In this document: positions 1 to 47,487 of the stretch, in pieces | How the letters are laid out: every line of letters begins with the position of its first letter | Position numbering within the stretch: the first letter of the stretch is position 1 | Virus record (IMG/VR): IMGVR_UViG_3300037440_000064 | Location: 1 to 47,487 of that record | Direction: 5' to 3' (one strand) | Source of the DNA: a virus | Taxonomy: Duplodnaviria; Caudoviricetes | DNA: 47,487 nt | Notes under the pieces: model-generated | What the model saw: only the letters and a program-made list of their open reading frames with translations | What the model was told of the DNA's origin: nothing | Database searches by the model: none | Program-made: the position numbers and the translations under genes

Positions 1-2
1 GA

Positions 3-1625
3 AGAGGGATATTCAGTACTCTTAACGTACCCCGTAAAAGGAAGCTCACTTCTCCTAAGTCAATAAACACCATAGCAAGGGACGCTCTTCGAGTCCTAAC
101 TTCAGGTATACAAGGAGGGTTGTTTCCATCTAACCGACCTTGGCTAGAATTAGGGATAGGGAACAAATCTTTAAAGAACGTGCCGTTTTTCAAGAACTGG
201 ATGTACGAAGCCCAAGAGGTATTGGTAGACGACTTCGCTTCCAGTAACTTCTATACAGCAAACGCTAACTCCGTAACAGAGTTAGCGGGGTTCGGTACTT
301 GCGCACTATTTATCGATTCAGATATAGAGGACCCACCATTTCAATTTATACCTTTGACGAACGGGGAATATGTTTTTGCTACCGATTATCTAGGTAGACC
401 AAATAAGTTTTACCGGATAATGTTCAAGTCTCCAAGCAATCTAATTGAAAAGTTTGGCAAGGATAAGGTGTCGGAGAGTACGAAGAGGCTTGCAGAAAAC
501 ACATCTTCAATACGCGACAAACAATTTGTAGCTATACTTGAGGGTATTTTCCCAACTAAGTATCAGGACAAAGCTTTTAAAAGAGTTATTTGGGAGATAG
601 GTGCCGGGGGTTCAGGTGACGCCGCGTTATCTGCGTTAATAACCAGCAATAACATTAACCCAAGTCCTCTTTTGGTATCCGGTTTTTATGAGTTTCCTGT
701 TCCCATTGGTAGATGGGAAACGATAGGGTCAGATTCCTATGGTGTTGGTCCCGGTTCGGAAGTCTTGCCGGAGATAAAGCGTCTTCAGGAAATGGAGAAG
801 GGTTACAGAATGGCGGTTCACAGGGAGATAGACCCACCCCTTTCCGCACCGGCCTACATGCGTGGTAAGTTACGTTCCCTTCCCGGTGCGAAGAACTACT
901 ACCGCAGCCCAGCAGATAAGGTTAGTCCCTTATACGCACGTAATTTCAACTATGCGGGTATAGATACGAAGATTGAAAAAATCGAAATGGCTATAAAGCT
1001 CAAGTTTTTCAATGACATATTCTTAACAGCTTCTCGTGATCCGAACGCATCTCCGATGAAAGCGGCAGAGGTTCAGGTTAAAGAGGGAGAGAAGCTTTTA
1101 AGGCTGGGGGCGGTTGTTGAAAGGCTAGTACCAGAGTTTTTTATTCCGCAAATAGTGCGTTGCTTTAATATAAATTTACGAAAAGGTAGGTTCCCCGACA
1201 TTCCTGAAGAGTATTTAGAAATGATGGGTAATATCAAACCTGCATTCATATCGCCGTTGGCACAAGTACAGAAACTCGTAGCTTCAAAATCCATAGAACA
1301 GACCCTAGCGTTCATAGGTCAAGCTGCGGGGGTTGTACCCGAAGTTCTTGACAAGATAAAGATTGACGAAGCGGTTGACGAGTTCGCTGATGCCCACGGA
1401 ACCTCTAGGCGCATACTTAATACCGCCGAAGAGGTCAACAAGATTAGAACTGCACGTCAAAAGCAACAACAGGCTAAAGAGAAAGAAGCAAAAGAAATGG
1501 CAATGGCTGAGACTCTGGCTAAAACCTCACCCGCCCTAGCTAATGCAGATAAAACAAGAGCGGAAACAGGGCAAATAATGACTGACTCGCTTGTTTCACA
1601 ACAAGAATTGGGGGCTATAATATGA
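3..1625 (+). CDS. Portal / head-tail connector (T7 gp8 / BPP-1-like), 5' part lies at the window end
   Basis: The frame is open from position 3 (RGIFSTLN...LTSGIQGGLFPSNRPW), upstream of the ORF-track start at 120. Portal-like motifs: PSNRPW, GFGT, RWETIGSDSYGVGPG, ISPLAQVQK. Lies between terminase and scaffold/capsid. Confidence 0.93.
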   Translation, partial: RGIFSTLNVPRKRKLTSPKSINTIARDALRVLTSGIQGGLFPSNRPWLELGIGNKSLKNVPFFKNWMYEAQEVLVDDFASSNFYTANANSVTELAGFGTCALFIDSDIEDPPFQFIPLTNGEYVFATDYLGRPNKFYRIMFKSPSNLIEKFGKDKVSESTKRLAENTSSIRDKQFVAILEGIFPTKYQDKAFKRVIWEIGAGGSGDAALSALITSNNINPSPLLVSGFYEFPVPIGRWETIGSDSYGVGPGSEVLPEIKRLQEMEKGYRMAVHREIDPPLSAPAYMRGKLRSLPGAKNYYRSPADKVSPLYARNFNYAGIDTKIEKIEMAIKLKFFNDIFLTASRDPNASPMKAAEVQVKEGEKLLRLGAVVERLVPEFFIPQIVRCFNINLRKGRFPDIPEEYLEMMGNIKPAFISPLAQVQKLVASKSIEQTLAFIGQAAGVVPEVLDKIKIDEAVDEFADAHGTSRRILNTAEEVNKIRTARQKQQQAKEKEAKEMAMAETLAKTSPALANADKTRAETGQIMTDSLVSQQELGAII

Positions 1626-1948
1626 ACCAATTTGAGGAATACGAGGTTAATAGCGAAGAAAACGCCGAAGCGGAAAAGGACGACAAGAAACGTAACCTTT
1701 TGCGGATAGCGCGTATACGTGAAATCATGCATACTAAAGGTTTTTACGAGGTGGTGAATTTAGTACTTGACATTTCTAACTTTAACGGTAATAATTACGT
1801 ACCTAATTCAGACGAGACGGTATATCTTGAAGGCCGTAGATCAGTGTTTATTGATATGTTGGCAGTATTGGAAGAGTGTGATTTATACTACTATTCTAAA
1901 CTATTAAAAGAAAAGGCGGAGGAGGTCGAAAATGGAAGGAGAGAATAG
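1622..1948 (+). CDS. Small protein following portal (Bbp19-like)
   Basis: YLEGRRSV motif and position between portal and scaffold, as in BPP-1-like phages. Confidence 0.6.
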   Translation: MNQFEEYEVNSEENAEAEKDDKKRNLLRIARIREIMHTKGFYEVVNLVLDISNFNGNNYVPNSDETVYLEGRRSVFIDMLAVLEECDLYYYSKLLKEKAEEVENGRRE

Positions 1949-2624
1949 CACTTTACTTAATGGTGAAGGAGGAGAAGGTGTAACTAATGCGGACAACCAG
2001 GTTAACACTGAAGTAAATAAAGATACTGTCCCGGTAGTTGAGGGAGAGGATAAAGGTGGGGGAGAGGCAACTAACGTGTTAGTTGGTCTTTCCAAAGAAC
2101 TGTTAAGTAACGAAAGGCTAAAGGACGTAAAGTCTGTGGAAGATTTGGCGAACCGTTTGGTAAGCGCTAAATTGGCTCCTGAGATTCCCGCTCCTGACGG
2201 TTACAAGTTACCGGAAGGTACGCCGCCTGAAATAGGGCAATTTGCCCATGAGAACAATCTTACCCAAGAACAGCTTGACGGAGTAATGGGTAAGGTGAAC
2301 GAATGGTACGCAGGTCGAGAGCAACTAGCTTTGAAAGACCTAGCCGACCAAGGTCAAGCAAAATTGGTGGAATGGGGCGAAGCCGCAAAAGATAATCTTG
2401 GCCTCGCTAATTCAGGTGTATCATACATCGAAACCAAACATCCCGGACTACGGGGTATGCTGGTAGATACTGGATACGGCAACCATCCTCTGCTTATGGA
2501 CATTTTTAAGACCATAGGGGAAATGGTTAAAGAAGGATCTTTTGTAGGTGGGGATACAAACACACCTGCAACTAAAAAAATGACAGCGGCTGAAAAGATG
2601 TACCCTTCGGCTACTAAAGAATAA
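1932..2624 (+). CDS. Capsid assembly scaffolding protein
   Basis: Acidic N-terminus, GYGNHPLL motif, C-terminal AAEKMYPS, directly upstream of the capsid gene; RBS GGAGG. Confidence 0.8.
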   Translation: MEGENSTLLNGEGGEGVTNADNQVNTEVNKDTVPVVEGEDKGGGEATNVLVGLSKELLSNERLKDVKSVEDLANRLVSAKLAPEIPAPDGYKLPEGTPPEIGQFAHENNLTQEQLDGVMGKVNEWYAGREQLALKDLADQGQAKLVEWGEAAKDNLGLANSGVSYIETKHPGLRGMLVDTGYGNHPLLMDIFKTIGEMVKEGSFVGGDTNTPATKKMTAAEKMYPSATKE

Positions 2625-2644
2625 CAATCTGAGGAGAAACAAAA

Positions 2645-3679
2645 ATGGCTTTCGAACCTCTAACAGGTGCGGTTTATCCTAATCTTATAAACGTTGCAAA
2701 GGGTTTAGACCCCGATGGTTCTATCGCTGACGTAGCTGAACTCTACGCTCAGAGTAATCCGATCATAATGGACATCCCCATGATTCAAGGGAACCTTCCT
2801 ACTGGTCATCGTTCAACAATTCGTTCAGATATCCCTGAACCGGTTTTTCGGAGAGCTTACAAAGGTGTTAAGCCTACCTCTTCCAAAAAGATTCAGGTAG
2901 AAGATACTATCGGCATAGTGGAGGACTATGCTGCGGTCGATAAGGAAGTTGCCGATCTTAACGGCAACACAGCTGCTTTCCGCCTGGACGAAGACAAGCC
3001 CCATATTGAGGGTATGTCTAACAAAATGGCAAGCTCCATTTTCTATTGCGATACCGATGTTACTCCCGAAGGTTTCCTTGGCTTCGGCCCACGGTACGCC
3101 GTAACCGACATTGCCACCGTAAAACCGGGGGCAGTAGTGCAGTCCTCACAGTTGTCGAACGTCATTTCGCTCGAAGGAACTACGAACCTTGCTTCTATAT
3201 GGCTGGTAATCTGGTCTCCTTCTACAGTGTTCGGAGTTTTCCCAAAAGGCTCCAGAGCGGGCCTATTCCAAGAAGACCAAGGCGAACAACGTTTGTCAGA
3301 TAACGAGGGCGGCTGGTTCCAGGGGTATGTGTCACATTATCAGTGGAAAATGGGATTAGTCGTAAAAGATTGGCGTTGTGTTGTACGTATTTGCAACATA
3401 GACGTAAGCGCTATTGCGGATACGGCTACTCAGACTGCGTTGTATATCGCCATGATTAAGGCGTTGCACACACTCCCACCAGGAGCTGTCGGGAATAAGA
3501 TGTTTTATTGCCCCCCGGCGATTGCGGCAATGTTGGATTTGGCGGCAACAGATAAGTCTAATGCGGCGCTTGGTGCCAAAGAAGTTTTTGGTGAAGAGCT
3601 TACTACTTTCCGGCGGGTCCCGATTCGTCAGTGCAATGCCCTCCTTGAGACTGAAACTCAGGTAATCGCTTCGGCATAA
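2645..3679 (+). CDS. Major capsid protein (Bbp17-like, HK97 fold)
   Basis: 344 aa; motifs GNLPTGH, YQWKMGLVVKDWRCVVRICNID, FRRVPIRQC; strong RBS GAGGAG; synteny. Confidence 0.92.
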   Translation: MAFEPLTGAVYPNLINVAKGLDPDGSIADVAELYAQSNPIIMDIPMIQGNLPTGHRSTIRSDIPEPVFRRAYKGVKPTSSKKIQVEDTIGIVEDYAAVDKEVADLNGNTAAFRLDEDKPHIEGMSNKMASSIFYCDTDVTPEGFLGFGPRYAVTDIATVKPGAVVQSSQLSNVISLEGTTNLASIWLVIWSPSTVFGVFPKGSRAGLFQEDQGEQRLSDNEGGWFQGYVSHYQWKMGLVVKDWRCVVRICNIDVSAIADTATQTALYIAMIKALHTLPPGAVGNKMFYCPPAIAAMLDLAATDKSNAALGAKEVFGEELTTFRRVPIRQCNALLETETQVIASA

Positions 3680-3714
3680 CAACTAACGTGTTAGTTAGAT
3701 AGGAGATACAAACT

Positions 3715-4062
3715 ATGTTTCTTGATAATTCATTGATGATAGCCGATGGTCTGGCGCACGATGGAACCCCTACGGTTATAGACCTCGGAACAGCGAGTGC
3801 TGCGGTAGGTGAAACTATTGGGATTTTCATTCAAGGCAGTGCAGACTTGGCGGGTTGTACAGGCTTTGTGGTTACAGACGGAGCTACTGAGGCGGCGGCG
3901 GATGCCCTTATGACGGTTACTACCGATCTGGTGGGAACTACCCTCCAAGTTTTCTTACCACCAGATACGGCTCGGTATGTTAAGGTTGACTTGGTGGGAA
4001 CAACTTCAGCCGGTACATGGTCGTGTGGAGTAATTTCACTTCCAGTTCAGACTAATATGTAA
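3715..4062 (+). CDS. Capsid cement/decoration protein (Bbp16-like)
   Basis: 115 aa beta-rich protein starting MFLD, with VIDLG and RYVK motifs, immediately after the capsid gene. Confidence 0.7.
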   Translation: MFLDNSLMIADGLAHDGTPTVIDLGTASAAVGETIGIFIQGSADLAGCTGFVVTDGATEAAADALMTVTTDLVGTTLQVFLPPDTARYVKVDLVGTTSAGTWSCGVISLPVQTNM

Positions 4063-4087
4063 ATTTAACGTTGTCATATGTACAAAC

Positions 4088-4137
4088 AAAAACCCTACTC
4101 GCCTTTTCGGTTGGGTAGGGTTTTTTTTTTTTTTTTT
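4088..4137 (+). terminator. Intrinsic terminator after the capsid/cement genes
   Basis: AAAAACCCTACTCG...TTGGGTAGGG hairpin followed by 17 T (4121-4137). Confidence 0.85.
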
Positions 4138-4158
4138 ATAACTATTAAAGGTGAAAAT

Positions 4159-4638
4159 ATGAGAGTTATTTGTGACCGAACCTGCCAGATACGAATAAGA
4201 GGTAAGGTTTATACCGTTTCTCGAAATGAGAAATTGACGCTTGACGACGCAGAGTTTCCTACTTGTCCTGAATACTTCCACGTTCTTGGAGAGAATCCGA
4301 GAGCCGTTAAAAAGAATCTTGAGGTTATAGACTTCGACGCCATAAGTGAAGGGGAACTTATGGAGATGGAAGGGAACCTTGAAGAGCTTAAAAAGTTTCT
4401 CAGTATCAGGTATCCGCAAATAACATTTGCTAAAAATATAGGTTGGTCAACTCTGGTTACTCGATATCTGGAAGTACGTAACAATATGGTTACACGCATC
4501 GACAATACCGGCAAGGTGAAGCATACCGTAGTTGAACTCAGTACTGAGTTTGCACGGATGAAAGAAGAACCGGAGAAAGAATCATCTGTTGAGATTTCCA
4601 AAGCTTTTGATGATCTTGACGACATAATTGGGAGTTAA
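4159..4638 (+). CDS. Hypothetical protein
   Basis: Start moved to ATG 4159 (RBS AAAGGTG), because the ORF-track extension runs through the terminator; acidic C-terminus DDLDDIIGS. Confidence 0.7.
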   Translation: MRVICDRTCQIRIRGKVYTVSRNEKLTLDDAEFPTCPEYFHVLGENPRAVKKNLEVIDFDAISEGELMEMEGNLEELKKFLSIRYPQITFAKNIGWSTLVTRYLEVRNNMVTRIDNTGKVKHTVVELSTEFARMKEEPEKESSVEISKAFDDLDDIIGS

Positions 4639-4641
4639 GCC

Positions 4642-5229
4642 ATGCTTACTTCGGCGGTCTCCATATGTAATTACTCTCTCAGCTTATTGGGCCATAAGGC
4701 TATAAGCACGTTAGACGACTCAGCTAACCAGCGGGTAAGGCTCTATAAGTTTACGTATGAGGCCGCTGTAGAGTTGGTATTGTCTAAGATGGACTGGCCT
4801 TTTGCTCGTGACATAAAAGCTATTGACATTGACCCTTCTCAAGATTTTGGGGATGGAAGGGTGGCTTACGTCATCCCTCCAGATTGCGCTATACCTCTGG
4901 ATATAACGCCCTTTGGAAGAAGTGTTCCGTGGGAGCAAGTCGGAGGATTCATTGCTACTGCACTCCAAGAAAAATTGTATTTGAAATATACTCGGAAAGA
5001 AAGGAATGCTGCCAGGTTTTCGATAACTTTCAAAAATGCCGTAGCGAAGTTAATGGTAGCACAGTTAGCTGGTCCACTAAACGGGGCTTCGGCTAAAGAA
5101 GTACGCTCACTGTATGAAGCTTTTGAAATGGACTTCAACTACAATGCGGTAATAGAAGCCAGCATCGGCACAGACCATCGTGAATTTGATAACGACCCCG
5201 ATAATGACACCTTTAATTCGAGTTGGTAA
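4642..5229 (+). CDS. Tail tubular protein A / adaptor (T7 gp11-like)
   Basis: ICNYSLSLLG and WPFA motifs, size and synteny. Confidence 0.8.
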   Translation: MLTSAVSICNYSLSLLGHKAISTLDDSANQRVRLYKFTYEAAVELVLSKMDWPFARDIKAIDIDPSQDFGDGRVAYVIPPDCAIPLDITPFGRSVPWEQVGGFIATALQEKLYLKYTRKERNAARFSITFKNAVAKLMVAQLAGPLNGASAKEVRSLYEAFEMDFNYNAVIEASIGTDHREFDNDPDNDTFNSSW

Positions 5230-5231
5230 AA

Positions 5232-7070
5232 ATGGCCGGATATAGGCGGGAAAAAAATAACTTTACGGCGGGCGAAGTTTCTCCTCTCATGTATGGGAGA
5301 AGGGATTTTGAACGTTATAAAAATGGTAGTAAAGTTATAAAGAACATGATAGTGGCTACCCAAGGTCCGGTGTCTCGGAGAGCGGGATCAGAGTTCATTG
5401 CTTCCTTGTCGGATTTTGGTATCGACCCCTCTAACCCACAGGTGAGAATGGTTGAGTTTGTATTCAACGAATCTCAAGCTTACGTTTTATTATTTTTTCG
5501 CCACACGTCAGGAGTTGTAAGGGTAGTTTTTGCTGTTAATGATGGGTTGTTAGCTTATCCAGACCCAGCACCCGAAGAGTGTCCCACCGGAACTCCGGTT
5601 AGCTATACCCCGGGGGATGTTGTCTACCTCGATATGCCTACTGGATGGGACATAGAGAATTTTGACTACGCACAATCGGGAGATTATCTGTATTGTGCGC
5701 AAGGAGCGTTAAAGCCACACGTTATCATACGCAATGCGTTATACTGTTGGACAGTAGAAGAGCTAACTTTTACCGATCAACCTACTGATTGGAGTGACAC
5801 ATTTGGTTGGCCTGAAACAGTAGCGTTCATTCAGCAACGGTTGGCTTTTGGGGGGTCATTAAAAGACCGCCAAACTGTTTGGCTTTCAAGAGCAGGGGAT
5901 TTTTCCCACTTCGGTCAATTAGGGGCTACGTTAGTCGATGCGGATGCCATAACGTTTACCCTTGATTCAGGGACTCAGAATCGTATAGTCTGGATGCAGA
6001 CTGTTAAAGGTTTACATATAGGGACCATCGGTAATGAGTGGGTAGTAACAGGAAACGGGCAAGCTGCTTTAACTCCTACAGATGGGGTGCTTACTCAAAA
6101 TTCTACTAACCAGGGGTCAGAAAAAATAAAACCATTAAGAATTGGTCTAACTACCTTATTTGTAGAGAAGCATGGCCGGGTGATAAATGAGTTTATCTAT
6201 GACTACAATTATGACAGTTACAAGGCTTCGGACGTAACTATACTATCACCACACCTTACAGAAGAGTTTTCTATAACGCGTTGGACCTATCAACAAACTC
6301 CAAACTCAGTTGTCTGGGCGGTTCGTTCGGATGGAGCTTTGCTAGGTATGACCTACCAGAGACAGCACAATGTTGTTGCCTGGCACAGGCACGATACTAA
6401 AGGGGAGTTTATGGACATATGCGCTATCCCAGGTACTAATCGTGAAGATGATCTTTGGATGGTGGTAAAAAGAACAATAGGTGGTCAAGACAAGTATTAC
6501 CTTGAGAAGAAAGCGCAAGAGTTCAAAGGCTCGGACCCTAAAGACGGAAGGTTCTTAGACTCGTTCATGTTTTACGATGGAGACCCTGTTTCGGTAATAG
6601 AAGGGTTGGAGCATTTAGAAGGTGACGAGGTGTACATACTTACAAACGGTTATATACACCCGCCTAAAGTAGTGGTAAATGGAGAGATAACTTTGAACAA
6701 ACCGGCAACTAACGTGTTAGTTGGCCTATACTACTACTCGGAAGTAAGGCCTTTGCTAGATCCGGTTCCAACAAAAGAGGGATCGTCGGCTCTTTCCAGA
6801 TATAAGATATTGGCGGCGCATTTGGAGTTATATCGTTCATTAGGGTTTGAGATAGGTATAGTAAATGAGCAGGGGGAAGAAGAGGTAGAGGAAAAACCTT
6901 TTAGAAAACCGTACCACAGCACAGGGCAAGCAGTACCTCTGTTTACCGGAATTTACGAGGTAGATGGGTTTGAGGGCATGGTCAGGAGTATAGAGTACTT
7001 TATTCGCCAACGACAGCCATTGCCTTTGACGGTTATAAGCGTAGTTGATAATGTAGAGGTGGTGTTATGA
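5232..7070 (+). CDS. Tail tubular protein B / nozzle (T7 gp12-like)
   Basis: NFTAGEVSP, QGPVSRRAGS, QQRLAFGG, WLSRAGDF, VVAWHRH, GLEHLEG motifs. Confidence 0.88.
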   Translation: MAGYRREKNNFTAGEVSPLMYGRRDFERYKNGSKVIKNMIVATQGPVSRRAGSEFIASLSDFGIDPSNPQVRMVEFVFNESQAYVLLFFRHTSGVVRVVFAVNDGLLAYPDPAPEECPTGTPVSYTPGDVVYLDMPTGWDIENFDYAQSGDYLYCAQGALKPHVIIRNALYCWTVEELTFTDQPTDWSDTFGWPETVAFIQQRLAFGGSLKDRQTVWLSRAGDFSHFGQLGATLVDADAITFTLDSGTQNRIVWMQTVKGLHIGTIGNEWVVTGNGQAALTPTDGVLTQNSTNQGSEKIKPLRIGLTTLFVEKHGRVINEFIYDYNYDSYKASDVTILSPHLTEEFSITRWTYQQTPNSVVWAVRSDGALLGMTYQRQHNVVAWHRHDTKGEFMDICAIPGTNREDDLWMVVKRTIGGQDKYYLEKKAQEFKGSDPKDGRFLDSFMFYDGDPVSVIEGLEHLEGDEVYILTNGYIHPPKVVVNGEITLNKPATNVLVGLYYYSEVRPLLDPVPTKEGSSALSRYKILAAHLELYRSLGFEIGIVNEQGEEEVEEKPFRKPYHSTGQAVPLFTGIYEVDGFEGMVRSIEYFIRQRQPLPLTVISVVDNVEVVL

Positions 7071-7879
7071 TATGGTTCGCAGTAGCAGCGATCGCAGCGG
7101 CGGCATACAGTGCGTCCTCTTCCGCTAAGACCGGAACAGCTACAAACAAAAACGCTAACTCTTGGAACAAATACAACGCCGAGGTACAGTACCGAGTAGA
7201 TTCTAGTAACATAGAAGCGCAAAAGATGATAACCGCTTTGAACCAATCGGTTATCAAGTCTACGTCGGTTCTTACTAACCGTACAAATGATGCTCTAGAC
7301 CAGGCTAACATATCCTTAATATCTGCTACTAATACGTTAAACGGTATATTTTACGAAGAGGATATATTAAGGGTATGGGATGAGGCCAATCTAAATACGT
7401 CATTAATAGGTATGGAGAGAGCGAGAGAAAGGGGTACGCTGATAGCTAACCAATCCGCTTCAGGTACTACTCTAGGAGTAGGCTCAAATGCGGATGCGGT
7501 TATAGACCAAATGACACAAGAGGCACTCGACAAATTTATAATAAAGTACGGGGCGGATAAAAAGGCGGGGGACATACTGAACGCCAAAGCTATATCAGAC
7601 TTTCAAGCCGACCAAGAGATAAAGAAGATAACTTACGAAGGTCGAATACGTAGTGCCACAAATACCTTAAGTACCGATATGCAGATAGGGGCCATGCAGG
7701 TAGAGAGCGACATAACATCTATAGCCGACATGCTCTCAGCGGATCTTCGTAGGAACAGCACTATAGGTGGGGGTAACGCTTCCGCCGCACGTAACCAAGC
7801 TGTTATAGATTCAAACTTCAAAGCGGGTATGGTAAATGCGGCGGCTTCAGGAGCTTCCACCTACGCAGCAACAAAATAA
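7067..7879 (+). CDS. Internal virion (ejection) protein, gp14-like
   Basis: Hydrophobic Ala-rich N-terminus, Ala/Ser/Gln-rich helical body, position after the nozzle gene. Confidence 0.6.
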   Translation: MIWFAVAAIAAAAYSASSSAKTGTATNKNANSWNKYNAEVQYRVDSSNIEAQKMITALNQSVIKSTSVLTNRTNDALDQANISLISATNTLNGIFYEEDILRVWDEANLNTSLIGMERARERGTLIANQSASGTTLGVGSNADAVIDQMTQEALDKFIIKYGADKKAGDILNAKAISDFQADQEIKKITYEGRIRSATNTLSTDMQIGAMQVESDITSIADMLSADLRRNSTIGGGNASAARNQAVIDSNFKAGMVNAAASGASTYAATK

Positions 7880-7891
7880 CAGGTTTATATA

Positions 7892-9973
7892 ATGGCTAAT
7901 AATCGTGCTAATAACCGGGTAAAACTGGCTTCAGGAACGCTGTTAGGGGGATCATCTCCTAAGTTATCTCCTACTCAAATTCGTACCAATGTAGACATAC
8001 GTCCTGGTCAAGTTAATCCAAACGCCGGTAGGGTACAGAATACAGCTACGCCGATTGCCGAACCTATAATGCGTGATAGTTTTGGGGAAGCGATAGAGTC
8101 GGCAACTAACAGGTTAGTTGATGCCGCTTTTCGTTATCAGGAAAAGCGCGACCAGTTAGAAGCAGATGAAGGGGTGTTGAACTTCCGTAGTAAAACGAGG
8201 GAAGCTTTCTTTGGTGCGCCAACTCCTGACGGGAAAATGTCGATAGGGTACGGCGGCTTAGAGAGAAAAGCGGCGGTGGATGGGTTCGATACCTACCGAG
8301 AAACAATAGCTCAGATATCCAAGTCGGTGCTAGACGGAAAGTCAGATTCCGTCAAGACTAAAATGATGTTTGCTATCCAGAGGGAGAAAGATGCTGCTAT
8401 AGAAAGGGGAGTGTCCCACAACTTCCGACAGTTTAAGTTGCATGAAGAAAATGTACGCTTTCAAGAGAAAGAGGATATACTGAGAGACATAGAGCTAAAC
8501 GGGGTACAAGCTTTTAAGAACGGAACAGTAGCATCTCATTTAGCCAAGTATAGCAATCTACAAGAGCAAGCTGCGGCTGAAGAGTTCCTCGCGACTCAGT
8601 CTATGTACATGACGTACAACGATGCCTATGAAAGTGCAAGTAATAACCCTCAAGATGTAACCCCGGCATTGACTGCTTATAAAGCCACTACGGGTACGTT
8701 TGAAGATATAAGAGGGGGAGTATCTGAAGCTACTGAGAACAGCTTACAAAACTGGATGAAGAGTAAGCAGGGGCAAGCAGAGGCGCAGGCTAAAGCGGCG
8801 TTGAGAGAAAGACAGACAAGATTTAAAAATGAGGTTCTTCGCAGCGCACCTGAAGGAATGGCGATAGGTTTGTCAAATGGAAACTTCGAATTTGTTCACA
8901 ACGGAATAAAGGGTATGCGCCAAGTCTTATCAGATACCCCTGGTAGTGATAAGAAAATAGTGTCTTCTTTGAAAGATGCATTTGAGTTTGTGGTAAACAA
9001 CGGTGGAGGGAGCACTTTATCTGATAAAAGGCTAATAGGGATAGAAGCCTACAATAAGTTAATCTCGTCAGGGGATAGCCTGAGTGTATTAGAAAGAATG
9101 GAGTTGGGGAAGTATGTATCGGAGACTCTTCCACGGAAGATACAGTCGGATATGAATTTCTCTGACAGTTTGAAGATAGCCCAAAGGGACGCCGACTTAG
9201 CTAGAAGTCTAAGCTCAGGAGAAATGCAACCGATAAATGAAGTACCCCCTGCGGGGATGCTCCCCTCTAATCAAGCTAAGTGGTACAGGCAGAATGCTAC
9301 TTACAAGAACTCCTTCAAAGGAGTGCTAAGTGGATATACTAAAGATAAGGCAAGTGCTTATTTGATAGCGGCTCATGGTAAATTGGTAGACGGAAAACTC
9401 TCAAACAGCGAGATGGATAAGCTGCAGGAATTATCTATAGAGGGTTTGATACCTCCCGGCGAGTATGCGAAGCTTTTTAAACTGAACCGAGAGAAGGCGT
9501 CTTCAAGCAGCAAAAAGAATCCTTGGCAAAATACTGCGGCGTATGCGGGGGCTATGGGGCGCATAAAAGCCTCGGCGTATCAGTTTGCGGGGGCAAAACC
9601 CGTTAAGCCTAAGAAAGCTAAAGATATGATGGAGTATAACGAGAAGTTGGCCGACTGGCATCAGAACTCAAATCAAGGTATACAACAAGCTAAATTGGAA
9701 ATGGACAAAGCAGCAAGAATGGCCTATGACAACAAGCAAGAGTTCGACTCAACCACTTGGTGGAAAGAGTACGTTAAGAACGGCATAAATAACGGTTCGA
9801 TAGTCTCACCAGCAATGGAGCGGAGCATGTTTCAGAGAGTAAAAGACTTTATTAATCCCGGACGAGAAGCTCTTTCAGGAGATATAAAAGAAAGTCAGTT
9901 TATGTTTGATCTTACAGGTGACCCGGCTTACTTACCTACAATGATGGACGATGAGGACGAAGATGCCAACTAA
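7892..9973 (+). CDS. Internal virion (ejection) protein, gp15-like
   Basis: 693 aa helical protein in the ejection-gene position. Confidence 0.55.
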   Translation: MANNRANNRVKLASGTLLGGSSPKLSPTQIRTNVDIRPGQVNPNAGRVQNTATPIAEPIMRDSFGEAIESATNRLVDAAFRYQEKRDQLEADEGVLNFRSKTREAFFGAPTPDGKMSIGYGGLERKAAVDGFDTYRETIAQISKSVLDGKSDSVKTKMMFAIQREKDAAIERGVSHNFRQFKLHEENVRFQEKEDILRDIELNGVQAFKNGTVASHLAKYSNLQEQAAAEEFLATQSMYMTYNDAYESASNNPQDVTPALTAYKATTGTFEDIRGGVSEATENSLQNWMKSKQGQAEAQAKAALRERQTRFKNEVLRSAPEGMAIGLSNGNFEFVHNGIKGMRQVLSDTPGSDKKIVSSLKDAFEFVVNNGGGSTLSDKRLIGIEAYNKLISSGDSLSVLERMELGKYVSETLPRKIQSDMNFSDSLKIAQRDADLARSLSSGEMQPINEVPPAGMLPSNQAKWYRQNATYKNSFKGVLSGYTKDKASAYLIAAHGKLVDGKLSNSEMDKLQELSIEGLIPPGEYAKLFKLNREKASSSSKKNPWQNTAAYAGAMGRIKASAYQFAGAKPVKPKKAKDMMEYNEKLADWHQNSNQGIQQAKLEMDKAARMAYDNKQEFDSTTWWKEYVKNGINNGSIVSPAMERSMFQRVKDFINPGREALSGDIKESQFMFDLTGDPAYLPTMMDDEDEDAN

Positions 9974-12900
9974 CACGTTAGTTACAGAGGATACGGTAGT
10001 TGACAACATCGACCAACGGACAGGTGCGCCAATTGGTACATATACTGACGAGGAGATACGTCAAGCGGTAGTGGAGGCAGCTACTACAGATACCTTGTTT
10101 GATCCTAAGTCTACCCCCGGCGATAGGGTGTTTAAGGATATGCTTGCTCAAAGTGATCCAAAATATAAGGATAAAAGAGCTTCTCTCTTAGAGGTAATGG
10201 GAGTACATTACGACTATATGGAGAAGATGTCACGGGCTAATGCAGTAATGTCTAACGTAAATACGGGTGCGGATAAAGACTACCTAGAGGAAGCTACCGT
10301 ACTATATGAAGAGGCGTTAAAGAAGAGAGCCGAACTTCCTTTAGAGTACCCAGATAACGGATTAATACATGAGATAGCTAGAGCTACCGCCGAGGGTGTT
10401 GGCACTATGAAGACTATGCTTACTGAAGCGGCTCCTGGGGTTACTAAGGATGTCATATCGGGAGCGGGTGTCGGGGCTTTGGCGGGGGTCGCATTAGCTG
10501 CACCTACTGGTGAGATAGCTTCACCTATAACGGTAACAGGGGGTATGATTATGGGGGCGGGGGTAGGTTTTAGAGTAGGAGTCCCGGCCCGTATGTATGA
10601 GGCTTCATACAACATGGGTAAAGGCGAGCTACTGTTTCAGATGTTAAAACCCGCCGAAGGAAAAGAGCCTATACCTCTTGCGATAGCCGCACCTATGGCG
10701 GCTAAAATGGCCTACATTTATGCCGCACTTGAAACGTTTGGGGATATCGGCGTACTGGTAAGTTCGCTTGGAGTAGCTGCGAGCGTGGGGCAGCGTGTTA
10801 CTGCTATAGCGGGTGAAGGGGTTACCGAGTGGGCGCAAACAATCGTAGAGCAAGTAACTGGACACTTGGCAAGAAAGAAGTTTGCCGAGGTTAAAGGATC
10901 GGAGTTTACTGAAACTCTTGACGATGTGTTAGACTACGTCGAGGCGCAGAAAGCCGCACGGCAAGGTATTCTCGCGTCAGGGGGTATGATGACTCCTTCT
11001 ACTATTGTGAAGATCCCCGTCGAGACACAACGTTTTCTGAAAGCGAAGAAGGAAGCGCAACTAGCTGAAGCAATAGAAGCGGATAATCAGCAACAGTTAC
11101 AGTCCAGCAATCAGACAGTAAAAGAGAACTCGGATAAACCGTTAGCAGATGTGACCGACGAGGTAACTAACACGTTAGTTAAAGGCGCGCCAATAGCACA
11201 AGCAGAGGTAAGCAGGGTAAAGAACGACCCATTAATAAAAGGAACAGACGTAAAAGACGGAGATATAGACGACCTCATCATAGTGGCTGATGAAGATTTA
11301 GACTCAGCTATAGATGAATTAGATAGTAGGTTGTACAACTCTTTAGATGATAAGGCGGCTAACTTCTTCGTAGGTCTATCTGACTTCCTTCAAGACGACG
11401 AACAGCTCAACTCCATGGAAGAGATAATGGGGGCTAGAGCGCAAGCTATGGGGATAACCACTTCTCAATACATCGAGCAGAAGGGTCTTGAGTTTGAGAA
11501 TTTAGGGATAGAGGATAAGGAGAGAAATTCCTACGTAACCTTCACAGAAGATAACCGAGCTATAATAAGTGCATTTAGTAACGGCAACCTCTCTTCAGTC
11601 ATACACGAGCTTGGACACGTATTCAGGCGTGATCTTCAAGGTGACATGGCGGCTATAGCCGACGAGTTTGTTGGCATGGAAAAAGGGTCTAAGTGGGACG
11701 TTCAGGCTGAAGAGAAGTTTGCCAGAGGGTGGGAGAACTATATGGCTACCGGAAAAGCGCCTACACAAAAACTGGAAACTCTTTTTGGTAAACTACATTC
11801 TTGGCTTATCGGCATATACAAAGCTATCCGGGGTTCCGGTATAGATGTAGATATACATCCTGAAATGGTAAAGGTCTACGATAGCCTGCTAGTACGTAAA
11901 GAGGTTGCTTCGAACAACTCCGTGACGCTCCCGCTATTTAAAGGAATAGCTACTAAAGAGGAGTATAGAAGCGAACTTACAAGAAGTAAAGAAGAAGCGA
12001 GTGCAGTGGCGAAAAATGTAAGTGAAGACTTATCATATCTAACCGATACAGCAGGTAAACATTACTTCAGGGATAAAGAGGGGATAAGCTTTTTTACTAC
12101 AGCTTTAGATAAAGATTCTGTGCAACAAGCTTACACCGAAGCGCAAAGTAGACCTGTAGTACGTACCAAAGAAGGGTTAGCGGCAGAGGGCAATGTTCTG
12201 AACCAGAATAGGAGAGAAGAGGACACCATAGAGGAAGAGGCGTTACGCCTGAAGAAACAGCGGGAAGCAGCACAAAGAGCCTTAAACTCTTACTATACGG
12301 ATACTGCGGGGAAGGCTACAAAAGGTTTAACTGAAGGTCAGGTCGCAAGGCAGCACGCCAAAGCTCTTGTAAAATCCATGAGGCAAATGTTTGATGCCGG
12401 GGATTTACATGGATACAAAATAGCGAGGGACCATATGAAAGCTTTTCTAGCAAGAGAAAGAAATAGGTTCGCTACGCAAAGAAAACACAAAGCTATGCGT
12501 AAGAGCATACTTAAAAAGATCAAACGGGGGTTGCCAACTACGTCAAGTGGTAAGGCGCAGGTACGTATAAATCCTGAGTTAGCTACGATGTTACGTAATG
12601 TCTATAAGGTATTAGGTAGTGCCGACACTGACAAGAAGATACGGAAGCTGTACGACGAACGTTTAGGTGAAGGGTTCTATCTTCACGAATTTGTTACCAA
12701 TGAAGTGGACTACATAATAAACAGGTTCTTAGACGGTGCTGTGTCCCGTAACATCTTTGGATTAAAAACTCTTAGTCATTTGAACGATGATATTAAAGCC
12801 CTTCTAGCAGGAGAGACAAAGAACTCTCCGGTTATGCGTGTAAAAGCGGCAATAGATCAGGCTAAAGGCGATCTTCTCCATGAGATAAATGGAGGTAACA

Positions 12901-14969
12901 CAGTTGACTCTCCTATTGAGGACACTAACCGATTATATAAAGAAAGACAAAAGCAAAAGAATTGGAAAGAAAAGATAGCAACTGCGACAATAGGTGACGA
13001 ATATGTGTTCGGATTAGGTGGGTTGGTAAAGATAGCTTCGAGCTACTCCCCTTTAGTAGATTCAAAGTTATCCAAGATAACAAACTTCTTTCAGGCTAAA
13101 CAGAACAAGTCTACTGAAGTACGTAACGAACAAAAGAAAATGATTGATATGTACCAAACTGCTTTTGGTATAAACAGTGCTTATAAGATGTATGGAAAGT
13201 GGAAAGAAGACTCACAAAGGGTACACGACATAGGTGTAGGGGTACTGTTTTCTAAAAGCGAGCTTCGTCAAATATGGATGTACGCGCAAGATGAGAAGCT
13301 AACTAACCGGTTAGTTAATCAGTTTACTGATTTGAGAAGTAAGATAACAAGTGAAATGTCGGACGAGGAAGTTCTTGAAACGGTAGAAGGGGCCACCCAA
13401 GACTTCGAAACGGTAATAGCAAACTTAGAAGGTGTATTATCTAATGATGATATATCTTTTGCTACGATGCTAAAAGGTTACTTCAACTCAGATGACCAGT
13501 ACAACAGTGTAAATTCCGTGTATGAGAAGGTGTTTGGTATTCCCCTTAACCGAGTAGAGAATTACGTACCTATACGTTCTAAGCACTATCTCGATTTGAA
13601 TGAGCGGTTGGATAACGCAAACAAGTATACCCAATTTAACCACGACGACTCGATACGTAAGACCCCTTTATCTGCTAAGAGCATAAAGGAAAGGGTAAAG
13701 AACGCAGAGAGGTATCAGTTACACTTCCAAGGTGACTTGTCTTTGTACTCTTCTTACGTGGAAGAAATGGCTCACTTCAAGGCTTTCGCAGAGCAAGGAC
13801 GTTTAGCCAAAATGGTGTTAGATGACAAGGACATAAGGAGAGCGATAGAGATAGAGTATAGCCCAGAATTTTATAGAAACATAACTTCAGCATTAGATGA
13901 CGTATTGGCTGATGGAATAGTAACGGCTACTCAGTTCCCTTTAATGGACCGGTTTAGAAGCGCATTTGTACGTTCGTCTATAGGAGCTTCTACTAGCGTG
14001 TTCTTCAAACAACAGATTTCAGTTGTACAGTACGCCCAACATATGCCTGTTACCGCATTTATGAAAGGTATGGTTAAATTTTGGGCTAATCCAGTTAGCC
14101 ACGTAGAGGAAATGTACAAAACTAACTACCTGAAGAATAGAGCAAGTTTAATCGACCGAGATTTAAAACAAGCTACCGCTTCTTCGGACTATAGCAAGTT
14201 TAAACTTAACCCGGTTTTGTCCAATCTTCTTACACTTAACGTACAAGTGGGGGATTCTTTGGCTATAGCTCAAGGTAGTTGGGTAATGAAAGAGCATCTA
14301 CGTACTCAGGTAAACCCTGCTACCGGAAAGACTTATACTACTAAAGAGGCATTTCAGAGAGCTTTCGAACTGTCCGAAAAGACCCAGCAGTCAGGTTCAA
14401 TGCAGGAGCTATCAGCTATACAAAGAGGAGGATCGGCGGCTCAACTTATGACTATGTACTCCACTGGTCCCGTACAAGCGTTACGTCAAGAAGTGGAAGC
14501 GGTTCGAGACCTAGCCGCAGGTAAGATAACTAAAAAGCAGTTTGCTAAGACCATGTTTATCTATCACGTTTTAGTTCCTTCCATCTTCGCTGCGGCTAGT
14601 AACGCCATATCAGGAGGGGATGACGAAGACAAGTTAAAGACCCAACTGATAGCAGTTATACTTGGCCCTTTCGGTTCTACCTATGCGGTAGGAACAGTAG
14701 TTACCGAGGCTTTCAGGAGAGTTCTAGGATTGAGGAGGTACGAGTTAGACGGAACTTTTGCGGACACGGTAAATGATGTAGAAAAAATAGCTGAGAAATT
14801 TTCGAAAGATAAAGAGCTTGATTTAGATGACTACGCAGCGGCGTTACAAGCTGTTACAGTATTCACTGGACACGGTGTACCCGTACAAAGGTTCACCCGG
14901 TCAGCACAGAACGCTATGGAAGGAGATATAGCCGGTGCAGTGTTTTCAAAGAACCCAGAGGCTGAGTAA
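9963..14969 (+). CDS. Large internal virion / ejection protein (gp16-like) with HExxH zincin-like domain
   Basis: ~1668 aa; Gly/Ala hydrophobic segments; VIHELGHVF...EEKFARGWENY...GKAP; start at ATG 9963 after GAGGA. Confidence 0.65.
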   Translation: MPTNTLVTEDTVVDNIDQRTGAPIGTYTDEEIRQAVVEAATTDTLFDPKSTPGDRVFKDMLAQSDPKYKDKRASLLEVMGVHYDYMEKMSRANAVMSNVNTGADKDYLEEATVLYEEALKKRAELPLEYPDNGLIHEIARATAEGVGTMKTMLTEAAPGVTKDVISGAGVGALAGVALAAPTGEIASPITVTGGMIMGAGVGFRVGVPARMYEASYNMGKGELLFQMLKPAEGKEPIPLAIAAPMAAKMAYIYAALETFGDIGVLVSSLGVAASVGQRVTAIAGEGVTEWAQTIVEQVTGHLARKKFAEVKGSEFTETLDDVLDYVEAQKAARQGILASGGMMTPSTIVKIPVETQRFLKAKKEAQLAEAIEADNQQQLQSSNQTVKENSDKPLADVTDEVTNTLVKGAPIAQAEVSRVKNDPLIKGTDVKDGDIDDLIIVADEDLDSAIDELDSRLYNSLDDKAANFFVGLSDFLQDDEQLNSMEEIMGARAQAMGITTSQYIEQKGLEFENLGIEDKERNSYVTFTEDNRAIISAFSNGNLSSVIHELGHVFRRDLQGDMAAIADEFVGMEKGSKWDVQAEEKFARGWENYMATGKAPTQKLETLFGKLHSWLIGIYKAIRGSGIDVDIHPEMVKVYDSLLVRKEVASNNSVTLPLFKGIATKEEYRSELTRSKEEASAVAKNVSEDLSYLTDTAGKHYFRDKEGISFFTTALDKDSVQQAYTEAQSRPVVRTKEGLAAEGNVLNQNRREEDTIEEEALRLKKQREAAQRALNSYYTDTAGKATKGLTEGQVARQHAKALVKSMRQMFDAGDLHGYKIARDHMKAFLARERNRFATQRKHKAMRKSILKKIKRGLPTTSSGKAQVRINPELATMLRNVYKVLGSADTDKKIRKLYDERLGEGFYLHEFVTNEVDYIINRFLDGAVSRNIFGLKTLSHLNDDIKALLAGETKNSPVMRVKAAIDQAKGDLLHEINGGNTVDSPIEDTNRLYKERQKQKNWKEKIATATIGDEYVFGLGGLVKIASSYSPLVDSKLSKITNFFQAKQNKSTEVRNEQKKMIDMYQTAFGINSAYKMYGKWKEDSQRVHDIGVGVLFSKSELRQIWMYAQDEKLTNRLVNQFTDLRSKITSEMSDEEVLETVEGATQDFETVIANLEGVLSNDDISFATMLKGYFNSDDQYNSVNSVYEKVFGIPLNRVENYVPIRSKHYLDLNERLDNANKYTQFNHDDSIRKTPLSAKSIKERVKNAERYQLHFQGDLSLYSSYVEEMAHFKAFAEQGRLAKMVLDDKDIRRAIEIEYSPEFYRNITSALDDVLADGIVTATQFPLMDRFRSAFVRSSIGASTSVFFKQQISVVQYAQHMPVTAFMKGMVKFWANPVSHVEEMYKTNYLKNRASLIDRDLKQATASSDYSKFKLNPVLSNLLTLNVQVGDSLAIAQGSWVMKEHLRTQVNPATGKTYTTKEAFQRAFELSEKTQQSGSMQELSAIQRGGSAAQLMTMYSTGPVQALRQEVEAVRDLAAGKITKKQFAKTMFIYHVLVPSIFAAASNAISGGDDEDKLKTQLIAVILGPFGSTYAVGTVVTEAFRRVLGLRRYELDGTFADTVNDVEKIAEKFSKDKELDLDDYAAALQAVTVFTGHGVPVQRFTRSAQNAMEGDIAGAVFSKNPEAE

Positions 14970-14997
14970 CTAACATGTTAGTTAAGGAGATAAACAA

Positions 14998-16467
14998 ATG
15001 CTAACTGACGTAAACCCCATTGTTTCCAGAGTATACACAGGCCCCGGCGCATACAGTTTCGATTTTCTAGTGTACGATACTGACAATGTTGAGGTTACGC
15101 ACGTAGACGTAAACGGCATTTCTACGCAATTACCAACAACCGACTTTTCAGTGGTTACACTATCCCCCGAAGTAGGAGGCAGCGTTACCATTACTTCTAC
15201 AGACTACGGGACTACCGGGGCACTCTACATAAAGCGGGTAATGTTCCTTGAGCAAAATGTCGATTGGGTAAACTCCGATGATATGGATATGGAGTTGTTG
15301 GAAAAGTCGCAAGACCGTATTGTTATGATGATTCAACAGATAAACGCAAGTATTAATGACGCTTTATCTATAAGCAACTGGAAAGGTGTTTGGGGTGAGG
15401 GTATAAGATACGAGATACGCGACCTAGTATCACTAACAAATGGTAACTGGTATCTCTGTCAGGTGGGGCATACAGCAAGTGCTTCCTTCAGTGCGGACTT
15501 AGCTTTAGGGTATTGGGTTCTAGCTCTCGACGTATACACCGTAACTCAGATAAAAGACTTAGCCGTAGCCGCACAAGAAGCGGCTGAGATAGCTCTTGCG
15601 GAGGCTTTAGTCGCTAAAGAGACAGCAGAAGATGCGGTTATTATAACTACGGCCAACGAACAGTCTTGCGCTATAGCCGAAGCTAACACTGCCGAGAACG
15701 CCCAGAATACCGCTAACTGCGCCGCTTCCGCCTATGCTAGTGCTCAAACTGCTTTAGCCGTGGCAAGTGACTTTGTTCCCGTAGGAGCTATAATAGCTTT
15801 TAAAGGAGGGTACTTTACTAACGCTTCTAATGGTGGTTTTACTAATGTCATAGGTAACGATGCCGCAACTATCAATGCGCGTATAAATGGTTCGGGGTGG
15901 TATGTTTGCAACGGCGCAGTTTGTAACGTGGTGGATTCTCCTGTATATGAGGGAGCCGGTAGGTATTTAGCTAATCTTACTGATAGTCGCTTTATACAGG
16001 GCTCGTCAGAAGCGGGAGTTACTGGTGGAAGTAATACTATGGCACATTTACATGGTATGCAACACAAGCACGATATGTACCATTTACACGCCATGCCCCA
16101 TACCCATACTATGTACCACACTCATGCTACTGGAAACTTCTCATTAACAGCTACTCATAACGGGCCTCACTACCATACTGTTGTTACTTATACGGGGTCT
16201 GCGGAGGCTAATAGGTTATACGCGTCCGATATTAATAGGAGTAACATTCTACAGAATACTTCCTGGTCGGGTGACGGTACTCCACATAACCACGGAGCTA
16301 CTGGAGCTTCTTCAGCAGTGAGTACCGGAGCTTCAGCAGCGGCAAATACTGCGGGGCCTTCGGTAGTCGATACGGGGGTTGCTTCTACTCCGAATACCGG
16401 GGCGGCTACTTATGCAGAGAATAGACCCCGATTTTTATCTTGCTGGTACATAGAAAAGGTGATATAA
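14998..16467 (+). CDS. Tail fibre protein (T7 gp17-like anchor, collar domain, His-rich tip)
   Basis: N-terminal Y.G.G..F.F motif, Ala-rich coil, collar motif PVGAIIAF...GWYVCNG, repeated HxH motifs, C-terminal ENRPRFL. Confidence 0.85.
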   Translation: MLTDVNPIVSRVYTGPGAYSFDFLVYDTDNVEVTHVDVNGISTQLPTTDFSVVTLSPEVGGSVTITSTDYGTTGALYIKRVMFLEQNVDWVNSDDMDMELLEKSQDRIVMMIQQINASINDALSISNWKGVWGEGIRYEIRDLVSLTNGNWYLCQVGHTASASFSADLALGYWVLALDVYTVTQIKDLAVAAQEAAEIALAEALVAKETAEDAVIITTANEQSCAIAEANTAENAQNTANCAASAYASAQTALAVASDFVPVGAIIAFKGGYFTNASNGGFTNVIGNDAATINARINGSGWYVCNGAVCNVVDSPVYEGAGRYLANLTDSRFIQGSSEAGVTGGSNTMAHLHGMQHKHDMYHLHAMPHTHTMYHTHATGNFSLTATHNGPHYHTVVTYTGSAEANRLYASDINRSNILQNTSWSGDGTPHNHGATGASSAVSTGASAAANTAGPSVVDTGVASTPNTGAATYAENRPRFLSCWYIEKVI

Positions 16468-16700
16468 TGAAACATACGTATTGGATAAAGTACCGACAAC
16501 CAGGACAGATATTCTGGCGTAAGATTAAAAACGTTATAGGGGATGGGGTAGAAGCAGGTTTGTTTAGGTTTGTTCAAACTGAAGATGATACCCTGATTTA
16601 TTTCAGCCTGAACGCAGAGGTTATCTTTCCTGCTCAACGCCAAAAAGTAATAGCCGAGTTAATGAGCAAAGAAGCAGGTCAACAGGTACAGAGGGCTTAA
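16467..16700 (+). CDS. Hypothetical protein (possible fibre-associated)
   Basis: ATG overlaps the tail fibre stop codon (TAATG). Confidence 0.6.
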   Translation: MKHTYWIKYRQPGQIFWRKIKNVIGDGVEAGLFRFVQTEDDTLIYFSLNAEVIFPAQRQKVIAELMSKEAGQQVQRA

Positions 16701-16701
16701 C

Positions 16702-17148
16702 ATGGGTTGTTCACTTATAGCAAATGGGGCTTGCGGGTTAGCCGGTAACGGCCCTCCGTTACCTCCGAGGTATGAAGACTACTTCGACCCGCTTACAGAG
16801 TTACATATAGCTACAAGCACAAACAGGTTCACACTATCCTGGAATAATGCTGTTTCGTATCCTGGGCAAGTAGTCCAAGTTCTGCACAGGAGAACGGGTC
16901 GCGTAGGGTACAACGAGCCTATACGGTACGTGGACAGAGATGATGGGGAGTATATCTCCCAAGCAGTTTTATTTGGTTATCAGCTTCAAAGCGTATGGGT
17001 TAGGATAGAGGATTCAGAGAGGTTTTCGCCTTGGGTTAGGTTGTCTTTTACAAGCGCAGGTTCTACATTATCCACTCCTGGATATTGGCCTGAAGACGAC
17101 GATCCTTGGTTTACAGACGATCAAGCTTGGCCGGAGGACGGAATATGA
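16702..17148 (+). CDS. Hypothetical tail-region protein
   Basis: Tightly packed ORF; beta-rich, possibly Fn3-like. Confidence 0.55.
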   Translation: MGCSLIANGACGLAGNGPPLPPRYEDYFDPLTELHIATSTNRFTLSWNNAVSYPGQVVQVLHRRTGRVGYNEPIRYVDRDDGEYISQAVLFGYQLQSVWVRIEDSERFSPWVRLSFTSAGSTLSTPGYWPEDDDPWFTDDQAWPEDGI

Positions 17149-19100
17149 AATTTACGGGAAGAGTTGTAACTAACACGTTAGTTGTAGTTTTGTTTTTGTT
17201 TTGCAACAGCTATGCGGCTGTGCAGGAAGTCCCCTCAGGCACCCCGGACGGTTCAGTTAAAGCCGGAACGGTACGGAATATCCTGAACTTTAACTTTAAC
17301 GCACTTGATCAAAAGGACACCGCGCAAGACGCGCTCATAGCTGTTAATACTGCGAAGGTGGGAATAACCTCGGCGCAAGCTTCAGCTATTGTAACCAATA
17401 CGGCTAAGGTAGGTATTACCCCGACGCAAGCGCAGGCTATTATTATAAATAGCGCAAAGGTAGTACCTTACGCTTTGTCACAGCTTTCTAACGATACTAA
17501 TTTTATAACCATCACTCAGACAGATGCGAAGTATGAACTGATAGACCCAAACCTATTACGTGTAACGGACCTGGATACGCAAACGAAGTTTGAAACTGAA
17601 TTAGGGTGGGAGATAGGGGCCGGTTCAGGTAACGTAACAGGTCCAGTAGCTTCCGTAGATAATCAACTTGCTAAGTTCGATGGGACTACTGGAGCGGTAA
17701 TAAAAACTTCTTCTATGTCAGAAGACGCAGCAGGTAACGTATCAACTACAGGGAGTATAACTTCTACAGTAGCCGATGGGGAGAGAGGTATTATTATAAA
17801 CCCTAACGTAACTGTTAAAAAAGACTTCACGGATCTATATGGGGTACAAGGATATAACGGGGAGTTGTTCCTATATCAGAACGGTGTAGAAATAGCTTTC
17901 GACGATATATCAGAATCGATAAGCAGGACCATAGCTTTAGCTAATATAACCGATTTTCCTACTGAGATTTCAGCAACTGAACTATCTTATCTTGACGGGG
18001 TTACTGCAAACTTAGCAGTAACAATAGACGATCTCTACAGTCAGATCGCAGCGATTGAAGGCTCGCCTCTTGCGCCTTTATTGTCAACTGTGGTTATCGA
18101 TACTACTGGCGAGATTCTTACGATATCTTCTGTAAAGAACCTTACTTTCGGAACAGGGGGTAATACGGGTTTTAAAGTTGACTGTGCTATAGGGGGAGCA
18201 GACATAGTTCCTACGTACAGTTCAGGTGATACGCTTAAGAGTTTGGTGTACGACTTACCATCTCCGATACTGTTTGAAGATGAGTGTTATTTACGGTATA
18301 CTCAGCCGGGGGACGGAGTTGTGTCGTTAGATGCCGGGGTAGAGCTGGCTAGTATAACTGGTACAAGCAAGTCTATAGATAATCAATCGACAGTTACCAG
18401 CCTTACGTATTTCCCCCTCACTGATCCAAACCTTGTATCACTGTGGTACTTTGATAATAATACTACTGACACCCAAGGAAATAATAATTTAACTAATTAT
18501 GGCGCGGTAGCGTATAACACCGGTACGAAAATACAAGGCACTCATAGTGCATACGGAGAAGGACTGGCGAAAAATTTCAGGATAGAAGACGCATCTTTAG
18601 CCGGTATCGATTTCTCTGGCGATTTCACTGTCGGTACGTGGGTTTACATAACCACGGATGCGGCAGACGCTAAGATAATAAGCAAGTGGGATGTAGGTAC
18701 CTCTAACAGGGAGTTTGATTTAACTAGGGAATCCAGCGATGATTCAATAATTGTCCAATTTTCTCATGACGGTGGAAGCGTCAATATGGATACATTTCAA
18801 ACTGCGGCAGGTACGTTCCCAATCAGTACATGGGTACACTTAATAGTATCTCATAACGCTACCACGCATGCAGTAAGGTTGCATAAAGACGGTGCTAACT
18901 TGACTTCTGGAAGTTTCCCGGCTACAGCAACAGGTGTGCCTTATCCTGCTGGCGCAGCTACTTTAGCTCTTAAAGGATCGGCTTACGATTCTTCTAGACC
19001 TTGTAACGGATACATGGACGAGGCGTTTTTTGTTGACAGGGTTATGACAGATCAGGAGATATCAAATCTGTACAACAATGGATTCGATACTGGGAGATAA
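17145..19100 (+). CDS. Fibre/adhesin-like protein with C-terminal LamG/ConA-like domain and signal-peptide-like N-terminus
   Basis: Start ATG 17145 after GGAGG; NTAKVGIT repeats; ELSYLDGVT fibre motif; LVSLWYFD...FTVGTWV...IISKW...GYMDE LamG pattern. Confidence 0.65.
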   Translation: MKFTGRVVTNTLVVVLFLFCNSYAAVQEVPSGTPDGSVKAGTVRNILNFNFNALDQKDTAQDALIAVNTAKVGITSAQASAIVTNTAKVGITPTQAQAIIINSAKVVPYALSQLSNDTNFITITQTDAKYELIDPNLLRVTDLDTQTKFETELGWEIGAGSGNVTGPVASVDNQLAKFDGTTGAVIKTSSMSEDAAGNVSTTGSITSTVADGERGIIINPNVTVKKDFTDLYGVQGYNGELFLYQNGVEIAFDDISESISRTIALANITDFPTEISATELSYLDGVTANLAVTIDDLYSQIAAIEGSPLAPLLSTVVIDTTGEILTISSVKNLTFGTGGNTGFKVDCAIGGADIVPTYSSGDTLKSLVYDLPSPILFEDECYLRYTQPGDGVVSLDAGVELASITGTSKSIDNQSTVTSLTYFPLTDPNLVSLWYFDNNTTDTQGNNNLTNYGAVAYNTGTKIQGTHSAYGEGLAKNFRIEDASLAGIDFSGDFTVGTWVYITTDAADAKIISKWDVGTSNREFDLTRESSDDSIIVQFSHDGGSVNMDTFQTAAGTFPISTWVHLIVSHNATTHAVRLHKDGANLTSGSFPATATGVPYPAGAATLALKGSAYDSSRPCNGYMDEAFFVDRVMTDQEISNLYNNGFDTGR

Positions 19101-19101
19101 A

Positions 19102-22050
19102 ATGAGAAAAATCATTGTACTGATTTGTTTTGTGCTATTACCAAGTATAGTTTGGTCTGCCACTGGAGATATACTTTATCAGAATTGCGCAAGCTCAGGA
19201 ACATGCACTGGTGCAGGCTCCAGTAATGGTTGGACTAGAACAGTTGAGACATCAGGGTGCCATTCAGGTAATTGCTTGAAATTATTAGGAACAGTTAACA
19301 CTAATCCAAACGCTGTCGGTTATGGAGCTGGTAACACCTATATAAGTACAGGTACATCGATAAGATATAAAAAAGAAATAACCATTTCTCAATGGGTTAA
19401 GTTTGATAAAGCAGGTATATCTCATGCTAATATGAAGATATTCATCCCCTACGTAACATCTTCGTCAAGATGGGGGGTTTTGATTGTGCCTAACTATGCT
19501 TCAGGAAGTGATATATATCTAAGCAGTGTTAGACCGAACAGATTTACAATAACACCATTATTCTCGCCTAAACTATACACAACCAATATTGCCTATTCAC
19601 ACGGTCCTGACGAAAACGATGAATATTGGTCTGATGGAAGATTGATTGCGGGTGCAACTGTGGCCCCTGCGGTTAAACCGGGGGCTTCTTGGTTTAAGAT
19701 TACAGCGTATTTAAGGCTCCCAACAACAGGTACATCAAACAACGGCGTGTTTAAGCTGTGGCTGGACAATGAACTTTTGTTTGATGCTTTTGATATAGGG
19801 ATGGATAACGCCGATGACGTTACTAATCCGGATTTTCAAACCTTAACATTTTATTCCTCATCAGAAGCCACTGAGCCATTCGAGCATTGGATGGATGATA
19901 TGGTTATCTATGAGGGCTATGTACCGCCTGTTCCAGATACCACACTTAATATCTACAACCCCTTGCCCTCAGCTACGCTTCCGCCGGGGACTACGTCTAC
20001 CACTCTAGGGGTATCTACGAGTATAGCAGCGACTTGCAGGTATTCCACAGCAAGTAGTACGCCATACGGTAGCATGACAAACTTCACCACTACCGGAGGA
20101 ACAACTCACACTAAGGCTCTTACTGGACTCACTGACGGGTATCAACAGGTCTACTATGTAAAATGTGAGGACGTGGGGAACGATTACCCGATAGTTGTGA
20201 GCGTAGCAGCAGCGCAGAAAGGGCTAACGGTTGCTAAAGCGGGTACAGGAGGAGGGACAGTACTGTCAACTCCGGCGGGCATATCCTGCGGTACGGATTG
20301 TTCGAATAACTTTAACCAGGATTCTACTGTTACCCTAACCGCATTACCTGCCGATGGGTCTGCATTTAGAGCATGGTCAGGTTGCAATTCGGTCTCAGGT
20401 AACCAATGTACCGTAGTACTGTCTACAGATAAAAGTGTCGTAGCGTCCTTCTCAGATTACATAGGAGAGATATCACTTAATCTATCAACAGTTAACAACT
20501 TGGCCTCAGGGTCAGACAACTGGCCTATTACCGAAGACTCGGCAGGAGTACAATGGACAAGTTGGGGTGACGGTCCGGGTTTTCAGGGGGCGGCTACTCC
20601 CAAAGCGTCAATAGGCGTAGCTAAAGTTGTAGGGACAAAAGACTCATACACCGGTACTGATACGTGGCATTCAGGTATAGATTACTCTGGATGGGACGGG
20701 AAGAGTAAAGGTATCCTCGCGGTGGGGGATGTCGAGAACGGTGGAACTTTATACCTATGGAGAAGCGGGACAGGGAGCGATGTTCAGGGGTTCGCCTTAG
20801 AACAGCTCTATAAATCAACAGACGGTGGAGTTACATTTGGGGAAGCGGGTGGTGGGACTCCGGTTAAATGGGAGCCAGCAGACTTTTCGCCTACGTCACC
20901 GAGATTTGCTAACTGTACTTTCGTGCAGTTCGGCGGGGGTTACGATGTTGCTAATATCCCTGATGCTGTTGAAGGTTACGCTTACCTATCTTGTCCAGAA
21001 GTACAGCAACCTACTGTATGGAATGTGCAAACCCCTGGTCAGGTAACTATGATGAGAGTACCAATTGGCAGTATCGAAGATAAAAGTACCTACCAGTGGT
21101 ACTCGGGATCAGGGCCTACATGGTCTAGTGACAAGGCGGATAGAGTACCTATTTGGGATGACTCAGCCAACGGTGTCATGCGTATATCGGAAACGTATCT
21201 AGCAGGGATAGATCGGTATATTCTTATTGGACAGCAAGTGGATAGGTTCACTGCTTCGGACGCACATATCGGGATATATGAATCAGAGAATCCCTGGGGG
21301 CCGTGGAATACTGTGACTTTTGAGAATGCACAAGCGTTCGGAATAACAGAATCAGGAGCTACCAAGACGGTATTTTGGGGGATATCCACCAAGTGGTCGT
21401 CTGGAAGTGACTTTACCCTAGTTGGGACATTACCGGGACAAGACGAGTGGGGAAGCGTGGAAGGAGCGTTCACCTTGCTAAATCAAACTGCTTGTGACGT
21501 CGATAATTATTGGGCGTGTGGTGACGGTGACTGTCAAACAGAAGGTTTTTATTATTGGGAAGGAGCGTGCAGAACTATTGAAGAACCTACAGACTGGACA
21601 GGGTTAAACCTGATTCCGAATGGGGACTTCTCAGCGGGGCTAGATGAATGGGGGACCTATACCCCAAACAATGTAGAGATAGCCGAGGGGGCGGCGGTGC
21701 TTAGTTCTGATGTCAGTACAGCAGCGCATATACACCAGGCAATACCAAGCGAAGGAACCTTCGTAGTTGTAGCCAATGCGCGAGAAGCCACTAACGGCGT
21801 AGGCATGTGGACATTCGACCAAGGTGATGTGGTAAGTAGTGTACCTTCTACCGGAGGTACGGTACGCTTCACTGTATCAAGGAGTGCAGGAGCACCCGAT
21901 AACAGGTTCTTCGTTAAGTCTCCAAACGATGTAGGTATAAGCCAACTCATCCTAGACGATGTAGTGGTAAAGAGCTATCTACCCACTACCGAGATAATTG
22001 AGTTCGGGATAAGAGCAAGCGGTGCATCTTTTCACGGTGCATCTTTCTAA
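19102..22050 (+). CDS. Multidomain carbohydrate-binding/adhesin-like protein with signal-peptide-like N-terminus
   Basis: MRKIIVLICFVLLPSIVWS-A; ConA/lyase-like domain; InlB-B-repeat-like unit (LTVAKAGTGGGTV...CGTDC...WSGC...CTV); DUF4185-like region (GSDNWPIT...WGDG); CBM-like C-terminus (NLIPNGDFS). Confidence 0.6.
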   Translation: MRKIIVLICFVLLPSIVWSATGDILYQNCASSGTCTGAGSSNGWTRTVETSGCHSGNCLKLLGTVNTNPNAVGYGAGNTYISTGTSIRYKKEITISQWVKFDKAGISHANMKIFIPYVTSSSRWGVLIVPNYASGSDIYLSSVRPNRFTITPLFSPKLYTTNIAYSHGPDENDEYWSDGRLIAGATVAPAVKPGASWFKITAYLRLPTTGTSNNGVFKLWLDNELLFDAFDIGMDNADDVTNPDFQTLTFYSSSEATEPFEHWMDDMVIYEGYVPPVPDTTLNIYNPLPSATLPPGTTSTTLGVSTSIAATCRYSTASSTPYGSMTNFTTTGGTTHTKALTGLTDGYQQVYYVKCEDVGNDYPIVVSVAAAQKGLTVAKAGTGGGTVLSTPAGISCGTDCSNNFNQDSTVTLTALPADGSAFRAWSGCNSVSGNQCTVVLSTDKSVVASFSDYIGEISLNLSTVNNLASGSDNWPITEDSAGVQWTSWGDGPGFQGAATPKASIGVAKVVGTKDSYTGTDTWHSGIDYSGWDGKSKGILAVGDVENGGTLYLWRSGTGSDVQGFALEQLYKSTDGGVTFGEAGGGTPVKWEPADFSPTSPRFANCTFVQFGGGYDVANIPDAVEGYAYLSCPEVQQPTVWNVQTPGQVTMMRVPIGSIEDKSTYQWYSGSGPTWSSDKADRVPIWDDSANGVMRISETYLAGIDRYILIGQQVDRFTASDAHIGIYESENPWGPWNTVTFENAQAFGITESGATKTVFWGISTKWSSGSDFTLVGTLPGQDEWGSVEGAFTLLNQTACDVDNYWACGDGDCQTEGFYYWEGACRTIEEPTDWTGLNLIPNGDFSAGLDEWGTYTPNNVEIAEGAAVLSSDVSTAAHIHQAIPSEGTFVVVANAREATNGVGMWTFDQGDVVSSVPSTGGTVRFTVSRSAGAPDNRFFVKSPNDVGISQLILDDVVVKSYLPTTEIIEFGIRASGASFHGASF

Positions 22051-22075
22051 CTAACGTGTTAGTTGAGGGATAATT

Positions 22076-22351
22076 ATGATTAACGTAATTGATGGCGTTT
22101 CAGAAGCGGTCACTTTAGCAAATGCTACAGAACAAGTCATTACCGATAAGGTGATAGTGTACGCAGATGGGCTAGAAGGTTTTGAACATGTGGATGTTTA
22201 TCGGCTAGGCCCTTCTGGTGGGTACGTAGAAGCTACCAATGCAAAAGGGCGGATCATTCTATCTAAGTATCCTAACATGGTAGAACTTCCAGCAGGTACT
22301 TATAAGTTCGTTAAAGGAAAAACCGCCGCTGAGGTATACTTAGGTTATTAG
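22076..22351 (+). CDS. Hypothetical protein
   Basis: RBS GAGGG, 91 aa. Confidence 0.65.
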   Translation: MINVIDGVSEAVTLANATEQVITDKVIVYADGLEGFEHVDVYRLGPSGGYVEATNAKGRIILSKYPNMVELPAGTYKFVKGKTAAEVYLGY

Positions 22352-22361
22352 GAGTAATGAT

Positions 22362-22967
22362 ATGTTTGATATGGTTCATCGTCCAGTATACAATCCTCTT
22401 GAACTGAGTTCGGGGGTGCCGCAGGATTGGTTAGACTGCACGACAACTGATAGTACTATTTACATGAGGTTCATCAGCGCAGGGGATCAGTACACGGCAA
22501 CGTTCACCGGGGCGAATGGAGCCGTCTACCAAACACTGACGACGACAGGTGGTGCGACTGTAGATGTAGCAGCTCAGGGTTTGACCTCACCATATCGATT
22601 AAGATTTCCACTTACCATGGGGTCTGACCAAGCTGCAACCAGTCTCTACATACACAACAACGGCCTTGAGGGAAATGTACCTGACTTTTCAGATATACAC
22701 ATTGCTACATTTTTTGCATACAGCAACAAGTTCACTGATTGGGCTGGTGGGGTAATCCCCGCAACGCTTGGCACAATTCGGCTAGAGAACAACCTACTCA
22801 CACAATCAGCCGTAGATGCTCTACTACAAGCCATAGTTGATGGAGGTAAGTCGTCAGGAACAATGGTACTGAATCTTGGCGGAACGGGTAACGCTGCGCC
22901 TAGTGCTGCCGGGTTAGATAATAGGGACATTCTGGTAGCTAGAGGTTGGACCGTAACGGTGAACTAA
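22362..22967 (+). CDS. Putative virion protein with short LRR-like stretch
   Basis: LYIHNNGL, FAYSNKF and IRLENNLL repeats; C-terminal GTGNAAPS...LVARGWTV; RBS AGGAG. Confidence 0.55.
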   Translation: MFDMVHRPVYNPLELSSGVPQDWLDCTTTDSTIYMRFISAGDQYTATFTGANGAVYQTLTTTGGATVDVAAQGLTSPYRLRFPLTMGSDQAATSLYIHNNGLEGNVPDFSDIHIATFFAYSNKFTDWAGGVIPATLGTIRLENNLLTQSAVDALLQAIVDGGKSSGTMVLNLGGTGNAAPSAAGLDNRDILVARGWTVTVN

Positions 22968-22990
22968 TGAAACCTAATAGGAGGGATACT

Positions 22991-23365
22991 ATGGAGTATG
23001 ATAGCGTATTCTGGCTTGCAGTAAACGCCTACCATGAAGCAAGGGGAGAACCAAGAGAAGGTAAGATTGCAGTATGCCACGTGGTTATGAACCGTATGGA
23101 GAAAAAAGGCAAAACGGCTAAAGAAATTATACTGGCAAGTATGCAGTTTAGCTGGTATAACGAAAAGAAATTTAAACCTTTACGCGACTACTATGCTTTC
23201 ATCGCTTGCTTAGAAGCTGTAGAAGCTACGCTGTTAGAACGTAGGAACGGGAAAACTTTAGAAATAGCTGACCACTACTTCAATCCTTATAAAGTTTTGC
23301 CGAAATGGGCAGCGGCTATGACCCATATCGTAACTATAAACAACCATGCCTTTTACAGAGAATAA
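22991..23365 (+). CDS. Cell wall hydrolase, SleB/Hydrolase_2 family (probable endolysin)
   Basis: YHEARGE...AVCHVVMNR...QFSW...HYFNP...PKWA...NHAFY; RBS GGAGGG before ATG 22991. Confidence 0.9.
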   Translation: MEYDSVFWLAVNAYHEARGEPREGKIAVCHVVMNRMEKKGKTAKEIILASMQFSWYNEKKFKPLRDYYAFIACLEAVEATLLERRNGKTLEIADHYFNPYKVLPKWAAAMTHIVTINNHAFYRE

Positions 23366-23475
23366 CTAACACGTTAGTTGAGAAGATATGAAAATTCGTT
23401 TAATGGAAAACTTGAGGGGGATTGTACTTACCTTCAGTTTTGAGGAGATAAAAAAGTTCTTTAAGGAGAAACGTT

Positions 23476-23745
23476 ATGCTAAAGGATTTACTGGACGCAA
23501 TAAAAGTAGGGAACCAGTTAAACGATCCGGCAAAGTGGAAAGCGATAATCGAGATAGCGAATAAAATCTTTATGGGACTTGTGTCTTTGGTAGCTACCGT
23601 AAGGTCGCAAAGCCCTGACTTTTTTATCTCTGATATAACCTTGTTCTACACTACAATAGTAACTACGGTGGTTGTGGTAATAGCCAACATGTATTTCAAC
23701 CGTGCTACCACTCTTAAAAAAGTAGCCTTAAATAAGGAGGTATAA
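23476..23745 (+). CDS. Putative holin
   Basis: 89 aa with two hydrophobic segments and a basic C-terminus, next to the endolysin. Confidence 0.55.
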   Translation: MLKDLLDAIKVGNQLNDPAKWKAIIEIANKIFMGLVSLVATVRSQSPDFFISDITLFYTTIVTTVVVVIANMYFNRATTLKKVALNKEV

Positions 23746-24035
23746 TGGACTCTTTTATTACTACCTATCCAGGCGTAGTAACTGCTCTCTTTGGCCTTCT
23801 TATAGTAATACTTGGATTTCTCCTTCTCTATCCGTTGAACAGCCTTAGTACGGCCATAAATCAACTAAGGAAATCTATGGAAGATATTGTAAAAGAACTG
23901 AAAGAGGACAGGAAGAAAGACCGTGAAGATATTGGTAACTTGTTTGATCGCATGTCCGTTATGGAAACAACTTGCAGTATACACCACGGATCGCATGGTC
24001 CGCATAGCCACCAACGAAGAGATGATAATCCTTAA
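23745..24035 (+). CDS. Membrane protein with coiled coil (holin- or spanin-like)
   Basis: One N-terminal TM segment followed by a charged coiled coil; RBS AAGGAGG. Confidence 0.5.
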   Translation: MDSFITTYPGVVTALFGLLIVILGFLLLYPLNSLSTAINQLRKSMEDIVKELKEDRKKDREDIGNLFDRMSVMETTCSIHHGSHGPHSHQRRDDNP

Positions 24036-24039
24036 CGTG

Positions 24040-24073
24040 AATACCCGTAACTAACATGTTAGTTACGGGTATT
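24040..24073. terminator. Perfect 34-bp palindrome at the convergence of the two arms; probable bidirectional terminator
   Basis: AATACCCGT-AACTAACATGTTAGTT-ACGGGTATT. Confidence 0.6.
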
Positions 24074-24227
24074 ATGCATTACACACCTTTTATAATTGAT
24101 TTTATTTTCTCTCTAACCAACTCCCACTTTCGATCTTTCCAAAGCTCGTCAGTTGGCTTCTTAACAACACTGTCAGGTTTCTTTTCCTCGGTTGGCTTCC
24201 CTCCAAGTAACTTCTTTAGTACGTCCA

Positions 24228-24569
24228 CTATCTCCCCCACAATTTGTTTTCATAATCAGTAGGTGTAGGTACGGAAGATAACTTACGGCGCCCAACATCT
24301 TTACCTAAATCATCTTCATTGTCTATCTGCTTCTGCTTGGAGTAGTGAGCTAACGCAGCTTTACGCTTTCGTATAAGCTTAGTCTCGTCTACTATAGCCT
24401 TCATCTCTCCTCGCCGAACGGCTCGGTGCCTATCCTTCTTATGTTGGGGACAGCAGTACCGAGTTTTATCCGCTTCCGCATAATTAGCCGCTTCGAAGTA
24501 GAGTTTCTTCCCGCAGAAAGCACAGGTAGCTAGGACACACAGAGGAAAGAATCTTTTACCATTAGCCAT
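24228..24569 (-). CDS. Zn-binding hypothetical protein
   Basis: CAFCG...YCCPQH; start at ATG 24569 after AGGAG. Confidence 0.55.
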   Translation of the reverse strand: MANGKRFFPLCVLATCAFCGKKLYFEAANYAEADKTRYCCPQHKKDRHRAVRRGEMKAIVDETKLIRKRKAALAHYSKQKQIDNEDDLGKDVGRRKLSSVPTPTDYENKLWGR

Positions 24570-24778
24570 TATACCAACTCCTTTTCTATCGCCAGCCATT
24601 CAGGTATTACTATTCTGAATAGCCCACTAGCTTGTTTATCAGGATCATCTTCAAGTTGCGATAAAGGAATCCAGACTTCTACTAGCCCATCAGAAAAGAG
24701 GATAGCTTTTTCAGTTTTAACTATTATCGACCCCTCCAACTCTATGTAATTTTTATTTACTCCGTATAACTTACCCAC
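24569..24778 (-). CDS. Small hypothetical protein
   Basis: RBS AAGGAGG; TEKAILF...WIPLSQ...IPEWLA, a common small phage protein pattern. Confidence 0.7.
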   Translation of the reverse strand: MGKLYGVNKNYIELEGSIIVKTEKAILFSDGLVEVWIPLSQLEDDPDKQASGLFRIVIPEWLAIEKELV

Positions 24779-24794
24779 TGCATCACCTCCTTAA

Positions 24795-25025
24795 CTAACT
24801 GTTAGTTACTTTGAATCCAATGTTCTCAAGCTCACTTGGAACTTGAAGCAGCATACGCACATGGTCTTTGTACGAATCGGAAATTTCAAGAGCGGAGCAA
24901 ACTTCCAAAGGAGACATATCTTTGAAGTACTCCGAATAGGCTACCAGCACAGTCGCAACGCAGGTTGATTGTGCTCTTCGCTCTCTTGCCCTCCTTACCA
25001 GTATTACCAACTCAGATACCTTCAT
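24795..25025 (-). CDS. Small hypothetical protein, possibly DNA-binding
   Basis: RBS AAGGAGGAG; helical 76 aa; stop codon lies inside a palindrome copy. Confidence 0.65.
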   Translation of the reverse strand: MKVSELVILVRRARERRAQSTCVATVLVAYSEYFKDMSPLEVCSALEISDSYKDHVRMLLQVPSELENIGFKVTNS

Positions 25026-26377
25026 TTTTTACTCCTCCTTAGATACTCTATTGCTTCCTCTTGAATTTTTCCTTTACTGGTGAGGGCTTTTAAAAGCCAC
25101 TCGTCCAACGTACCAACTGCAAAAATTATGTGATTTAATATGCAAGCGTACTTACTTCCCCTTCTCCTCAGTCTCGCTATAAGTTGAAGGTAATACTCTA
25201 AATCCCAAGTTAAGGAGTACCATACAATATCCCGTCCTCCTCCTTGGAGATTCAGACCGTGACTCATAGCCGCTGGATGTACCAACATAACAGGAATCTT
25301 CCCTTCCATCCAGCTACGAATCCATTTGTTACTCTGACCGTCACTTGTACCTGAGTACAGGGCAGGAACCTCGTAGCCTAGATGTTCCCGAATAAGGGTT
25401 ATGTCCTGCTTAAAGTTTATTCCCACCAAGACGTTACCGTCTATCCCCTCGATCAGTTCGTCTAGTGCTTTAAGTTTTTCAGCATGGAGCTTTACGACTC
25501 CGTTCTCAGTATACAAAAAACCAGAAGCTATCTGCCTCAGCTTTTGCGTCAAAGCTTGGGGATTCTTTATGACCACCTTCTCGTTACCTACTTCCATTAG
25601 TAAGTTATTACAAGCGTTAGTGTACAGCTTCTGCACCTTATCGGGCAACACAACTGAAACAATGTTGTTCTTTACGTCAGGTAAACCTACCCCGCTTGTA
25701 TCCTCTACAACAAGAACTAAGTCTTTTATCTTGTCAAGTATTTCTTTCCTTGCTCCTGACTTTGGAACCCAAACCCTCTCGGCTTTCTGAATCATGTACT
25801 GCTCCCTGAAAGCCGTTATCCCTCTACCTAATCGGTCTCCCCTATCTAAGGCGTATACCTGACTCCAGAGGTTGGCTTCCCCATTCGGCTTCGGTGTACC
25901 CGTAAGCAGCAGAACTCTTTTCATGTACCTTGCCAACTTGTGAACGAGCTTTGTCCTACCTGATGAGGGGTTCTTTATGTATGTAGATTCGTCCAGTACC
26001 AACATATCAAAAGCGGGCATGTACTTTTTATTATTGTAAAGCCACTGTAGCCCTTCATAGTTTATCAGGGTTATGTCTACATTTGCCGATTCATAATGTA
26101 GCCTGTCTAGCTTATCCGAACCGTGTAAAACCGTGTAGGTAAGATTCTTTGTATGCCTCCACTTGGCTATCTCATCAGGCCACGTTATTAAAGTTACTCT
26201 TTTTGGAGCTACTACCAACACCCTCTTAACTAACACGTAGTTGTATAGTAACTCTTCGATAGCCGTTAAAGCCGATACTGTCTTACCTACTCCCATTGTT
26301 ATTAGTATACCACAATGGGAGTTGGTAAGGGCGAACTTAGTACCTTCGGATTGACAAGATAAGGGATTATATTTCAT
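25022..26377 (-). CDS. SNF2-like SF2 helicase
   Basis: MGVGKT, LDEST, LTGTP, HGLNLQ, QLIARLRRRG motifs. Confidence 0.92.
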   Translation of the reverse strand: MKYNPLSCQSEGTKFALTNSHCGILITMGVGKTVSALTAIEELLYNYVLVKRVLVVAPKRVTLITWPDEIAKWRHTKNLTYTVLHGSDKLDRLHYESANVDITLINYEGLQWLYNNKKYMPAFDMLVLDESTYIKNPSSGRTKLVHKLARYMKRVLLLTGTPKPNGEANLWSQVYALDRGDRLGRGITAFREQYMIQKAERVWVPKSGARKEILDKIKDLVLVVEDTSGVGLPDVKNNIVSVVLPDKVQKLYTNACNNLLMEVGNEKVVIKNPQALTQKLRQIASGFLYTENGVVKLHAEKLKALDELIEGIDGNVLVGINFKQDITLIREHLGYEVPALYSGTSDGQSNKWIRSWMEGKIPVMLVHPAAMSHGLNLQGGGRDIVWYSLTWDLEYYLQLIARLRRRGSKYACILNHIIFAVGTLDEWLLKALTSKGKIQEEAIEYLRRSKK

Positions 26378-26775
26378 GCCAGTAAACAGTTAGGTAAAGG
26401 GGTATCATATCCTGATGCTAGTATGTGCGCTACTATCTCCAAAGCTAAATCCACTTCCTCGTAGCTATCACAGACAAACACTAAGTGCCCCTTAACCCTC
26501 CTATCTTCGTGATCTTCTTTCTGTTTTGGGGCAGGTACTTTACCGGGAGCTTTCAACTCCACAAAGAACATAAGCCCGTAAGGAAATGTTAAGTACCATT
26601 CAGTGCTGCACAATCTATCTGGAACAGAAGACTTTTGTGGGCTTTGGAACTTCTCACACGTAATGTTACGTTTCTTGCATTCCTTGACGAGGTAAGCTTC
26701 CACATCTTTCTCAAGAAGCTTTCGTCCGTTCCTGTTCTCTGTAGTCTTGTGTACAATTATTCTATCCTTGAACAT
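26374..26775 (-). CDS. VRR-NUC nuclease
   Basis: EKDVE...VPDR...FVELKAPG...Q PD-(D/E)xK pattern upstream of the helicase. Confidence 0.88.
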   Translation of the reverse strand: MFKDRIIVHKTTENRNGRKLLEKDVEAYLVKECKKRNITCEKFQSPQKSSVPDRLCSTEWYLTFPYGLMFFVELKAPGKVPAPKQKEDHEDRRVKGHLVFVCDSYEEVDLALEIVAHILASGYDTPLPNCLLA

Positions 26776-26785
26776 TGCCTACCTC

Positions 26786-27112
26786 CTACAGCTTTCGCCA
26801 TTTCGCTATTGGGATTGGGGTGCCCATTACGTGTGTTACTTCCAACTCCCTAGTTTCTTTATAGACTAGGTCATCCAATACTAAGTTATGTCTGACATCA
26901 ACTACTATACACGGAGCGTTTGCTAACCTCCATGCTTTCATTTGCGAATCTCTCATAGCCTGAAGTTCTTCTACTCGATATTGTAACCAACAATTTTTTC
27001 CAGATACCTTGAAACTTTTACTCGCCAATGTGGTTGCGCGATAGGGGGAGTAAGCGTGTTCCCCTAACCACAGGTATCTTATAGCCATAAATTTGGACCT
27101 TTCTTTTTCCAT
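26786..27112 (-). CDS. Hypothetical protein
   Basis: RBS AAGGAGG, 108 aa. Confidence 0.65.
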   Translation of the reverse strand: MEKERSKFMAIRYLWLGEHAYSPYRATTLASKSFKVSGKNCWLQYRVEELQAMRDSQMKAWRLANAPCIVVDVRHNLVLDDLVYKETRELEVTHVMGTPIPIAKWRKL

Positions 27113-27139
27113 TTCGTTCCTCCTTAACTAACATGTTAG

Positions 27140-29128
27140 TTACTTCTTATCGTAGTGGTAGGCTTCCCAACAGTCAGAACCTATAGGCATCTCAGGACAC
27201 CAAGAGTTAGGCATAGTCATAGCTTCTTCATAATCTTTCAGGTTGTACGCAGGATCATCAGGTACTAAGCTTATCCCCTCATCGTGTACCGACAGGTTCA
27301 AAGGGTAGCCTCTTCTCTCTACCTCCATATGGCCTTCGAAAAGTATGTCTCTGCAAGAAGCTTGCACAGCAGACTGAAAGAAGCTCGGACCCGTTACTAC
27401 TCTTCTCGCCCATTTGTGGTTCCCTCCCGGTGTATTGTCCACCCACATTGCAGTTACATTTTCTTGCATCCTACCAAAGAAGGGTTCTTCTCTAACTTCA
27501 GGAGAATAGAAGCTTAACCTTCTACCGCTCGGCAAATACATAAACAAGAACAGGCCTTCCCTTTCAAAGTATACTAGATTTCGGGTATCTTGTACATACA
27601 CCCTTCCACCTTCCTCGCAAGCAGTCATAGCCGCTTCTCCGAAGTTTTCCCACATAGCAGTAAGCTTTGGACGACTTTTCCTAAATGCAGTTATAAGCCT
27701 CTTAGCGGCAATGTCCGACATTTCCAACTTGTGTTTCTTGCATCCTCGCAGTACTGCTCGGTATCCTCCACCGAATTGACCTAACAAAACAGCTACCTTA
27801 CCAAGTTGCCTCTCCTCTTTGTCTATCATATCAACTATAGAGTTGTACATTCGAGCGGCAGTTGCTTTGTACAGGTCTATGTTCTTTCGAAAGTTGTCAA
27901 GCAAATCCCATTCACCGCAAATCCAAGGTGCGCCCCTTGCTTCTATCTGCTTCAGATCGCCCCCCATAAGCTTCATCCCCGCAGGAGCTTTTATTATGGG
28001 GCGAATCATCATCTTAGCGGCGTTCTGAATCCCGCAGTACAACTGAAGAAACAAGTAGTCCCGATCAACGAAACAGTCTTTTATAAACTTTGGACTCTTA
28101 GCTTTAGACTTAGGTAGGTTCTGGGCTTGGAACCCCGCACCCGCTAACCGTCCAGTACTAGCCTTGTTGAAAATTAGATTATTCTTGACAGTCCCATCTG
28201 GGCAAAGCATTTCTTTTATCTTCGTAAACTTAGCAGTCGAAGCATTGTTTCCGTCTTTGTAACAACTCATAGCTTCTCTTACCAGTGGCGTAAACTTGCT
28301 AAAGTCCAAAGCTTCAAGAGTAGCCGCTTGCATATCGGGAAGCTCAATACCTTGGGATAGTAACCAATCTTTAAATTGCGCTCTCTTAGTAGGTCTGTCT
28401 ATACCGGTTAATGAACTGAACTCGGTGGATAATCTATCAGCTTCTAATGCTAACGCTTCAATTATTGCATCAACTAACCCTATGTCTATCGGCAGACCCC
28501 TTTCATTCATCCGCATTACCAGTAGGCAGAACTCTCTTTCTTTTCCTGTCAATGTGTATGGAAGTTTTTTATAAACATCCCTCTCTGTCCTTACATCCTG
28601 CTTACAGTACACGTACAACTGAGCGTAGTCTTTAACGTACTCCTCTCGCTCCCTGAATTGTCCTTTCTTTTTCCCGGTCGCTATCGGCTTACAAAGCAAG
28701 TCCATAAGCTTCTTGCCCTCTTCCATCTTCTGTTCATATGTACCTAACGCTTTGCAACAGTCTTCCAACTTAGCGGGTAAGGCAAGAGTTAAAGCGTCAA
28801 GCATCGTATCGTGGTACTGTTCAGGATGAGGCTCTACCCATCCGAGTTTTGGTACACATACATTGTGAAAGATAGCTCTTTCAAACGACATCGAGTTCCA
28901 GCCATGTACCTTCCTACCTGCCTCTATAGCCGACATAAGGGGTCTTGGTGGGGGTTGCCCTTCTATCCAGATACTCGGTTCATCTTCTCCGAAAGCATAA
29001 GCAAGACATAGAACCTTAGTACTTGGATCGAGGGAGTATCTCCACGCACCTACCCCGCTCTTACCAGCTAAAGGTGCTCGGCTACGTGTCTCGAAGTCGA
29101 GGAATATGTCACTGCTAGTTATGTCCAT
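27140..29128 (-). CDS. DNA polymerase, family A (BPP-1/APSE-type) with 3'-5' exonuclease
   Basis: DFETRS (ExoI), YCKQDV (ExoIII), TGRLAG...QNLP, DLKQIEAR (motif A), RQLGKVAVL (motif B), SVHDE (motif C). Confidence 0.95.
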   Translation of the reverse strand: MDITSSDIFLDFETRSRAPLAGKSGVGAWRYSLDPSTKVLCLAYAFGEDEPSIWIEGQPPPRPLMSAIEAGRKVHGWNSMSFERAIFHNVCVPKLGWVEPHPEQYHDTMLDALTLALPAKLEDCCKALGTYEQKMEEGKKLMDLLCKPIATGKKKGQFREREEYVKDYAQLYVYCKQDVRTERDVYKKLPYTLTGKEREFCLLVMRMNERGLPIDIGLVDAIIEALALEADRLSTEFSSLTGIDRPTKRAQFKDWLLSQGIELPDMQAATLEALDFSKFTPLVREAMSCYKDGNNASTAKFTKIKEMLCPDGTVKNNLIFNKASTGRLAGAGFQAQNLPKSKAKSPKFIKDCFVDRDYLFLQLYCGIQNAAKMMIRPIIKAPAGMKLMGGDLKQIEARGAPWICGEWDLLDNFRKNIDLYKATAARMYNSIVDMIDKEERQLGKVAVLLGQFGGGYRAVLRGCKKHKLEMSDIAAKRLITAFRKSRPKLTAMWENFGEAAMTACEEGGRVYVQDTRNLVYFEREGLFLFMYLPSGRRLSFYSPEVREEPFFGRMQENVTAMWVDNTPGGNHKWARRVVTGPSFFQSAVQASCRDILFEGHMEVERRGYPLNLSVHDEGISLVPDDPAYNLKDYEEAMTMPNSWCPEMPIGSDCWEAYHYDKK

Positions 29129-29448
29129 TAGAAAACTCCTAGTAAGACAACATTCTCCATTTTTGATTCAATGGTAACTGCCGCTATCGGCGCCGCGTTC
29201 ATGTACCTTAACAGGTCCAGCACATCGTCTATCAAAAGTCCTTTCATTCCCCTAGTATACATACTTCCCCGGATAAACCTTTCATAAGTTATAGGGTAGG
29301 GTATATCGAGATCCATTTCTCTAGCTTGTTCAGCTATGCGTTTCGCATCTGGTAGATTTCGACACACTATGTGCAAGGCGTCTTTTGCTGCTAGTTCTAT
29401 TAATCGGGTAGTCCTTCCGGTTCGCCTCGTTCCAATTATTATTTCCAT
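29128..29448 (-). CDS. Small P-loop-like protein
   Basis: IIIGTRRTGRTT Walker A-like start and GLLIDD Walker B-like segment in 106 aa. Confidence 0.55.
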   Translation of the reverse strand: MEIIIGTRRTGRTTRLIELAAKDALHIVCRNLPDAKRIAEQAREMDLDIPYPITYERFIRGSMYTRGMKGLLIDDVLDLLRYMNAAPIAAVTIESKMENVVLLGVF

Positions 29449-29470
29449 AATATATTACCAAGGTTATTTT

Positions 29471-29499
29471 AAAAGCCTACTCCTATTAAAGAGTAGGCT
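29471..29499 (-). terminator. Intrinsic terminator-like hairpin just after the tRNA-like RNA
   Basis: AGCCTACTC / GAGTAGGCT stem followed by a short T-run on the - strand. Confidence 0.6.
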
Positions 29500-29504
29500 C
29501 TGTT

Positions 29505-29677
29505 GTAGGTTGACAGGATTCGAACCTGTAAAGGCCTGTTTACCTTGCATCTAAAGGCTAATGACAGCTTTACTACTCAGTTCCGAACATCTTCTTATGG
29601 ATGCGTTCACCGAAGAATACTTTCCTTTTCGCAGTACCCTAGCCACCTGAAGCGTCTACCAATTCCGCCACAACTTA
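29505..29677 (-). ncRNA. tRNA-like RNA with an expanded anticodon domain
   Basis: - strand: acceptor TAAGTTG/CAACCTA, Leu-like D arm TGGCGGAATTGGTAGACGC, variable arm AAGGT/GCCTT, T arm ACAGG-TTCGAAT-CCTGT; ~80-90 nt insert in place of the anticodon loop; no encoded CCA. Confidence 0.7.
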
Positions 29678-29698
29678 CATTGTCTAACTAACAGTTAG

Positions 29699-30397
29699 TT
29701 ACAGTCCCGCTAACAGGTCATCAACGTCATCCGTCTTACCTGACCCCATGCCTAGTATGTCATCAAACGCATCCCCTGCCGCTCCGGTAATGTCACCGTA
29801 GAGGGAGCTTGCTTCATCGGCAACGCTGCTCTCAGAAGGTCCCCCGCCGAAACGTTCACCTTCTTTCAGCAAGGTAACACCGTTAAGACCTACGGCTACC
29901 CCTTTCTTCTTGTTGTTGAAGGGATAGAAAGAGATATCCCATACGCACCAGTCCCCTGATTCAATTATCCCACCGGAAGTAACCGTCTTACCGTAGGCTT
30001 TAATGATAGGCCGACCAAACTTCTCTTTACGCTTTGCTGACAAGTGGGACATACCCTTATAGGCGGCATACTTGCTTTCATCTTCTTGAAACTTGATATC
30101 CCCATTATTCAGGGGCAATTGCAGAACCGGGGGCTTTTTACCTCCCCAAAATTTTGTCATGCCGATCTTAACCGCATCGACAACTGCTCGGTTTACTATT
30201 GCCAGCACATCCGCACTTACGTTTTTGTGGAACAGTACAGCACTTTTATAGGATTTCGGGTCACCTTCGGCAGTCTTTTCGTCCGAGTCAAACACTGGCT
30301 CAAGCAGGTTGGCATATGAAGCCCGACCAGCTATCAGTATACGTACAACGTTCTCTTGTGTCTCTACTCTTTTTGCTTTGATTTCAGATGCTTTCAT
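29699..30397 (-). CDS. Single-stranded DNA-binding protein (DUF2815 / T7 gp2.5-like)
   Basis: RASYANLLEP, GVAVGLNGV..LKEGERFGG, acidic tail; typical DUF2800-DUF2815-PolA synteny. Confidence 0.88.
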   Translation of the reverse strand: MKASEIKAKRVETQENVVRILIAGRASYANLLEPVFDSDEKTAEGDPKSYKSAVLFHKNVSADVLAIVNRAVVDAVKIGMTKFWGGKKPPVLQLPLNNGDIKFQEDESKYAAYKGMSHLSAKRKEKFGRPIIKAYGKTVTSGGIIESGDWCVWDISFYPFNNKKKGVAVGLNGVTLLKEGERFGGGPSESSVADEASSLYGDITGAAGDAFDDILGMGSGKTDDVDDLLAGL

Positions 30398-30444
30398 TTT
30401 CGATTCTCCGAGTTTTCGATTTTTCAAGTTTAACTAACAGTTAG

Positions 30445-31773
30445 TTACAGGCTGTCTAACAGATCGTCCAGTTCACTTGCCCCGCCTTTAGGGGAATCAA
30501 GCTCACTTAGAAGATCATCTATACTACCCAACTTGGTATCAGCACTTACCGATACCCATTCCTCTACAGTTTTTTCCAGTTCTATTTCTACCTCCTCCTT
30601 TCTACCTTCAGGTAGTACTGCACTTCTTGGATCGGACTCAAGTACCATTACAGGTGAGCCTGGAACCCACTTGGTAAGCTTCTTAAAACCTTCCTTGACC
30701 CAAGAGAATTTTAGCTCCTTCTTTAGGAGTTTCTCAGCTTGCGGTAACGTCTTAACCGACACGTTGAACATATCTTCATCAGGTATCTTCTGCTCCGTGA
30801 GGAATGTGATAGCTTCATCTTCTGAAGTCCACTCTCTCTTACCTCTACCCTCTACCAGTTTCAAACCTGGAACAGGTACACCTGATTCAAGTATGCTCTT
30901 TGCTCTGTCTTTTACTTCCTTTATCACTCCTTCTACGACAAGAGATTTTTGAACAAGGTCGGATAGTTCCTGTACAGTTAACGACTCTATCGTGTCTTTA
31001 GTAGGCACTACCGGATAGTCTGCTACAAACGAGGCCATATCACTTTGCCCCACTTCAAGAAAAGCTTCGCACCTCCTAGCGTGTTTACAGTACTTGGCTT
31101 TGCAATGTGCGCCCGGGTTGAAGACGCCTTTCCCTTCTACTATCGCTTTTTGAGAAGGTATCAGCGTATTCTTATCCCAATCTAAAGCTTCTTGAAATGT
31201 AAGCTTCTGCGTCTGCAACGCCGAAGACACTTTAGGTTGAGAGATTCCTAGCACGATGTTTTTTACTTCGGTTATTACCCCCTCACGAATCAATGTTTCC
31301 GCTGCACTTAACCCGTATATCAACAACTGGCTGTTCCACTCCACCAATACTAGAACTCGTCCAAACTTGTAGTCGAATACGTACAACGTTAAAGTATTAG
31401 GATCAAAGTATATAAAGTCCCCTGTCCCAAAGCAGTCCTTACGCCAGCCATCGAAAGATACGGGCTTCTCAAGGAACAGATACTTCTTGTAGATCGTTAC
31501 TCCTTCTTCAAGAAGAAAGGTGTAGATAGCCTCAACAGCCGTCTTTACTTGTTCCCACTCATCTTCGTCAAGCTCGGCAGGATGGGCTGAAGCGAAGCTC
31601 AAGTGGCCTTCAGCTATCAGCTTTGCGGACTCATGTTGTAGCGTTCCCCTGTCCGCCGCGGGCCCCGCTTTATCTACGTACCCTGAATCGAGGAGTGCTT
31701 GAGGCATTGCTGTACAAGGTATCCATAGACCCGATCCTGAGGGTGACATTAGTTTACTATGTTCTTCTGACAT
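30445..31773 (-). CDS. DUF2800 Cas4-like PD-(D/E)xK exonuclease
   Basis: HSKLMSPS...W..C, GT..H, FGTGD, DYKFG, QL.IY, C..C...C, GLKLVEGR. Confidence 0.9.
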   Translation of the reverse strand: MSEEHSKLMSPSGSGLWIPCTAMPQALLDSGYVDKAGPAADRGTLQHESAKLIAEGHLSFASAHPAELDEDEWEQVKTAVEAIYTFLLEEGVTIYKKYLFLEKPVSFDGWRKDCFGTGDFIYFDPNTLTLYVFDYKFGRVLVLVEWNSQLLIYGLSAAETLIREGVITEVKNIVLGISQPKVSSALQTQKLTFQEALDWDKNTLIPSQKAIVEGKGVFNPGAHCKAKYCKHARRCEAFLEVGQSDMASFVADYPVVPTKDTIESLTVQELSDLVQKSLVVEGVIKEVKDRAKSILESGVPVPGLKLVEGRGKREWTSEDEAITFLTEQKIPDEDMFNVSVKTLPQAEKLLKKELKFSWVKEGFKKLTKWVPGSPVMVLESDPRSAVLPEGRKEEVEIELEKTVEEWVSVSADTKLGSIDDLLSELDSPKGGASELDDLLDSL

Positions 31774-31837
31774 TGTGTAACCTCCCTAACTAACCTGTTA
31801 GTTAAGCTTGATACTGCTCAACTAACAGGTAGTGGAA

Positions 31838-32242
31838 TTATTCCGTGGCCGAACGTTTGAGGAAAGTAACGAAAGCTTCCCTTTTCTCGGCAGATATGTC
31901 TTCCATCCGCTCAACTTTCAATTTGCCAAAAGCCTTCTTCACTTGCGTCAAGGCAACGTCTTTCCCTTTGGCGGTAATCAGCTCTTTCAGCGCCAGCTTC
32001 ATACCTTCGACAGTGATACCCTCTGGCTCTGGTTCAGGCTCGTCGAGAAGACCGTCAAGGCCGTCATCTTCCACCCCTGCATCCATCCCCAAGTCCATCC
32101 CCAAGTCCATTTCAGCTTCTTCAGGAGGAGCCTCAACAGTACGCTTATTCGCCGGGGTAGCTCCACCCATAAGCATACCGATAAGGGTCAAGGCGATCTG
32201 CATAGAAGCTTTGTTTGTAAGATCAACAGTTAAATTTGCCAT
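31838..32242 (-). CDS. Hypothetical protein of the replication module
   Basis: Acidic linker and C-terminal helical domain, usual position upstream of DUF2800; RBS GGAG. Confidence 0.7.
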   Translation of the reverse strand: MANLTVDLTNKASMQIALTLIGMLMGGATPANKRTVEAPPEEAEMDLGMDLGMDAGVEDDGLDGLLDEPEPEPEGITVEGMKLALKELITAKGKDVALTQVKKAFGKLKVERMEDISAEKREAFVTFLKRSATE

Positions 32243-32279
32243 TTTCGTAGTCTCCGTTTGTTGTTTTTGTTTTGCCCTA

Positions 32280-32585
32280 TTACAGGCTGTTTAATAAATC
32301 ATCCACATCCGATAAGTCACCAGTATCAGGTGGCCCCTCTTCTATCCCTTTTACCAAGGGAGAAGAACCCACGTACTTCGGGTTGCTTACCAACTTCCAC
32401 AAATCCAAGTCTCCGTTCGTGACCTCCTTCAGCATAAGAGCTACTTCAAGACTCGCTTGACTCTTCCCTTTTGCTATGTTTGACAACGCTTGTTTAGATG
32501 GTGAATCCCCAAACTTTTCAATAAGCCTTTTATTAAGCTCAGTTGGCCCCATCCGTTTTAACTCCAACCACATTTCCAGTTTCAT
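32280..32585 (-). CDS. XRE/Cro-like helix-turn-helix protein
   Basis: SKQALSNIAKGKSQASLEVALMLKEVTNG pattern; start at ATG 32585 after GGAGG, overlapping the primase stop. Confidence 0.7.
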   Translation of the reverse strand: MKLEMWLELKRMGPTELNKRLIEKFGDSPSKQALSNIAKGKSQASLEVALMLKEVTNGDLDLWKLVSNPKYVGSSPLVKGIEEGPPDTGDLSDVDDLLNSL

Positions 32586-35458
32586 ACCTCCACCTCCTCT
32601 AAATTTTGAGGATAGAATTTCCACCCTCTACGGTTTTCTTCTTTGGTATTTATAACCCTCCTCCCTGTTACTAACTGAATATCTCTCGCCGCTACCCCTA
32701 GCCTGGTGCCTAAAGACCTTACTGTCTTTACCATGTGTGCGGGGGCTATCTCTATTGAGAAGCCACTAGCATTTACTATCTTTCCAGCGTTCTCGTTTAC
32801 AAACCTTCGATAGTATATGTAGCACTCATTGGTATCCAAAAATACCTCCCTACGCTTTATGAATATCGGGTCATTACATATCCAAGCAATTACTAGACTT
32901 GTTGTGGAGTTAAGTATTGCTTCGTTAGCGTTTTCAAATCTCTTCCTTTCACCTACCTTTCTAGCTAACGCTTTCTCTGACATTTTATCCACATTGGGAT
33001 AGGCTTTCATTAATAAAGCTGCTTCCATCCTTGCCTGATCGCTCCACAGAGAGCGGTCATTTAAGTCTCGGTTCTTTTCTCTCAGCCTATTTACCCTAGC
33101 TATCACTCTTGATATGAAGAACATAAGACCGATACGCATCCGTGGACTTTCTTTTACCCATTTAGCGTACAAATCTCCTTTACAATTTTTCATATCAGAG
33201 GTTACTGCTACCGTGATAGTGCGTGATCTTAAATCCTGATTCGTAGTTACCGCAAGTAGTGCGGTTAATACTAAAGGTTTCTTTATAATCAAATCCAAGT
33301 ACCTTTGAGAGTACAATACCCTTAAATCGTATCTCCATCCAGTAGCTATTGAACAGAGCATATCCTGATCTCTGGGGGCTATTCCACTCAGGTTATCAAA
33401 GACTGTTACATGCCTGTTCCTAAGAGTTTTTGCCAAGTCCTCCTTTTTATACAGTCCGTTATGTAAGTCCGGCCCTTCTTTAATATCAGCTGAAGTGGGG
33501 TCACATAACTCCTTGGTGAAGACCGCTGTGCTGCTCTTTCCGTCTTCAGACCGTCCGGTTATTTGTAGCAGGTTAGCTGTTCCGGTATTGACAGTCGCTA
33601 CTGTTTGCCATGCAATCAACTCCAACAAATCAAGGTCATCAACAACTGTTGTAAACTCCCTGATACCCTCTAAGTAGTTGTCGATGTACAACATCTTACC
33701 CATTTCACCTAACGTTTCTATCTGCTCAGTGAAGTCGTCTACCTCCGCAACTAACGTGTTAGTTGAGTACCTCCATAAAACCGGAGCGGTTTGGGAAGGT
33801 ATTACCTTTACCCCTTTTTCACATATAACGGCAGTCCGCATTTCTCCCTGAAGAGTACTACCTAAGTTATAATAGGTTGTATTCTTACCGTTTACTACTG
33901 TTGAGTAACACCTGTTCTCAACTGGATAGCGTTTAAAAGGATTATAGATAGGGTCATCCTTTCGAGACACCAATATACGTAGTACCGTTCTCTCAAATTG
34001 GAAAGGAAGTTTCCCTCCATACAGCCCAAATGCCCTTGCGTATATCTCCTCTTCAACTCCTTCGTCTAAGGAGATAAGCTTGTACTTGTCGCCGTTTTCG
34101 ATCATGCAATACAGGCAGTTGTCGTTCTCTCCCTGTATCCATTTGAACTGATCTATGAGGGACTCGACCATCAATTCAGGGTCAAGTTTATCCCCCAAAT
34201 CTGAAGCCGCCTTTTCCAAATCAGCTATACTAACTTTTGTTTTTAACTCCCGCTTTATTGTGGATCGTACATCTACCCACCTTTCAGGCATCTTCGCTTT
34301 CAGGTGTCGTATTGCATCAAGGCAACTTCTATCGAACATCAAAGAAGAGTTCCCGCCGTTCTTTATTGCTTCTATGGCGTTTGTTACTTCTTGAACTTGT
34401 AAGTCTGATTGCTCCCCGAACTTTTTCTTTACCGCCGTTTGCAGATACCCTTTGATCTTCTCTCTGGTATATCTTTCCCGGTCTTCCTTCGACCCTCTTA
34501 CTCCGTGTTTGGTTATGTTCGCCCACATCTTAGTGTAGACGTTATTAACATGGTACACTAAGTCAGAGGTAACTGAAGAATCGCCTACCTCTTGAACCAG
34601 TTGAGCGCAAGCCCTATACGCTGGTTCGTTTATTCCGTGTGTCTGAGTACCACATAATGCTAATGTTTTCTCCCACGTAGCCCCTATAGGAATTTTACTA
34701 ACTAACGTGTTAGTTGTACCCGAACTTGTTTTTTGTTCTATATCTTGAATCAATCCATCCAACTCAGCCTTTCGTACATAAGGAGATAGGTGGTCACAAT
34801 GCTCTGTCAACCTTAGTGAACCAGGTAGAGGGTCGTTAAACCCCTGGCATACCCTTCTTGATATGTAGTCAGGCTGAATTGAGTGGAAAGACCTGTAATC
34901 TATTTTATAAACACCGTTCAGGGAATTGTGATTAAATCCCCAATCGTGTAAACTTTTAAGTGTTATTGGTTCGTCAAGTAAAAAGTATAAATGCGCTCTT
35001 AACTTATCCTTCGACCACATACTAGAAGACAACAAGCAACAAAACTGTACTCCTTTTAGTGCTTCTAAACCCATCCTATTTACTAGGATTTCGTTTACCG
35101 TTTTATATATTCCTTCTTTTGTTCCTAGTGAAAATCCTTCAGGTACAGGCCAGCTATCAGCATCGATCATTAAAAGGTTAGTATCTTCGCACTCAAAATC
35201 CGTCATCCGTCTATATGCTATCTTACCTAAGCCTTTAACTGGTCTACCGTATATCCTTATGACTTTTTTATCTGCACATCTAGCTAATAAACTATATAAG
35301 TCTGAAATCGTTTTTACTTCAGTGGTTGCGTAAGTAAACTTTAGTCCTAGCTCATACTCAGAGGTCAGTTTCGGCCTCCGAGTAGATTCCTCAAGAGCAA
35401 AGGATTTCGCTGTTACGGCGCTCTTCCAAGTTGGCCGTAGTATAGTTATGTTTGACAT
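32582..35458 (-). CDS. Primase-helicase (PrimPol-like N-terminus, SF3-like ATPase)
   Basis: MIDAD and RAHLYF catalytic-like motifs; GRSEDGKSS Walker A; VFDNLS Walker B; RVLYS; DLRSR. Confidence 0.75.
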   Translation of the reverse strand: MSNITILRPTWKSAVTAKSFALEESTRRPKLTSEYELGLKFTYATTEVKTISDLYSLLARCADKKVIRIYGRPVKGLGKIAYRRMTDFECEDTNLLMIDADSWPVPEGFSLGTKEGIYKTVNEILVNRMGLEALKGVQFCCLLSSSMWSKDKLRAHLYFLLDEPITLKSLHDWGFNHNSLNGVYKIDYRSFHSIQPDYISRRVCQGFNDPLPGSLRLTEHCDHLSPYVRKAELDGLIQDIEQKTSSGTTNTLVSKIPIGATWEKTLALCGTQTHGINEPAYRACAQLVQEVGDSSVTSDLVYHVNNVYTKMWANITKHGVRGSKEDRERYTREKIKGYLQTAVKKKFGEQSDLQVQEVTNAIEAIKNGGNSSLMFDRSCLDAIRHLKAKMPERWVDVRSTIKRELKTKVSIADLEKAASDLGDKLDPELMVESLIDQFKWIQGENDNCLYCMIENGDKYKLISLDEGVEEEIYARAFGLYGGKLPFQFERTVLRILVSRKDDPIYNPFKRYPVENRCYSTVVNGKNTTYYNLGSTLQGEMRTAVICEKGVKVIPSQTAPVLWRYSTNTLVAEVDDFTEQIETLGEMGKMLYIDNYLEGIREFTTVVDDLDLLELIAWQTVATVNTGTANLLQITGRSEDGKSSTAVFTKELCDPTSADIKEGPDLHNGLYKKEDLAKTLRNRHVTVFDNLSGIAPRDQDMLCSIATGWRYDLRVLYSQRYLDLIIKKPLVLTALLAVTTNQDLRSRTITVAVTSDMKNCKGDLYAKWVKESPRMRIGLMFFISRVIARVNRLREKNRDLNDRSLWSDQARMEAALLMKAYPNVDKMSEKALARKVGERKRFENANEAILNSTTSLVIAWICNDPIFIKRREVFLDTNECYIYYRRFVNENAGKIVNASGFSIEIAPAHMVKTVRSLGTRLGVAARDIQLVTGRRVINTKEENRRGWKFYPQNLEEVEV

Positions 35459-35513
35459 AGTATACCTTTGAGCTACCTAATATCGGGGTTAATTTCGCAT
35501 TGTGACATTTATT

Positions 35514-35542
35514 ATAGTAACACAACGAATATATTTTGTCAA
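35514..35542 (-). promoter_or_regulatory. Sigma70-type promoter for the replication genes
   Basis: TTGACA, 17 bp spacer, TGn-TACTAT on the - strand; shares TTGACAAAATATATT with the promoter at 39937-39965. Confidence 0.75.
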
Positions 35543-35550
35543 GCACTTTT

Positions 35551-35730
35551 TTATGCGGGCTTTGGCTTCAACTCCCACCCTACATCTTTACAGGAGTGGT
35601 TCGAGCCGCTGCATTTTACGCTGATTCCCACATGCTCAAGCTTTCTCTTGTGGGAGTATAGGCGGTTCTCTCTCTTCAGCTTTACCCTTTTACCACATAG
35701 TGGACAAGTGGCAACTTTAATCCAAGGCAT
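35551..35730 (-). CDS. Small Zn-ribbon protein
   Basis: CPLCG...H...CSGS; RBS GAGGAG. Confidence 0.6.
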   Translation of the reverse strand: MPWIKVATCPLCGKRVKLKRENRLYSHKRKLEHVGISVKCSGSNHSCKDVGWELKPKPA

Positions 35731-35732
35731 AA

Positions 35733-36233
35733 CTAGTCCTCCTCTAAACATTTAAACATATCCAAGGGTTTATACTCCATCCAGTCCAATGGCCTACCTA
35801 CTAATATACAAGGCTCTCGGCCTGAAAGAATGGACCCAAACTCGTCTACTATAGACTTGCCTTTCAGGATAACCCCAGGCAAGGCTATGTCAATTATCGG
35901 ACTGTCTTGAGATAGGTCGTCTTGCCACCAAGCGTGGAACTCAAAAGGCGGGCGGTATTCGTACCCATAATTAGCCGACCTATTCTCATTATAAACGTAT
36001 AGAGATCCTAACACCACATACCCAAATCGGAAATAGTTTCGTACTATAAGGGCTTTTTCCAAACAATTCCAGTATAGGTTTAGACCTTTACACATCTTTA
36101 CCATATCAAGTAGCATTACCTTCTTGGTATGCGTACTTAAACTAACAGTACTTATTATGGGGTAACGCTCTTCCCCGGTCATTACCGCATCCTTATCTTG
36201 CCCCACATTACAAAAAGTTGTTCTGTCTCCCAT
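35733..36233 (-). CDS. Hypothetical protein
   Basis: RBS GGGAGG; C...HAW spacing is reminiscent of a transglutaminase-like triad (weak). Confidence 0.65.
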   Translation of the reverse strand: MGDRTTFCNVGQDKDAVMTGEERYPIISTVSLSTHTKKVMLLDMVKMCKGLNLYWNCLEKALIVRNYFRFGYVVLGSLYVYNENRSANYGYEYRPPFEFHAWWQDDLSQDSPIIDIALPGVILKGKSIVDEFGSILSGREPCILVGRPLDWMEYKPLDMFKCLEED

Positions 36234-36245
36234 GACATTACCTCC

Positions 36246-36458
36246 CTACTTGATGAACAGCTGTATTAGAATTAAATCCGTAGTAATCGACGCTAACCCT
36301 GTTGATACGCCTACTATCAGGACCACCACTAAACACTTTACTCCTACTCGCTCGGTTTTGAGAACCTGGCTCGCAGTCGTGTATGATATTAATATAAACA
36401 GCACAACTGATAATGAGCATAACAAAGCTAAATGAATCATCCAAATATAATCTATCAT
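36246..36458 (-). CDS. Small membrane protein (2 TM)
   Basis: Start at ATG 36458 after the GGAGGTCACA leader; hydrophobic. Confidence 0.65.
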   Translation of the reverse strand: MIDYIWMIHLALLCSLSVVLFILISYTTASQVLKTERVGVKCLVVVLIVGVSTGLASITTDLILIQLFIK

Positions 36459-36484
36459 CTTGTGACCTCCAACTAACATGTTAG

Positions 36485-37627
36485 TTACATTACGATTACC
36501 CTACCATAAGGAGGGCGGAATTGTGATTGATCTTGCCATACAAGCCATATAACTGGATAGTCCGGCTTTTTTGCAAAACTGCTGCAATACCCATCTGTCA
36601 GGTATATCAGCATTATGGGGTCAATGTTGTTATCGTGTACATACTTAAAAGGTGGTCTAAAATCCGTTCCCCCGCCTCCCACCGGCTTCAATCCAGGTTC
36701 TTCTCCCTCATTGAAGACTTGTACAGAACCTATTTTCGAATCGCACCATATTACGTATGTCTTCTCAGGTGCTATGTTCTGAACACAACTCATAACTTCT
36801 GAAGCCATGGCTACCAGTTGTTTCTTGCTTATCGAACCGGAAGTGTCCGCAGCAAAGACTACTGAGCCGACTTTAGTTCCTACCATACCCGGAAGGATAA
36901 ACTCGCAATCGTAACGCCTATCCGGGTGCTCAAAGGTATAGTCTTCCATCCCAAGCACGTCTTCAATGGTAGATGGTAAAAGTTGCCGCCAATCTGTTTT
37001 CGATTCGGTCATCTTATCCAAACGTCTACGTAGATTAGCAGGCATATCCCCCATCATCCGAGCTTGCTGGATAGCATCCATTTGTTTCTGTGCATGTTCT
37101 TCCCGTTTTTTCTCTCTTTGCTCAGGTGTGTCTTGTTCCCCTTCTCTCCCCTCTGAAGGTTGCGAATCCGGCATGCACTCCCCTTGTTCATTTTCGTTCC
37201 ACTTAGGTTGAGGCCTACGCTCTTGATTGTCTTCCAATTTGGCATAGATCTCTTCCATTGCCATTCCGGTAAACTCATGCGACCATAAGAAGGTATAAGG
37301 TATTGGTAGCCCCATATCCTTCAGAAGATCATTAACTGCATAATCCGCTGCTCTTTGAATTTTCTCCTTATCGTGTACTGGTCGGATGCGTAATGGGTGC
37401 CCTAAAAATACATGGGCAATTTCATGTATGAAGCTTACCATTTGATCTACCGGAGATAAGCTTGCCATGTATTCGGGATTATATACTACTTCTTTCATGT
37501 TCACCTTGAGAGTGGGTATAAACTCGTTAGACTTCATTTCAAGGTTAAACATGAAAGACGAAAGCAGGGGATAGTCTGCAACCACTTTCGCTCTTATTTT
37601 TTCAAGGTCTTTGTTGTCGAATGACAT
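36485..37627 (-). CDS. DUF2201-type metallopeptidase + VWA domain protein
   Basis: HEIAH, AADYAVN, DTSGS (MIDAS), GGGGTDF, YLTDG. Confidence 0.9.
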   Translation of the reverse strand: MSFDNKDLEKIRAKVVADYPLLSSFMFNLEMKSNEFIPTLKVNMKEVVYNPEYMASLSPVDQMVSFIHEIAHVFLGHPLRIRPVHDKEKIQRAADYAVNDLLKDMGLPIPYTFLWSHEFTGMAMEEIYAKLEDNQERRPQPKWNENEQGECMPDSQPSEGREGEQDTPEQREKKREEHAQKQMDAIQQARMMGDMPANLRRRLDKMTESKTDWRQLLPSTIEDVLGMEDYTFEHPDRRYDCEFILPGMVGTKVGSVVFAADTSGSISKKQLVAMASEVMSCVQNIAPEKTYVIWCDSKIGSVQVFNEGEEPGLKPVGGGGTDFRPPFKYVHDNNIDPIMLIYLTDGYCSSFAKKPDYPVIWLVWQDQSQFRPPYGRVIVM

Positions 37628-37629
37628 TG

Positions 37630-37815
37630 CTATTCCTCCCTTATTTCATCTTTCTCCATTTCTCCATTTCTTCTGTCCAATTCGGCCTGATACTCTTTTA
37701 CATCAGGATCATCGGGACCAAAAGTTACAAGCATTATTTTCAAATCGTGTTCTATGTCCTCAGTACAATAGTTTCTTACCTCGTACTGTTCCAGTGGTAT
37801 CTCTCTTTTCATCAC
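37630..37815 (-). CDS. Small acidic hypothetical protein
   Basis: RBS AAGGAG right after a palindrome copy; fills the gap between the AAA and VWA genes. Confidence 0.6.
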   Translation of the reverse strand: MMKREIPLEQYEVRNYCTEDIEHDLKIMLVTFGPDDPDVKEYQAELDRRNGEMEKDEIREE

Positions 37816-37838
37816 TATTCTCCTTAACTAACCGTTAG

Positions 37839-38936
37839 TTAGTCTAAATAGATATCCATGTTAGCAGCGAACCATCTTTGCGCTGAATCCGTACCAGTTA
37901 AGTCCTTGTTATAGCGCTTAACGAGCCTGAAGAAGACGACTTGATACTCTTTCGCCATTTTCTTTACATAAGTAAATATCGCATCGGCGTGGTTAGGTTT
38001 TCCTTGAGTAGCTAACATGCCTAAAATGGCTATCCTTTGATCGACCGGGTGATTAATCGGAAACTCTTCAGGGTCATTGAGTATCTCTTGATAAGTTGGT
38101 ATTACTTTACGTACCCGCTCAAAAGCAGAGAACTGTCTGCCGTGACTTTCCCCCACACAACCACAAGATACCACTTCCCGTAACTTATCGTCTGTACCAA
38201 TCGTCGCTTCAAAAGCGTAAAGCTGGTCTGATAACTTTTCCCATAATCGGGGATTCGGACTGTTCTCCATCCCCAGATCGGTTTTGAAAACGCAAAAAGA
38301 TTCGGGAAATGCTTCAAGAAACAGCATTATATTTGGGTGTAAACCTACTTCCTCTCCCCATACTCTGAACCCCGGCAAATCTTCCATAAGCTCAACTATC
38401 ATACCGAATCTGGATTTTATCGGTTCAAGCAGGTAGTTTACGTTAGCTTTATGTTCTTTTCCGTTAGTGGCTGCAACTATCTTTACACAGTCAGGTAATT
38501 TTTTACCACACAACTCCCTGTCACCTATTAACTGCATGAGGGCGGCTTGTATGCTAGGTGGGGATTGACCAAAATCGTCAAAACCCCATATAGTGGGCTT
38601 TCTTGCTCGGAGTATCTGCAACATCTGCCCAAAAGGGAGGAAGGTTGCTACATCAATCTCCTCCTCTTCAGTCGATAGATTGATAAGAATATCTTCCAAG
38701 TCATCAGATTCAGCGTGTAGCTTTATCTTTGTTTTGGCGGGATAACCTTTAATATCTTGGGGGGCATCCGTAGCAGGATGGGATAATATTAAATCTATAC
38801 TGTTCTTTTTGCAATAGCTTTTCAACGCTCTTGTCTTACCTATTCCCGGCTTGCCTACTACAAGCAAAGGATGACCTGACGCCATTACAATGTTTAGCAG
38901 CTTCTCGTATTGATCGTGGTTAATTTTTGGTAGCAT
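37839..38936 (-). CDS. MoxR-like AAA+ ATPase
   Basis: GKPGIGKT, FDDFGQ, AATN, SRF, PNPRLW; adjacent VWA partner. Confidence 0.88.
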   Translation of the reverse strand: MLPKINHDQYEKLLNIVMASGHPLLVVGKPGIGKTRALKSYCKKNSIDLILSHPATDAPQDIKGYPAKTKIKLHAESDDLEDILINLSTEEEEIDVATFLPFGQMLQILRARKPTIWGFDDFGQSPPSIQAALMQLIGDRELCGKKLPDCVKIVAATNGKEHKANVNYLLEPIKSRFGMIVELMEDLPGFRVWGEEVGLHPNIMLFLEAFPESFCVFKTDLGMENSPNPRLWEKLSDQLYAFEATIGTDDKLREVVSCGCVGESHGRQFSAFERVRKVIPTYQEILNDPEEFPINHPVDQRIAILGMLATQGKPNHADAIFTYVKKMAKEYQVVFFRLVKRYNKDLTGTDSAQRWFAANMDIYLD

Positions 38937-39590
38937 GGGTGTGACCTCCCTTTGATTTTAAACAACTAACGTGTTAGTTAAATCTCTTCCAAGTCATCTC
39001 GGTACTCTAAGAACATGTTTTTAATACCCGTAGGGATTTCATCCAGCCATACCAAAAGTTCTTTATCTAAACACCAATTTTGTCTTGTTAGATGGTATAT
39101 AAGTTGTGCAAACAACCTATCATCCCCTATAATATCCGTACCTTTACAAGATAAAGGAAAACCGGAAAAATCTAAGTCCACTTCCCGCAAGTCTGCTCCC
39201 TGCAAGTTTGCTTCCCGCAAGTCTGCTTCCTGCAAGTTTGCTTCCCGCAAGTCTGCTCCCTGCAAGTTTGCTTCCCGCAAGTCTGCTCTCCACAAGTCTG
39301 CTCTCCACAAGTCTGCTCTCCACAAGTCTGCTCCCTGCAAGTTTGCTCCCTGCAAGTTTGCTTCCCGCAAGTCTGCTCTCCACAAGTCTGCTCCCTGCAA
39401 GTTTGCTCCCTGCAAGTTTGCTTCCCGCAAGTCTGCTCTCCACAAGTCTGCTCCCTGCAAGTCTGCTGCCCGCAAGTCTACTTCCCGCAAGTCTCCGATT
39501 TCTAAAATGACCTTATTGTTAAATCTATTTCTAATCGTAATCATGGGTGTGACCTCCCTTTGATTTTAAACAACTAACGTGTTAGTTAAA
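38934..39590. repeat. 49-bp perfect direct repeat (38934-38982 and 39542-39590) flanking the pentapeptide gene
   Basis: CATGGGTGTGACCTCCCTTTGATTTTAAACAACTAACGTGTTAGTTAAA occurs twice. Confidence 0.95.
38978..39544 (-). CDS. Pentapeptide repeat protein
   Basis: About 21 tandem A(D/N)Lxx units encoded by a 15-bp DNA tandem repeat (about 39172-39494). Confidence 0.93.
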   Translation of the reverse strand: MITIRNRFNNKVILEIGDLREVDLRAADLQGADLWRADLREANLQGANLQGADLWRADLREANLQGANLQGADLWRADLWRADLWRADLREANLQGADLREANLQEADLREANLQGADLREVDLDFSGFPLSCKGTDIIGDDRLFAQLIYHLTRQNWCLDKELLVWLDEIPTGIKNMFLEYRDDLEEI

Positions 39591-39804
39591 ACTCGCATAG
39601 AGTTATTTGGTCTAACTCACTTTCTGTAAAATAAGTATATTCATACAAGCCTCTTTTTACTCTTACCTGTATCCTGTCAGGTGAACGCTTCCACGTTTTT
39701 ATACTTGTAACCTTAGCCCGCATAGGCGTACCGTCGGCGTTTTTCTTTGTTACGTGATACACTGTTTGACCTTTTTTCAATTGCTTTGCTTGCTCAATGT
39801 TCAT
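39586..39804 (-). CDS. Small basic hypothetical protein
   Basis: GGAGGTCACA leader; 72 aa. Confidence 0.75.
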   Translation of the reverse strand: MNIEQAKQLKKGQTVYHVTKKNADGTPMRAKVTSIKTWKRSPDRIQVRVKRGLYEYTYFTESELDQITLCEF

Positions 39805-39826
39805 AGTGTGACCTCCAACTAACGTG

Positions 39827-39916
39827 TTAGTTAAGCACTTTTGCCAGCTCTATAATAAAGCTGATTGCCATGGTGCCTAACAGGATGGCAGTGATAAGTC
39901 CTTTCAAGAAATCCAT
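39827..39916 (-). CDS. 29-aa hydrophobic peptide (not in ORF track)
   Basis: MDFLKGLITAILLGTMAISFIIELAKVLN; first ORF after the promoter; stops inside a palindrome copy. Confidence 0.55.
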   Translation of the reverse strand: MDFLKGLITAILLGTMAISFIIELAKVLN

Positions 39917-39936
39917 AATACTCACCATAAGTGGGT

Positions 39937-39965
39937 AATATAACACTTAAAATATATTTTGTCAA
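39937..39965 (-). promoter_or_regulatory. Sigma70-type early promoter
   Basis: TTGACA, 17 bp spacer, TGn-TATATT. Confidence 0.8.
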
Positions 39966-39967
39966 GT

Positions 39968-40002
39968 AAGAAAATACCCGGTCACTAGGTATGAACCGGG
40001 TA
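39968..40002 (-). terminator. Intrinsic terminator of the first early transcript
   Basis: TACCCGGT..CA / TG.ACCGGGTA hairpin followed by TTTTCTT on the - strand. Confidence 0.65.
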
Positions 40003-40009
40003 CTCTATT

Positions 40010-40258
40010 TTAGGGATAAACACCATATTTCAATGAGTGGATAGCTTTTTCAAGCTCTTTGATGCACCGGTGCTGCTCTGCGATGACTTGAGCGCTTGCT
40101 TTTACTACTGACTGAAAACGTTCTTCTATCTCCGCAAACTGCTTCCGAAGAAGATCGACGTTATTGTAAGGGGTTTGTTTTTCCGTGTTGTGAAGATGTT
40201 CGACAAAGTCTATTGCATTCTTTTCGCAATAGCGTCTTATTAAGTCTGATTTTCCCAT
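40010..40258 (-). CDS. Hypothetical coiled-coil protein
   Basis: Start at ATG 40258 after GGAGGTCACACC. Confidence 0.7.
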   Translation of the reverse strand: MGKSDLIRRYCEKNAIDFVEHLHNTEKQTPYNNVDLLRKQFAEIEERFQSVVKASAQVIAEQHRCIKELEKAIHSLKYGVYP

Positions 40259-40302
40259 GGTGTGACCTCCGTAATATTTGACCAAGGCTAACTAACGGTT
40301 AG

Positions 40303-40410
40303 TTAGAATATTGTGTTACAAATAGCTATGCCTATGCCGATACCGATACCTATTGTGGCCCATCCAACTAACGACACCAAACCTACAATCAATAATCCCT
40401 TTGCGCTCAT
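40303..40410 (-). CDS. 35-aa Gly-rich membrane peptide (not in ORF track)
   Basis: MSAKGLLIVGLVSLVGWATIGIGIGIGIAICNTIF; RBS AGGAGG; ATGA overlap with the upstream gene; stop overlaps a palindrome copy. Confidence 0.6.
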   Translation of the reverse strand: MSAKGLLIVGLVSLVGWATIGIGIGIGIAICNTIF

Positions 40411-40568
40411 TGGTTCATCCTCCTAAGTTGTCTTAACGCCTTGTAATCGGCTTTATGTTCGGCGACCATAAAGGCACCGAACCGAGTTCTAATTTGGTTC
40501 TTAACTATGTGACATAAAAGAACGTAGTTAAGAACTTGTCGTAACTTCCAAGCGTTTAGCTTATACAT
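40407..40568 (-). CDS. Small basic hypothetical protein
   Basis: Start at ATG 40568 after GGAGGTG. Confidence 0.6.
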   Translation of the reverse strand: MYKLNAWKLRQVLNYVLLCHIVKNQIRTRFGAFMVAEHKADYKALRQLRRMNQ

Positions 40569-40641
40569 GGTAGCACCTCCATTTATAAATCTGATAAGGT
40601 GTACAAATACTCCTGTACACCCTACAGAGCTATAAAGGTAA

Positions 40642-41733
40642 TTAGCCGAGTTCACCCAATGCAGTCTGTTCTGCGACTATTGCATCTAAAACTGGTTGCA
40701 TTGTTTTAGAAGTTTCCAGCCATTCTTTTAACTGACCAGCGGTCAATTTCTGTGCGGCTGATTCGAGTTGGAGGAGGAGCTTGTTCAACTGTTTTTCAGT
40801 CGGGGTGTCGGGCGGAGTTTTCGGCCCTTTTGCATCGGCTTCCTTCCGGCCTTTCTCCATGTTAATGCGGCCGAAAGCGGCCGCCGCGGTGTTCACGTAG
40901 TGACCGACACCCTTCACTCCGTTCTCTTTCTCGGCCTTGTAAACCGCTTGGTAACCCGCTGGAACTTGGTTACCGTCTGGATCCGCTACCAAGCGGCCCT
41001 TCGCGTCCTTGCGAGCGGGCCAAAGACCTTCGGCCAGCAGAGCAGTGGTTATGCCGGAAATTGAGTTGTTAAACTTCTTCCCAATTTCTTCCCACATTGA
41101 CTTGATGACGGACTCAACCTTCTCGGTCTTATCACAAGCGGCTTTCAGCTCTTCAAAGACCGGGGTAGACGTTCCGGCAGGATTAACAAGCGGTTTTGCG
41201 ACTACGACAGGTTTTTCAGCTTTGGGCGCTTTGGGAGCCTTAGGTGGTTTGGCGGCTTTGGGCGGCTTTGTCTCTTTTACGGGAGGTGTTACAGCTTCAG
41301 TCTCTCCTTCCACTTCAGAACCAAGGAGATTGAGTGCATCCTTTGCTTTGGTTGCAGCGGCTAGTTTTGCAGCGGCAGCGGCTTTGTTCTTTGCTACAGT
41401 TACGGGGGTGTCTTTTGCTTCACTCATGGGTTTTACCTCGGTTGTTTTGGTTGATACATCGGCAGTATTGCCTGACTTCGCCTGTTCTTTTGCTTTGTTT
41501 TCCATAACGATAATCTGCGAGACTATCGGCTTTATCTCAGTTCCCAATTTAAGCGTCATTTTCTGACTTCCGTTTGATATAACGCATGTTTTGGCAGTGA
41601 ATCGTACCATTGTACCAATCGCAGAGATGGCCGTATCATCTTTGACGCTCCATCCATTGGCTTTGCTGACGTGATTCAATACGGACATTGCTACTGTTGG
41701 AAGGGTGTTTGTTTTGATAGTGTTAGTTTTCAT
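40642..41733 (-). CDS. First early gene; Ala/Lys/Pro-rich protein of unknown function
   Basis: Start at ATG 41733 after GGAGGTCACACC; central KPPKAAKPPKAPKAPKAEK linker. Confidence 0.8.
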   Translation of the reverse strand: MKTNTIKTNTLPTVAMSVLNHVSKANGWSVKDDTAISAIGTMVRFTAKTCVISNGSQKMTLKLGTEIKPIVSQIIVMENKAKEQAKSGNTADVSTKTTEVKPMSEAKDTPVTVAKNKAAAAAKLAAATKAKDALNLLGSEVEGETEAVTPPVKETKPPKAAKPPKAPKAPKAEKPVVVAKPLVNPAGTSTPVFEELKAACDKTEKVESVIKSMWEEIGKKFNNSISGITTALLAEGLWPARKDAKGRLVADPDGNQVPAGYQAVYKAEKENGVKGVGHYVNTAAAAFGRINMEKGRKEADAKGPKTPPDTPTEKQLNKLLLQLESAAQKLTAGQLKEWLETSKTMQPVLDAIVAEQTALGELG

Positions 41734-41799
41734 GGTGTGACCTCCATAAAGTTTGGTTGTGTTGTCCTGCATCCGAGTGGCTAACCAGCCTATGAGAGA

Positions 41800-41828
41800 A
41801 TAATAAATCATCTTGAAAGGGATTGCAA
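41800..41828 (-). promoter_or_regulatory. Putative leftward early promoter
   Basis: TTGCAA, 17 bp spacer, TATTAT; palindrome copy 15 bp upstream of the -35. Confidence 0.55.
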
Positions 41829-42094
41829 GTATTTATTTTCACCAACTAACCGTTAGTTACTTCTTTTATCCATGAAATGAGGATAAGTAGTTAATATTAT
41901 TAGATAAAATAATTTATATCCCGACTTGCATTATATCTAGTGAGGTCGGTTAGCCTGAATAGCCTGAATAGCCTGAAAGGGTGGAGAATCAAATATATTG
42001 CCTTGTGGTGGGCTTTTCAAGGGTAGGTGTGTAGGATAGCCTAGGTAATATATTTACGTGGTTTAGAAGGGCAAATTGAGAGGAGTAGAGAGGC

Positions 42095-42275
42095 TGTCAA
42101 CCCGGGTGTTGTCAACCAGGGTGTGGTCAACCAGGGTGTTGTCAACAGGGGTGCTGTCAACTGATAGAGGGTGTGGTCAACCAGGGTGTTGTCAACCAGG
42201 GTGTTGTCAACCGATATTATTGCTGCACTGCAACATTGTCAACCAATATTATTGCTGCACTGCAACATTGTCAAC
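42095..42275 (+). repeat. Iteron-like 15-bp tandem repeats (CAGGGTGTTGTCAAC) plus two 30-bp repeats
   Basis: GTCAAC at 42096, 42111, 42126, 42141, 42156, 42176, 42191, 42206; ATATTATTGCTGCACTGCAACATTGTCAAC at 42214 and 42246. Confidence 0.9.
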
Positions 42276-43059
42276 TGAACGAGCGCTCGGTTTGTCATGT
42301 ACTACGAGTTGTAGTAATATCAAGTATTTATGATATCGGTTGACGTCAACCAGCGTAAAGGATGTACTTGTCAATTGACTTTGCTAAGGGTTTGTTTTTG
42401 TTGAGAAAATGACATGGCTGTACACTAAGACATCTTTGAAAAATTTTTGTTATAAGAGAAGTATATATGGTGGTCTAATGGTAGTACCAAAGTACCAATT
42501 GTTCTTCTTTTTCCTATAGGAAATTTCGCGCGAACATGTCCTGACGTACAGCCATGTCTTTTTGTCAGTCATTCCGGGGGGTTATCGCAGGTTTAAAGGA
42601 TGTACAAAGGATGTACTTTTGGCGTACTGGCTTGAAATCATTACGAAAAATCTTTGTCAACTAACTCTGTCAACCAATTAAAGGATGTCTTTTACCTAGT
42701 AATAACAGATAGTTACAACTGGTTGACAAGCTTTGTCAACTAACTCTGTCAACTAACGTGTATTAGTTGACGTCAACTAATCAATGCTACTACCTGCGTG
42801 TTTCACACGAAGCCTTAGTTGACGTCAACTAACCAATGCTACTACCCGGTCAACTAACACGGTAGTTGACAAGGTATCTAGTTGACAGTGTACTCTCTCA
42901 TTTGACGCGTCAACCAATCAATGCTACTCCCTGATTGCGTCAATGGGTAGATGACAAGTTGCGTATTAGTTGACAGTTCGGTGTATCCGATTGACCGCTA
43001 CTCGTCAAGGGGGGGGGCCGGGGGAAAATGGTAGGTGCGGCGGCGGGGGGCCAGGCACT

Positions 43060-43196
43060 CACATAAAATTTTTCAATTTTTTAAAGTTGTCAACTAATAT
43101 GATACCACATAAAATTTTTCAATTTTTAAAGTTGTCAACTAATATGATACCACATAAAATTTTTCAATTTTTTAAAGTTGTCAACTAATATGATAC
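43060..43196 (+). repeat. Three tandem 45-46 bp AT-rich repeats
   Basis: CACATAAAATTTTTCAATTTTT(T)AAAGTTGTCAACTAATATGATAC at 43060, 43106, 43151. Confidence 0.95.
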
Positions 43197-43268
43197 ACCT
43201 CTTTGTCAACTAATATGACCCCCCAGCTTGTCAACTGATATGGGACAGAAACTTTTTTAAAATAAGTA

Positions 43269-43296
43269 TTGACTCCAATACGAAAAGTGTTATATT
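43269..43296 (+). promoter_or_regulatory. Putative promoter of the small RNA
   Basis: TTGACT, 16 bp spacer, TGn-TATATT (extended -10). Confidence 0.6.
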
Positions 43297-43302
43297 GAAA
43301 GC

Positions 43303-43413
43303 ATTGGAACACCTCTTACTTTCTCGGTAAGGGTTCCTCGCTACCAGAGGGCGTGACCTCCCTCCCCAATCCCTCGATACGGACTCATCCACCGTACCGG
43401 GGGATTTTTTTTT
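43303..43413 (+). ncRNA. Predicted ~110-nt sRNA with an anti-RBS seed
   Basis: Promoter upstream; 5' hairpin; GTGACCTCCCTCCCC at 43353-43367; terminator hairpin 43368-43406 with T-run to 43413; no credible ORF. Confidence 0.6.
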
Positions 43414-43668
43414 GTTCACACACCGCCAACACCACAAAACCACCTTCAATATATTCCCTTCTAAGCCACGCAAATATATTAGATAGGCTATCCTACGCAC
43501 CCTATCAGGCAAATCAAGCCACGGGCCAATATATTTAATCTAACGCCCTATTCAGGCCCATCGACCTACCCCTATAAACCTCCTCCAACTCCAAACACCC
43601 TACCAACTCAATATATCTAATAATTTCAACTACTTACATCTAACTAACGGGTTAGTTAAAAATCCTTG

Positions 43669-43698
43669 TTGACAACTCCACCAAAAATGTACTATAAT
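43669..43698 (+). promoter_or_regulatory. Sigma70-type promoter for the packaging/structural arm
   Basis: TTGACA, 18 bp spacer, TATAAT; palindrome copy ends 11 bp upstream of the -35. Confidence 0.8.
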
Positions 43699-43727
43699 AT
43701 AGAGCAATTACAACAGGAGGAACCGTT

Positions 43728-44189
43728 ATGAATAACGTAGCCATGCATGACCCCATGCTTATAGAGACTCTTGCAGATATGTACTTTGCAATGACTGAGT
43801 TAGAAGACTCGATACCCACCGTTCCCGGCTTGGCCCTTGCCATTGGGTTTAATAGAAGTTACGACATAAACGTAACTTTGAAGAACTACGAGGAAGGTCT
43901 GTCAAAGTACCCAGAAGCATCAGTTGGTACAATACTGCGCTCTCTTACCAAGATAGAAGACAAGTATATAGTCAATGGCCTACAGGACAAGTTCCCCTCA
44001 GCCTTGGTTAAGTTCTGCCTTGGTGCATACCACGATAGAAGAGAAAAAGAGCCAGAGGCAAACGGAGCAGGAGCCAACACTAACATCATGGTAGTCTTCG
44101 AAAGACCAAAAGAACTTGATAATGTTCAGGCAAGAAGGTTGACCAACAACTTGAATCAGCCGGTTATAGAACTCCACTCAGCTAATTAA
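43728..44189 (+). CDS. terS: Terminase small subunit (P22 gp3-like)
   Basis: PTVPGLALAIGF motif; RBS AGGAGG; directly upstream of the large subunit. Confidence 0.75.
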   Translation: MNNVAMHDPMLIETLADMYFAMTELEDSIPTVPGLALAIGFNRSYDINVTLKNYEEGLSKYPEASVGTILRSLTKIEDKYIVNGLQDKFPSALVKFCLGAYHDRREKEPEANGAGANTNIMVVFERPKELDNVQARRLTNNLNQPVIELHSAN

Positions 44190-44219
44190 ACCCCCCCCCT
44201 CTCAACTAACGTGTTAGTT

Positions 44220-45686
44220 ATGACAAAAGCATATGACACCAAGGCAACAAGGAAGGTAGTTATACCCTACCAACCACGACCATGCCAAATGCAGATAGCA
44301 AGCAAGCTGTCTCTTTACAGGTTCTTGGTTGCAGTTTGCCATAGACGGTTTGGTAAAACGGTTAATGGCGTTATATGGCTCATAACGGAAGCTTTATCAG
44401 GTATACCAGACTTCAGAGGGTACTACATAGCTCCAAACCAGAAGCAGGCTAAACGTCTGGTTTGGAACTATTTCAAGTTCTACCTAAAAGGGTTCAAAGA
44501 CCTAGGTTTAGTCAGTTTCAACGAGACAGAGCTAAGGATAGACTTCTTCATCGGACCATCCACTTCTTCCATCTACCTTGCCGGTTCAGAGAACATCGAG
44601 TCGTTACGTGGGGTATACATGGACCGAGCAGTACTGGATGAAATGGCGTCATGGGAGAAAGCGGAGTACGCTTTCTATGAGGTCATCTACCCCGCCATGT
44701 CAGATAGGAACGGTAGAGGGTTCATTATAGGCACGGTCAAAGGGCTTGACTTGTTCTATGATATGTACTGCATGGGAAAGGACAAGAAGAAGTTCCCCGA
44801 ATGGGACTCCGTGTTGTACGACATTTACTCTACAGGGGTTTTTACTGAAGAGGTAATAAACTCGTTAAAGAGTATCATGCGGCCAGATGCTTTCGCAAGA
44901 GAGTACCTGTGCGACTTCTTCGCAGAAGCTCCTGATAGGCTCATAGCACCTCAGATAGTATCAGATGCGGTGTGCAGGGACGTACCGGATCATGTAGTCA
45001 GATCATCAGCGGAGGTGTGGGGGTACGATGTAGGGTACACAGGCGATCCTAGTCAATTGGTTAAAAGGAAAGGCCCACTTGTAAGAGAGATAATATCTTT
45101 AGATAACAAGGATTCGGTTTTTCAATCTAACTTCCTAAAGCAGCAGATAGACCAGTACCATCCAAGTATCGTGTATATAGATGCAGGGTACGGCGAGGGG
45201 GTGATAGCACGTTTAAACGATATGGGGTATGCCCATGTGATCCATCCGGTGTATTTCGGCGAAGCTTCGCCTTCGCCGGGGTGCTTCAACATGAGAGCGT
45301 ACATGTACTGGATGGTGCTGAAGTGGTTGAAGTCAGGGTCGATACCAAAAGACGATGAGCTTATCAGGCAGTTGTCGAACGTCTTGTTGGATGACAATGA
45401 TAAGAACAGGAGGATAAAGTTAAAGCCTAAGAAGGACATAAAGGCGATCCTTCGTCAATCACCGGACAAGTCAGATGCACTGGTCCTCACCTTCGCAGGA
45501 GGAGGGGAAGAGGTAGCGGACATAAACGAGCTTATAAAGAACGGAATTACTAAGCCCTCGGATTCGGTTATGAGACAAGTTCTATCAGACTTACTTAGCC
45601 AGCAAGGTAACTACGATGCAGATAATTACTTTGATAACATCTACGGTAACAACGTGATGGAAAAATTAGATAAAGATTGGGGGTGA
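44220..45686 (+). CDS. terL: Terminase large subunit
   Basis: HRRFGKT (Walker A), LRG...VLDE (Walker B), IGT, REYLCDF, GYDVG, YIDAG, SPDKSDAL. Confidence 0.96.
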   Translation: MTKAYDTKATRKVVIPYQPRPCQMQIASKLSLYRFLVAVCHRRFGKTVNGVIWLITEALSGIPDFRGYYIAPNQKQAKRLVWNYFKFYLKGFKDLGLVSFNETELRIDFFIGPSTSSIYLAGSENIESLRGVYMDRAVLDEMASWEKAEYAFYEVIYPAMSDRNGRGFIIGTVKGLDLFYDMYCMGKDKKKFPEWDSVLYDIYSTGVFTEEVINSLKSIMRPDAFAREYLCDFFAEAPDRLIAPQIVSDAVCRDVPDHVVRSSAEVWGYDVGYTGDPSQLVKRKGPLVREIISLDNKDSVFQSNFLKQQIDQYHPSIVYIDAGYGEGVIARLNDMGYAHVIHPVYFGEASPSPGCFNMRAYMYWMVLKWLKSGSIPKDDELIRQLSNVLLDDNDKNRRIKLKPKKDIKAILRQSPDKSDALVLTFAGGGEEVADINELIKNGITKPSDSVMRQVLSDLLSQQGNYDADNYFDNIYGNNVMEKLDKDWG

Positions 45687-46252
45687 TACATACTTTGGAA
45701 AAAATAAACTTGACAAGTACAAAATTGTGTGGTAATATCAGTCTAGACGATAGATATTTAATAATACCGTATAGTTCAGTTGACAAAAGTTTGGTTGTAA
45801 ACTACTGGTCCCACTTAGCCGATAACGACTTAATCAAGTTTCGACTTGGGGATATACCGAATCCCGGAGCAAAAGATGTTCAAGCAATGATATTGCGTAA
45901 CACTCGCAATATGTATTACATTGCAGATGCAAGTGACGCTACTTTAGTGGCCGAATTTACGGTAGTCCTTCTATCGGGGCAGATGGGGGCGATGCATTTT
46001 AGTGCTAACCCAAAAGTGACGTTTCAAGAAGCCATAGCGATAGGGAAGTGGGCTACGGATAGAGTTTTAAAATACTGGAAGTATGACGACGAGCCTTACC
46101 TTACTTCCATAATTGGTATAATCCCGAAGAGTAACAAGAAAGCGAACATCTACATTCGCAGAGTAGGATTCAAACGGGTCACAGAAGTTCCAAACGGCTG
46201 TAAGTATCTAGGAGAACTGGATACCGCGGTCATAAACATAAAGTCTAACTAA
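45677..46252 (+). CDS. GNAT-fold-like protein (start uncertain)
   Basis: IIGIIPKSNKKA...RRVGFKRV resembles an acetyltransferase motif; lies between terL and the virion genes. Confidence 0.5.
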   Translation: MGVIHTLEKINLTSTKLCGNISLDDRYLIIPYSSVDKSLVVNYWSHLADNDLIKFRLGDIPNPGAKDVQAMILRNTRNMYYIADASDATLVAEFTVVLLSGQMGAMHFSANPKVTFQEAIAIGKWATDRVLKYWKYDDEPYLTSIIGIIPKSNKKANIYIRRVGFKRVTEVPNGCKYLGELDTAVINIKSN

Positions 46253-46284
46253 CAGTTAGTTAAGAAGTAGTTAGGGTACATATT

Positions 46285-47010
46285 ATGGGAAAAGGTTCAT
46301 CAAAACCAACGCACTCTGCGGAGTATTCTTCGTACTTAGCTTCCTACAATGCGTCGAATCCTGCTCCGTCAAAAAAGCAGCCGATAGCGGCGACAGTATC
46401 TTCATATGTCCCACCACTTTCAGAACAAGCGTACTACGATGATAAGTATAAGCGTCAACAAGAAGAGTATTCAGCCAAGTTAGCACAAAGTCAAAAAGAA
46501 CAACAGGCAAGATTGGAGCAAGCGCAAAAAGAACAGGCTACTCTCTTAGCACAACAGAAAGCGGAGCAAGACGCAAAGCTTGCAGAGTTGGAGCGGAACA
46601 AGAAGATTGAGCAAAGAGACACGATTCTCTCTGACAGAAACACCGCCTCTACTTCTGCGGTTGATTACGTAAACCAGCAGATAGCTAGAGAAAAGTCAAA
46701 CGCTGCTCTCTTCGGTATTCAGTATGATGTAACTGACGGGAACAAGAGTAAGCGCATTGGGGATTACTTCTCTACGTTGTGGTCTACTGGACAAGACGAG
46801 CAGATTAATAACCTCTTTACCGAAGTCGGTAAACCGGAAGGGTTTACAGATTTCACTATTCAGGTAGGTGATGGTTCTACCGTCGAAGACGCTAAACAAA
46901 CAGCTTCACAAAAAGTTGTCGGAAAGACGAAGGGCACAAAGCCAAACGCTTCCATACTCTTATCTGGTCTCTCACCGTTAGGTGGTGACCAAACTATTTT
47001 AGGGGGATAA
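46285..47010 (+). CDS. Putative virion protein (coiled coil)
   Basis: MGKG start, Gln-rich coil, C-terminal TILGG. Confidence 0.6.
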   Translation: MGKGSSKPTHSAEYSSYLASYNASNPAPSKKQPIAATVSSYVPPLSEQAYYDDKYKRQQEEYSAKLAQSQKEQQARLEQAQKEQATLLAQQKAEQDAKLAELERNKKIEQRDTILSDRNTASTSAVDYVNQQIAREKSNAALFGIQYDVTDGNKSKRIGDYFSTLWSTGQDEQINNLFTEVGKPEGFTDFTIQVGDGSTVEDAKQTASQKVVGKTKGTKPNASILLSGLSPLGGDQTILGG

Positions 47011-47011
47011 T

Positions 47012-47395
47012 ATGGGAAAAGGCGGCGGGATGGTTGCACCCCCTAACTACACACCGAATACGGACAGCACCACCCAACAGTTTCAAATGGCGTTGGATAG
47101 CTACAAGTCTCAGACAGATTTGGCTATGCAGTCGAATGAGTCTTCTTTCAAACAGCAGTTACAGGCTTTACAGAGCAGTAATGATCAGTACCTATCTTCC
47201 CTACCCACCATCCTAGGCACTGATGCGGCCAATATGGATTGGGAAAAACAAGCGGCTGAATTGAAAAAGAAGATGGAAACACAATACGAAGCAGATGAAG
47301 CTAAGAAAAAGAGCAGGACAGCTACTATACTAACTTCCCCTCTTCTTGACTACCAAGACCCGATAACAGCTAATTCGATCTTAACAGGTAAATAA
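47012..47395 (+). CDS. Small virion protein upstream of portal (T7 gp7.3-like position)
   Basis: MGKGGG start; SRTATILTSPL...SILTG C-terminus. Confidence 0.6.
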   Translation: MGKGGGMVAPPNYTPNTDSTTQQFQMALDSYKSQTDLAMQSNESSFKQQLQALQSSNDQYLSSLPTILGTDAANMDWEKQAAELKKKMETQYEADEAKKKSRTATILTSPLLDYQDPITANSILTGK

Positions 47396-47487
47396 TGGAA
47401 AACTACAGTTTAGATAAAGCGTTATCTGAGTATTTGTCGCTTAAAGCTGAAAGGGCCGAATGGGAAGCTGAATGGGTCGAGATTAGT
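47395..47487 (+). CDS. Portal protein N-terminus (continues at the window start)
   Basis: ATG overlaps the upstream TAA; MENYSLDKALSEYLSLKAERAEWEAEWVEIS, with the portal-like R..WE..W.EI pattern. Confidence 0.85.
   Translation, partial: MENYSLDKALSEYLSLKAERAEWEAEWVEIS

Follow-up and report, generated by a model that had tools for sequence, protein, structure and literature searches.

A predicted antisense RNA of an uncultured phage complementary to a leader tag shared by presumed early genes

Here, we report a putative small RNA encoded by an uncultured podovirus-like phage. A stand-alone unit of promoter, hairpin and intrinsic terminator on the plus strand contains the exact complement of a 9-nt leader tag, GGAGGTCAC, found ahead of six presumed early genes on the minus strand, and both the unit and the tag recur in a close relative (G002, hereafter the sister genome). 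To judge from sequence comparison, the unit very probably gives rise to a transcribed, structured RNA (43303-43413). With moderate confidence, based on modelled pairing, we read this RNA as a trans-acting antisense damper of the class of genes marked by the tag, GGAGGUCAC.

The whole stretch of DNA analyzed (47,487 nt; the window) is a virus record rated as near complete (96%), and the five sequencing runs containing at least half of it, two of which may be its source, are sediment metagenomes. The rightward arm encodes terminase, portal, head and T7-like tail proteins and an endolysin; the leftward arm encodes small proteins, an AAA ATPase and VWA/metallopeptidase pair, exonuclease, SSB, DNA polymerase, nuclease and helicase. 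The best cultured matches are only 30-46% identical. Genes are called early by position only: they are read leftward and lie between the replication genes and the divergent region, and the two presumed early operons sit behind promoter-like sites at 41828/42020 and 39965. The sister genome is complete, with a TerL 92% identical to that of the window and four-fold sites 48-64% identical; three more distant relatives have TerL identities of 70%, 50% and 41%, and G001 is likewise a complete genome. Two further features of the minus strand were noted. A 958-aa ORF (32582-35458) sits where a primase/helicase is usually found; it lacks an obvious Shine-Dalgarno (SD) sequence, belongs to no Pfam family and matches only a weak PHROG of unknown function. 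Small hydrophobic ORFs of 29 aa (39827-39916) and 35 aa (40303-40410) in the early operons, both untagged and without a PHROGs family, are kept in the sister genome and are possible membrane peptides.

The tag matches the window eight times, always on the minus strand (chance mean, 0.27; 0 of 100 shuffles reached eight): six copies 3-4 nt ahead of the ATG of presumed early genes, one inside an ORF and one inside the plus-strand unit (Table 1). Within the two presumed early operons, it precedes 6 of 12 genes, compared with none of the 37 other scored genes (Fisher p = 6.6e-5), and it is the top shared leader 9-mer in the window (six leaders) and joint top in the sister genome (five leaders). 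The sequence-only reading, an earlier annotation of this DNA, had described an exact complement of the tag on six early leaders, extended to 11 nt at the AAA and pentapeptide genes, and both statements were confirmed; the A after the tag mismatches the seed in 10 of 11 tagged leaders. A further match reported in an HTH gene at 32419 does lie within an ORF, although neither Pfam nor PHROGs supports the HTH label; there, the protein sequence may be what keeps the copy.

Table 1. Coordinates of the plus-strand unit and of the tagged and near-tag leaders in the window
Feature	Position	Strand	Basis or remark
Sigma70-type promoter (TTGACT-16-TG.TATATT), A/T-rich tract upstream	43269..43296	+	Sequence scan; boxes kept in sister genome
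Predicted noncoding RNA, ~110 nt (~150 nt in sister genome)	43303..43413	+	Start placed from the -10 box
5' hairpin P1, 8 bp (arms 43313-43320/43326-43333)	43313..43333	+	Pairs 8/8 in both genomes
29-nt core, identical in window and sister genome; contains hairpin P2	43338..43366	+	Alignment
Seed GUGACCUCC(CU), complement of leader tag	43353..43363	+	Tag copy at 43353-43361
Intrinsic terminator: 14-pair stem, 9-nt loop ACUCAUCCA, U9	43368..43413	+	Strongest intergenic terminator in both genomes
Tagged leader, first gene of presumed early operon 1 (ATG 41733, 363 aa)	41734..41745	-	Tag kept in sister genome
Tagged leader, 82-aa gene (ATG 40258)	40259..40270	-	Motif scan
Tagged leader, 72-aa gene (ATG 39804)	39805..39816	-	Motif scan
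Tagged leader, pentapeptide-repeat gene (ATG 39544)	39545..39559	-	11-nt match, one mismatch, 3 further pairs
Tagged leader, AAA ATPase gene (ATG 38936)	38937..38951	-	11-nt match, one mismatch, 3 further pairs
Tagged leader, 70-aa gene (ATG 36458)	36459..36470	-	Sister genome: identical leader, different protein behind
Tag copy inside ORF 32280-32585 (codons K-E-V-T)	32419..32427	-	Copy in sister genome too; no start codon follows
Near-tag leader GGGAGGTTAC, exonuclease gene	31774..31786	-	One G-U pair with seed; identical in sister genome
Near-tag leader GGAGGTCG, late head protease/scaffold gene	1921..1931	+	Kept in sister genome

Leaders are visibly duplicated and swapped between genes, and the tag could therefore spread without any reader; tagged slots carry different genes in the window and the sister genome. 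The tag is kept in all three shared leader slots (at the AAA gene, with a change directly after the 9-mer); for untagged leaders, the corresponding figures are 3 of 14 in the arm that carries the tag (p = 0.03) and 9 of 21 overall (p = 0.11), in a comparison chosen after the fact. Separately, a block of palindrome plus leader (39559-39589 and 38951-38981, minus strand) is duplicated exactly over ~45 nt ahead of the pentapeptide and AAA genes, a sign of gene gain via leader-cassette duplication.

Every feature that the sequence-only reading named in the stand-alone unit (promoter, 5' hairpin, C-rich segment, 13-bp terminator stem and T run) is present. The -35 box lies at 43269-43274 and, across a 16-nt spacer, the -10 box of the TG-n-TATATT element at 43291-43296; taken by itself, the promoter match does not exceed chance (43 sites against 31.2 ± 6.7 expected), and 12 bases around its -10 box are common to the operon-2 promoter in the window, not in the sister genome. 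The fold of 43269-43413 has a z score of -2.7. The 3' arm of P1 could alternatively pair with 43342-43345, and P2 (GAGGG, 43347-43351; CCCUC, 43360-43364) is predicted in both genomes and invariant, so it has no support from covariation. The C-rich segment GTGACCTCCCTCCCC spans 43353-43367. The terminator stem (43368-43382/43392-43406) comprises 13 Watson-Crick pairs and one G-U pair, with one A.C mismatch, and the T run covers 43405-43413; a simple scan missed this terminator (9-nt loop plus mismatch) and a second search detected it.

In both the window and the sister genome, this is the only intergenic terminator unit with a complement of the tag. It lies on the strand opposite its targets, 1.6-6.9 kb from them. 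Comparison of the two genomes gave no conserved ORF on either strand of the unit. Read on the minus strand, the 43353 copy is followed by GCCCTCTGGTAG with no ATG, GTG or TTG, and a CTG-started frame behind it is open in the window and frameshifted in the sister genome; the copy is not itself an RBS, as had been argued. Rfam returned no hit at gathering score across the window and nothing credible in 43000-43720, only five weak hits (E ≤ 10).

The unit of the sister genome keeps the promoter boxes, TG and spacing, the 29-nt core and the U tail, with ~44 extra bases at the 5' end. Between the two genomes, the terminator stem shows two double compensatory changes and three single pair-keeping changes, none broken, plus one mismatch turned into a pair and one extra pair; in P1, one pair is doubly compensated (C-G/U-A) and three single changes pass through G-U. 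G-U pairs in the changed stems occur six times when read on the plus strand and once on the minus strand, which points to a plus-strand RNA. Because the sister genome keeps the promoter, the core and the tagged leaders, and the stem changes are compensatory with plus-strand G-U pairs, a conserved noncoding RNA is likely. The core is one of six identical runs of at least 29 nt in the 2-kb intergenic region. Conservation of the unit is that of two sister genomes; the sister genome is the only homologue found and its seed is identical to the window's, so seed-leader covariation is absent from the comparison.

Strain contigs from seven runs were aligned, and the seed is unchanged in the four that cover it (X3, X4, X6 and X7). 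Elsewhere in the unit, the X6 contig has lost the promoter TG (43288 T>G), and the X7 contig (depth, 3.4) carries 43316 T>C, which breaks a U-A pair of P1 and may be an error, and 43368 A>G, with the pair kept as G-U. The X4 contig has 43385 T>C in the terminator loop; a second seed in that loop was considered and rejected, given this variation and no target common to both genomes.

None of the three more distant relatives has the unit, and their shared leader motifs include one, zero and zero exact tags. G001 has one exact tag, plus a near tag on its AAA leader, yet no unit, so the tag does not need the RNA; as the two carriers are sisters, the pattern of presence and absence amounts to a single independent contrast. 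Searched with an nhmmer profile of both units, G001, G003, G004 and the other loci yielded no more than the seed patterns. Pattern and protein searches of viral contigs recovered only the sister genome (six other pattern matches were due to chance), and a further scan gave five other loci, all unrelated. Metagenome contigs yielded 597 pattern stretches, none confirmed, and in a second scan one match in a coding-like context without promoter or terminator. One scan of genome contigs had no match and another, pattern based, none that was confirmed; annotated phages gave only one blastn match, with an E value of 6.

In the predicted folds of both genomes, the UGAC of the seed is unpaired in the P2 loop (P = 0.89-0.99) and the last CCCU, needed against the SD sequence, is paired in P2 (P unpaired ≤ 0.13). 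Such a display of tag-specific bases, with the generic anti-SD bases masked until pairing begins, would suit selective recognition. The RNA was co-folded with leader regions from -30 to +15, and net predicted binding ranged from -8 to -18 kcal/mol. Tagged leaders were bound more strongly than others in the window (-12.5 versus -7.4 kcal/mol; 6 versus 43 leaders, p = 0.005) and in the sister genome (-15.6 versus -10.2 kcal/mol; 5 versus 34 leaders, p = 0.008), a difference that is partly true by construction. With three tag-specific seed bases scrambled, the advantage was gone (p = 0.79 and 0.43, respectively). The AAA and pentapeptide leaders form 11 + 3 predicted pairs with the RNA; four of the six tagged leaders rank 10th to 22nd of 49, with several untagged leaders above them. 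The late head protease/scaffold leader ranks first in the window and third in the sister genome, and the exonuclease leader seventh and sixth, each via one G-U pair; both are possible extra targets in these models, the former outside the early class.

The proposal that one trans-acting sRNA addresses the tagged class thus stands in part. In its favor are a conserved, structured, noncoding unit, a seed complementary to the widest-shared leader 9-mer of both carriers and predicted binding that needs the three tag-specific bases; the rank of the late head gene tells against it. Host RNA polymerase would make the phage small RNA, the UGAC of the P2 loop would nucleate on the tag-specific GUCA, and the resulting duplex would open P2 and occlude the Shine-Dalgarno sequence with 9-14 pairs. 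Translation of the tagged genes in the presumed early operons would be lowered as a group, and the two near-tag leaders would perhaps be caught too.

Timing is the weak step of this mechanism. The promoter of the unit is of the same host type as those of its targets, so the RNA would be made alongside them; present from the start, it would accumulate as a delayed brake, a timer or dosage limiter and not a late-induced switch. The late operon also has a consensus promoter. The early-to-late switch that had been suggested is not borne out by a host sigma70-type promoter like that of the targets, nor by a tag on just half of the early-operon genes, and a strict switch of that kind seems unlikely.

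The RNA could instead come from a resident genome, in a carrier state or plasmid-like, and silence early lytic genes so as to exclude superinfecting kin, like c4 of P1. A host-type promoter requires no phage activator, c4, sar and STnc6030 offer precedents, and the palindrome present in 29 copies could represent operators for a repressor; however, neither a tyrosine integrase (PF00589) nor a serine-recombinase domain (PF07508) was matched in any of three genomes, two of them complete, which makes a role in immunity less likely. No antirepressor is among the tagged genes, and the pattern-based scan of genome contigs found no prophage relative. We consider this role improbable.

Equally improbable, in our judgment, is an element that controls or insulates transcription of the late operon after the repeats, with the tag read by a RegB/RegA-like protein or spread by leader duplication. 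The unit lies 315 nt before terS on the same strand, additional promoter-like sites in the tandem repeats aim into it, leaders are duplicated and shuffled, and T4 cuts early SD sites with the protein RegB. Yet terS is served by a separate 12/12 consensus promoter at 43669, present also in G001, which is without the unit; a protein decoy would bear the tag in sense, not antisense; and the invariant seed would be left unexplained. The pR'-6S-tR' segment of lambda is a short terminated leader read through by the antiterminator Q. Here, the Q family (PF06530) is matched in none of three genomes, and its absence together with the second promoter before terS makes a Q-type late leader less likely.

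About as improbable is a general anti-Shine-Dalgarno sRNA, directed mainly against host mRNAs or many phage mRNAs with GGAGG leaders, to which the tag match would be incidental. The C-rich CCUCCCUCCC tract, a second C/U-rich loop in the sister genome, untagged G-rich phage leaders that score equal to most tagged ones and the precedent of RsaE for SD-directed multitarget sRNAs all speak for it. Against it, when the 111-nt unit was dinucleotide-shuffled 20,000 times, ACCTCC was present in 2,583 shuffles and the full 9-mer in only 7, so the match exceeds what C-rich RNA alone gives; the predicted loop exposes tag-specific bases and hides generic ones. Least probable by some distance is that the 43353 copy is a relic or cryptic minus-strand leader conserved by recent recombination with no regulatory RNA: it is identical to the AAA/pentapeptide leader at 14 of 15 nt, and several long identical runs share the intergenic region, but both flanking stems changed and kept their pairs with a plus-strand G-U bias, and the minus strand has no start codon or conserved ORF.

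Other intergenic elements were noticed. The palindrome AACTAAC-n(1-4)-GTTAGTT occurs at 29 sites in the window (e.g., 39818, 41845, 43643 and 44205), mostly at gene junctions on both arms and directly upstream of both divergent promoters, with 28 copies in the sister genome, 39 in G001 and none of such form in G003 or G004; by analogy, the set looks like genome-wide operators, recalling ESAS or stoperators. An inverted duplication (41884-42076 and 43451-43636, 75-85% complementary) gives the two divergent promoters, early and late, a common upstream layout, and 41884-41940 is a 57-nt run identical in the sister genome. An origin of the seed through this duplication was rejected, its position and orientation being wrong. 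An array of 15-nt GGGTGTTGTCAACCA repeats occupies 42088-42270, and many GTCAAC/GTTGAC sites are spread across 42100-43250; the sister genome has a run of TGTCAAG heptamers in the corresponding place. The G-rich motif GGGGGAAAATGGTAGGTGCGGCGGCGGGG (43013-43048) is identical in the sister genome and is a candidate packaging or genome-end signal; G001, G003 and G004 have comparable G-run/AAAA/GC motifs in the equivalent position. Directly upstream of the unit, 43060-43250 holds three 45- to 46-nt repeats and shorter copies; each long copy reads TTGTCA-17-TAAAAT on the plus strand, and the repeats of the sister genome keep both boxes with other spacers, forming TGTCA..TGACA inverted repeats. These may be tandem promoters or iteron-like sites.

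Among known RNA types, HDV-like ribozymes are nested double pseudoknots with P2 closing after J4/2, and UCCUCGCU and CCAAU/CGAAU recall HDV ribozyme L3 and J4/2. This candidate was rejected since, on inspection of both genomes by eye, nothing beyond J4/2 pairs with the bases that precede the putative P3, and there was no Rfam ribozyme hit. With trans-acting base-pairing sRNAs, the unit shares its own promoter and intrinsic terminator, the lack of a conserved ORF and a conserved fold; its seed is conserved and complementary to target starts, with the 5' half predicted to be exposed and the 3' half to be paired. RsaE of Staphylococcus aureus is described as an RNA of ~100 nt with a housekeeping-sigma promoter, hairpins and an exposed C-rich seed that pairs with several SD regions (PMC2965222). 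The predicted RNA resembles it in length (~100 nt), housekeeping-type promoter and C-rich seed against several SD regions. RsaE, however, is cellular and pairs imperfectly with host metabolic genes, whereas here a phage RNA has a perfect 9- to 11-nt match to the phage's own tag, and there is no sequence likeness.

A phage parallel is c4 of P1 and P7, described as a phage antisense RNA that blocks genes of its own phage by pairing (PMC8198154, PMC2864571). The RNA predicted here would share this with c4 (immI, RF01695). It differs in giving no match to the RF01695 covariance model, nor any among the five weak hits to E = 10; in standing alone with its own terminator, whereas c4 is a piece of the c4-icd-ant operon (no icd or ant family was found among the scanned ORFs); and in having five to six dispersed targets in two operons that share an SD-overlapping tag. 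c4 is needed for lysogeny of a temperate phage; no integrase, recombinase or antirepressor was found here. The unit would thus work like c4 but is not a c4 member. As described in PMC12197685, the target of sar, OOP, aQ or STnc6030 is in each case a single phage gene or operon, and c4 is no different in the account of PMC8198154. In the literature covered, with subscription papers mostly outside it, we found no phage sRNA that represses a class of its own early genes via a shared RBS tag.

Class-wide early shutdown is described for RegB of T4, which acts on early mRNAs via an SD-region motif with a 3' extension (PMC3014915). The purpose here would be parallel, a class-wide early damping through an SD-region motif; RegB, however, is a protein nuclease and the reader here would be an RNA. 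No RegB-like protein was found among the scanned ORFs. Were one RNA to read the tag on dispersed leaders, such class-wide early shutoff would be reached by means of RNA, and newly gained genes could enter the regulon simply by landing behind a tagged leader.

The leader tag itself fits the description given for the Start-Associated Sequences (SAS) of mycobacteriophages in cluster K and Microbacterium phages in cluster EF, an asymmetric, over-conserved RBS motif of nonstructural genes, in one orientation and often after an inverted repeat (PMC3203893). The two differ in sequence and length (GGAGGTCAC(ACC), 9-12 nt, here versus the 13-nt cluster K consensus GGGATAGGAGCCC), this podovirus-like phage is unrelated, and the antisense copy here comes with a promoter and terminator of its own and shares its DNA orientation with the leaders. 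Four K1 phages are described as having one stray reverse SAS each, at no gene start (PMC3203893). In two of the K1 phages, Anaya and Angelica (L060:9871-9883 and L061:10635-10647), the reverse SAS lies within a structured stretch of the transcribed strand: the predicted fold of Angelica places CCUCCUAUCC in a hairpin loop, and that of Anaya places it in a large loop on a longer stem; visual comparison shows a compensatory pair difference between the flanking stems. On these models, the reverse SAS is a candidate anti-SAS RNA, a lead from two related genomes; no RNA antisense to SAS was found in the literature covered, which mostly excludes subscription papers, and passages of papers from 2024-2025 still call the role of SAS ill-defined or unknown (PMC11373665, PMC12699233). 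Tentatively, unrelated phages may have repeatedly evolved a leader barcode, fused to the SD sequence of a gene class, and one reader RNA that presents the complement in a loop and times the shutoff of the class, with this unit and the reverse SAS as instances. If so, the purpose of SAS motifs would be explained, and the question of their function would have an answer that is testable in cultured phages.
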